Of a stretch of 49,747 nt of DNA, positions 1 to 49,747 are shown piece by piece. The notes under the pieces were generated by a model. It had not been told where the DNA came from. It ran no database searches and worked only from the letters and a program-made list of their open reading frames with translations. Source of the DNA: Betaproteobacteria bacterium. Lineage in GTDB: Bacteria; Pseudomonadota; Gammaproteobacteria; Burkholderiales; Burkholderiaceae_C. Location of the stretch: contig JANMYG010000098.1 in the NCBI GenBank assembly GCA_031381865.1, positions 1-49,747 on the forward strand, written 5' to 3'. A program made the translations under genes and the position numbers. Each line of letters opens with the position of its first letter. The stretch's first letter is position 1.

Positions 1-1
1 G

Positions 2-481
2 AAACCGGTCATGACCGGACCCGCGCGCGTGTTCGACGACGAGCAGTCGGCACTGGCGGCGATCCTGGCCGGCAAGATAGTCGCCGGCGACGTGATGGTG
101 CTGCGTTACCTCGGCCCGAAGGGTGGCCCGGGCATGCCAGAGATGTTGGCGCCCACCGGCGCGCTGGTCGGCCAGGGGCTCGGGGAATCGGTCGGCCTGA
201 TCACCGACGGCCGCTTTTCGGGTGGCACCTGGGGCATGGTGGTCGGGCATGTGGCGCCCGAGGCCGCGGCCGGCGGCACTATCGCGCTGATCGAGGAAGG
301 TGACTCGATCACCATCGATGCCCACCAGCTACTGTTGCAGCTCAACGTGGACGACGCAGAAATCGCGCGGCGCCGCGCGGCATGGAAGGCGCCCGAGCCG
401 CGTTACCGGCGTGGTGTGCAGGCCAAGTTCGCGTTCAACGCGTGTTCGGCCAGCAAGGGCGCCGTGCTGGACAACTACTGA
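2..481 (+). CDS. ilvD: Dihydroxy-acid dehydratase, C-terminal part (gene starts upstream of the window)
   Basis: [22 protein letters not shown] and GHVAPEA motifs of the IlvD/Edd family; the frame is open from the window edge. Confidence 0.93.
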
Positions 482-553
482 TCACCGAAGGTTGCGATCG
501 CCTCGCCGCGTTGCGGAAAGTTCCGCGGCACTGGCATATCCAGACCCGCGTCA

Positions 554-796
554 TCAACGCTTCTTCTTGTAATTGGTGCCGATCGCCGTCTTGTGGCGGT
601 CGATGCGGTCCTGGCGACGGGCGTCTTCTCGCTCCATTGCCTTGCGCTTGGTGTAGCCGCTCGAATCGGCCCAGGCCCACCAAGCCACCGCCAGGCCAAA
701 TGGCACAAACACCACCCACCAGTCCCAGGCGGCCACCGGCCCGATTTCCAGATACTTCATGGCCAGAAGAACGATGCCGAGTCCCAGAAAATACAT
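554..796 (-). CDS. Small Trp-rich membrane protein (TIGR04438-like)
   Basis: 80 aa starting MYFLGLGIVLLAMKYLEIGPVAAWDWW, then WWAWADSSGYTKRKAM and a basic tail; start placed at ATG 796. Confidence 0.75.
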   Translation of the reverse strand: MYFLGLGIVLLAMKYLEIGPVAAWDWWVVFVPFGLAVAWWAWADSSGYTKRKAMEREDARRQDRIDRHKTAIGTNYKKKR

Positions 797-894
797 GGTG
801 TTCCCCAGAGTTTCGTCACACTTGTTGACAATGCGCGTCAACCGCCGTCACTACAATTGCGTTAGATGACTGTAACCCAAGCTAAAGGACCAAC

Positions 895-1209
895 ATGAAG
901 AGCACGTTTTTTGCCCAATTGGCAGTTTCCGCAGCGGTTGTTTTCGCCGCACCGGCATTTGCCGACCAGGCCTTGGCGACCGCCAAGAACTGCATGGCCT
1001 GCCATGCTGTGGACAAGAAGCTGGTCGGCCCCGCCTACAAGGAAGTGGCCGCCAAGTACACCGGGCAGAAAGACGCTGTGGACAAGTTGGCGTCCAAGAT
1101 CATGAAGGGTGGTTCGGGCGTTTACGGCCCGGTGCCGATGCCGGCCAACACCCAAGTCAACGAAGCCGAAGCCAAGAAGCTGGCAGCCTGGGTGTTGACC
1201 CTCAAGTAA
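895..1209 (+). CDS. Periplasmic cytochrome c551/c552 (class I)
   Basis: Signal peptide ending AFA, CMACH heme motif, distal Met in VPMPAN; AAGGA RBS upstream. Confidence 0.93.
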   Translation: MKSTFFAQLAVSAAVVFAAPAFADQALATAKNCMACHAVDKKLVGPAYKEVAAKYTGQKDAVDKLASKIMKGGSGVYGPVPMPANTQVNEAEAKKLAAWVLTLK

Positions 1210-1281
1210 CGCGCGCCGGGCCAGTTCCAGGCCTGGCACCGTTGGCCCGAAGCTCTTGCGCTCCGGGCTCTCTCAAGAAAT

Positions 1282-1303
1282 AAACCCGCTTTCGCGGGTT
1301 TTG
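1282..1303 (+). terminator. Rho-independent terminator after the cytochrome c gene (possibly bidirectional)
   Basis: AAACCCGC-TTTC-GCGGGTTT hairpin followed by T. Confidence 0.7.
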
Positions 1304-1663
1304 TCATTTGCGGCCCGATCTTTCTACAACGTTGGCCCGATGCGATACAGAAACCTGATGCCAGTGCGGCTTTCGATTGGTTTGCCGATGCCTGCTTGAG
1401 TCTGTCATGCAGAATCACCCGCCGGAACGCGTCGCGCGAGATACGGCGTCGGCATCTGCCACCCGACTGTCAGTGATGTGGCGGTGAGCGTGTCGACGGG
1501 ACCGTCAGCCATCGTCCAGAACCGTCGTTCGCCGAGGAAACTCGAAGGGCTCCAGTAGACTGACAAGAGTCCGTCGGTGGCGATCCGCGAATGTCGGCAA
1601 CAGGCCCCACTGGGGTCATTCAGGGGCTTAAAGACCATCCGAAACGACGCATCCTGGGATCCC

Positions 1664-3493
1664 CTACCGCAGCGCATCCGCCGCGCTCGGGTCTTCCAGG
1701 CCGGCGGCAACTCGCATGAACGTGGTGAGCCTTTGGCGGGCCGTCTCGTCGGCGATGGCAGCACCACCTTGCAACCAGCGCTGTACCAAGCCTGGAGAAA
1801 GGCGCTGCATCAACTCAAGCGCCGACTTTGCCTGGTCGAGGGCGCCCAGGCCAACATGAGCGAGGACCGTCCATCCATGTGTGAAGGCAAATCCCGGTGC
1901 GTCGGCTGCCGCGCGCATGGCCCACTGCAGCGCCCTGGGATAATCCCTTGCGAGCCAATATGCGAATGCAAGCATTTGATAGCCGCGATATGCAAGCGGG
2001 TCGCGCGGGTCGATCCGCAACCAGCGCTCCAAGAGCCTGATCCCGGCAAGCGCATCGCCACATATTGTTGTGATGTGTCCGAAGGCACTGAGCGCAAAAA
2101 CGTCCTGCGGATTGGTCCGGTATGCCGTTTCCGCCTCAATGCGTGCTTCATCCCAACGGGCACCGCCGGGCGCGTACTGGAGCAGCAGCGCCTTGGTCGA
2201 ACGCACCATGCTGGAGTTGGTGAGCGCAATCGCTCTCGCGGCGGCAGCCATTCCGTCGTTCCACGCGCCGGCTCGGTCCGGCGCAAACGAGAACATGAGG
2301 TTCATCAGTTGTACCCGTGCGACCGCGTGAAGCGCGTGCAGGCTTTCCGGGTCAATTGCCAGGGCGCATCGTGCCTGGCGTAGCGCCTCTTCGAGCGTTG
2401 CGGGGTCCGACCTGTCAGACCCGTCGATGCACAGTGAAGTGGCGCGCAAAGCAAGCTCGTAGGCGCTCAGATTGGCGGGGCGGCGACGGGTTGCTCCAGC
2501 CCGCTCAGAAGAATCGATCTGCGGCGCGATGGCCGCCACAATGCACTAGGTCACCTCTTCCTGCACCGCGAATATGTCCTCAAGCACCCGGTCGTACTTC
2601 TCGGCCCAGATGTGGTTGCCGCTCAGGGCGTCGATCAACTGTGCCGTGACCCGGATTCGATTGCCAGAGCGCCGAATGCTGCCCTCCAAGACATATCGGA
2701 CGCCAAGCTCCCTGGACACCGTACGTACGTCAACGGGCTTTCCCTTGTAGGTGAAGCTGCTATTGCGCGCGATCAAGAACAGGGAGTGGAAACGTGAAAG
2801 CTCGGTGACGATGTCTTCGGTGATGCCGTCAGTGAAATATTCCTGCTCGGGATCACCACTCATATTGGTGAAAGGCAAGACAGCAATCGACGGCTTGTCC
2901 GGTAGGGAGAGGTCGATCGCGCCGGCCAAGGGATTTGCCACCGATACGGTCGTTGGCTCGTTCGCATGACCAACACGCACCCGGTAGGCTCTGACCGGGT
3001 GCGCGATGTTCTTGACCTGCTGCTCGCCCTGGTCGGTAAAGGTCGCGGCCACTTTGCCCCGCACCGCCCCATGAATGGCGTCAGAGACGATGATCTGGCC
3101 GGGTTCTGCCAATGCCTGGAGCCGAGCGGAAATGTTGACACCGTCGCCATAGACCGAGCCATCGGTCTTTTCCATGACATCGCCCATATGCACCCCGACG
3201 CGAAACAACATGCGGCGTTCAATGGGAATGTCTTTGTGAACCTCAGCCAACTCGGCCTGAATCTGCAAGGCTGCGTTCAAGGCCCCGGCGGCAGTCTCGA
3301 ACACGGCCAGCACGGAGTCGCCAGCGGTATCGACTACCCGGACGTGATTCGCCGCCGTCTGGGTGTGGAACACCGATCGTGAGGCATCGAGCGCGGCCAC
3401 AGTGGCCCGTTCGTCCAGCGACATCAGGCGCGAGTAACCCACCGCATCTGCAGCCAGGATCGCCGCCAGTCGTTGTTTGAGATCACTGCTCAC
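1664..3493 (-). pseudogene. Class III adenylate/guanylate cyclase + TolB-like + TPR protein interrupted by an in-frame TAG at 2546-2548
   Basis: RLAAILAADAVGYSRLM, AGDS, GDGVNISARL, KPSIAVLPF and YFTDGITED motifs; ORFs 2546..3508 and 1664..2539 are in the same frame (EEVT*CIVAAIAPQI); GTG start at 3493 with GGAGGT RBS. Confidence 0.8.
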
Positions 3494-3860
3494 CGAAGTT
3501 ACCTCCAAAAGCCGTGCCGCTGGTTTATCTTACGCGCACAAAGCAAGCGGCAGGCTACGCCTTTGGCCCGAATGGCAAGTTCCGGTCGGTCCGGCCATTC
3601 GACCCATTGCCAGTGAACGACCGGACCCGCTGCGTTGCTGTCGATCACGTTTCCAAATAGAACGGCTCCTTTGAGCACTTTGCAGGCGTCCGCGAATGAC
3701 CGCCGACCGGCATGTACTCCTATTCGAGCATGGCGAAGCCCGCCCGGGGTGACCGACCGTTACCGTTGCCCTGCAAAATGCCAGCCGGCCTCATCCATTC
3801 GATGATGCGTGTCAACAATTGACCCGGGCCTTGACGCACCGCACTCACACCACGCCGGTT

Positions 3861-3956
3861 GGATCAGGCCGGTGCGGCGCTCGGCGCAGCGGCATCAAGG
3901 GGGAGCCCGCAGGGCGGAGGACAGCCGCGGAGCCGAGTGCCGCGCCGGCCTGATCC
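3861..3956. repeat. Long GC-rich inverted repeat (REP/MITE-like hairpin) downstream of acs
   Basis: GGATCAGGCCGGTGCGGCGCTCGGC (3861-3885) pairs with GCCGAGTGCCGCGCCGGCCTGATCC (3932-3956) with two G-U positions; inner GCGGC/GCCGC stem. Confidence 0.7.
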
Positions 3957-4058
3957 CGCCGACCCGCCACCTACCCCCTCTCGTTGGCACAAGTGACTTG
4001 AAAGCCAACGGCCAGGCGTCACCGCCTGATCTTGTGAATACAGCGCCGTGGCAACCCG

Positions 4059-6044
<1,986 letters not shown>

Positions 6045-6210
6045 TTCTTCTGTCTCCTCAAGTTGGTAACACGAATTTCACGATTCCCGGACTGTCCAGT
6101 TTGCCACTTACAAGGCACTGACGGGCGTCAAGCCCTCAAAGCCAGGGGCATTCGGTCAGCGCGCACGGCCAGCCTACAATTCCCGGCTTTCGCCCTCACC
6201 CGCCGTGCCC

Positions 6211-6825
6211 ATGACCGACCCCCAGAAATCCAATCCCGCCAGAATAGGGCCGATCGCCACCTTCATTTTCGCCAGTCGCTGGCTGCAGTTGCCGCTGTAC
6301 CTGGGCCTGATCGCGGCACAGGCGGTCTATGTGTACCACTTCTGGGTCGAGCTGGTCCACCTGCTCGAGGCCGCTTTTGGCAGCAAGCCGGCACTCGAGG
6401 CCCTGATCACCAGCATCGGCTACAAGACCGAATTCCAGATCATCTCGCTCAACGAGACCGTGATCATGCTGGTGGTGCTGGCCCTGATCGACGTGGTGAT
6501 GATCTCCAACCTGCTGATCATGGTGATCGTGGGCGGCTACGAGACTTTTGTCAGCCGGATGAATCTCGAAACCCACCCGGACCAGCCCGAGTGGCTTAGC
6601 CACGTCAACGCCTCGGTGCTCAAGGTCAAGCTGGCCACCGCCATCATCGGCATCTCGTCGATCCACCTTTTGAAGACCTTCATCAATGCCGCCAACTACG
6701 ACGTCAAGGTGTTGATGTGGCAGACCATCATCCATGCCGTGTTCCTGTTGTCGGCGCTGGCCATCGCGCTGACTGACAAGTTGATGGCGCATGGCAATCC
6801 GGCGCTGACCGAGCCGGGCCATTGA
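6211..6825 (+). CDS. UPF0114/TIGR00645 family membrane protein (YqhA-like)
   Basis: [23 protein letters not shown] and [20 protein letters not shown] motifs. Confidence 0.85.
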
Positions 6826-6871
6826 GCCTGGGCACGACAAGGCACCGATCAATCCCTGAGCGAGACCCCCC

Positions 6872-8266
6872 ATGCCGCATGCGCACAAGAAACATGTCAA
6901 GCAGACCCTGATCAATTCGGGGCTGCTGCTGCTCGCCGCCGCGGTGTCGGTCATCGCCAGCACACCTGGCGCGGGCGGCCCGGCGTTCCTGGGCATCCCG
7001 GTAGACTTCATCCTGTTTGCGTTGACATTGCTGGGTGTGGCGCTGATGCACGAACAAACGCTCAAGGTGGCCCTCACCGGGCTGGTTGTGATCGTTGCCT
7101 ACAAGCTGGCCATGACCGGATTCAAGACCGGCCCCGGCCTGGCCGGGCTGGCCGCCCACATGGGCCACGAAGCGATCCTTCTGAGCAATCTGCTCGGCCT
7201 GTTGGTCGGGTTTGCCCTGCTGGCCGACCATTTCGAACGCAGCGAATTGCCCAGGATCGTGCCGAAGTACCTGCCCGACGGCTGGTTGGGTGGCTTCATC
7301 CTGTTGGTCATGGTGTTTGTGCTGTCGGCGTTTCTGGACAACATCGCGGCCGCCCTGATCGGTGGCACGGTCGCGGGCGTTGTGTTCCGGCACAAGCTGC
7401 ATATCGGTTACCTGGCGGCGATCGTGGCCGCATCCAATGCCGGCGGTTCTGGCAGTGTTATCGGAGACACCACCACCACCATGATGTGGATCGATGGGGT
7501 CAGTCCGCTGCAGGTACTCGAAGCCTATGTCGCCGCGGTCGTGGCGCTGGTGTTCTTCGGCATCATCGCCGCGCGCCAGCAACATGCGCACGCGCCCATC
7601 ACCAGGGATGCCGACCCCTCGGCGCGTGTCGACTTTGGCCGGCTGGTTATTTGTGCCTTCATGCTGGTCGCCGCCGTGGCGGCCAACGTGGCCTGCAATC
7701 TGTATTTCCCTGCGGTGCTCGACCATTGGCCGGTGCTCGGCATCACGGTCTGGGTGGTACTGCTCCTTACCGCCGGTTACCGCCGGCCGACCTGGAGCCT
7801 GGTTCCAGGCGCCTTCAAGGGCTCCATCTTTCTGCTTTCACTGGTCGTATGCGCCTCCCTGATGCCGGTCGAAAAACTCCCGGCGGCGAGCTGGCAAAGC
7901 GCGCTGGGCCTCGGATTTGTGTCGGCCGTGTTCGACAACATTCCGCTGACCGCACTGGCCCTCAAGCAAGGTGGGTTCGACTGGGGTTTTCTCGCTTATG
8001 CGGTCGGATTCGGCGGCAGCATGATCTGGTTTGGCTCCAGCGCGGGGGTGGCCCTGTCCAACATGTACCCGCAGGCCAAGAGCGTCGGCGCCTGGTTGCG
8101 TGGCGGATGGCACATCGCCGTCGGTTACGTGCTCGGCTTCTTTGTGCTGTTGGTGGTCCAGGGATGGCACCCACAACCGAAACACAACAAGGCGGAAGTG
8201 CCGACAGCCATGACGACGCCGGCGCTCACCAGCGCCTGCAGCGACCGGAGCGCGCGCACGGCGTAG
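6872..8266 (+). CDS. Ion transporter (IT) superfamily permease, NhaD/ArsB/citrate-transporter-like
   Basis: About 12 hydrophobic segments; SAFLDNIAA, ASNAGGSGSVIGDTTTTM, SAVFDNIPL and GGSMIWFGSSAGVA motifs typical of NhaD-like antiporters. Confidence 0.8.
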   Translation: MPHAHKKHVKQTLINSGLLLLAAAVSVIASTPGAGGPAFLGIPVDFILFALTLLGVALMHEQTLKVALTGLVVIVAYKLAMTGFKTGPGLAGLAAHMGHEAILLSNLLGLLVGFALLADHFERSELPRIVPKYLPDGWLGGFILLVMVFVLSAFLDNIAAALIGGTVAGVVFRHKLHIGYLAAIVAASNAGGSGSVIGDTTTTMMWIDGVSPLQVLEAYVAAVVALVFFGIIAARQQHAHAPITRDADPSARVDFGRLVICAFMLVAAVAANVACNLYFPAVLDHWPVLGITVWVVLLLTAGYRRPTWSLVPGAFKGSIFLLSLVVCASLMPVEKLPAASWQSALGLGFVSAVFDNIPLTALALKQGGFDWGFLAYAVGFGGSMIWFGSSAGVALSNMYPQAKSVGAWLRGGWHIAVGYVLGFFVLLVVQGWHPQPKHNKAEVPTAMTTPALTSACSDRSARTA

Positions 8267-8315
8267 TGCTCACGGGCTATGGGCGGTGGCCAGTCGCGAC
8301 TCGGCCGGTCTGCGA

Positions 8316-9518
8316 CTACGAGCCAGGGGCCGAGGCCGAGGCAGTCCGGCCCTGCGCCAGCAGCAGCGCTGCGCCGACGGTGGCGGAAACCAGGGACGCC
8401 GCGAGCACCCCCATCTTTACTTGCACCATGTAGCTCGGGTCCGCCTCTTCGAACGCCAGCGAGCCGATGAACAGGCTCATCGTGAACCCCACGCCACACA
8501 GCACACAGACGCCGAAGAACTGGACCCAGGTTGCGAGCGCCGGCAACTGCGCAGGTCCAAAGCGGATCAGCACCCACGATGCGCCGAAAACCCCGACCGC
8601 CTTGCCCAGCACGAGCCCGGCAACAATGCCCAGCGGCACAGTTTGCGCAAATACTTCCGGGCCCACACCACCCAAAGCGACGCCGGCATTCGCGAACGCG
8701 AACATCGGCAACACGAGAAAGGCGACCCACGGCTGCACGCTGTGTTCTGCCCGCGCCAGCGGCGATCCACCCTTGCCATCGGAGATCGGGATCGCCAGCG
8801 CCGTCACCACACCCGCCAGCGTGGCATGCACGCCTGACTTCAGCACGCACACCCAGACCAGCAGGCCCACCACAACGAACGGTCCAACGGCCTTGAGCCC
8901 GATCCGGTTGAGCACCACCAGCAGGAAACCCCCGGCGCAGGCGGCCATGAGCATCCCGAAAGACAGGTCGGTGGTATAGAAGATGGCGATCACGATGATC
9001 GCCCCGAGGTCATCGATGATGGCCACAGCCGTCAGGAAGACCTTGAGCGAGGCCGGCACGCTGGGGCCGAGCAGGATCAGAATGCCCAGGGCAAACGCAA
9101 TGTCGGTTGCCATGGGTATGCCCCAGCCGCGCAATGCGATGGCGTCGCCCCAATTGATTGCGGCATAGATCAGCGCCGGCACCACCATGCCGCCGAGCGC
9201 GGCACCGGCGGGAAGCAGCATCTGCGCCGGCTTCGCAAGATCGCCCTGGAGCAGTTCACGCTTGATTTCAAGGCCGACAAGAAAGAAGAACACCGCCATC
9301 CACAGGTCGTTGATCCATACCAGCAGTGGCTTGGCAAGCACCAGCCAGTCGGTGCCCACGCGCAATTCGATCGGGATCTGCAGGAAGCGGTGGTAAGCGC
9401 CCTGCCATGGCGAGTTGCTGATGGCCAGCGCGGCCAGTGCCGCCGCCGCCAATAAAACGCCGCCCAGGGACTGCGAGCCGATGAACTGGTTGACGGTCCG
9501 AACGATGGGTTTGAACAT
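8316..9518 (-). CDS. nhaA: Na+/H+ antiporter NhaA
   Basis: WINDLWMAVFFFLVGLEIKRE, GWGIPMATDIAFALG, AIIDDLGAI (catalytic DD), KSGVHATLAGV, GVGFTMSLFI; start at ATG 9518. Confidence 0.95.
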   Translation of the reverse strand: MFKPIVRTVNQFIGSQSLGGVLLAAAALAALAISNSPWQGAYHRFLQIPIELRVGTDWLVLAKPLLVWINDLWMAVFFFLVGLEIKRELLQGDLAKPAQMLLPAGAALGGMVVPALIYAAINWGDAIALRGWGIPMATDIAFALGILILLGPSVPASLKVFLTAVAIIDDLGAIIVIAIFYTTDLSFGMLMAACAGGFLLVVLNRIGLKAVGPFVVVGLLVWVCVLKSGVHATLAGVVTALAIPISDGKGGSPLARAEHSVQPWVAFLVLPMFAFANAGVALGGVGPEVFAQTVPLGIVAGLVLGKAVGVFGASWVLIRFGPAQLPALATWVQFFGVCVLCGVGFTMSLFIGSLAFEEADPSYMVQVKMGVLAASLVSATVGAALLLAQGRTASASAPGS

Positions 9519-9760
9519 GGAAAGCGCCGCGCCCGGGTCAGGTCGCTGCAATTGGGGTTGCCAAGTAGTATCCCAGCGATTTCTGGAAACCACGACCAAC
9601 CGGCACCGGTAGGTAGCAATGGCGTAGACGGGCCCATGCGCGCCGGTGCGCAGTGGAACAACTTCCGCCATACCGGTTCAATAGTCGCAATTGCCATCGG
9701 CGCCGCCGCTTCCCGATGCCATGACACGGCACCGCCCTGGGCGAGCCCGTCAGCACGCCA

Positions 9761-11221
9761 CTACAGGTACGGCGACAGCAGCCACACCATCCGGTCGCGC
9801 AGGCGCCCCGCAATCGGCTGTCGCTCCAGTTCATCGACCGTGAGCCGGTGCGCGTATTGAATGCGTTTGTCGACCAGCAGATCGAGTTCCCGCACCAGTT
9901 GCACGTCATGGCATTCCATGTTGTATTCGAAATTCAGGCGCAGGCTGCGGGCATCCCAGTTGGTGGAGCCGATCATCGACCACGCGTCGTCGACCAAAAA
10001 CAACTTGGCGTGGTCAAACGGCGGGCCGCTCAGGTGGACCCGGCAACCGCTGGCGACCAGGCCACCGAACTGCGGACGCATGGCCCAGTCCAGCAGCGGA
10101 AGGTTGCTGCGCCCCGGCAGCACGATGTCCACCGCGACGCCACGCAAAGCCGTCACCCGCAGCGTGGTGAGCAACACCTCGTCAGGCAGGAAATACGGCG
10201 TGACGATGCGCACCCGGCGCCGGGCCGAGGCCAGGGCGCCGAGGATCACCTGGCGCATATGGTCGATGTCGCCGTCCGGGCCGTCGGTGACACCACGCGC
10301 CAGCACCGGGCCACACGACGCCGCGTCGATGAACCACGGGCCGCCGTGCAAATTCTCGCCAGTGCTGAACGCCCAGTCGGTGGCGAAGGTGCGTTGCATG
10401 TCGGTGACGACCGGCCCCCGAACCGCGAAATGCAGGCACTTGACCGGCCGAGCGGGCTGGGTCGACAACCAGTGGCCGGCGCCGATGTTCATGCCACCGG
10501 TAAAACCCAGGTGACCATCGACCACCATGATCTTGCGGTGGTTGCGCAGGTTCCCGTGGGCCAGCAACCTGGTGAGGCGGGGCGGCAGGAACGCCGCGCA
10601 GGGGATGGCGTTGGCGCGCAGTTGCCCGAGCACGCCGGTGGGGCGGTAACGCGCTCCCACCGCGTCGACCAGCACGCGGATCTGTACTCCACGCGAGCGC
10701 GCCCGCGTCAGCGCTCCAACGAAGGCGCGTCCTGCCACATCGTTGTTGAAAATATAGGTCAGCAGTGTGATCGAGCCTTGGGCGCCGTCGATTGCGGCCA
10801 GCATCGCGGGGTAGGCCTCGTCGCCGTCGTGCAGTGGCACCACGGCGTTGCCCGCCAGCAGGACCTTGCCGGTGACATGGCGCGCCAGTCGGCTGATTCC
10901 GACGAGTTCGGGAAGGCCACCGTCGTCGGGCACCGCGAAGGCGTCGAAGCTGCCCGGCTCGCCGCGCCAGGCGGCCTTGAGGCCGAGCGCCACGCCAGCA
11001 CGCCGGATGCGATTGATGCCCAGCACCCAGTACGCCAGCGCGCCCGCCACGGGCGCCAGCCAGGCCAGCCCGATCCAGCCAGCGGCCTTGTGTACTTCGT
11101 GTTTGTAGAGCAACGCATGCACAGTGACCGCCGAGGCAAACCCAACGTGCAGCAACCAGGCCAGCACGGGCGCCACGCCCTGGGCCAGCTGCAGCATCGA
11201 TTCGAGCCAGGGACGAGTCAT
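9761..11221 (-). CDS. cls: Cardiolipin synthase (phospholipase D family)
   Basis: Two HKD motifs (NHRKIMVVDG, DHAKLFLVDD), TPYFLPD, GSTNWDARSLRLNFE, N-terminal TM pair; start uncertain (11221 or 11197). Confidence 0.85.
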   Translation of the reverse strand: MTRPWLESMLQLAQGVAPVLAWLLHVGFASAVTVHALLYKHEVHKAAGWIGLAWLAPVAGALAYWVLGINRIRRAGVALGLKAAWRGEPGSFDAFAVPDDGGLPELVGISRLARHVTGKVLLAGNAVVPLHDGDEAYPAMLAAIDGAQGSITLLTYIFNNDVAGRAFVGALTRARSRGVQIRVLVDAVGARYRPTGVLGQLRANAIPCAAFLPPRLTRLLAHGNLRNHRKIMVVDGHLGFTGGMNIGAGHWLSTQPARPVKCLHFAVRGPVVTDMQRTFATDWAFSTGENLHGGPWFIDAASCGPVLARGVTDGPDGDIDHMRQVILGALASARRRVRIVTPYFLPDEVLLTTLRVTALRGVAVDIVLPGRSNLPLLDWAMRPQFGGLVASGCRVHLSGPPFDHAKLFLVDDAWSMIGSTNWDARSLRLNFEYNMECHDVQLVRELDLLVDKRIQYAHRLTVDELERQPIAGRLRDRMVWLLSPYL

Positions 11222-11565
11222 GCCCCATGTTAGCCGCGGGACCGGTGCGGCCGAGCTGGTTTGACCAGCCATCCATCTGCAGTGCCGGCCGAAAGTGGGT
11301 CGTCGGCGGTCGCTTGCAGCGTTCGAATCAGGGGAGTAATCTGTCAACCGGGCCGGTCACGCCAGCAGGTCATTCGTGTTTTGGTTTCGATCGCGGATGC
11401 CTGCCGGCAGGCGGGCCAAGGTCCGTCGTTGAGGGAAATCAACACGCGAACAAGAGAAGCGGCGGATGATGGCGATATCGGTATCGGTCGGGCGAGCGCC
11501 CGCGCGCCAGAATCGGGGCGTTTTGGACAATTCCGGCCCGCCACAGCAATCTCAGGAGACGACGC

Positions 11566-11991
11566 ATGTCCGCGCACACCACCAAGGTAGTTGAAGCACC
11601 GGCCCAGGTGCTGGCCCTGATCGTCGCGTCGCACGGAGGCGTGGGCGAGCGCGAGTTGCGCGTGCTCGATGAACTGGAAGCCTTTCGCCAGCTTGGCGTG
11701 GGTCGCCAGAGGTTTGTCGACATTGCCCAGGCGTGCCTGCGGGATCTCGGCACCGGCCTGTGCGAGCGCTCGTGGCTGAGCACCGAAGACATCCACTATG
11801 TCGATGCATTGCTCGATGCCGTGCCCGACCCGGACCAGCGCCTGATGGTTTGCCGCTTAGGGGCCGCCGCCATTGCCGCCGATGGCGGCGTCGCGGACGA
11901 CGAGCGCCTGGTCTACGACCACGTGCGGGCGCACTGGCGAATCAGGTCGGACCAACTACCGCAAGCGACGCTGGTCGATCAGCACGATTGA
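11566..11991 (+). CDS. TerB-like (tellurite-resistance TerB family) protein
   Basis: 141 aa with paired (S/A)xG-V-x3-E repeats (ASHGGVGERE, AADGGVADDE); AGGAG RBS. Confidence 0.65.
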   Translation: MSAHTTKVVEAPAQVLALIVASHGGVGERELRVLDELEAFRQLGVGRQRFVDIAQACLRDLGTGLCERSWLSTEDIHYVDALLDAVPDPDQRLMVCRLGAAAIAADGGVADDERLVYDHVRAHWRIRSDQLPQATLVDQHD

Positions 11992-12114
11992 GCGGCCCCA
12001 GGGCCGCCCCGCGCAGGCCGCTTCCCAGAGGGGGGCGTCGGCCCGGGTCAGTTCGCAGTAATTCGGGTGGGTAAACTCGTGGTCTATCGACCAGTCGCGG
12101 TCACCGGAGTTCCC

Positions 12115-13662
12115 ATGCGCACCACCACCACCATCCAGCAATCCGACCTGATCGAATCGATCGCGGCGTCACTGCAGTTCATCAGTTATTACCATCCGGC
12201 CGACTACATCGCCCACCTGGCGCGCGCCTACGAGCGCGAGCAAAGCCCGGCTGCGAAGGACGCGATCGCGCAGATCCTGACCAACTCGCGCATGAGCGCC
12301 GAGGGGCACCGTCCGATCTGCCAGGACACCGGCATCGTCAACGTATTCCTCAAGGTCGGCATGGGGGTGCGCTTCGAAGGCTTCACCGGAACGCTCGAGG
12401 ACGCCATCAACGAAGGCGTGCGCCAGGGTTACAACCATCCCGACAACACGCTGCGCGCGTCGATCGTGGCCGACCCGCAGTTCGAGCGCAAGAACACCCG
12501 GGACAACACCCCGGCGGTGGTCAACGTGGAGATCGTTGCCGGCAACCGACTCGACATCACGGTGGCTGCCAAGGGCGGCGGCTCCGAGAACAAGTCCAAG
12601 CTGGTGATGCTCAACCCCTCCGATTCGGTGGTCGACTGGGTGCTCAAGACCGTGCCGACCATGGGTGCCGGATGGTGCCCGCCCGGCATGCTCGGCATCG
12701 GCATCGGCGGCACGGCCGAGAAGGCGGTGCTGCTGGCCAAACAGGCGCTGATGGAAGACATCGACATGTACGAGTTGCTGCAGCGCGGGCCGAAGAACAA
12801 GACCGAGGAGCTGCGCATCGAGTTGTTCGAGAAGGTCAATGCGCTGGGCATCGGCGCGCAGGGACTGGGCGGCCTGACCACCGTGCTGGACGTCAAGATC
12901 GCGATGTACCCGACCCATGCCGCCGGCAAGCCGGTGGCGATGATCCCCAATTGCGCCGCCACGCGCCATGCGCATTTCGTGATGGACGGCAGCGGGCCGG
13001 TCTACCTGGACGCGCCGCCGCTGAGCCTGTGGCCAGATGTGCACTGGGCGCCCGATTACCAGAAGAGCCGCAAGGTCGACCTGAACACGCTCACCAAGGC
13101 GGAAATCTCTTCCTGGACGGCTGGCGACACGCTGCTGCTCAGCGGCAAGATGCTGACCGGGCGCGACGCCGCCCATAAACGCATCCAGGACATGCTCGCG
13201 CGCGGCGAGAAGTTGCCGGTGGATTTCACCAACCGCACGATCTATTACGTCGGCCCGGTCGATCCGGTGCGCAACGAAGCGGTGGGTCCGGCGGGCCCGA
13301 CCACCGCCACGCGCATGGACAAGTTCACCGACATGATGCTGGCGCAGACCGGCCTGATCAGCATGATCGGCAAGGCCGAACGCGGCCCCACGGCGATCGA
13401 GGCGATCCGCAAGCACAAGAGCGCCTACCTGATGGCCGTGGGCGGCGCCGCCTACCTGGTGAGCAAGGCGATCAAGAGCGCGAAGGTGGTGGGTTTCGCC
13501 GACCTGGGCATGGAAGCCATCTACGAGTTCGACGTGGTCGACATGCCGGTGACCGTGGCGGTCGACTCCGGCGGCACCAGCGCCCACATCACCGGACCGG
13601 CGGAATGGGAAAAAAAGATCGCCACCGGCCAGTTCAGGAACATCGCCGTCACCAGCGCCTGA
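12115..13662 (+). CDS. fumA: Class I (Fe-S) fumarate hydratase
   Basis: PICQDTG, KGGGSENKS, GAGWCPPG, RDAAHKR and GPTTATRMDKF motifs; GGAG RBS before ATG 12115. Confidence 0.93.
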   Translation: MRTTTTIQQSDLIESIAASLQFISYYHPADYIAHLARAYEREQSPAAKDAIAQILTNSRMSAEGHRPICQDTGIVNVFLKVGMGVRFEGFTGTLEDAINEGVRQGYNHPDNTLRASIVADPQFERKNTRDNTPAVVNVEIVAGNRLDITVAAKGGGSENKSKLVMLNPSDSVVDWVLKTVPTMGAGWCPPGMLGIGIGGTAEKAVLLAKQALMEDIDMYELLQRGPKNKTEELRIELFEKVNALGIGAQGLGGLTTVLDVKIAMYPTHAAGKPVAMIPNCAATRHAHFVMDGSGPVYLDAPPLSLWPDVHWAPDYQKSRKVDLNTLTKAEISSWTAGDTLLLSGKMLTGRDAAHKRIQDMLARGEKLPVDFTNRTIYYVGPVDPVRNEAVGPAGPTTATRMDKFTDMMLAQTGLISMIGKAERGPTAIEAIRKHKSAYLMAVGGAAYLVSKAIKSAKVVGFADLGMEAIYEFDVVDMPVTVAVDSGGTSAHITGPAEWEKKIATGQFRNIAVTSA

Positions 13663-13671
13663 GCCGCTGGG

Positions 13672-14653
13672 TCAGGCCAGCAGGCAGGCGGCCTCGGTCT
13701 GTTCGTCGAGGCGGCGCAGCGGCGGTATCTCCTGCGCGCAACGCGCGATCGCCAGCGGGCAGCGGGTGCGGAACACGCAGCCCGACGGCGGGTTGATCGG
13801 CGACGGCAGGTCGCCCTGCAGCAATTCGATCACCTTCTTGCGCTCCAGCACCGGGTCCGGAATCGGGATCGCCGACAGCAGTGCGCGGGTGTAGGGGTGG
13901 CGCGGCGACGCGTACAGCGCACGCTTCTGCGCCACCTCCATTTCGTGGCCGAGGTACATCACCAGGATGCGGTTGCTGATGTGCTTGACCACCGCGAGGT
14001 CGTGCGCAATGAATATCAGCGCCAGGCCCATCGACTTCTGCAGTTCCTTGAGCAGGTTGATGATCTGGGCCTGGATCGAGACGTCCAGCGCCGAGACCGG
14101 TTCGTCGCAGATGATCAGCTTGGGCTCCAGCACCAGCGCGCGTGCGATACCGATGCGCTGGCATTGGCCGCCGGAGAACTCGTGCGGATAACGGTTGATC
14201 TGCTGCTGCGTCAAGCCGACCTGCAGCATCATCGCCTGAACCCGCTGCATCACCTCGGAGTCGGGCATGTCGGGCCGGTGCGTTCGCAGCGGCTCGGCGA
14301 TGATCTGCGCGATCGTCATGCGCGGGTCGAGCGAGGCCAGCGGATCCTGGAAGATCATCTGCACGTCCTTGCGCACGGCCAGCCAGTCGCGTTTCGACGC
14401 GCCGTTCATCTCCTGGCCCATCCAGCGGATGCTGCCGGCGGTGGCGGGAATCAGGTTCAGGATCGCGCGCGCCAGCGTCGACTTGCCGCAGCCGGACTCG
14501 CCGACCACGCCCAGCGTCTCACCGGCGCGGATGTCGAACGACACGCCGTCGACCGCCTTGAGCGTGCGGCTCGGCGTCCACGGCCAGGCCTTGGCATCGC
14601 GCACGTCGAAGTAGACCTTGAGGTCGCGCACTTCCAGGATCGGCGCGCCGATG

Positions 14654-14661
<8 letters not shown>
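13672..14661 (-). CDS. oppF: Oligopeptide ABC transporter ATP-binding protein
   Basis: GESGCGKST, YPHEFSGGQCQR, ICDEP, C-terminal PSGCVFRTRC. Confidence 0.92.
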
Positions 14662-15655
<994 letters not shown>

Positions 15656-15675
15656 ACGGCAGCCATCCGAGCCAT

Positions 15676-15755
15676 TTTTCCGCCGGGCCGCCCCAAGGAA
15701 AAAACCGCCCCCTCGGGGGGCAGCGCAGTACACGAAGTGACAAGCGTGGGGGCCA
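15676..15755. repeat. Intergenic palindromic (REP-like) element between oppC and oppD
   Basis: GGGCCGCCCCAAGG...GCCCCCTCGGGGGGC hairpin...CACGAAGTG...GTGGGGGCC; resembles an interspersed repeat I recall from Comamonadaceae genomes; degenerate partial copy at 12001-12036. Confidence 0.6.
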
Positions 15756-15761
15756 TATCCA

Positions 15762-16676
15762 CTAGCGGTCTTTCGGATCGAGTGCATCGCGCAGCCCATC
15801 ACCGATGTAGTTGAAGCAATACAGCGTCACCGACAGGAAGGCGGCCGGGAACAGCAGCATCCAGGGCGATATTTCCATCACCGACGTGCCGTCATGGATC
15901 AGCACGCCCCAGCTGGTCATCGGCTCCTGGATGCCCAGGCCCAGGAACGACAACACCGATTCGGTCAAGATCACGCCGGGCACCGTGACCGTGGTGTAGA
16001 TCACCACGACCCCCAGCAGATTGGGCACGATGTGCTGGAAGATGATGCGCCGGGTCGGCACCCCGACCGCGCGCGCGGCCTCGATGAACTCCTTGGAGCG
16101 CAGCGACAGCGTCTGGCCGCGCACCACGCGCGCCATGTCCATCCATGAGAACACCGTGATGGTGATCACCACCAGGTAGAACGCCCGGCCCAGGATCGTC
16201 ACCATCAGGATCGCGATCAGCAGGTACGGCACGGCGTACATCATGTCGACCACGCGCATCATGAAAGCGTCCACCTTGCCGCCCAGGAACCCTGCCGTCG
16301 CGCCCCAGGCGATGCCCAGCGCCACCGACGCCAGTGTCGCCAGCATGCCGACCATGAGCGAAATGCGTCCGCCGATCAGGCTGCGCACCAGCAGGTCGCG
16401 GCCGGATTCGTCGGTACCGAAGAAATGCCAGTTCTTGAGCGTGGGCGGAAGGCTCATCGCGTCCCAGTCGGCACTGTCGAAGGCGTGCGGCAGCAACGAT
16501 GGGCCGACGATGCACAGCAGCACGATCACGGCCAGCAGGCACAGGCTCACGACCGACGCCTTGTTGCGCAGGAAACGCGTGCGCGCGTCCGCCCAGGGGC
16601 TGCGCCCGGCGACCACGGACTCGACCGTGTCGCCCAGCGCCTGTACCAGCGCATCGTGCCTGTTGGTGGGAAGCAT
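15762..16676 (-). CDS. oppC: Oligopeptide ABC transporter permease
   Basis: HFFGTDESGRDLL, EFIEAARAVG (EAA loop), ESVLSFLGLG, GDGLRDALDPKDR. Confidence 0.93.
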   Translation of the reverse strand: MLPTNRHDALVQALGDTVESVVAGRSPWADARTRFLRNKASVVSLCLLAVIVLLCIVGPSLLPHAFDSADWDAMSLPPTLKNWHFFGTDESGRDLLVRSLIGGRISLMVGMLATLASVALGIAWGATAGFLGGKVDAFMMRVVDMMYAVPYLLIAILMVTILGRAFYLVVITITVFSWMDMARVVRGQTLSLRSKEFIEAARAVGVPTRRIIFQHIVPNLLGVVVIYTTVTVPGVILTESVLSFLGLGIQEPMTSWGVLIHDGTSVMEISPWMLLFPAAFLSVTLYCFNYIGDGLRDALDPKDR

Positions 16677-16688
16677 CGAATTCCCGGC

Positions 16689-17609
16689 TCAGTAACGGAT
16701 CTTCGGATCGAGCGCCGCGTACGCGAGGTCGACCAGCAGGTTGAAGGCGACCGCCACCACCGTGACCAGCACCACCAGGCCAAGCACCAGCGTGTAGTCG
16801 CGGTTGCCGGCGCCGTTGACGATCAGCTTGCCCAGGCCGGGCAGCGAGAACACCGACTCGGTCACGACCGCGGAGGTGATCGAGGAAATCGCCAGCGGGC
16901 CGACCAGCGACACCACCGGCAGCAAGGCCGGCTTCATCGCATGGCGCAGGATCACGGTGCGCATCGGCAGGCCCTTGGCGCGCGCGGTGCGGATGAAATT
17001 GCTGTGCAGCACTTCGATCAGGCTGCCACGCATCACGCGTCCGATGGTGGCGACGTTGATGAAGATCAGCAGGGCCATCGGCAACAACATGTACTTTGGC
17101 GCGAAGTCGTTCCAGCCGCCCGCCGGCGCCACCTTGAGCCAGATCGCGAACACCAGTATCAGGACCGGCCCGATCACGAACGATGGAAACGCGCTGCCCA
17201 GGTTGCCCAGCAGCATGACCAGGTAGTCGACCACGCTGTTCTGCCGCAGCGCGGCGATGGTTCCCAGCAACACGCCGATGAGCAGCGCCAGCACGATCGA
17301 ACCACCGCCGATCGCGGCCGACACCGGCAGCGCCTTGGCCACCAGTTCGTTGACCGACCAGTCCCCGTAGCGAAATGATGCGCCCAGGTCACCGTGCAGC
17401 AAGTTGTTCAGGTAATACAGGTATTGCTGCCACAACGGCTGGTCGAGGTGGTATTTGGCCTGCAGGTTGGCCAATACAACGGCCGAGACCTTGCGCTCGC
17501 TGTCGAACGGCCCGCCAGGCGTGGCATGCAGCAGCAGATAACAGACGGTGATGACGGCCAGCAGCGTGGGAATGGTCGCCAGCACACGCCGGAAGGTGTA
17601 AGACCACAT
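16689..17609 (-). CDS. oppB: Oligopeptide ABC transporter permease
   Basis: PGGPFDSER, FIRTARAKGL, ESVFSLPGLG, NRDYTLVLG, LDPKIRY. Confidence 0.93.
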   Translation of the reverse strand: MWSYTFRRVLATIPTLLAVITVCYLLLHATPGGPFDSERKVSAVVLANLQAKYHLDQPLWQQYLYYLNNLLHGDLGASFRYGDWSVNELVAKALPVSAAIGGGSIVLALLIGVLLGTIAALRQNSVVDYLVMLLGNLGSAFPSFVIGPVLILVFAIWLKVAPAGGWNDFAPKYMLLPMALLIFINVATIGRVMRGSLIEVLHSNFIRTARAKGLPMRTVILRHAMKPALLPVVSLVGPLAISSITSAVVTESVFSLPGLGKLIVNGAGNRDYTLVLGLVVLVTVVAVAFNLLVDLAYAALDPKIRY

Positions 17610-17704
17610 GCAAGGACCTCCGCCAGTCGCCAGTCAGAACCGATACTTGTCAAGCCAACGGGCCGGCGCAGCGGCGCCCGCCCATTGACGCCTGCCCCGA
17701 CCCA

Positions 17705-19318
17705 TCAATGCTTGATGATGTAGATGTCCTTGGCGCGGTAACGGTCCAGTGCGTTGGTGTTCGAATATCCGCCCACGTACGGCTTGACCAGCCGCGGAAC
17801 GGTGTATTGCAGCAGCGGGATCATGGGGTAGTCGTCCATGATCATCTTCGCCGCCTGCGTCAGCAGCGTCTTGCGCTTGGCCTGGTCGAGCGACTTGTTG
17901 CCCTCGTCGATCAGCGCCTCGGCCTTGCGGTTGCAGTTGCCCTGGGAATTCTGGTCGGAGTCGCACTGCACCAGCGTCAGGAAGGTCGTCGCGTCGTCAT
18001 AGTCGGCGACCCAGCCGTTGCGCGCCATCTGGTAGTCGCGGTCATTGCGCTTCTTGATCAGCACCTTGAACTCCATCGCCTCCATCTCCAGGTCGATGCC
18101 GAGTTTGGTCTTCCATTCCGAAGCCGCGAAGATTGCCATCTTCTTGTGGTATTCGCTGGTGTTGTAGGCGAACTTGAGCTTGGCTCCCGGCGCGACGCCG
18201 GCTTCGGCCAGCAGCTTCTTGGCCTCGGCGACACGCTTGTCCATCGGCCACTTGGCCCAGTCGTAGGCGGTGACGTTGGCGCCCGCCACGCCGTTGACGA
18301 TCACGCCGTAGGCCGGCACCTGCCCGTCAGCGGTCACGCGCTGGGCCAGGATGTCGCGGTCGATCACCATCGACAGCGCCTTGCGCACGCGCATGTCCTT
18401 CATCACCGGGTCGGCGTTGTTGAGCGAGTAATAACGCAGGCCCAGCATGTTGGTGTTGCGGATGTCCTTCGGGTACTGCGCCTTGTATTTGTCGTACGAG
18501 CCCGGTGGCAACTGGTAGACCCAGTCGTTTTCACCCGACTCGTACATCTTGACGTCGGCGTTCTGCTCCTCGACTGCCAGGTAGGTGACCTTGGTCAACT
18601 GGACGTTCTTCGCGTCCCAATAGGTGGGGCTCTTGGCCAACACGATCTTGCTGTTGACCTGCCACTCCTTGAGCGTAAAGGCGCCGTTGCCGACCATGTT
18701 GCCGGGCTTGGTCCAGTCCTTGCCGAACTTGTCGATGGTCGCCTTGTGCACCGCGCCGAGCTGCAGGTTGGACACCACCTCGGGCAGGAAGCCGGCCGGA
18801 AACGGCGTCCTGATTTCCAGCGTATACGGGTCGAGCGCCTTGACACCGAGCTCCGAAGTCGGCTTCTTGCCGTCGATGATCTCCTTGGCGTTGTGCAGGA
18901 AGATGCCGTAGGTCGATGCGTACTTCGACGCCGTTGCCGGATCGACGAAACGGCGCATGCCGTAAACAAAATCCTCGGCGGTGACGCCGTCGCCGTTGGA
19001 CCACTTGGCGTTCTTGCGCAGCTTGAAGACCCAGGTTTGCGGGTCCGACTGCTTCCAGCTCTCGGCCACACCCGGCACCACTTTGCCGTTCGAGTCGATG
19101 GCGGTCAGGCCCTCGAACATGTCGCGGATCACGTTGTTGGACGGGACGCCTTCGGCCAGCGCCGGGTCCAGCGTCTCGGGCTCGGACCCGTTGTTACGCA
19201 CCAGTTCCTGGGTTTCATGCAGCTTGACGCCGGCAGGCACCGTGGCCGCCAGCACCGAGCTGCCGTATGCCACGCCGATACCGATGGCCAAGGCGCAGAC
19301 TTTGAGTTTGATATTCAT
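17705..19318 (-). CDS. oppA: Oligopeptide ABC transporter periplasmic binding protein (OppA/MppA-like)
   Basis: Signal peptide, NNGSEPETLDP, VPGVAESW, AKWSNGDGVTAEDF, RNGWVADY; family 5 solute-binding protein. Confidence 0.92.
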   Translation of the reverse strand: MNIKLKVCALAIGIGVAYGSSVLAATVPAGVKLHETQELVRNNGSEPETLDPALAEGVPSNNVIRDMFEGLTAIDSNGKVVPGVAESWKQSDPQTWVFKLRKNAKWSNGDGVTAEDFVYGMRRFVDPATASKYASTYGIFLHNAKEIIDGKKPTSELGVKALDPYTLEIRTPFPAGFLPEVVSNLQLGAVHKATIDKFGKDWTKPGNMVGNGAFTLKEWQVNSKIVLAKSPTYWDAKNVQLTKVTYLAVEEQNADVKMYESGENDWVYQLPPGSYDKYKAQYPKDIRNTNMLGLRYYSLNNADPVMKDMRVRKALSMVIDRDILAQRVTADGQVPAYGVIVNGVAGANVTAYDWAKWPMDKRVAEAKKLLAEAGVAPGAKLKFAYNTSEYHKKMAIFAASEWKTKLGIDLEMEAMEFKVLIKKRNDRDYQMARNGWVADYDDATTFLTLVQCDSDQNSQGNCNRKAEALIDEGNKSLDQAKRKTLLTQAAKMIMDDYPMIPLLQYTVPRLVKPYVGGYSNTNALDRYRAKDIYIIKH

Positions 19319-19543
19319 GGGGACACTCCAAGAAAAAAGGAGAACGCGGCGTCAATCCGGTCGCGAGAGCGGCCATTGTGCGCCCAACGCCATCGGCCTG
19401 AAACCGATGCCAAGGCTACCGCGTTCGAAGCTGTGCACTATAACTCCGCCGCCACGGTCGTTCATTAGGGAGTAACCCTTCTCGGGCGAGGTCGACGCGC
19501 GTGGCATGCGCCAGGCCTGCGTGTGGCTGCCTGTGGCTGCCTG

Positions 19544-19873
19544 TCACCGCGGCAGGCCGGTACTGGCACGCAATTGCGCAAGCAACTGCTCACAGCGCGC
19601 AAACGCATCGAATACCTCATGGGCGCCTTGCAACAACACCAGCGCCGCATCGGTGGGCACCAGGCGCTTGCCGCGCAGTTCGAACAGGCGAACACCCAAC
19701 GCCTCACTGAGTTTGCGCAAATGGCCTGACAAGGTTGGCTGCGCCATGCAAAGCGACTCGGCGGCGCGCCTGGCACTGCCGATGCGAACCACGGCCTCGA
19801 AGGCGGCGAGTTGGGGCAACGTGCCGTGGCGCAGGTAACGCCGCGAGACCCCGGGAGTAAGCAGAGTAGCCAT
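19544..19873 (-). CDS. Short LysR-type regulator (winged HTH + linker helix only, 109 aa)
   Basis: QLAAFEAVVRIGSARRAAESLCMAQPTLSGHLRKLSEALGVRLFE is a LysR HTH_1 pattern; GAGGA RBS before ATG 19873; only about 225 nt separate its stop from oppA, too little for an effector domain. Confidence 0.85.
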   Translation of the reverse strand: MATLLTPGVSRRYLRHGTLPQLAAFEAVVRIGSARRAAESLCMAQPTLSGHLRKLSEALGVRLFELRGKRLVPTDAALVLLQGAHEVFDAFARCEQLLAQLRASTGLPR

Positions 19874-19900
19874 TGCCATTCCTCGTGTGAACCGGGAAAG

Positions 19901-20015
19901 GCAAAGGTCTCGTCCATGCCGCAAGGGCAACCCGGGCGCCGGGGCCTTTCAGCCCGTATTGACGACGACCCGGCACACCTGGCGCGCGCCAGGTGCGGGA
20001 CTACTCCCGCTTTGC
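19901..20015 (-). ncRNA. yybP-ykoY manganese riboswitch
   Basis: Minus strand reads GCAAAG-CGGGAGTAGTCC-[P2 CACCTGGCGCGCGCCAGGTG]-[P3 CCGGGTCGTC-GTCAATAC-GGGCTGAAAGGCCC-CGGCGCCCGG]-[P4 TGCC..GGCA]-TGGACGAGAC-CTTTGC: four-way junction with the GGGAGUAG, GUCAAUAC and CGAGACC hallmarks. Confidence 0.88.
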
Positions 20016-20119
20016 GTTTACGCACGGCATCCACCACCGTCGCGCGGTATTTTTATAACATGGTCGGCGGCTTCGGCGAAAGCTTCCCAAGGCAATGCCC
20101 ACAATTGGCATGGGGAGTT

Positions 20120-20153
20120 GATCGCGATGCGCGATCGATCGTGAATCGCGAAG
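20120..20153. promoter_or_regulatory. Candidate tandem LysR-type operator (T-N11-A dyads) upstream of terC-usp
   Basis: Perfect dyad GATCGCG-ATG-CGCGATC (20120-20136) followed directly by the imperfect copy GATCGTG-AAT-CGCGAAG (20137-20153). Confidence 0.4.
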
Positions 20154-20216
20154 CTTCCACCGCGCGAATCTGCTGAAAATCAAAACACGAGCTTGTCACG
20201 CATCAGCACATTACCG

Positions 20217-21503
20217 ATGGACCCTGGCCAATTCCTGTCTGCCCTGCTGGCGATCATCGTGATCGACCTGGTACTGGCTGGCGACAACGCCATCGTCATC
20301 GCGCTGGCGGCACGCGCATTGCCGGCCCACCTGCGAAAGCGCGCGATCATCTGGGGGGCCGTGGGCGCCATCGGCGTCCGCAGTCTGATGACCGTGGTGG
20401 TGGTGTGGCTGCTCAAGATTCCGGGCCTGCTGGTCGCCGGCGGCTCGATGCTGCTCTGGATTGCCTATGGCCTGCTCCGACCCGACGAAGGCAATGGCGA
20501 AAGCCATGGGCCTGCGGCCAGCACGTTCTGGGGTGCGATGCGCACCATCGTGGTCGCCGACGCCGTCATGGGGCTCGACAACGTGCTGGCGGTCGCCGGT
20601 GCCGCCCACGGCAGTTATTTGCTGGTCGTGACCGGCCTGGTCATCAGCGTGCCCGTCGTCGTATGGGGCAGCGCATTGGTGCTCAAGGTGGTGGACCGCT
20701 ACCCTGGCGTCGCCTATCTGGGCGCGGCGGTACTGGTGTGGACCGCAGTCAAGATGGTCACCGGCGAACCCCTGCTCAAGCCCTGGTTCGATGCCTCGCC
20801 ATTGCGCCCAGCTGTGGTCTACCTGCTGATTCCTCTGGTACTCTGGACGGGATTCCTGCGCAACCACCGCCAGCTCGAGTCACGCATCCACGCACGCGTG
20901 GCTGAGTTCGCAAAGCATCGCCCGTCAGGCGAAAGTTCGGCGCCCGCTGCCGTACCCCTGCGCACCCGGTTCAACCAATCCGAAGGAGATCGAAGCATGC
21001 TGAAAGTCCTTGTTCCCATCGACGGCTCGGCCAACGCCCTGGGTGCTGTCAGCCATGCCATCACCGAATACCGGCGACACCACGAGCTCGAGCTGCATTT
21101 GCTCAACGTGCAGCCGTATTTGTCCCGGTACATCGGGCGTTTTGTGCGCCGCCAGGACCGTGAATCCTGGCATGGCGAGCAGGCGCGCGCCGCGCTGGCC
21201 GGTGCGCGCGCGTTGTTGGTCCAGGCCGGCGTGCCGCACGAGGCGCACTGGGTCGTGGGCGACCGCGGCAAAGAGATATGCAGCGCGGCCGAGCGGTTGG
21301 GTGCCCACCATATCGTCTTGGGCACCGCACGCAAAAACTCCCTGACCCGCATGCTCGAAGCTTCGGTCACCAATCGGGTGCTTGAATCCACGCCGGTGCC
21401 AGTCGAAATCGTGGCCGGCAACGCGGTATCAAAATGGGAGCAATGGGGCCTGCCCGCCGGGGCTCTGGGCCTCGGCGGACTGCTGCTGCTGGCGCTGGAT
21501 TGA
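20217..21503 (+). CDS. TerC/YjbE-family membrane protein fused to a universal stress protein domain with a C-terminal hydrophobic tail
   Basis: DLVLAGDNAIVIALAAR and ADAVMGLDNVLAVAGAA TerC motifs; from 20997 MLKVLVPIDGS...HIVLGTARKN...SVTNRVLESTPVPVEIV USP fold. Confidence 0.88.
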   Translation: MDPGQFLSALLAIIVIDLVLAGDNAIVIALAARALPAHLRKRAIIWGAVGAIGVRSLMTVVVVWLLKIPGLLVAGGSMLLWIAYGLLRPDEGNGESHGPAASTFWGAMRTIVVADAVMGLDNVLAVAGAAHGSYLLVVTGLVISVPVVVWGSALVLKVVDRYPGVAYLGAAVLVWTAVKMVTGEPLLKPWFDASPLRPAVVYLLIPLVLWTGFLRNHRQLESRIHARVAEFAKHRPSGESSAPAAVPLRTRFNQSEGDRSMLKVLVPIDGSANALGAVSHAITEYRRHHELELHLLNVQPYLSRYIGRFVRRQDRESWHGEQARAALAGARALLVQAGVPHEAHWVVGDRGKEICSAAERLGAHHIVLGTARKNSLTRMLEASVTNRVLESTPVPVEIVAGNAVSKWEQWGLPAGALGLGGLLLLALD

Positions 21504-21513
21504 GACCAGGGTT

Positions 21514-21590
21514 TGGCCTGCCCGACAGGGATCGAACCTGTGACAACCAGCTTAGAAGGCTGGTGCTCTATCCAACTGAGCTACGGGCAG
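21514..21590 (-). tRNA. tRNA-Arg (anticodon TCT)
   Basis: CTGCCCGTAGCTCAGTTGGATAGAGCACCAGCCTTCTAAGCTGGTTGTCACAGGTTCGATCCCTGTCGGGCAGGCCA; cloverleaf, TTCGA T-loop, CCA end. Confidence 0.95.
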
Positions 21591-21707
21591 TGCAGCTACA
21601 GCCATCAATCGGTGCGGATTCACCCGAATTTTCCCGATTGTGTTACCCCGGCGTTATCCCAGGCCTAACCCAACTCAGCATGAACAGGGCCAAGTTGTTG
21701 ATTTAGA

Positions 21708-21784
<77 letters not shown>

Positions 21785-21915
21785 ACAACTTGGCATTCTA
21801 ACTGCTTGCGCGACTCGGCCGATCGAAATCTCGAAGTTTCAGACCGCGCTGTTGCTGCGATTTTGGTTGATCCGACGGCGCAACCGAACCGGCCATGTCG
21901 ACTAAAGTTGCTGCC

Positions 21916-22683
21916 ATGCGCAACATGGACGCTCCCGCATTGCCCTGGCTGGCCCCGGGAGAGGCGTTCCCACCGGTCGGGCAGGCATGGGGCCAGGACT
22001 CCGACGCGCCGGGTTTGCTGGCGGCCGGGGGCAGACTCGACGCGCCCACGCTGTGCGACGCCTACGCCCACGGTATCTTTCCGTGGTTCAGCGACGGGCA
22101 GCCGATCCTGTGGTGGAGTCCGGACCCACGTATGGTGTTGCAGGTCGCGCAGTTTCAGTTGCACCACTCGTTGCGCAAGACACTGCGGCGCTTCAGCGCG
22201 TCACCGACGTGCGAGATCCGCTTCGATACGTCTTTTGCGGACCTGATCCACCAATGTGCCGAGCGCCCGCGCGAGGGATCGACCGGCACCTGGATCGTGC
22301 CAGAAATGGAACGCGCGTATTTGGGCCTGCACGAGGCCGGCGTTGCACACAGCGTGGAGACCTGGATCGACGGAGAAATGGTTGGCGGGTTGTACTGCGT
22401 GGCACTGGGCCGGGCCGTGTTTGGCGAATCCATGTTCAGTCTGCGGCCGGATGCTTCGAAGATCGCCCTGGCCGCCCTGACATGTTTTTGTCGCACCCAC
22501 GGTATTGCAGCCATCGACTGCCAGCAAAATACGCCGCACTTGGCGTCGCTTGGCGCGGCAGAGATGCCGCGCTCGCAGTTCCTGGCCCAATGCGCCGTTG
22601 CGATGCGCGAGCGAGCGCCGACATGGAATTTCGAGCCTCTATACTGGCGAGAACTCCTGCCCGAAAGGCCCGTGGACCAGTGA
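21916..22683 (+). CDS. aat: Leucyl/phenylalanyl-tRNA-protein transferase
   Basis: [61 protein letters not shown]; start approximate. Confidence 0.93.
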
Positions 22684-23420
22684 CCCATCTCAAGGATCTT
22701 CCGCTCCAGACCTTGCAGTTTTATGCAACGGCGCCTTACCCGTGCAGCTACCTCAGCGGCAGGCAGGCCCGTTCCCAGGTGGCCACGCCGAGCCACCTGA
22801 TCAACAACGCGACTTACTCCGATCTGGTCAGCCAGGGCTTCCGGCGCAGCGGCCTGTTCACCTACCGCCCGCACTGCGACGGCTGTATGGCCTGCACACC
22901 GCTGCGCGTGCTTGCCAGTGCTTTTGCGCCCGATAGAAGCCAGCGCCGGGCATGGCGCCGACATCATAATTTGCTGGCGCGCGTCACCAAGCTGTGTTTC
23001 ATGCCGGAGCATTACGAGCTGTATTTGCGGTACCAGAACGGGCGACACGCCGGCGGCGGGATGGATCAGGACAGCGTCGAGCAATACACGCAGTTCCTGC
23101 TTCAAAGCCGCGTCAACTCGCGCCTGGTGGAGTTCAGGGAACCCCTGGCCGACGCAACCGGCGGGACGCTGCGCATGGTGTCGATCCTGGACGTACTCGA
23201 AGACGGTCTGTCGGCGGTATACACATTCTATGAACCCGACCAGCGGGCCAGTTACGGCACCTACAACGTGTTGTGGCAAATCCAGCAGGCGCGCCAACTC
23301 GGCTTGCCGCACCTATATCTGGGATACTGGATCGGCGCCAGCCCCAAGATGAGCTACAAGGCCAGGTTTCATCCACAGCAGATCCTCGTGGATGGCGCTT
23401 GGCGCAGCTCCCCGACCTAG
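22680..23420 (+). CDS. bpt: Arginyltransferase-like aspartate/glutamate leucyltransferase (Bpt/Ate)
   Basis: [47 protein letters not shown]; GTG start overlaps the aat stop (GTGA). Confidence 0.88.
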
Positions 23421-23505
23421 GGCACACCAGCCGCTGCCCAGCCGGATCCGGCGCATCCGGTTCAACGATGTCCACCATAGAACTCGCCAGCGCCAGGAGC
23501 TCCGC

Positions 23506-24297
23506 TTGAAGAAACAAGACCCCGATATCGTCGCGTCACCGGCAGTACAGGTGATCGAGCGCATGTTCTCGCTGATCGACGTACTGGCCTCGCGGGAGGA
23601 TGCGATCTCGCTCAAGGAGATCAGCGAAAGGACCGGCCTGCACCCGTCGACCGCGCACCGGATACTGAACGACCTGGCAATCGGGCGCTTCGTCGAACGC
23701 CCGCAACCGGGTAGCTACAGATTAGGCATGCGCCTGCTGGAGCTTGGCAACCTGGTCAAAGGCCGGCTGAGCGTGCGCGACGCCGCACTGCTGCCGATGC
23801 GCGACCTGCACAAGAGAATCCAGCAACCGGTCAACCTGAGCATGCGCCAGGGAGATGAAATCGTCTACGTGGAGCGGGCATTCAGCGAGCGCTCCGGGAT
23901 GCAGGTTGTGCGCGCCATCGGTGGCAGGGCGCCACTGCACCTCACATCGGTCGGCAAGTTGTTTCTCGCCGCCGATGACGCGCCGCGCATCCGCGCCTAC
24001 GCCGGCCGCACCGGCCTGAACGGGCAGACCAAGAACAGCATCACGCAACTCTCAACGCTGGAACGGGAACTGGCCCGTGTGCGGCAGTTTCACTATGCCC
24101 AGGACAACGAGGAACTGGAACTGGGCGTGCGCTGCATGGCTGCAGGCATCTATGACGATCAGGGCAAGCTGGTGGCCGGGCTCTCGATCTCGGCACCGGC
24201 CAGCCGGATGGATGAAGCCTGGCTGGCGCAGCTACAGGCCACAGCCCAGGAAATTTCGCACACGCTTGGCTTTGCCCAAGGGGCCGCCCGAGGCTGA
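23506..24297 (+). CDS. IclR family transcriptional regulator
   Basis: HTH LKEISERTGLHPSTAHRIL, PLHLTSVGKLFLA, DNEELELGVRCMA; TTG start with AGGAG RBS. Confidence 0.9.
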   Translation: MKKQDPDIVASPAVQVIERMFSLIDVLASREDAISLKEISERTGLHPSTAHRILNDLAIGRFVERPQPGSYRLGMRLLELGNLVKGRLSVRDAALLPMRDLHKRIQQPVNLSMRQGDEIVYVERAFSERSGMQVVRAIGGRAPLHLTSVGKLFLAADDAPRIRAYAGRTGLNGQTKNSITQLSTLERELARVRQFHYAQDNEELELGVRCMAAGIYDDQGKLVAGLSISAPASRMDEAWLAQLQATAQEISHTLGFAQGAARG

Positions 24298-24303
24298 CGC
24301 AGC

Positions 24304-25314
24304 TTACACGAGGGGCTTGGGCAGCGGGATCGACTCGACCCATCGCCGAACGCGTTCGGCGTCGCCCAGACGACTGAGCTTGCCGGCCGAATCCAGAAAC
24401 ACCATGATCAGTTTTCGCCCCGCCACGGTGGTCTGCATCACCAGGCAACGCCCCGCCTCGGAGATGTAGCCGGTCTTCTGCAGACCAATCTGCCAACCCG
24501 GATTGCTTACCAGGCGGTTGGTATTGTTGAACTGGAGCATCCGATTGCCGACCGATACCTCGTAGCGTGGTGAGGTGGACAACTCACGCAAGGTGGCATC
24601 GCCGTGCGCCACGTTGACCAGCCTGGCCAAATCCTGGGCGCTGGACTGGTTCTTGCTCGACAGCCCAGTCGGCTCGACATAACGGGTATCGGCCATGCCA
24701 AGTGCGCGCGCCTTCTCATTCATCAGTCGGACGAAGGTTGCCAAGCCACCGGGGAAACTGCGCCCCAGCGCATTGGCTGCACGGTTCTCGCTAGACATCA
24801 GCGCCAAATGCATCAATTCGCCGCGGCTGAGTTCGGTGCCGACCTTCAAACGCGAATGGCTGCCCTTTTCGGTATCGACATCGTCCTGGGATATCGCGAT
24901 CATCTCGTCCATCGGAAGCTTGGCGTCAATGATGATCAGCCCGGTCATGAGTTTGGTCAGCGAAGCGATCGGCAACACGGCCTGCTCGTTCTTGCGGAAC
25001 AAGACCTCCCGTGTGTCTTGGTCGATGACCAACGCGACGCTGGATTTCAATTCGAGTTGATCATGCTGCAGGTGCAGCCCGGCAATTTCACCAAACGAGG
25101 GCTTGGCAGGTGTTGCCGCCACCAAGACAACTCGTTTGCGCTTGACCACCGTCGCCTTGACGGCCGTGCGTTTTGCCGCCACCGGGTTCTTCGACGCCTT
25201 GCTGGCCGCACTCGCGGGCAATGCAACCAACGACGCCGCAGTGAACAAGGACAAAACCAGCAACCGTGTGACTTGATTCAATTGAGGCCTCGACGCATCA
25301 AAATGGGGCACCAT
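24304..25314 (-). CDS. pbpG: D-alanyl-D-alanine endopeptidase (PBP7 family)
   Basis: SxxK (ASLTKL), SxN (SSEN), KTG (QKTGYISEAGRCL); signal peptide. Confidence 0.88.
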   Translation of the reverse strand: MVPHFDASRPQLNQVTRLLVLSLFTAASLVALPASAASKASKNPVAAKRTAVKATVVKRKRVVLVAATPAKPSFGEIAGLHLQHDQLELKSSVALVIDQDTREVLFRKNEQAVLPIASLTKLMTGLIIIDAKLPMDEMIAISQDDVDTEKGSHSRLKVGTELSRGELMHLALMSSENRAANALGRSFPGGLATFVRLMNEKARALGMADTRYVEPTGLSSKNQSSAQDLARLVNVAHGDATLRELSTSPRYEVSVGNRMLQFNNTNRLVSNPGWQIGLQKTGYISEAGRCLVMQTTVAGRKLIMVFLDSAGKLSRLGDAERVRRWVESIPLPKPLV

Positions 25315-25360
25315 GACAGCGGAATCGCTGCAAGGTCTCGTGTGTTGACAGTTTAAACAG

Positions 25361-25398
25361 AAAAGTCACACAAGATCAACTACTTGCGTGACTTTTTT
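25361..25398. terminator. Hairpin downstream of leuA (possible terminator)
   Basis: AAAAGTCAC...GTGACTTTT inverted repeat with inner CAAG/CTTG. Confidence 0.45.
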
Positions 25399-25427
25399 AA
25401 AGTTGCCAGGTAATTCAGGCGCTAATC

Positions 25428-26966
25428 TTAGCCTTGTGCCGACACTCGTTCAGCTTTGCTGTGTAACTTGTTGAGCGCACTAAGGTATGCCTTGGCCGAC
25501 GCAACCACAATATCCGGGTCGGCGCCCACACCGTTGACCACCCGCCCGCTGTTTTGCAGCCGCACCGTCACCTCTCCCTGGCTTTCAGTGGAACCGCTGA
25601 TCGCATTGACTGAGTACAAGACCATTTCCGCACCGCTCTTGACATGGATTTCGATGGCCTTGAGGGAAGCATCCACCGGGCCATTGCCGTCCGACGTACC
25701 CTTGACCTCCTTGCCTTCCACGGTGATCACAATGGTCGCGTGCGGGCGTTCACCGGTTTCACTCTGCTGCGACAGCGACACGAAACCGTAGTGTTCGTTG
25801 TCGTGGGTCACGCTTTCATCGTTCACCAGGGCAAGGATGTCTTCATCGAAGATTTCGCTCTTGCGGTCCGCCAGCTCCTTGAAGCGGGCGAAGGCGGTGT
25901 TGACGTCGGCTTCGCTGTCCATCGCCACGCCGAGTTCCACCAGGCGTTGCTTGAAGGCATTGCGGCCGCTGAGCTTGCCCAACACGATCTTGTTGGCTGA
26001 CCAGCCGACATCTTCAGCACGCATGATCTCGTAGGTGTCCCGGGCCTTGAGCACGCCGTCCTGGTGGATGCCCGAGGCGTGGGCAAAAGCATTCGCACCC
26101 ACCACGGCCTTGTTGGGCTGCACTACAAAACCCGTCGTCTGGCTGACCATCCGGCTGGCCGCAAGGATGTGCTGGGTATCGATACGCATGTCCAGGTCAA
26201 AATAGTCCCGGCGGGTCTTGACGGCCATCACGACCTCTTCCAGCGAGCAGTTGCCGGCGCGTTCGCCCAACCCGTTGATCGTGCACTCGACCTGGCGCGC
26301 ACCACCGATCTTGACGCCGGCCAGCGAATTGGCAACTGCCATCCCGAGGTCGTTGTGGCAATGCACCGACCAGACCGCCTTGTCGCTGTTCGGAATGCGT
26401 TCGCGCAGGGTTCTGATGAAATTTCCGTACAGTTCGGGAATGGCGTAACCCACCGTGTCCGGCACATTGATCGTGGTCGCGCCCTCCGCGATGGCTGCCT
26501 CGATGACGCGGCACAGGAAATCGACGTCGCTGCGATAACCGTCCTCAGGGCTGAACTCCACATCGGCGACGAGATTGCGCGCAAAACGGACCGCCTGCCT
26601 GGCCTGCTCGAATACCTGGTCGGGCGTCATGCGCAGTTTCTTCTCCATGTGCAGCGCGGAAGTAGCGATGAAGGTATGGATCCGGGCATTGCCGGCACCG
26701 TGCAAGGCTTCAGCCGCACGGGATATGTCACGGTCGTTCGCGCGCGACAGCGAACAGATGGTCGAGTCCTTGATTGCATTGGCGATCGCCTGAACGGCCT
26801 CGAAATCTCCGTTTGAACTGGCCGCGAACCCGGCTTCGATCACGTCCACCCGCAGGCGCTCGAGCTGCCTCGCAATGCGCAGTTTTTCATCCCGCGTCAT
26901 CGACGCACCGGGCGATTGCTCGCCATCACGCAAGGTAGTGTCAAAAATAATCAATTTGTCGGACAT
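25428..26966 (-). CDS. leuA: 2-isopropylmalate synthase
   Basis: [39 protein letters not shown]-terminal regulatory GNGPVDA. Confidence 0.97.
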
Positions 26967-27136
26967 GCGAGGCTCCTGGATTCGGGGGTGGACATGTTGC
27001 ACGGGCACCAGAGGGTGGACCGCAGGAAGAAGTCGGTACGTAGCCGATCGTCGGGCAGTACCAGCAATGGGGCGTCAGGTGCTTTGACGGGGTGTTCCAG
27101 CATCATGTTTCCTTGGTTTTGCCAAACCAGCAACCC

Positions 27137-27173
27137 AAAACAACACGGCTCGTTGCTGGTGCATACGAGCCGT
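27137..27173 (-). terminator. Attenuator-type terminator in the leuA leader
   Basis: ACGGCTCGT-ATGCACCAGCA-ACGAGCCGT followed by GTTGTTTT on the minus strand. Confidence 0.6.
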
Positions 27174-27191
27174 CTGATCGATTAGCGCACG

Positions 27192-27248
27192 CTACCGTCT
27201 TCGCCCGTAAAAGGGTTGCAGTAGTAGCAGCAGCGCGTTCAGTTTCAT
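27192..27248 (-). CDS. leuA leader peptide MKLNALLLLLQPFYGRRR
   Basis: ATG AAA CTG AAC GCG CTG CTG CTA CTA CTG CAA...TAG; five consecutive Leu codons, two of them rare CTA, upstream of leuA. Confidence 0.85.
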   Translation of the reverse strand: MKLNALLLLLQPFYGRRR

Positions 27249-27308
27249 GTCGGCAATATAGCAGAAAATCTGCGTCGCCGCGCCGACTTGCCGGCGCGAC
27301 CGACCGGC

Positions 27309-28121
27309 TCAATGCAACCCGCGCTCGTCTGGCTCGTCGGTCGAGGTACTGATGACGCTGGTTTGCATGCCCTTGGCCTTGCGCCAGATGTAAATCACAT
27401 AACCACTCACACCATAAGCCACGAAGACGGCAAGCATCACCGAGGCCGGTTCGATACTGACCGCGCCGATGGCCAGGGCCACCAACACGATCACGACAAA
27501 AGGCACGCTCTTTTTCATGCCGATGTCCTTGAAACTGTAGAACGGCACGTTGGTCACCATGGTCAGACCCGCATAAAGAGCCAGCCCGAACATCGGCCAT
27601 GCGACGCTCGGGCCCTTGATGCCCTGTTCGGTCATCAACAGGATGAACCCGGCTATCAGCGCGGCAGCGGCCGGCGACGGCAACCCCTGAAAATAACGCT
27701 TGTCGACAACCGCCGTGTTGACATTGAATCGCGCCAGTCGCAAGGCGGCGCAGGCACAGTAGACGAATGCCGCGATCCAGCCCCATCGGCCCAGCCCCCG
27801 CAATGCCCATTCATACGAAATGAGCGCTGGCGCAGCGCCGAAAGACACCATGTCCGACAACGAATCCATCTGCTCGCCGAAGGCGCTCTGCGTATTGGTC
27901 ATGCGTGCGACACGTCCATCGAGGCTGTCGAGAACCATCGCGCAGAAAACCCCGATGGCGGCCATGTCGAAGCGGCCATTCATGGCCATCACGATTGAAT
28001 AAAAGCCGCCAAACAACGCCGCCAGCGTCACCAGGTTGGGCAGGATGTAGATGCCCTTGCGGCGCTTGCGAATGACGAGCGTGTCGCCTTCGCCAAGTTC
28101 AGAATCCAGACTGTCTGGCAT
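27309..28121 (-). CDS. pssA: CDP-diacylglycerol-serine O-phosphatidyltransferase
   Basis: YILPNLVT, DSLDGRVAR, FGEQMDSLSDMVSFG, LRLARFN, FQGLPSP; GGAGG RBS. Confidence 0.93.
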   Translation of the reverse strand: MPDSLDSELGEGDTLVIRKRRKGIYILPNLVTLAALFGGFYSIVMAMNGRFDMAAIGVFCAMVLDSLDGRVARMTNTQSAFGEQMDSLSDMVSFGAAPALISYEWALRGLGRWGWIAAFVYCACAALRLARFNVNTAVVDKRYFQGLPSPAAAALIAGFILLMTEQGIKGPSVAWPMFGLALYAGLTMVTNVPFYSFKDIGMKKSVPFVVIVLVALAIGAVSIEPASVMLAVFVAYGVSGYVIYIWRKAKGMQTSVISTSTDEPDERGLH

Positions 28122-28315
28122 GTTGTAACCTCCGACCCCGTCATTCGGGCGCGATTGGGTAACGATAAACAGACCGTCTTCCCGGCCCGAAGGACCGCGA
28201 CCATCGGGCATTCTCGGCCTGCGGGGCGGACATGTCCGGCCGCCGACCGCCAGTTTTCGCCCAGTGTAAGTCAGGCCCAAGCGCGCAGCGCCTGACCTGC
28301 TGGCCATGACAGGAC

Positions 28316-28337
28316 AAAGGCCACCGCGGTGGCCTTT
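28316..28337 (-). terminator. Terminator hairpin after ilvC
   Basis: Perfect palindrome AAAGGCCACCGCGGTGGCCTTT. Confidence 0.65.
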
Positions 28338-28359
28338 CCTGGTCAGAAACTTGAAAACG

Positions 28360-29891
<1,532 letters not shown>

Positions 29892-30090
29892 CTGGACTCC
29901 TCTTTTCGCTACCCTCCCCTGTCTGCGGTAACAAACAGGCTTGGCAGGCAATAGACTCATCAATAGGTTTTGGGACCAGGATCGGGGATGCGTGACGCGG
30001 CGCTGGAAATACGCATCCGATCAACTGGGCTCGGTGCTTCGAGAACGACGGACGCCGCCATGCATCGCGGCGCCCTCGCTTCACGACGTC

Positions 30091-31890
30091 TCAAAGGTCC
30101 TCCGATCCAAGCAGCATCTCGGTGATGCCCATGCCGGCCTTGACCATCGGAAACACGTTCTCGGTCGGATCGGTACGGAAATCCATGAATACGGTGCGAT
30201 CCTTGAGTTTGCGCGCCTCGCGCAGAGCCGGCTCGACGTCCTGCGGGCGCTCGATCAACATCCCGACGTGCCCATAGGCCTCCGCCAACTTGACGAAATT
30301 TGGCAGCGCATCCATGTAGCTGTGGCTGTAACGGCCTTCATAATCGATCTCCTGCCACTGGCGCACCATGCCAAGGTACCGATTGTTGAGGGACACGATC
30401 TTGATCGGGGTGTTGTATTGCAGGCAGGTCGACAACTCCTGTATGCACATCTGGACCGAGCCTTCACCGGTGATGCAGAACACCTCGTTGTCCGGTTTTG
30501 CCAGCTTGATCCCCATCGCATACGGAATGCCTACACCCATGGTTCCCAGGCCACCGGAATTGATCCAGCGCCGCGGCTGATCGAAGCGGTAGTACTGGGC
30601 GGCCCACATCTGGTGCTGCCCGACGTCGGACGTGATGTAGGTCTCGGTGTCCTTGGTCATGTTCCAGAGCGTCTCGACCACGTATTGCGGCTTGATGACG
30701 TCGCCCTTGCCATGGTCGTACTTCAGGCATTCGCGCTTGCGCCAGAGCTCAATCGTCTCCCACCACGCAGCCAGTGCGTTGGCATCCGGTCGGACGCTGC
30801 CTTCGCGAATCATCGAAATCATCTCGGTGAGCACGTCCTTGACGTCGCCCACGATCGGGATATCCACTTTGACCCGCTTGGAGATACTCGACGGATCGAT
30901 GTCGATGTGGATGATCTTGCGCTCGTTCTGCGCGAAGTGCTTCGGATTGCCGATCACCCGATCGTCGAAGCGAGCGCCCACGGCAAGCAAGACGTCGCAA
31001 TTCTGCATCGCGTTATTGGCCTCGATCGTCCCATGCATCCCCAGCATGCCCAGGAACTTCCTGTCGCTTGCCGGATAGGCGCCCAGACCCATCAAGGTAT
31101 TGGTGCACGGGTACCCCAGCATATCCACCAGCGCGCGTAGTTCGGATGACGCATTGCTCATCAACACACCGCCACCGGTGTAGATATACGGGCGCTTGGC
31201 CGTCAGCAACAGCTGCAGCGCCTTGCGGATCTGTCCCCCGTGGCCCTTGCGAACCGGGTTGTAGGAACGCATCTCGATCGACTTCGGATACCCCGCAAAC
31301 GCTGTTTTCTTGTACGACACGTCCTTCGGAATATCCACCACCACCGGGCCGGGACGGCCGCTGCGGGCGATGTGAAACGCCTTCTTCATTACGTCGGCCA
31401 TGTCACGCACGTCCTTCACCAGGAAGTTGTGCTTGACTATGGGCCGCGTGATGCCGACCGTGTCGCACTCCTGAAAGGCGTCCAGGCCGATCGCGTGGGT
31501 GGGTACCTGCCCGGTCACGATGACCATCGGGATGCTGTCCATGTAGGCGGTGGCGATGCCCGTGACAGCATTGGTGACGCCTGGGCCGGATGTAACCAGC
31601 GCCACGCCCACTTCACCGGTGGCGCGGGCGTAACCGTCCGCGGCATGCACCGCCGCCTGCTCGTGACGCACCAGGATGTGCTGGATCGTGTCCTGCTTGT
31701 AAAAGGCGTCGTAGATGTGCAGCACCGCCCCACCGGGATAACCCCAGATGTATTTGACCCCTTCGGCTTGGAGCGCCTTGACCAGTATTTCGGCACCCCG
31801 CAACTCCGTGTCATGGGCGGTGGCGCCGGGTGCCCGGCCGTCGGGCGCTGCGGCTGATGCCGACGCGAGTTCGGCTTTGGATATTTCCAT
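30091..31890 (-). CDS. ilvI: Acetolactate synthase large subunit
   Basis: GYPGGAVL, RHEQAAVH, TSGPGVTN, DVGQHQMW, GGLGTMG, TPP motif GEGS...NNRYLGMVRQWQ. Confidence 0.96.
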   Translation of the reverse strand: MEISKAELASASAAAPDGRAPGATAHDTELRGAEILVKALQAEGVKYIWGYPGGAVLHIYDAFYKQDTIQHILVRHEQAAVHAADGYARATGEVGVALVTSGPGVTNAVTGIATAYMDSIPMVIVTGQVPTHAIGLDAFQECDTVGITRPIVKHNFLVKDVRDMADVMKKAFHIARSGRPGPVVVDIPKDVSYKKTAFAGYPKSIEMRSYNPVRKGHGGQIRKALQLLLTAKRPYIYTGGGVLMSNASSELRALVDMLGYPCTNTLMGLGAYPASDRKFLGMLGMHGTIEANNAMQNCDVLLAVGARFDDRVIGNPKHFAQNERKIIHIDIDPSSISKRVKVDIPIVGDVKDVLTEMISMIREGSVRPDANALAAWWETIELWRKRECLKYDHGKGDVIKPQYVVETLWNMTKDTETYITSDVGQHQMWAAQYYRFDQPRRWINSGGLGTMGVGIPYAMGIKLAKPDNEVFCITGEGSVQMCIQELSTCLQYNTPIKIVSLNNRYLGMVRQWQEIDYEGRYSHSYMDALPNFVKLAEAYGHVGMLIERPQDVEPALREARKLKDRTVFMDFRTDPTENVFPMVKAGMGITEMLLGSEDL

Positions 31891-32185
31891 GATGAACCTT
31901 TGTGAATTTCTCTGACGAAAGACCTTGGGTGCCCCTTCGCACACACTTGTGGTGTTGCGTCGGAACTTAAGGTCAAGGCCACAGGCGCATCGAATATTGC
32001 ACCAGACCTTGACCCGTTTGCCGTTTGAATTGCAGGTGGAATTATCGCACTGCAGCAATCCACCAGCCAAGGGTTCGGAAAATTGCCGTGACCCCGATGC
32101 GATAATTTCGCGACATCGGCGGTAGTGACCGGCTATCGCGCCATGAAAATCAGTCGAATACTACGAACCTCGCTGGCCGAAAAAC

Positions 32186-32752
32186 TTGGCAACTGAACAA
32201 GAGCTCTCTGATTTCCTGAAAAGCGTCGAGAAACGCGCTTTCAAACGTTCGGTCTACCACGTTCGCAACGAGGAGTCGGCATTGGACATCGTGCAGGACA
32301 GCATGATGAAACTGGCCGAGCATTACGGTGACAAGCCAGCATCCGAACTGCCGATGCTGTTTCAAAGGATCCTGGTCAATTGCACCCTTGACTGGTTCAG
32401 GCGCAACAAGACCAGGAACGCGTTATTCTCCAATCTGAGTGACTTCGAATCCCCCGGCGAGGACGGGGATTTCGATCTGCTGGAAACTTATTCCGGCCTG
32501 GAGGAATCGCAACAGACAGAAAGCGCGGAAGATACGACCCGGCGAGCGCAAATCCTGCGCGGCATCGAAATCGAGATCGAGCAACTGCCCGGACGTCAAC
32601 GGGAAGCCTTCATGATGCGTTACTGGGAGGAAATGGACGTGGCTGAAACAGCTGCGGCCATGGGCTGTTCGGAAGGCAGTGTCAAAACGCACTGCTCCCG
32701 GGCTGTCCAGGCCCTGAGCAAGGCACTTCGGGCAAAGGGAATCACTTTATGA
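32186..32752 (+). CDS. ECF RNA polymerase sigma factor
   Basis: Region 2 (DIVQDSMMKL...NCTLDWFRR) and region 4 (LPGRQREAF...ETAAAMGCSEGSVKTHCSRA); TTG start. Confidence 0.9.
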   Translation: MATEQELSDFLKSVEKRAFKRSVYHVRNEESALDIVQDSMMKLAEHYGDKPASELPMLFQRILVNCTLDWFRRNKTRNALFSNLSDFESPGEDGDFDLLETYSGLEESQQTESAEDTTRRAQILRGIEIEIEQLPGRQREAFMMRYWEEMDVAETAAAMGCSEGSVKTHCSRAVQALSKALRAKGITL

Positions 32753-33186
32753 CCAATTCGCACCAACATCACGCAGAAATACTTCAGGACCGTTATGGGC
32801 TGAAGGTTGCTGCGCGCCTGTCGGCTGGCGCGGCGGAGCTGCCCCACGACATTTCCGAGCGGTTGCGGGTCGTCCGGGCGCAAGCGATAACCAAACGCAA
32901 GGTCCACAAGCTCGTCGGCGCGACGTCCGTGGTGGGATCGGGCGGCGCCGTCACCCTCGGTTTCGATGAGGAAGGGCTCGGCTGGTGGGGTCGCATCGCC
33001 TCTGCCCTGCCATTGCTCGCGCTGGCGTTCGGTCTGATTGCCATCAATGCGATACAGAACGACAACTTCGCCAACGAATTGGCCGTGGTGGATGTGGCGT
33101 TGCTGATCGATGACCTGCCGCCGGCGGCTTACGCCGACCCGGGATTCGTGCAATTCATCAAACGCGGCCCAATCGAGGCGCAATAG
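32749..33186 (+). CDS. DUF3619-like putative anti-sigma membrane protein
   Basis: Overlaps the sigma stop (ATGA); DISERLR, one TM segment, DDLPPAAYADPGF. Confidence 0.75.
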   Translation: MTNSHQHHAEILQDRYGLKVAARLSAGAAELPHDISERLRVVRAQAITKRKVHKLVGATSVVGSGGAVTLGFDEEGLGWWGRIASALPLLALAFGLIAINAIQNDNFANELAVVDVALLIDDLPPAAYADPGFVQFIKRGPIEAQ

Positions 33187-33215
33187 GTTTGGTGCGCGGA
33201 GTTCGATCAGCACCG

Positions 33216-33881
33216 ATGCGATGGATCGGTCGTACTGGGAGCACGGTCGGGTGGCGGTTCTCGCCACTTCTCTTCGTCTTGACTCTGGCCGCTGCCAGTT
33301 CTCCCGCGTGGACCCAATCGCGGGCGCCGCTCGCACCGTCGCCCGCGACTGCGAAGGCGCCCCCTGCGGCGACGAAACCGGACTGGTCCGAATTGACGCC
33401 GGCCCAGCAGGCGGCTCTGGGCCCACTTGCGTCGGCCTGGGTCGGAATCAGCGAGGCCCAAAAGCGAAAATGGATCGCACTGTCGCAGAACTATCCCAGT
33501 TTGTCACCGACGGAGCGCGAGACCCTGCACGGGCGCATGACAGAGTGGGCGGCGCTCAGTCCGGCACAGCGCAATCAGGCGCGTATCAACTTCACCCAGA
33601 CCAAAAATCTGTCTGCGGACGAGAAAAAGGCCCAATGGGAGGCGTACCAGGCATTGAGCCCGGACCAGAAACAGCGCCTTGCGGCCGGAGCGCAGCCGAA
33701 AGCCGCTGGCGCAGCCCTTGCGGTAACCCCGGTCGCGCCCAATAAGCTCGCGGCGGTGCCGGTCACGCGATCGGAGGCGAGCAACCCTGGCGGCGCAGCA
33801 TCCCGACCGGCGAGCGGCCGGTCGGTGGCGCCACGCCCCAAGAGCAGCGGCGCGGCGTCAGCGCCGGTGGCGCAGCGCTGA
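33216..33881 (+). CDS. DUF3106-like exported protein
   Basis: Repeated W-x-x-L-S/T-P-x-Q/E units (WSELTPAQ, WAALSPAQR, YQALSPDQK); signal-like N-terminus; start approximate. Confidence 0.75.
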   Translation: MRWIGRTGSTVGWRFSPLLFVLTLAAASSPAWTQSRAPLAPSPATAKAPPAATKPDWSELTPAQQAALGPLASAWVGISEAQKRKWIALSQNYPSLSPTERETLHGRMTEWAALSPAQRNQARINFTQTKNLSADEKKAQWEAYQALSPDQKQRLAAGAQPKAAGAALAVTPVAPNKLAAVPVTRSEASNPGGAASRPASGRSVAPRPKSSGAASAPVAQR

Positions 33882-33893
33882 CGGGAACTTCTG

Positions 33894-34442
33894 GTGCCGG
33901 CCGGTCCAATTGTTCGCGCCGCCGCGATCGGCAGCGACGGCGTATTTGTGTCTGTCACGCCGCTGGCGCCACCGCTCGCCCGGCGGATGGCCTGCTGGCT
34001 GTACGAAGGGATGCTGCTGTTCGGCGTTGTATTCATTGCCGGGTACCTGTTCGGGGCTCTCAGTCAGACACGCAACGCGATGGACAACCGGAATGCGCTG
34101 CAGGCGTTCCTGTTCGTGGTTTTCGGGATCTATTTCACCTGGTTCTGGTCCCGCGGACAAACGCTCGCGATGAAGACCTGGAACATCCGGCTCGTCGATG
34201 CGCATGGACGGCCAGTCACGCAAGGGCGGGCCTTTGTGCGGTACCTGCTGAGCTGGCTTTGGTTTCTGCCACCAGTCGCAACAATGTCCCGGTTCAATCT
34301 GTCTGGCGCTGAGACGCTGGCCGCGGTCGCCGGTTGGGTCATCGTCTGGGCGTTGCTGAGCCGATTTCACCCACAACGCCAATACTGGCATGACGCCTGG
34401 GCCGGGACGCGGCTGGTCGCTGCCACCCCCATCGTCCGCTGA
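33894..34442 (+). CDS. RDD family membrane protein
   Basis: RRMACWLYE, GQTLAMKTWNIRLV, WHDAWAGTRLV; start approximate. Confidence 0.85.
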   Translation: MPAGPIVRAAAIGSDGVFVSVTPLAPPLARRMACWLYEGMLLFGVVFIAGYLFGALSQTRNAMDNRNALQAFLFVVFGIYFTWFWSRGQTLAMKTWNIRLVDAHGRPVTQGRAFVRYLLSWLWFLPPVATMSRFNLSGAETLAAVAGWVIVWALLSRFHPQRQYWHDAWAGTRLVAATPIVR

Positions 34443-34511
34443 ACCCGCGGGCCATGGGCTTTTTGCAGCCGGCCCGGGGTTGCGAGCGCCCTGCTGCGCG
34501 ACAATGGATAC

Positions 34512-34925
34512 ATGGCACTCCTGCATCCCGAACCCGCCTCCTCGGGCGACGCCAATCCACAAAAAGCACGCACCGGATTGGACCGGATTTGGCATGCCAC
34601 CCGGTATTCGATGGCCGGCCTGCAGGCTGGGTGGCGTGAAACCGCGTTCCGCCAGGAAGCACTTGCCGCCGTGCTGCTGGCGCCATTGGCGTTGTGGATT
34701 GGTCAAACCTGGGTCGAACGCAGTCTGCTCGCGGGCGCGGTCTTTTTGGTGCTGATCGTCGAATTGCTCAATACCGGCATCGAAACTGCCATCGACCGCG
34801 TTGGTCCGGAGTGGCACGACTTGTCCAAACGTGCCAAGGACATCGGCAGTGCGGCCGTGCTGCTGAGCCTGGTGTTATGCGGCGCAATATGGGCTGGTGC
34901 ACTTTGGCACCGGTTTGTTGCATGA
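34512..34925 (+). CDS. dgkA: Diacylglycerol kinase
   Basis: YSMAGL, ETAFRQE, ELLNTGIETAIDR, AKDIGSAAV. Confidence 0.92.
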   Translation: MALLHPEPASSGDANPQKARTGLDRIWHATRYSMAGLQAGWRETAFRQEALAAVLLAPLALWIGQTWVERSLLAGAVFLVLIVELLNTGIETAIDRVGPEWHDLSKRAKDIGSAAVLLSLVLCGAIWAGALWHRFVA

Positions 34926-34986
34926 GCGCAGCGGCGTCCAGAGCGAAGCTCCACAGCCTCCAATCATCATGCCATTTCCCCCAAAA

Positions 34987-35592
34987 ATGAAGTTAAAAGG
35001 CACACCAGCAAGCGCGGCGTTTTCCGTCTGCGTCTACTGCGGTTCACGCGCTGGCGCGTCGCCCGAATACCGCGCGGCGGCGGTGGCTGTTGGCATCTGG
35101 ATCGGCCAGCATGGCGGCCAGCTGGTCTATGGCGGTGGCAAGAGCGGTTTGATGGGAGTCCTCGCGGACGCAACACTTCAGGCCGGCGGAACAGCGATCG
35201 GAATTATCCCGGCCGCGCTGGTCGAGAAGGAATGCGCACACGACGCCTGCACGGAATTGCATGTCGTTGCCACGATGCACGAACGCAAGCGGATGATGGC
35301 CGAGCGCGCCGACGTATTCTTGGCCCTGCCGGGCGGCATCGGAACCTTCGAAGAACTGTTCGAGGTCTGGACCTGGCGCCAACTGGGCTACCACGACAAA
35401 CCCATCGGGCTCCTGAACGTCGCTGGGTACTACGATCCGCTGCTCGGCTTCCTGCAATCGAGCGTCGACCAGCACTTCATGGACCCGTGGCAGATGGGCC
35501 TCATCCGTACCGGCACGGACCCCGCGCGCCTGTTGCCGGAACTGATACAGGCCGCGGGAATCACCCGCCCATCGAAGCTGGATTCGATCTAG
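34987..35592 (+). CDS. LOG family nucleotide phosphoribohydrolase (TIGR00730-like)
   Basis: VCVYCGS, LVYGGG, MHERK, PGGIGTFEE; start approximate. Confidence 0.88.
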   Translation: MKLKGTPASAAFSVCVYCGSRAGASPEYRAAAVAVGIWIGQHGGQLVYGGGKSGLMGVLADATLQAGGTAIGIIPAALVEKECAHDACTELHVVATMHERKRMMAERADVFLALPGGIGTFEELFEVWTWRQLGYHDKPIGLLNVAGYYDPLLGFLQSSVDQHFMDPWQMGLIRTGTDPARLLPELIQAAGITRPSKLDSI

Positions 35593-35619
35593 TTGCGCCG
35601 CAACCCCGGCACCGCCGAG

Positions 35620-36102
<483 letters not shown>

Positions 36103-37779
36103 TCACTGGCGAAATCTGCTTGTGATCGGGTAGCGCCAATCCTTGCCGAAGCTGCGGTGGGTCACGCGTATGCCTATCGGGGCCTGGCGACGCTTGTACT
36201 CGTTGATCTTGATCAGTTTGGTCACCCGCTCCACATCGGCGCGGGCAATTCCGCCGGCCACGATCGACTCGATGCTCTCATCGTTCTCCATGTAACTCTC
36301 GACGATCGCATCCAGCACTTCGTATGGCGGCAGGCTGTCCTGGTCCTTCTGGTCCGGTCGCAGTTCGGCGCTCGGAGGGCGGGTAATGATCCGCTCGGGG
36401 ATCGGCGCACTGCCGGTACCGTAGGGATCATGCGCGTTGCGCCAGCGTGCCAGCCTGAACACCGTGGTCTTGGCCAGGTCCTTGATGGCCGCAAAGCCTC
36501 CCGCCATGTCGCCATACAGCGTGCAGTATCCGGTCGCGAGTTCGCTTTTGTTGCCTGTGGTCAGCACAATCGCGCCGAACTTGTTGGACAGCGCCATCAG
36601 CAGCGTTCCACGGATGCGCGCCTGGATGTTTTCCTCGGTCGCATCCTCAGCCAATCCGGCAAACTCGCCTGCCAGCGAGGCCTTGAAGGCTCCGAACTCC
36701 GGCACGATCGAGATTTCGTCATAACGCACGCCCAGGCGCGTCGCCATCTCGCGCGCATCGATCCAGCTGATGTCTGCGGTGTATGGCGACGGCATCATGA
36801 CCGTACGGATCCGGTCGGGTCCGAGCGCATCGACGGCAATTGCGAGCACCAGCGCGGAATCGATACCCCCGGACAGCCCCAGGATCGCACCTGGAAAGCC
36901 GTTCTTTCCCAGGTAGTCACGCACCCCCAGCACCAGCGCATCCCACAAATCGGCGTCCAGGCTGCGTTCCGGCTCGATCGTTGCCGCCAGTTCCACCGAG
37001 CGCGCCGTCATCCGGGCTGTCACGACAAACAGCTGCGGCTGGAAACTCAGCGCACGGCCAGCCAGCGCGCCGTCCGCGCCGAGCGCGAACGAATGCCCTT
37101 CGAATACCACCTCGTCCTGCCCCCCCACCAGGTGGGCATACACCATGGGCAGGCCACATGCCAGCACACGCTCGCGCATCTTCTGTTCACGTTCATAACC
37201 CTTGCCCGCGTGAAACGGCGACGCATTGATCACGGCAAGCAGTTGCGCTCCGGCGTCCCTGGCCAGGCGCGCGGGCTCGTCGAACCAGGCGTCCTCGCAA
37301 ATCAGCAAGCCGACCCGCAACGCGTCGGCGCCGTCTCCCGCCTCGAAAACGCACACACTCGTGCCTGGCGTGAAGTAGCGCCGCTCGTCAAAAACCTGGT
37401 AGTTTGGCAACTCGCGCTTGGCATAGGTCTGCAGCACACGCCCCTCCCTGATCACGCTGGCCGCGTTGAATCGGCTTTGGACCGCGACCGACCTGGTGCG
37501 GCTGTCACCACCGATCGGGTGGCCGACCACGACCGTCATGCCCTTTAACGCCGCCAGCGCGCGGACCACTGTTTCCACGGCATCATCACAGGCCGAGATG
37601 AAAGCGGGACGCAGGAACAGGTCTTCCGCCGCGTAACCGCAGATCGACAGTTCCGGGGTCAACATCAGCCGCGCGCCATCTTCGTAGGCTCGGCGGGCTG
37701 CGGCAATAATCATCTGCGCATTACCGTCCAGGTCGCCAACGTGCAGGTTAAGCTGGGCCACACAGATCTTGAGATTCAT
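36103..37779 (-). CDS. nadE: Glutamine-dependent NAD+ synthetase
   Basis: N-terminal nitrilase-type domain (PEL, KRELPNY, ICEDAW) plus LGLSGGIDS, NIQARIRG, TGNKSE, PPSAEL. Confidence 0.95.
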   Translation of the reverse strand: MNLKICVAQLNLHVGDLDGNAQMIIAAARRAYEDGARLMLTPELSICGYAAEDLFLRPAFISACDDAVETVVRALAALKGMTVVVGHPIGGDSRTRSVAVQSRFNAASVIREGRVLQTYAKRELPNYQVFDERRYFTPGTSVCVFEAGDGADALRVGLLICEDAWFDEPARLARDAGAQLLAVINASPFHAGKGYEREQKMRERVLACGLPMVYAHLVGGQDEVVFEGHSFALGADGALAGRALSFQPQLFVVTARMTARSVELAATIEPERSLDADLWDALVLGVRDYLGKNGFPGAILGLSGGIDSALVLAIAVDALGPDRIRTVMMPSPYTADISWIDAREMATRLGVRYDEISIVPEFGAFKASLAGEFAGLAEDATEENIQARIRGTLLMALSNKFGAIVLTTGNKSELATGYCTLYGDMAGGFAAIKDLAKTTVFRLARWRNAHDPYGTGSAPIPERIITRPPSAELRPDQKDQDSLPPYEVLDAIVESYMENDESIESIVAGGIARADVERVTKLIKINEYKRRQAPIGIRVTHRSFGKDWRYPITSRFRQ

Positions 37780-37872
37780 GACAACACAATTTGCCGTTAG
37801 GGTTGAGACGGCCATCGCCGGCGAAAAAAGTGCACATCGAGGTGCGCTGGCGCAGCGCGAGCGGGGCCTGGC

Positions 37873-39075
37873 GTGAGTCACGCAGATTATGTCATCGAGG
37901 TCGTGAATTCACCTCTGGACATCGACGCGGCCGACTGGAACCAGCTGCTTGCGCTGCAGCACGACGCCAGCCCGTTCATGCGCCACGAGTACCTCGCCGC
38001 CATGCACGAGAGCCGCAGCGCCGTGCCCAAGACCGGCTGGACGCCGCGCTTCGTCACGCTTTGGCGCCCGAACACCGCGTCCGGCGGTGGACGCGAACTG
38101 TGGGGCGCCTGTGCGCTGTACCTGAAGGACCACTCCTACGGTGAATATGTCTTCGACCATGCGTGGGCCAATGCCTACCACCAGCACGGCTTGCCGTACT
38201 ATCCAAAAGCGCTGGTCGCGCCGCCGTTCACACCGGTGCCGGGCGCGCGACTGCTCGCGCGCGACGAGCCAACACGCCGGGCGCTGGCCACAGCGCTTAC
38301 GCAATGGTGCATGCAGGCCGGTCTGTCGTCCCTGCATGTGCTGTTCGCCAGCGAAGCGGACGTGGCCGCATGTGCCGCCGTCGGCATGATGCTGCGCCAC
38401 AACGTCCAGTTCCACTGGACCAACCGGGTGCCCGGCTACGGGGATTTCGATGATTTCCTGGACTCGCTGAGCCAGGACAAGCGCAAGAAGATCCGCCAGG
38501 AGCGGCGCAAGGTAGCTCAGGCGGGCGTCACGTTCCACGCGTCGGTCGGCGACGGCATCAGCGCAGCCGAATGGGATTTCGTCTACCGCTGTTACGAGCG
38601 GACCTACTACGAACACGGCAACGCGCCGTACCTCAGCCGCGATTTCTTCCATCGGATGGCGCGCGACATGGCGAACAACTGGTTGCTGTTCGTGGGCGAA
38701 CGGGCGGGTCGACCGATCGCGGCCAGCCTGATCGTTCTCAATGACCCGGGCGCCGACGCGGCGGCCGCGCGGGTCGCCTATGGGCGTTATTGGGGCGCGC
38801 TCGAGCGCGTCGACTGCCTGCACTTCGAGGCCTGTTATTACCAGCCACTGCAATGGTGCATCGCGCACGGCTACCAGCGCTTCGAAGGCGGCGCCCAGGG
38901 TGAACACAAGATGGCGCGTGCGCTGCTGCCGGTGAAGACAACCAGCGCCCATTGGCTGGCGCACCCGTCGTTCGCCGACGCGGTGGAAAAATTCCTTCGG
39001 CGCGAAGGCGACGGCATAAACAACTACATGGAACAACTGGAGCAGCGCAACCCGTTCAAGGTCGCGCCGGGGTGA
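37873..39075 (+). CDS. GNAT/FemAB-like protein (DUF482 family)
   Basis: HSYGEYVFDHAWA, PFTPVPGARLL, YGRYWG, LHFEACYYQ, FEGGAQGEHKMAR. Confidence 0.85.
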   Translation: MSHADYVIEVVNSPLDIDAADWNQLLALQHDASPFMRHEYLAAMHESRSAVPKTGWTPRFVTLWRPNTASGGGRELWGACALYLKDHSYGEYVFDHAWANAYHQHGLPYYPKALVAPPFTPVPGARLLARDEPTRRALATALTQWCMQAGLSSLHVLFASEADVAACAAVGMMLRHNVQFHWTNRVPGYGDFDDFLDSLSQDKRKKIRQERRKVAQAGVTFHASVGDGISAAEWDFVYRCYERTYYEHGNAPYLSRDFFHRMARDMANNWLLFVGERAGRPIAASLIVLNDPGADAAAARVAYGRYWGALERVDCLHFEACYYQPLQWCIAHGYQRFEGGAQGEHKMARALLPVKTTSAHWLAHPSFADAVEKFLRREGDGINNYMEQLEQRNPFKVAPG

Positions 39076-39094
39076 GGCGCTGCCGAGGCGGTAA

Positions 39095-39760
39095 CTACTG
39101 CGTCTTCGCCTTCTGGGCTGCGAGCAGGCGCTGCGTGTCCACCTTGCGGTCTTCGTTGACGCGGCCCACGGTCGCCCGGCTCCCCATGGCGCGCACATAG
39201 TCCTTTACCGGCATCGCCGCCAGCAGGTCTTCGCCGTAGATGAGTTTGGACGCACCCGCGACGATTGGCAAATGCACGATCGCCGCACAATCCGCCAGGG
39301 TGAACTGGTCGCCCGCCACATACGGAGAAAAACGGGCGATCCTGGAAAATGCCGCGGCGCCGCGCGTGAGCAGCACACGCGTCCGATCCTTGGTCAGATC
39401 GCTGACCTTGCCACCAAAAAAGGCCTCCGGGTACAACTCCCGCGCGACCAGTTCCAGGTGCAACTCGATGTACACCACCAATTCGCGCACTTTGGCCGCG
39501 GCAAAGGCATCCGCCGGCAGGAGCGGATGCTGCGGATAAACCGCCTCGATGTATTCAGCACAAGCCATGGATTCCGATATACAGCCATGGTCGGTCTCGA
39601 GGAAGGGTACCTTGCCCATCGGCGAGCGCTCAAGCAGGCGGGGCTCCGACGTGCCGGTGGAAACCAGCTCCTCCTCGAACGGCACGTCTTTCTCAAGCAA
39701 CTGCAGCTTGATCTGGTTGTAGTAATTGCTGGCCGAGAAGCCGCAGAGTTTGAGCGTCAT
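39095..39760 (-). CDS. Glutathione S-transferase family protein
   Basis: SNYYN, SPMGKVPFL, ISESMAC, YVAGDQFTLADC. Confidence 0.88.
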   Translation of the reverse strand: MTLKLCGFSASNYYNQIKLQLLEKDVPFEEELVSTGTSEPRLLERSPMGKVPFLETDHGCISESMACAEYIEAVYPQHPLLPADAFAAAKVRELVVYIELHLELVARELYPEAFFGGKVSDLTKDRTRVLLTRGAAAFSRIARFSPYVAGDQFTLADCAAIVHLPIVAGASKLIYGEDLLAAMPVKDYVRAMGSRATVGRVNEDRKVDTQRLLAAQKAKTQ

Positions 39761-39934
39761 GGAGGGTCCCCGCGTCATGGTGGATGGTGGAAATGGCGAG
39801 CGGCAATTATGCAAAGGCGCGCCAGTTGCCCCGAGTCGCTGGCGCGACTCGAAAATGCACCAAAGTGGCCGAGCACGTGTGGGTGCGACGAACCGCTGCC
39901 TAGAATGCGGACAGATTTTTGGAAAAGGAGTGCC

Positions 39935-40921
39935 ATGACGATCCGCCACCCGAGCCGCCGCGTCTTCCTGGCCGCATCCGCCACCGCGGTAGCGGCCGTA
40001 GGCTTTCCCGGCCTGGTATGTGCGCAGGCCTTTCCGGCACGCCCGATCAAATACGTCTGTCCTTGGCCGGCCGGCGGCTCGACCGACGTGGTCATGCGCG
40101 CGATTGCCGAAAGCGCTGGAAAAGCGCTCGGACAAGCCATCGTCATCGAGAACAAGCCCGGCGCCGGCGGCATGCTGGGCGCCAACGAACTGGTCAATGC
40201 CAAGCCCGACGGGTACACGCTGGCGCAGTTGCCACACGGGGTGTTCCGCTTTCCGCACATGCAGAAGACCCAGTTCGACACGCTCAAGGACTTCACCTGG
40301 ATCGCGTGCCTCACCGGTTACACGTTTGGCTTGGTAGTGCCGGCCGACTCGCCGCTCAAGAACATCAAGGATCTGGTGGCGTTTGCGAAGGCCAACCCGG
40401 AAAAACTCACCTATGGCTCGACCGGCGCTGGCACCAGCCCCCATCTGGCGGTAGAGGAGTTCGCGCAACGCGCCGGGATCAAACTGACGCACGTTCCTTT
40501 CAAGGGCAATGCCGACAATATGCAGGCGGTCTTGGGCGGCCACATCATGGCCGCCAGCGATGCCACTGGCTGGGGTCCGCATGTGGACGCGGGCAAGCTG
40601 CGCCTGCTGGCCACCTATGGCAGCAAACGCACCAAACGCTGGCCCAACGTACCGACCCTCGATGAGTTGGGTTACCAGACCGTGTCCGACTCGCCGTTCG
40701 GTGTCTGTGGCCCCAGGAACATGGATCCGGCGGTCGTCAGGACGCTGCACGATGCGTTCCGCAAGACTCTGGAAGACCCGGCTGTGCTGGGCGTGTTCGA
40801 CAAATACGACCAGTCCGTCATCTACATGAACACCGACGCGTACACCAGGTTCGCGCGCGACAGCTTCGCGTCCGAAAAGGGGACGATCGAGCGCCTGGGC
40901 CTCGCGAACAAGGGCAGCTAG
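39935..40921 (+). CDS. Bug/TctC tripartite tricarboxylate transporter substrate-binding protein
   Basis: Tat-like SRRVFL signal, PWPAGGSTD, ENKPGAGG, PDGYTL, HVPFKG; AAGGAG RBS. Confidence 0.9.
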   Translation: MTIRHPSRRVFLAASATAVAAVGFPGLVCAQAFPARPIKYVCPWPAGGSTDVVMRAIAESAGKALGQAIVIENKPGAGGMLGANELVNAKPDGYTLAQLPHGVFRFPHMQKTQFDTLKDFTWIACLTGYTFGLVVPADSPLKNIKDLVAFAKANPEKLTYGSTGAGTSPHLAVEEFAQRAGIKLTHVPFKGNADNMQAVLGGHIMAASDATGWGPHVDAGKLRLLATYGSKRTKRWPNVPTLDELGYQTVSDSPFGVCGPRNMDPAVVRTLHDAFRKTLEDPAVLGVFDKYDQSVIYMNTDAYTRFARDSFASEKGTIERLGLANKGS

Positions 40922-40923
40922 CG

Positions 40924-41706
40924 GTGGCTGGCAAGTCGAGTTCCGACGAACATCCGGCGCCCAGTGCCTGGCTGCTGGCCATGGAATTCCGGGCGCCATG
41001 GGAGTTCGGGGCGATCCTTCCGGCGTGGTTCACGCTGCAACGCGCGCCTACCGGAGATGGCCACTCGGTGATCGTCTTCCCGGGCCTGTCGGCCAGCGAC
41101 GTGTCGACTGTGCCATTGCGCAGCTACCTCGAGCGCCTGGGTTACGGCGTGTCAGGCTGGAACCAGGGATTCAACTTCGGGCCGCGTGCGGGCGTGCTCA
41201 AGACCGCCAAGTGGCAGATCGAGCAAGCCGTTGCCGCCACCGGCCGGCGCGTGAGCCTGATCGGCTGGAGCCTGGGTGGCATCTACGCCAGGGAACTGGC
41301 CAAGGAAATGCCGGACCACGTGCGCAGCGTCATCACCCTGGGCACGCCGTTTGCCGGCTCCCACAGAAGCACCAACGCCTGGCGCGTCTACGAACTCACG
41401 AGCGGACGCGACATCGCGCACGAGACCGCCCGCTACGATCTGCCGCGGGCCCCTTCCGCGCCCACGACCTCGGTTTTTTCCCGTACCGATGGCATCGTAG
41501 CGTGGCAGGCCAGCATTCAGGCGCCATGCAAGGACAACCCGCTGACCGAGAATATCGAAGTGGTCGCCAGCCATGTCGGCCTCGGGTTGAACCCGAGCGC
41601 GTGGTGGGCGGTGGCGGACCGCCTGGCGCAGCCCGAAGGGCAGTGGCGGCGCTTCGAGCGCAAGCCCGGGCTGCATGGCGTGATCTTTCCGGATCCACAC
41701 CGCTGA
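40924..41706 (+). CDS. Alpha/beta hydrolase (lipase/PGAP1-like)
   Basis: VFPGL, nucleophile elbow GWSLGG, ITLGTPF, DGIV, SHVGL. Confidence 0.82.
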   Translation: MAGKSSSDEHPAPSAWLLAMEFRAPWEFGAILPAWFTLQRAPTGDGHSVIVFPGLSASDVSTVPLRSYLERLGYGVSGWNQGFNFGPRAGVLKTAKWQIEQAVAATGRRVSLIGWSLGGIYARELAKEMPDHVRSVITLGTPFAGSHRSTNAWRVYELTSGRDIAHETARYDLPRAPSAPTTSVFSRTDGIVAWQASIQAPCKDNPLTENIEVVASHVGLGLNPSAWWAVADRLAQPEGQWRRFERKPGLHGVIFPDPHR

Positions 41707-41721
41707 TCCGGGGCGGGTGGT

Positions 41722-42258
41722 TCAGGCGTGTTGCCGGTTGTAGCTGGCAATGCCGTCCATGATCTCCTTGCGCGCCGAGTCAGCACCTTCCCAGCCGACG
41801 ATCTTGACCCACTTGCCCACCTCGAGATCCTTGTAGTGCTCGAAAAAGTGCGCAATCGTCTTGAGTCGAAGCGGATTCAGGTCTTCGGGCTTTTGCCATT
41901 GGCTGTAGATCGACAGGATCTTGTCCACTGGCACCGCGAGAACCTTGCCGTCTTCCCCGGCTTCGTCCTGCATCTTCAAGATGCCGATCGGCCGGCACGT
42001 GACGACGACGCCCGGAATCAGCGGTACCGGCGTGATCACGAGCACATCGACAGGATCCCCGTCGCCGCTGATGGTTTTCGGGACATAGCCGTAGTTGGTC
42101 GGGTAATGCATCGAGGTGCTCATGAAGCGGTCCACAAAGATCGCGCCGGATGCCTTGTCCACCTCGTATTTCACCGGGTCGGCGTTCATCGGTATCTCGA
42201 TGATCACGTTGAACGCATCTGGCACATTGCTTCCAGGGGTGACTTTGTCCAGGGACAT
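41722..42258 (-). CDS. ppa: Soluble inorganic pyrophosphatase (family I)
   Basis: [29 protein letters not shown]. Confidence 0.95.
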
Positions 42259-42538
42259 GGTGGGGGAGCTCCGCTTGTTGCAGGGTTGAGAGGCAGGTCG
42301 GTATTAACCCTGATTTTACTGACGCCCCACTTGCACCCTCCGAAAAGCCTGGATTTTGCAGTTACAGTTCCGGCGTTGGCCAATCGTCTCCTGACCGGGA
42401 CGCACGAGGAAGCAACGCAGCGGGGGCTCCGCATGCGTTGTGCCCCCTTAAGCGAAACCGAAGTCCTCGGACTTTGCGGTGCAGACCGCCGCCCCGACCC
42501 GGGCGCGCCCTGCTCCCAATTGATTAGGAGTGATGACT

Positions 42539-44680
42539 ATGACGGGCAACTCGGTGCTACTACTGGCACTCGTTTGCGGGTTCATTGCCGTGGGATACGG
42601 TTTTTGGGCACGCAGTTGGATTCTTTCCCAGGACGCGGGCAATTCGCGCATGCAGGAGATCGCGGCCGCGATCCAGACCGGTGCGGCCGCCTACCTGGCG
42701 CGCCAGTACAAGACCATCGCCATGGTGGGCGTGGTCCTGACGATACTGATCGGCATCTTTCTTGACCCGCTGAGTGCGATCGGGTTCGTGATCGGGGCGG
42801 TCCTGTCGGGCGCATGCGGCTTCATCGGCATGAACGTTTCGGTGCGTGCCAATGTCCGGACGGCGCAGGCGGCGACCAGGGGCATCGGCCCGGCGCTGGA
42901 TGTGGCATTCCGCGGTGGCGCGATCACCGGCATGCTGGTGGTCGGTCTGGGCCTGCTGGGCGTGACGGCGTTCTACTGGTACCTGGTGCCCGATGGCGCG
43001 CCGACCGCGGCCAGGCTCAACCCCTTGATCGGCTTCGCGTTCGGCTCTTCGCTGATCTCGATCTTCGCGCGGCTCGGGGGCGGCATATTCACCAAGGGTG
43101 CCGACGTCGGCGCCGACCTGGTCGGAAAAGTCGAGGCCGGCATCCCCGAGGACGACCCACGCAACCCGGCCGTGATCGCCGACAACGTGGGTGACAACGT
43201 GGGTGACTGCGCCGGCATGGCCGCCGACCTGTTCGAAACCTATGCCGTGACCCTGATCGCCACCATGGTGCTGGGCGCGCTGCTGGTCGCCGGTGGCGGG
43301 AGCAGCACCGTGATCTATCCGCTGGCGCTGGGCGCCGTGTCAATCGTGGCATCGATCATCGGCTGCTTCTTCGTCAAGGCGTCGCCCGGCATGAAGAACG
43401 TGATGCCGGCCCTGTACAAGGGCCTCGCGGTAGCCGGCATCCTGTCGCTGATCGCGTTCTATTTCGTGACGCAGTCGCTCATTGCCGACAACGCCCTGGG
43501 CGGCACCGGCGCTCCGATGCGGCTGTTTGGCGCCTGCGCCGTGGGCCTGGTGCTGACCGCTGCACTGGTCTGGATCACCGAGTACTACACCGGTACACAA
43601 TACGGCCCGGTCCAGCATATCGCGCAGGCGTCGACCACCGGCCACGGCACCAACATCATCGCGGGCCTCGGCGTCTCGATGCGTTCCACCGCGTGGCCGG
43701 TGATTTTTGTCTGTGTGGCGATCTGGGTGGCGTTCAAGATGGCGGGGCTGTACGGCATCGCGATCGCCGCCACATCGATGCTGAGCATGGCCGGCATCGT
43801 GGTCGCGCTCGACGCCTATGGCCCCATCACCGACAACGCCGGCGGCATCGCCGAAATGTCCGAGATGCCCAAAAGCGTGCGCGACATCACCGACCCGCTG
43901 GACGCCGTCGGCAACACCACCAAGGCCGTCACCAAGGGTTATGCCATCGGCTCCGCCGGTCTGGCGGCGCTGGTCCTGTTCGCCGACTACACCCACAAGC
44001 TGGAAGCCTACGGCAAGGTGATCAGTTTCGACCTGAGCGATCCGATGGTGATCATCGGCCTGTTCATCGGCGGCCTGATCCCCTACCTGTTCGGCGCGAT
44101 GGCGATGGAAGCCGTGGGCCGCGCTGCCGGCTCCGTGGTGGTCGAAGTGCGACGCCAGTTCCGCGAGATCAAGGGCATCATGGAAGGCACGGCGAAGCCC
44201 GAGTACGGCCGGGCGGTGGACATGCTGACGACCGCGGCGATCAAGGAAATGATGATCCCGTCGCTGCTGCCGGTGGTGGTGCCGATTCTGGTGGGGCTGT
44301 TGCTTGGACCGGCGGCCCTGGGCGGCTTGCTGATGGGAACCATCGTGACCGGCCTGTTCGTCGCCATTTCCATGTGCACCGGCGGCGGTGCCTGGGACAA
44401 CGCCAAGAAGTACATCGAAGACGGGCACCATGGCGGCAAGGGCTCGGAAACGCACAAGGCCGCCGTCACCGGCGACACCGTGGGTGATCCGTACAAGGAC
44501 ACGGCTGGCCCGGCAATCAATCCGCTGATCAAGATCATCAACATCGTGGCGCTGCTGATCGTTCCATTGGTGATGCAGATCCACGGGTCCAAGGTGGCGG
44601 CGGCCGAGCCACCGGCCACGGCTCCGGCGGCGATGACAGCACCCGCGGCGGTGGCTCCGGCCAGCGCAGCCTCGCAGTGA
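42539..44680 (+). CDS. hppA: Membrane-bound H+-translocating pyrophosphatase, predicted K+-independent
   Basis: [34 protein letters not shown] (Lys at the K+-dependence position), [19 protein letters not shown]. Confidence 0.93.
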
Positions 44681-44733
44681 CAGTGCGGATGACCCGCGGC
44701 GCCTGAGCCAGCGGGCAGCGCCGGTCCTCGCCA

Positions 44734-44758
44734 TGGCCCGCCCCCGCGGGCCACTTTT
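44734..44758 (+). terminator. Terminator after hppA
   Basis: TGGCCCGC-CCCC-GCGGGCCA followed by CTTTT. Confidence 0.55.
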
Positions 44759-44817
44759 CATGGCTCGATTGGCCTGGCGCAGCCGCAGATCGGCACGGGC
44801 TGAGCGAAAATGGCGGC

Positions 44818-46251
44818 ATGCAACTCAACTACATCGCCAACGCATCACGCCCCTCGTCCAGCGGGCGCGTGATTCCTGTCATCGACCCCTCGCACGGGCA
44901 GCCGTTCGACGAAATTCAACGCAGCAATGCGGCCGACATCGACACGGCAGTCGGCGCGGCGCGCCAATGCATGGATGCGGTCTGGGGAAAATTCAGCGCG
45001 ACCGAACGCGGTCGCCTGTTGATGCGGTTGTCACAAAAGGTGACTGAACATGCCGAGGAACTGGCGCAGATCGAGATGCGCGATTGCGGCAAACCAGCCA
45101 AACAGGCCCGCGCCGACGCCGCGGCACTGGCGCGTTATTTCGAGTTTTATGCCGGCAGCTGCGACAAGCTGCATGGCGAGACCATCCCGTACCAGGACGG
45201 CTACAGTGTTTTCACCTGGCGCGAACCGCATGGTGTGACCGGGCACATCATTCCGTGGAACTACCCGATGCAGATCTTCGGGCGCAGCGTGGGCGGCGCG
45301 TTGGCCGGTGGCAACGTGTGTGTCGTCAAGCCGGCCGAGGACGCCTGCCTGTCGCTCCTTCGGGTGGCGCAACTGGCGGCGGAGGCCGGTTTCCCCGCCG
45401 GTGCGATCAACATCGTGACCGGCTACGGACACGAGGTCGGCGACGCGCTGGCGCGCCATGCCGGCATCGACCACATCAGCTTCACCGGCAGCCCCAAGGT
45501 CGGCACCCTGATACAGCAGGTAGCGGCCGAGCGCCACTGCCCGGTGACGCTCGAACTTGGCGGCAAGAGTCCGCAAATCGTGTTCGCCGATGCCGACCTG
45601 GACGCGGTCATACCGGCAGTCATCAACGCCATCGTGCAAAACGCCGGCCAGACCTGCTCGGCCGGTTCGCGGCTGCTGGTGGACCAGGCGATTTACGAGC
45701 CGTTGTTGCAGCGCCTGGGCGCCGCGTTCACCCAGCTGCGTGTCGGCCCGGCGGCGATGGACCTCGACCTGGGCCCGCTGATCCGGCAGAGCCAGCAGCA
45801 ACGCGTGTGGGATTTCCTGAGTGATGCGCAGGTCGCCGGCATTCCCATGGTGGCTCAGGGGCAGATCGTCGACGATGCACCGGACAGCGGCTTCTATCAG
45901 GCGCCGACCCTGCTGCGCGACGTGCCCGTCATGCACCGGTTGGCGCAGGAAGAGGTGTTCGGCCCGGTGCTGGCGGCGATGGCCTTTGTCGATGAGGACC
46001 ATGCGGTCGAACTGGCCAACGCCACGCAGTTCGGACTGGTCGCGGGCGTCTGGACACGCGACGGCGCGCGCCAGTTCCGGATGGCCAAACGCGTGCGCAG
46101 CGGCCAGGTGTTCATCAACAACTACGGCGCCGGTGGTGGCGTCGAGTTGCCATTCGGCGGCGTCAAGTCGTCTGGCCACGGACGAGAAAAGGGCTTCGAA
46201 GCCCTGTACGGTTTCACGACGCTCAAGACCGTCGCCATTCGACACGGGTAG
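44818..46251 (+). CDS. Aldehyde dehydrogenase family protein
   Basis: IIPWNYP, FTGS, LELGGKSP, GQTCSAG (catalytic Cys), EEVFGP, PFGGVKSSG. Confidence 0.93.
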   Translation: MQLNYIANASRPSSSGRVIPVIDPSHGQPFDEIQRSNAADIDTAVGAARQCMDAVWGKFSATERGRLLMRLSQKVTEHAEELAQIEMRDCGKPAKQARADAAALARYFEFYAGSCDKLHGETIPYQDGYSVFTWREPHGVTGHIIPWNYPMQIFGRSVGGALAGGNVCVVKPAEDACLSLLRVAQLAAEAGFPAGAINIVTGYGHEVGDALARHAGIDHISFTGSPKVGTLIQQVAAERHCPVTLELGGKSPQIVFADADLDAVIPAVINAIVQNAGQTCSAGSRLLVDQAIYEPLLQRLGAAFTQLRVGPAAMDLDLGPLIRQSQQQRVWDFLSDAQVAGIPMVAQGQIVDDAPDSGFYQAPTLLRDVPVMHRLAQEEVFGPVLAAMAFVDEDHAVELANATQFGLVAGVWTRDGARQFRMAKRVRSGQVFINNYGAGGGVELPFGGVKSSGHGREKGFEALYGFTTLKTVAIRHG

Positions 46252-46300
46252 CCGGGGCATGCCGGCCGGCGGCAATCAACAACAGCGAAGGAAAAGCAGC

Positions 46301-47062
46301 ATGCGTGTTCAAGGCAAGTCGATCATCGTGACCGGTTCCGGCAGCGGCATCGGCGCGGGTATTGCCCAGCGACTGGCGGCCGAGGGCGCCAGCGTGGTCG
46401 TGAACGACATCAACGCCGCGATGGGTCAAGCCGTTGCCGCGGGAATCCGGGCGTCTGGCGGCAACGCCGTGTTTTTTGCCGCCGACGTCACCCGCAGCGC
46501 CGACATGAAGGCACTGGTGGACGCCACGGTGCAGCAGTTCGGCCGGCTCGATGTGATGGTCAACAACGCCGGCTGGACCCACCGCAACCGCCCGGCACTG
46601 GAAGTCGGCGAGGACGAATTCGACAAGTGCTTCGCAGTCAACGTCAAGAGCCTGTACCTGGCCACGGTGCATGCAACGCCGGTCTTCAGAGCCCAGGGTG
46701 GCGGCAGCTTCATCACGATCGCGTCCACCGCCGGATTGCGGCCGCGCCCCGGGCTGACCTGGTACAACGCCTCCAAGGGCGCGGCAATCACCTTGTCCAA
46801 GTCGCTCGCCGCCGAACTCGGCCCGGACAACATCCGCGTGAACTGCATCAACCCGGTGTTCAACCCCGACACCGGGCTGTCGGCGGAGTTTGCCGGCGGT
46901 CCGCTGGACGAGGCCCGGCGCGCCAAGTTCCTCGCGACGATTCCGCTCGGGCGATTCTCGACCGCGCTCGATGTCGCCAATGCGGCGCTGTACCTGTCCA
47001 GCGATGAAGCCGCGTTCATCAGCGGCGTGTGTATCGAAGTCGATGGCGCACGTTGTGTTTGA
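46301..47062 (+). CDS. Short-chain dehydrogenase/reductase (FabG-like)
   Basis: [17 protein letters not shown]. Confidence 0.9.
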
Positions 47063-47130
47063 CTGCGCCGGCGCCGGTGCCTTTGCCCCGGGGCTGTCGC
47101 AACGCGCCGCCATTGCGGCAAAATCAAGCC

Positions 47131-48258
47131 ATGTCTGAACGCGTGATTCCCCTGGTCGATCAACGCAACTCCGCCTGGCGGCCAGTCGTGCCGATCGCGA
47201 CAATACCGGCCACCGGAATACTGACGGACACCTTGCGCCGCCCTCTGCGCGACCTGCGTATCAGCGTCACCGACCGGTGCAATTTTCGCTGCAGCTATTG
47301 CATGCCCAAAGAGGTGTACGACAAGGACCACACCTACCTGCCACATGCTGCGCTGTTGAGCTTCGAGGAAATCACGCGCCTGGCACGCCTGTTCGTGGCG
47401 CACGGTGTGGGCAAGATCCGGCTCACCGGTGGCGAGCCGCTGCTGCGCAAGAATATCGAGGTCCTGATCGGGCAGTTGGCGGCGTTGCGGACTGTCGATG
47501 GCCGCCCGCTGGACATCACCCTGACCACCAACGGCTCCCTGCTCGCGCGCAAGGCCCGGACCTTGAAGGACGCCGGGCTGCAACGCGTCACGGTGAGCCT
47601 GGACGGGCTCGATGACGCCGTCTTTCGCAGCATGAACGACGTCGACTTCCCGGTTGCCGAAGTGCTGGCCGGCATCGACGCGGCGCGGGACGCGGGCCTG
47701 GGGCCGATCAAGGTCAACATGGTGGTCAAGCGCGGAACCAATGAACACGAAATCCTGCCGATGGCGCGCCATTTCCGTGGCACCGGGATCGTGTTGCGCT
47801 TCATCGAATACATGGACGTCGGGGCCACCAATGGATGGCGCATGGACGAGGTCATGCCGTCGGCCGAAGTCGTCCGCATGGTCCACGAGGAACTGCCGCT
47901 GGTGCAACTCGATCCGGCCAATCCGGGTGAAACCGCCGAGCGCTGGGGATACGCCGGCACGACCGGGCGGTTCCAGCCGGACCTCGGTGAGATCGGTGTC
48001 ATCAGCAGCGTGACGCAGGCGTTTTGCCACGATTGCAACCGCGCCCGCCTGTCGACCGAAGGCAAGCTCTACCTGTGCCTGTTTGCATCGCAGGGGCATG
48101 ACCTGCGCAGCCTGTTGCGCTCGGGCGCCAGCGATGACGCGATTTCGTCCGCGATCGGCCATATCTGGAGCGGGCGCAGCGACCGCTACTCCGAACTGCG
48201 CGGCACCCTGGCCGGCACGGGCGCGCCCCGGGTCGAGATGAGTTACATCGGCGGTTGA
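47131..48258 (+). CDS. moaA: GTP 3',8-cyclase
   Basis: [33 protein letters not shown]...CLF, C-terminal MSYIGG. Confidence 0.96.
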
Positions 48259-48355
48259 GCAGCATGCCCGCCATTGCACCCTGCCCGCGGTTGTCCGGCC
48301 TGAAGGTCGGCATCGACCTGTTGCCGCATGGCGACCAGCCCGGGGCGCGGCCGCC

Positions 48356-49657
48356 ATGAGCCAGTCGATCGACCAGATCGCCGCGCAATTGCAGGGTTAC
48401 GATCCGCAGGCCTTGAGCGCCCAGGACGTGAACCTGTTCCTGGCGCGCCTGGTCGAGCCGGTCGTACAGACCGAAGAGGTCGGTATCTTCGATGCGCTGG
48501 GACGCGTGCTGGCACACGACCTGGTGTCGCCGATCAGCGTGCCGCCACACGACAACTCGGCCATGGACGGCTTCGCCTTCGATGGTGCGGCATTGGCCGG
48601 CACCGGGCCGCTGGTGCTCAAGGTCGTCGGTACGGCGCTCGCCGGCCAGGCCTGGCAGGGCCGGGCCGGCGTCGGCGACGCGGTGAAGATCATGACCGGC
48701 GCTGTCATGCCTGAGGGCCTGGACACCGTGGTGCCGCAGGAGCTGGCGCGCCAGCAGGGCGACGCGATCACGATCGCAGCCGGGTCGCTGGCGCATGGCG
48801 ACAACCGCCGCAAGCTGGGTGAAGACCTGCACGCAGGCCAGCCCGCGCTGCGCGGTGGTGATCTGCTCGGTCCGGCCGGCCTGGGCCTGGTGGCCAGCCT
48901 CGGGGTTGGCCGGGTCACGGTCTGGCGCAAGCTCCGGGTCGCCTATTTTTCGACCGGCAACGAGATCCTGAGCCTGGGTGAGGCGCCGCGCGAGGGCGCG
49001 GTGTACGACAGCAACCGTTACACGGCGTTCGGCCTGCTGAGCCGCCTGGGCGTTCAGGTCATCGACATGGGCGTGGTGCGCGACGACCCGGCCGAACTCG
49101 AAGCGGCGTTCGTTGCTGCCGCGAAAAATGCCGACGCGATCATCACCAGCGGCGGTGTCAGTGTCGGCGAGGCTGACTACACCAAGGCCATGATGAAGAA
49201 ATTGTCGATCGACGGCGGTGGCGTGGCATTCTGGCGCATCGCGATGCGCCCCGGCCGGCCGATGGCGGTGGGGCGCATCGCCGCCGATACGGCGGGCGGC
49301 AGGCACTCTGCGGTGCTGTTCGGGCTGCCGGGCAACCCGGTAGCCGTCATGGTCACCTTCCTCGCATTCGTGCGCCCGGCGCTGCTGCAGATGATGGGCT
49401 GCAGCAGCCAGGCCACGCCTATGCTGCGAGCGCACAGCATGGAGCCGATACGCAAGAAGCCCGGGCGCACCGAGTACCAGCGCGCCATCCTCGAACTCAA
49501 GAATGGCGAAATGACCGTGCGCACCACCGGCCAGCAGGGCTCGGGCGTGCTGCGCTCGATGAGCGAAGCCAATTGCTTTGTCGTGCGGGGGCATGAGACG
49601 GGCAGCGTAAGTCCCGGCGATCCGGTCGACGTGATGGTATTCGCGGGACTTGTTTGA
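48356..49657 (+). CDS. moeA: Molybdopterin molybdotransferase
   Basis: SAMDGFA, IMTGA, STGNE, DSNR, SGGVSVGEAD, PGRP, GLPGNP, QGSG. Confidence 0.95.
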   Translation: MSQSIDQIAAQLQGYDPQALSAQDVNLFLARLVEPVVQTEEVGIFDALGRVLAHDLVSPISVPPHDNSAMDGFAFDGAALAGTGPLVLKVVGTALAGQAWQGRAGVGDAVKIMTGAVMPEGLDTVVPQELARQQGDAITIAAGSLAHGDNRRKLGEDLHAGQPALRGGDLLGPAGLGLVASLGVGRVTVWRKLRVAYFSTGNEILSLGEAPREGAVYDSNRYTAFGLLSRLGVQVIDMGVVRDDPAELEAAFVAAAKNADAIITSGGVSVGEADYTKAMMKKLSIDGGGVAFWRIAMRPGRPMAVGRIAADTAGGRHSAVLFGLPGNPVAVMVTFLAFVRPALLQMMGCSSQATPMLRAHSMEPIRKKPGRTEYQRAILELKNGEMTVRTTGQQGSGVLRSMSEANCFVVRGHETGSVSPGDPVDVMVFAGLV

Positions 49658-49747
49658 CGCCGGGCGATCGCGCCGCATGCACGGCGGCCGGCGCGACAAG
49701 CGGCTGGCACGCGTCGCTGGCATTGGGCTTCGACAACACCGAAGGCA

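Follow-up and report, generated by a model that had tools for sequence, protein, structure and literature searches.

The locus studied here raises the question of what a Mn2+-type riboswitch may govern when the gene behind it encodes a LysR protein reduced to its DNA-binding head, and when a TerC gene lies divergently on the other side. It is located in a 49,747-nucleotide stretch, referred to below as the window, of a 5.6 Mb genome that is 90% complete and whose relatives belong to the Burkholderiales, e.g. Ideonella and Caldimonas. An earlier note on this DNA had placed the aptamer, the short LysR gene (hereafter mini-LysR) and the TerC gene at coordinates that proved correct (Table 1). The answer that we consider probable is that Mn2+ switches on the translation of a ligand-free dimer, which in turn activates the divergent terC-usp gene.

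Table 1. Features of the mini-LysR/terC-usp module (window coordinates)
Feature	Position	Strand	Remarks
Mini-LysR coding sequence, 109 aa	19544..19873	(-)	Winged HTH and linker helix; effector domain absent
Expression platform	19873..19904	(-)	UUGCCUUUCC (19904-19895) can pair with GGAAUGGCAA (19882-19873)
yybP-ykoY (Mn2+-type) aptamer	19899..20016	(-)	Four-way junction; L3 = UCAAUAC
Predicted extended -10 (TG-T-TATAAA) of the riboswitch-lysR transcript	20052..20060	(-)	From the sequence; start probably near 20045
Distal T-N11-A operator box ATCGCGATGCGCGAT	20121..20135		Predicted, 20.1 bits
Proximal T-N11-A box ATCGTGAATCGCGAA	20138..20152		Predicted, 21.5 bits; 17 bp from distal box
Predicted weak -10 (GAAAAT) of terC-usp	20175..20180	(+)	22 nt past proximal box; without -35 consensus
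TerC (YjbE subfamily)-USP fusion, 428 aa	20217..21503	(+)	PF03741 and PF00582; putative target
tRNA-Arg(UCU)	21517..21590	(-)	3' end borders the module

The relatives of the module were collected with the short protein as the starting point. Of 582 candidates of 61-195 aa, 508 matched at an E-value of 1e-15; many of these were on short contigs, and the counts given below therefore rely on loci, from which duplicates and 12 rows had been removed (L067, ten riboswitch-less CbbR-like loci and one unpublished genome). In L067 both lysR and terC carry frameshifts, which are probably assembly errors. Classification was possible for 236 of 239 loci and yielded 159 short, 8 intermediate and 69 full-length forms, shares that do not represent population frequencies because short proteins served as the seeds of the searches and some of the short frames were picked by hand. 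A weak search for longer close relatives gave 9 matches among 4112 candidates, one of them with PF03466, and the full-length relatives were found later, via genomes. Among the genes with enough upstream DNA, the L1 motif of the riboswitch was present in 145/149 short and 62/67 full-length cases, and a divergent terC gene was found in 115/126 and 45/66 loci, respectively. The short form and its riboswitch, whose conservation the earlier note had proposed to check, are thus both maintained, and with 159 distinct short homologues the window copy is not the lone truncation of a LysR of about 300 aa that the same note had contemplated. Four short homologues (L287, L293, L295 and L300) have neither riboswitch nor terC; they adjoin a gene that appears Nudix-like from its translation and have a TGTACAATTG motif in common upstream. 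In the genus, 4 of 36 genomes carry the mini-LysR gene.

The riboswitch points away from the TerC-USP gene, as had been described. The TerC part resembles the YjbE proteins of TIGR03717 (R_switched_YjbE; 219 bits, cut-off 134.8) and is unlike them in being fused to a USP domain and in that the riboswitch would reach it only through the regulator. From its family its substrate is assumed to be Mn. Across the subfamily of loci the partners are TerC proteins and P-type ATPases, the usual yybP targets, with three of the ATPase partners confirmed by Pfam. Searches against plasmids returned three records for the TerC part and no match for the aptamer leader. Inside the gene (20983-21000) there is a strong SD-like sequence, GAAGGAGA, followed by an ATG that is in frame and opens the USP domain; homologues repeat the G-D-x-x-M, and in L136 USP stands alone. 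USP may also be made as a separate protein. The module is flanked on one side by a conserved promoter-like stub that lies behind oppA (19439-19478) and on the other by the tRNA-Arg gene, whose 3' end is at 21517. This site is empty in the genome G034 (locus L324), and the genome G007 has other genes past the stub, suggesting an insertion hot spot.

The region between the two divergent genes contains candidate binding sites for the regulator. A palindrome, ATCGCGA-W-TCGCGAT, was found in 90 of 92 intergenic regions as compared with a mean of 2.6 in shuffles, with an operator matrix that had been trained on the regions it scores and a motif that had been seeded; on the same terms, 99% of 173 predicted sites conform to T-N11-A. 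The boxes are usually paired at a distance of 17 bp (72/83 intervals). Nineteen sites of the genome reach 17 bits or more and the only paired one is at terC, i.e. a search for a wider regulon revealed no second paired site in the genome. The divergent target imagined in the earlier note has thereby acquired a putative LysR-type operator in the form of paired predicted boxes, whereas its suggestion that nhaA is controlled as well found no backing, the best upstream score there being 6 bits. The NhaA-type antiporter gene (8316-9671, minus strand) lies 10 kb off and has no operator upstream. Unpaired strong operator-like sites occur in the source genome (G000) at C250:9386, C400:382, C587:10306 and C661:746, and in the window at 45070, inside a predicted coding region.

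In 69 of 72 loci the proximal box is followed, after 21-22 nt, by a hexamer of the form nAnnnT (non-overlapping offsets, at most 10/72). Its first base is T in 1 of the 69, and at most two of six positions match a -35 element in 55 of them. In 14 of the 69 loci an ATG follows the -10 hexamer at a distance of 6-7 nt, which, if read as leaderless, fixes the terC start and puts the centre of the proximal box near -41/-42. This is an activator position, as in CRP class II, and the box would, as judged from the predicted elements, occupy it. LysR activation sites are likewise stated to lie over the -35 region in the accessible text of PMC11495319.

A predicted site that touches -35 could also serve repression, and the Mn2+-induced mini-LysR might repress terC-usp and/or its own gene, with a dimer that binds but cannot recruit polymerase. 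Apart from the contact of the proximal box with the -35 region, this would agree with the greater strength of the proximal sites in the short forms (median 15.6 versus 8.2 bits) and with the statement, in the part of PMC10550928 available, that TerC proteins can serve metalation besides export. Moreover, classical LysR activation employs a tetramer built via the effector domain (PMC11495319, accessible text), and the lack of this tetramer-building domain in mini-LysR counts, by analogy, against activation. Nevertheless, a terC promoter of such apparent weakness would hardly require a repressor, terC has an ON-type aptamer of its own in 22 of 116 loci, which implies that TerC is wanted at high Mn, and the distance between the box and the lysR -10 varies from 2 to 86 nt, unlike what would be expected of a conserved autorepression site. 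Taking these points together we regard repression as unlikely, and activation of terC-usp is the reading followed below.

By its sequence, the leader is a real yybP-ykoY aptamer for which Mn2+ binding is predicted. Read on the minus strand from 20015 to 19901, the extent that the earlier note had proposed, its sequence is GCAAAG-C-GGGAGUAG ... CGUCAAUAC ... GACGAGACC-UUUGC, and it has the four-way junction of P1-P4 and the loops L1 and L3, features listed for the class in the part of PMC12153347 available. The Rfam model RF00080 did not reach its gathering score of 45 bits in the window, where it matched a 31-nt piece only (14.6 bits, E 0.12), or in any of the 14 homologous loci scanned; one terC-side aptamer gave 32.5 bits. 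Since the same model missed E. coli alx and scored mntP at 41.6 bits, also below its cut-off, the gathering-score test is not discriminating and the miss in the window weighs little. Surveys relying on this copy of RF00080 would undercount the yybP-ykoY class.

A covariance model (R1) was derived from the leaders of 34 LysR genes; it gave 119 bits with the window, which is one of its training members. In E. coli it recovered alx (45.3 bits, E 2e-10) and mntP (35.9 bits, E 9e-8), the next match scoring 11.8, and it produced 94 matches across 91 further loci; the 7 CbbR-like loci included gave none. Confirmation by cmsearch, as suggested in the earlier note, thus failed with the Rfam model and was obtained with R1 through alx and mntP. 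The four-way-junction structure was drawn up manually on the basis of the 34-leader alignment and the window sequence, RNAalifold alone having missed P1.1. In this structure 88.5% of the cells are paired, and 27 of 37 pairs show changes on both sides; none of 500 shuffles was as high, and slid structures gave 31-50%. P1.1 is nearly invariant and contributes little to the covariation. A second aptamer was found neither before terC nor elsewhere in the 90% complete genome (150 of 7427 candidates scored). The GGGAGTAACC sequence at 19469 was considered as a second riboswitch and rejected, both R1 and Rfam being blank there and the same sequence occurring at empty or differently filled sites. The window also contains an ilvH RNA motif (RF02993, 29894-29961, minus strand, 79.5 bits).

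The pairing of the expression platform (Table 1) would hide the SD sequence GAGGA (19884-19880) and the A of the AUG, and part of one of its strands is also used by the 3' strand of P1.1. The latter overlaps UUGCC, which is able to pair with GGCAA immediately 5' of the AUG. This arrangement matches the P1.1 switch helix that the accessible text of PMC12153347 describes for translational ON members. In free folding P1.1 was absent from 36/36 leaders. When it was forced (35 leaders, L067 dropped), 31 of them showed a drop in the computed cost of opening the ribosome site that exceeded 1 kcal/mol, with a median of 4.7, and in the remaining four there was no effect or a reverse effect. For the window the computed cost changed from 14.4 to 8.5, a drop of 5.8 kcal/mol. 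The plain unpaired probability of the SD sequence was nearly flat in the window (0.37 without and 0.39 with P1.1) because a short SD hairpin persists. An element like the extended -10 of the riboswitch-lysR transcript was seen in 69 of 92 intergenic regions; a generic promoter scan found nothing, the lysR extended -10 included.

The relay could be real and its input something other than plain Mn2+, be it another cation, pH or a required partner protein. L3 varies across the homologues, and according to the parts of the papers available a pneumococcal yybP-ykoY member also answers Ca2+ (PMC11672702) and alx couples Mn to pH (PMC13594968); the window L3 differs by one base from that of alx, UCAUUAC (PMC13594968). 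On the other hand, the core L1/L3 bases are kept, U-C-A of L3 being invariant in 34/34 leaders, and so is the L3 adenosine: A57, likewise invariant in 34/34 and aligned to the alx L3, is probably equivalent to A37/A41, the Mn2+-binding L3 adenosine. The pH response has been described for the three-way fold of alx, whereas the window aptamer has P2. A different input is thus improbable, and we continue with Mn2+ as the signal.

The 109-aa open reading frame begins at the second ATG, 27 nt past the end of the aptamer. This start is favoured since the first ATG is replaced by ACG in many homologues. Pfam detected HTH_1 (PF00126) only, and the C-terminal effector-binding domain PF03466 was absent from the 109-aa protein; the description of the product as a LysR with the HTH and the linker helix only was therefore accurate, and from its sequence the protein is LysR-derived and not a canonical LTTR. 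With the CbbR model NF045990 it scored 41.8 bits against a cut-off of 450, a value that four full-length relatives (150-233 bits) did not attain either; among the models, CbbR or a neighbouring one fits the full-length relatives best, below the cut-off. The AlphaFold2 model (pLDDT 88) has a helix at residues 75-104 and its best fold match is CcmR (5y2v, rmsd 1.3); it also matches isolated BenM and CbnR heads, structures solved on DNA. A linker-helix dimer was predicted with a score of 0.78 (best control 0.01), which may reflect memory of solved LysR heads; 20 of 30 solved pairs attained the mark for this score, as did 1 of 23 single chains. The runs agreed in at least 84% of the contacts, with pLDDT of at least 83.

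An intact dimer surface, as predicted by the model, would also permit Mn-induced mini-LysR to pair with a full-length LysR, as a heterodimer or in the dominant-negative role put forward in the earlier note, and several genomes of another family do hold a short copy together with a full-length paralogue facing a P-type ATPase. In the window genome (90% complete), however, the closest full-length LysR has an identity of 42% over 84 aa, the next best in G012, a complete genome, is at 38%, and each of the 12 matching genomes of the family has one copy. Furthermore, the cognate operator is near-perfect and is kept beside the short gene. Heterodimers are possible in those genomes of the other family that hold both forms; as an explanation of the window locus they are very improbable, and a self-sufficient dimer is assumed in what follows. 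Full-length paralogues with the same riboswitch face a P-type ATPase gene in L184, L213, L224, L238, L240, L243, L281, L303 and others.

Selection on the short gene was estimated over 90 codons in 98 of 100 short genes. The median dN/dS was 0.26 (3427 of 4753 pairs in range, none above 1), identical to the value of 0.26 for TerC; with 46 disjoint pairs it was 0.19 (maximum 0.90). Between the window copy and its nearest relative there are 9 silent and 3 replacement changes. Judged from these sequence comparisons, purifying selection on mini-LysR is supported, which settles favourably another check that had been proposed. Of 138 short forms none is followed by similarity to the effector domain; of 69 full-length forms all are. 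Conservation among the short forms extends as far as the linker helix and no further, and the C-terminal tails are mutually unrelated. Although such tails, with lengths of 91-178 aa, and the recurrence of the truncation might be taken for the decay of a full-length LysR gene, the equality of dN/dS with TerC, the lack of effector remnants and the conservation of start, SD, riboswitch and operator largely refute a pseudogene.

In a tree rooted on CbbR-like proteins the riboswitch-bearing full-length forms are basal and the short forms nested (95 columns, with many open forks). Trees of the head plus TerC rejected the short forms as a single clade (AU p 0.00014; 33 versus 7 rows). A tree of 116 rows (quick LG+G4, assuming that lysR and terC travel together) contains 9 length changes, at least 6 of them forced by well-supported branches. 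Exact regain of the domain being unlikely, we read these changes as losses of the effector domain, at least six in number, with transfer as the alternative. Full-length CbbR/CcmR-like ancestors equipped with the riboswitch would, from the trees, have had two inputs. So the riboswitch appears to have come first, and the protein's own input to have become dispensable and to have been deleted later, repeatedly. The idea in the earlier note that sensing had moved from protein to RNA holds in that the protein input was later lost; it does not hold as a simple move, the riboswitch being present already in 62 of the 67 full-length relatives. In a LysR lineage of 215-226 aa (L191, L207, L216, L299 and L317-L319) one clean deletion has removed about 100 aa from the middle of the effector domain, a stretch that we take to be subdomain II and whose loss would take away the ligand cleft. 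The terC-side riboswitch is present in 8/67 of the short loci and in 14/42 of the full-length ones; a tie between truncation and loss of this element was considered and dropped (6 independent pairs, p 0.5).

The layout of the terC promoter was compared in the loci that passed a geometry filter (39/67 short, 16/40 full-length and 1/7 intermediate); the window copy failed the filter and was anchored separately, at 22 and 17. The distance from the box to the -10 is 21-22 in 36 of 39 short loci and 23-24 in 16 of 17 others, whereas the spacing of the boxes is 21-22 in 15 of 17 others and in only 12 of 39 short loci, contrasts that are not significant with 4 independent pairs. The shift would fit dimers freed from tetramer geometry. 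A spacing of 17 bp as exclusive to short forms was discarded, for it is also the best partner in 3 full-length loci and the 12 short loci just mentioned keep 21-22.

A broader reading, to which we give an even chance, is that these proteins form a natural family of effector-less LysR activators, in which the domain was deleted at least six times after the riboswitch had taken over the input and the promoter was rebuilt each time. It would account for the stronger proximal boxes, for their location 1-2 bp nearer to the -10, for the free box spacing of 17, 32 and 37-39 bp as opposed to 21-22 and for the halved domain in the 215-aa lineage, and it would leave the RNA as sole sensor and a 100-residue dimer as sole amplifier.

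For the window, the preferred sequence of events would be the following. Mn2+ would stabilise P1.1, as structure and family suggest, and thereby shorten the hairpin over the ribosome site. The protein would then dimerise through its linker helix, as predicted, with no ligand needed, so that activity would track abundance. Dimers would fill the two near-perfect T-N11-A boxes, and the proximal one, at about -41/-42, would recruit RNA polymerase to a promoter whose -10 is poor and which lacks a -35. TerC-USP, judging from its family, would export Mn or load it onto exported proteins.

Each part has its counterpart among known systems. With E. coli alx and mntP (RF00080) the locus shares the L1/L3 core, the four-way junction, the P1.1 helix overlapping the hairpin of the ribosome site and the link to TerC; it differs in that the aptamer, which is below the Rfam cut-off, heads a transcription factor and not a transporter, and in that terC has no aptamer. 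With the CbbR/CcmR(NdhR)/CmpR-like LysRs it shares the predicted fold, closest to that of CcmR, the divergent gene and the T-N11-A boxes, and it is set apart from them by the missing effector/tetramer domain, the 17 bp distance of the boxes and the riboswitch leader. For Klebsiella NAC, the first ~100 residues reportedly sufficed for activation in truncation work. NAC is also a precedent for a LysR protein that has no inducing ligand and whose activity follows its own concentration (PMC11495319, accessible text). NAC is full length and is set by transcription via a two-component system, whereas in mini-LysR the domain is deleted and the riboswitch likely sets translation.

The literature searched contained no yybP-ykoY riboswitch on a LysR gene and no natural head-only LysR family, although survey supplements may list such pairs; a LysR link is not mentioned in the portion of PMC11672702 available, nor LysR in the available main text of PMC3766115 or in that of the preprint 10.64898/2026.09.15.751765. 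The module is thus composed of known parts, is real and conserved, and its wiring is unreported in the literature searched. If the proposed mechanism is true, the largest metal-riboswitch class is not confined to transporter leaders and takes in a two-step RNA-to-regulator relay, of a type missed by Rfam-based surveys. The natural full-length, half-deleted and head-only LysRs, together with their own promoters, offer a direct test of the role of the effector domain and of the tetramer in activation, and a ligand-free activator of 109 aa with a 15-bp site and a Mn2+ input would, if the mechanism is true, constitute a compact sensor part.
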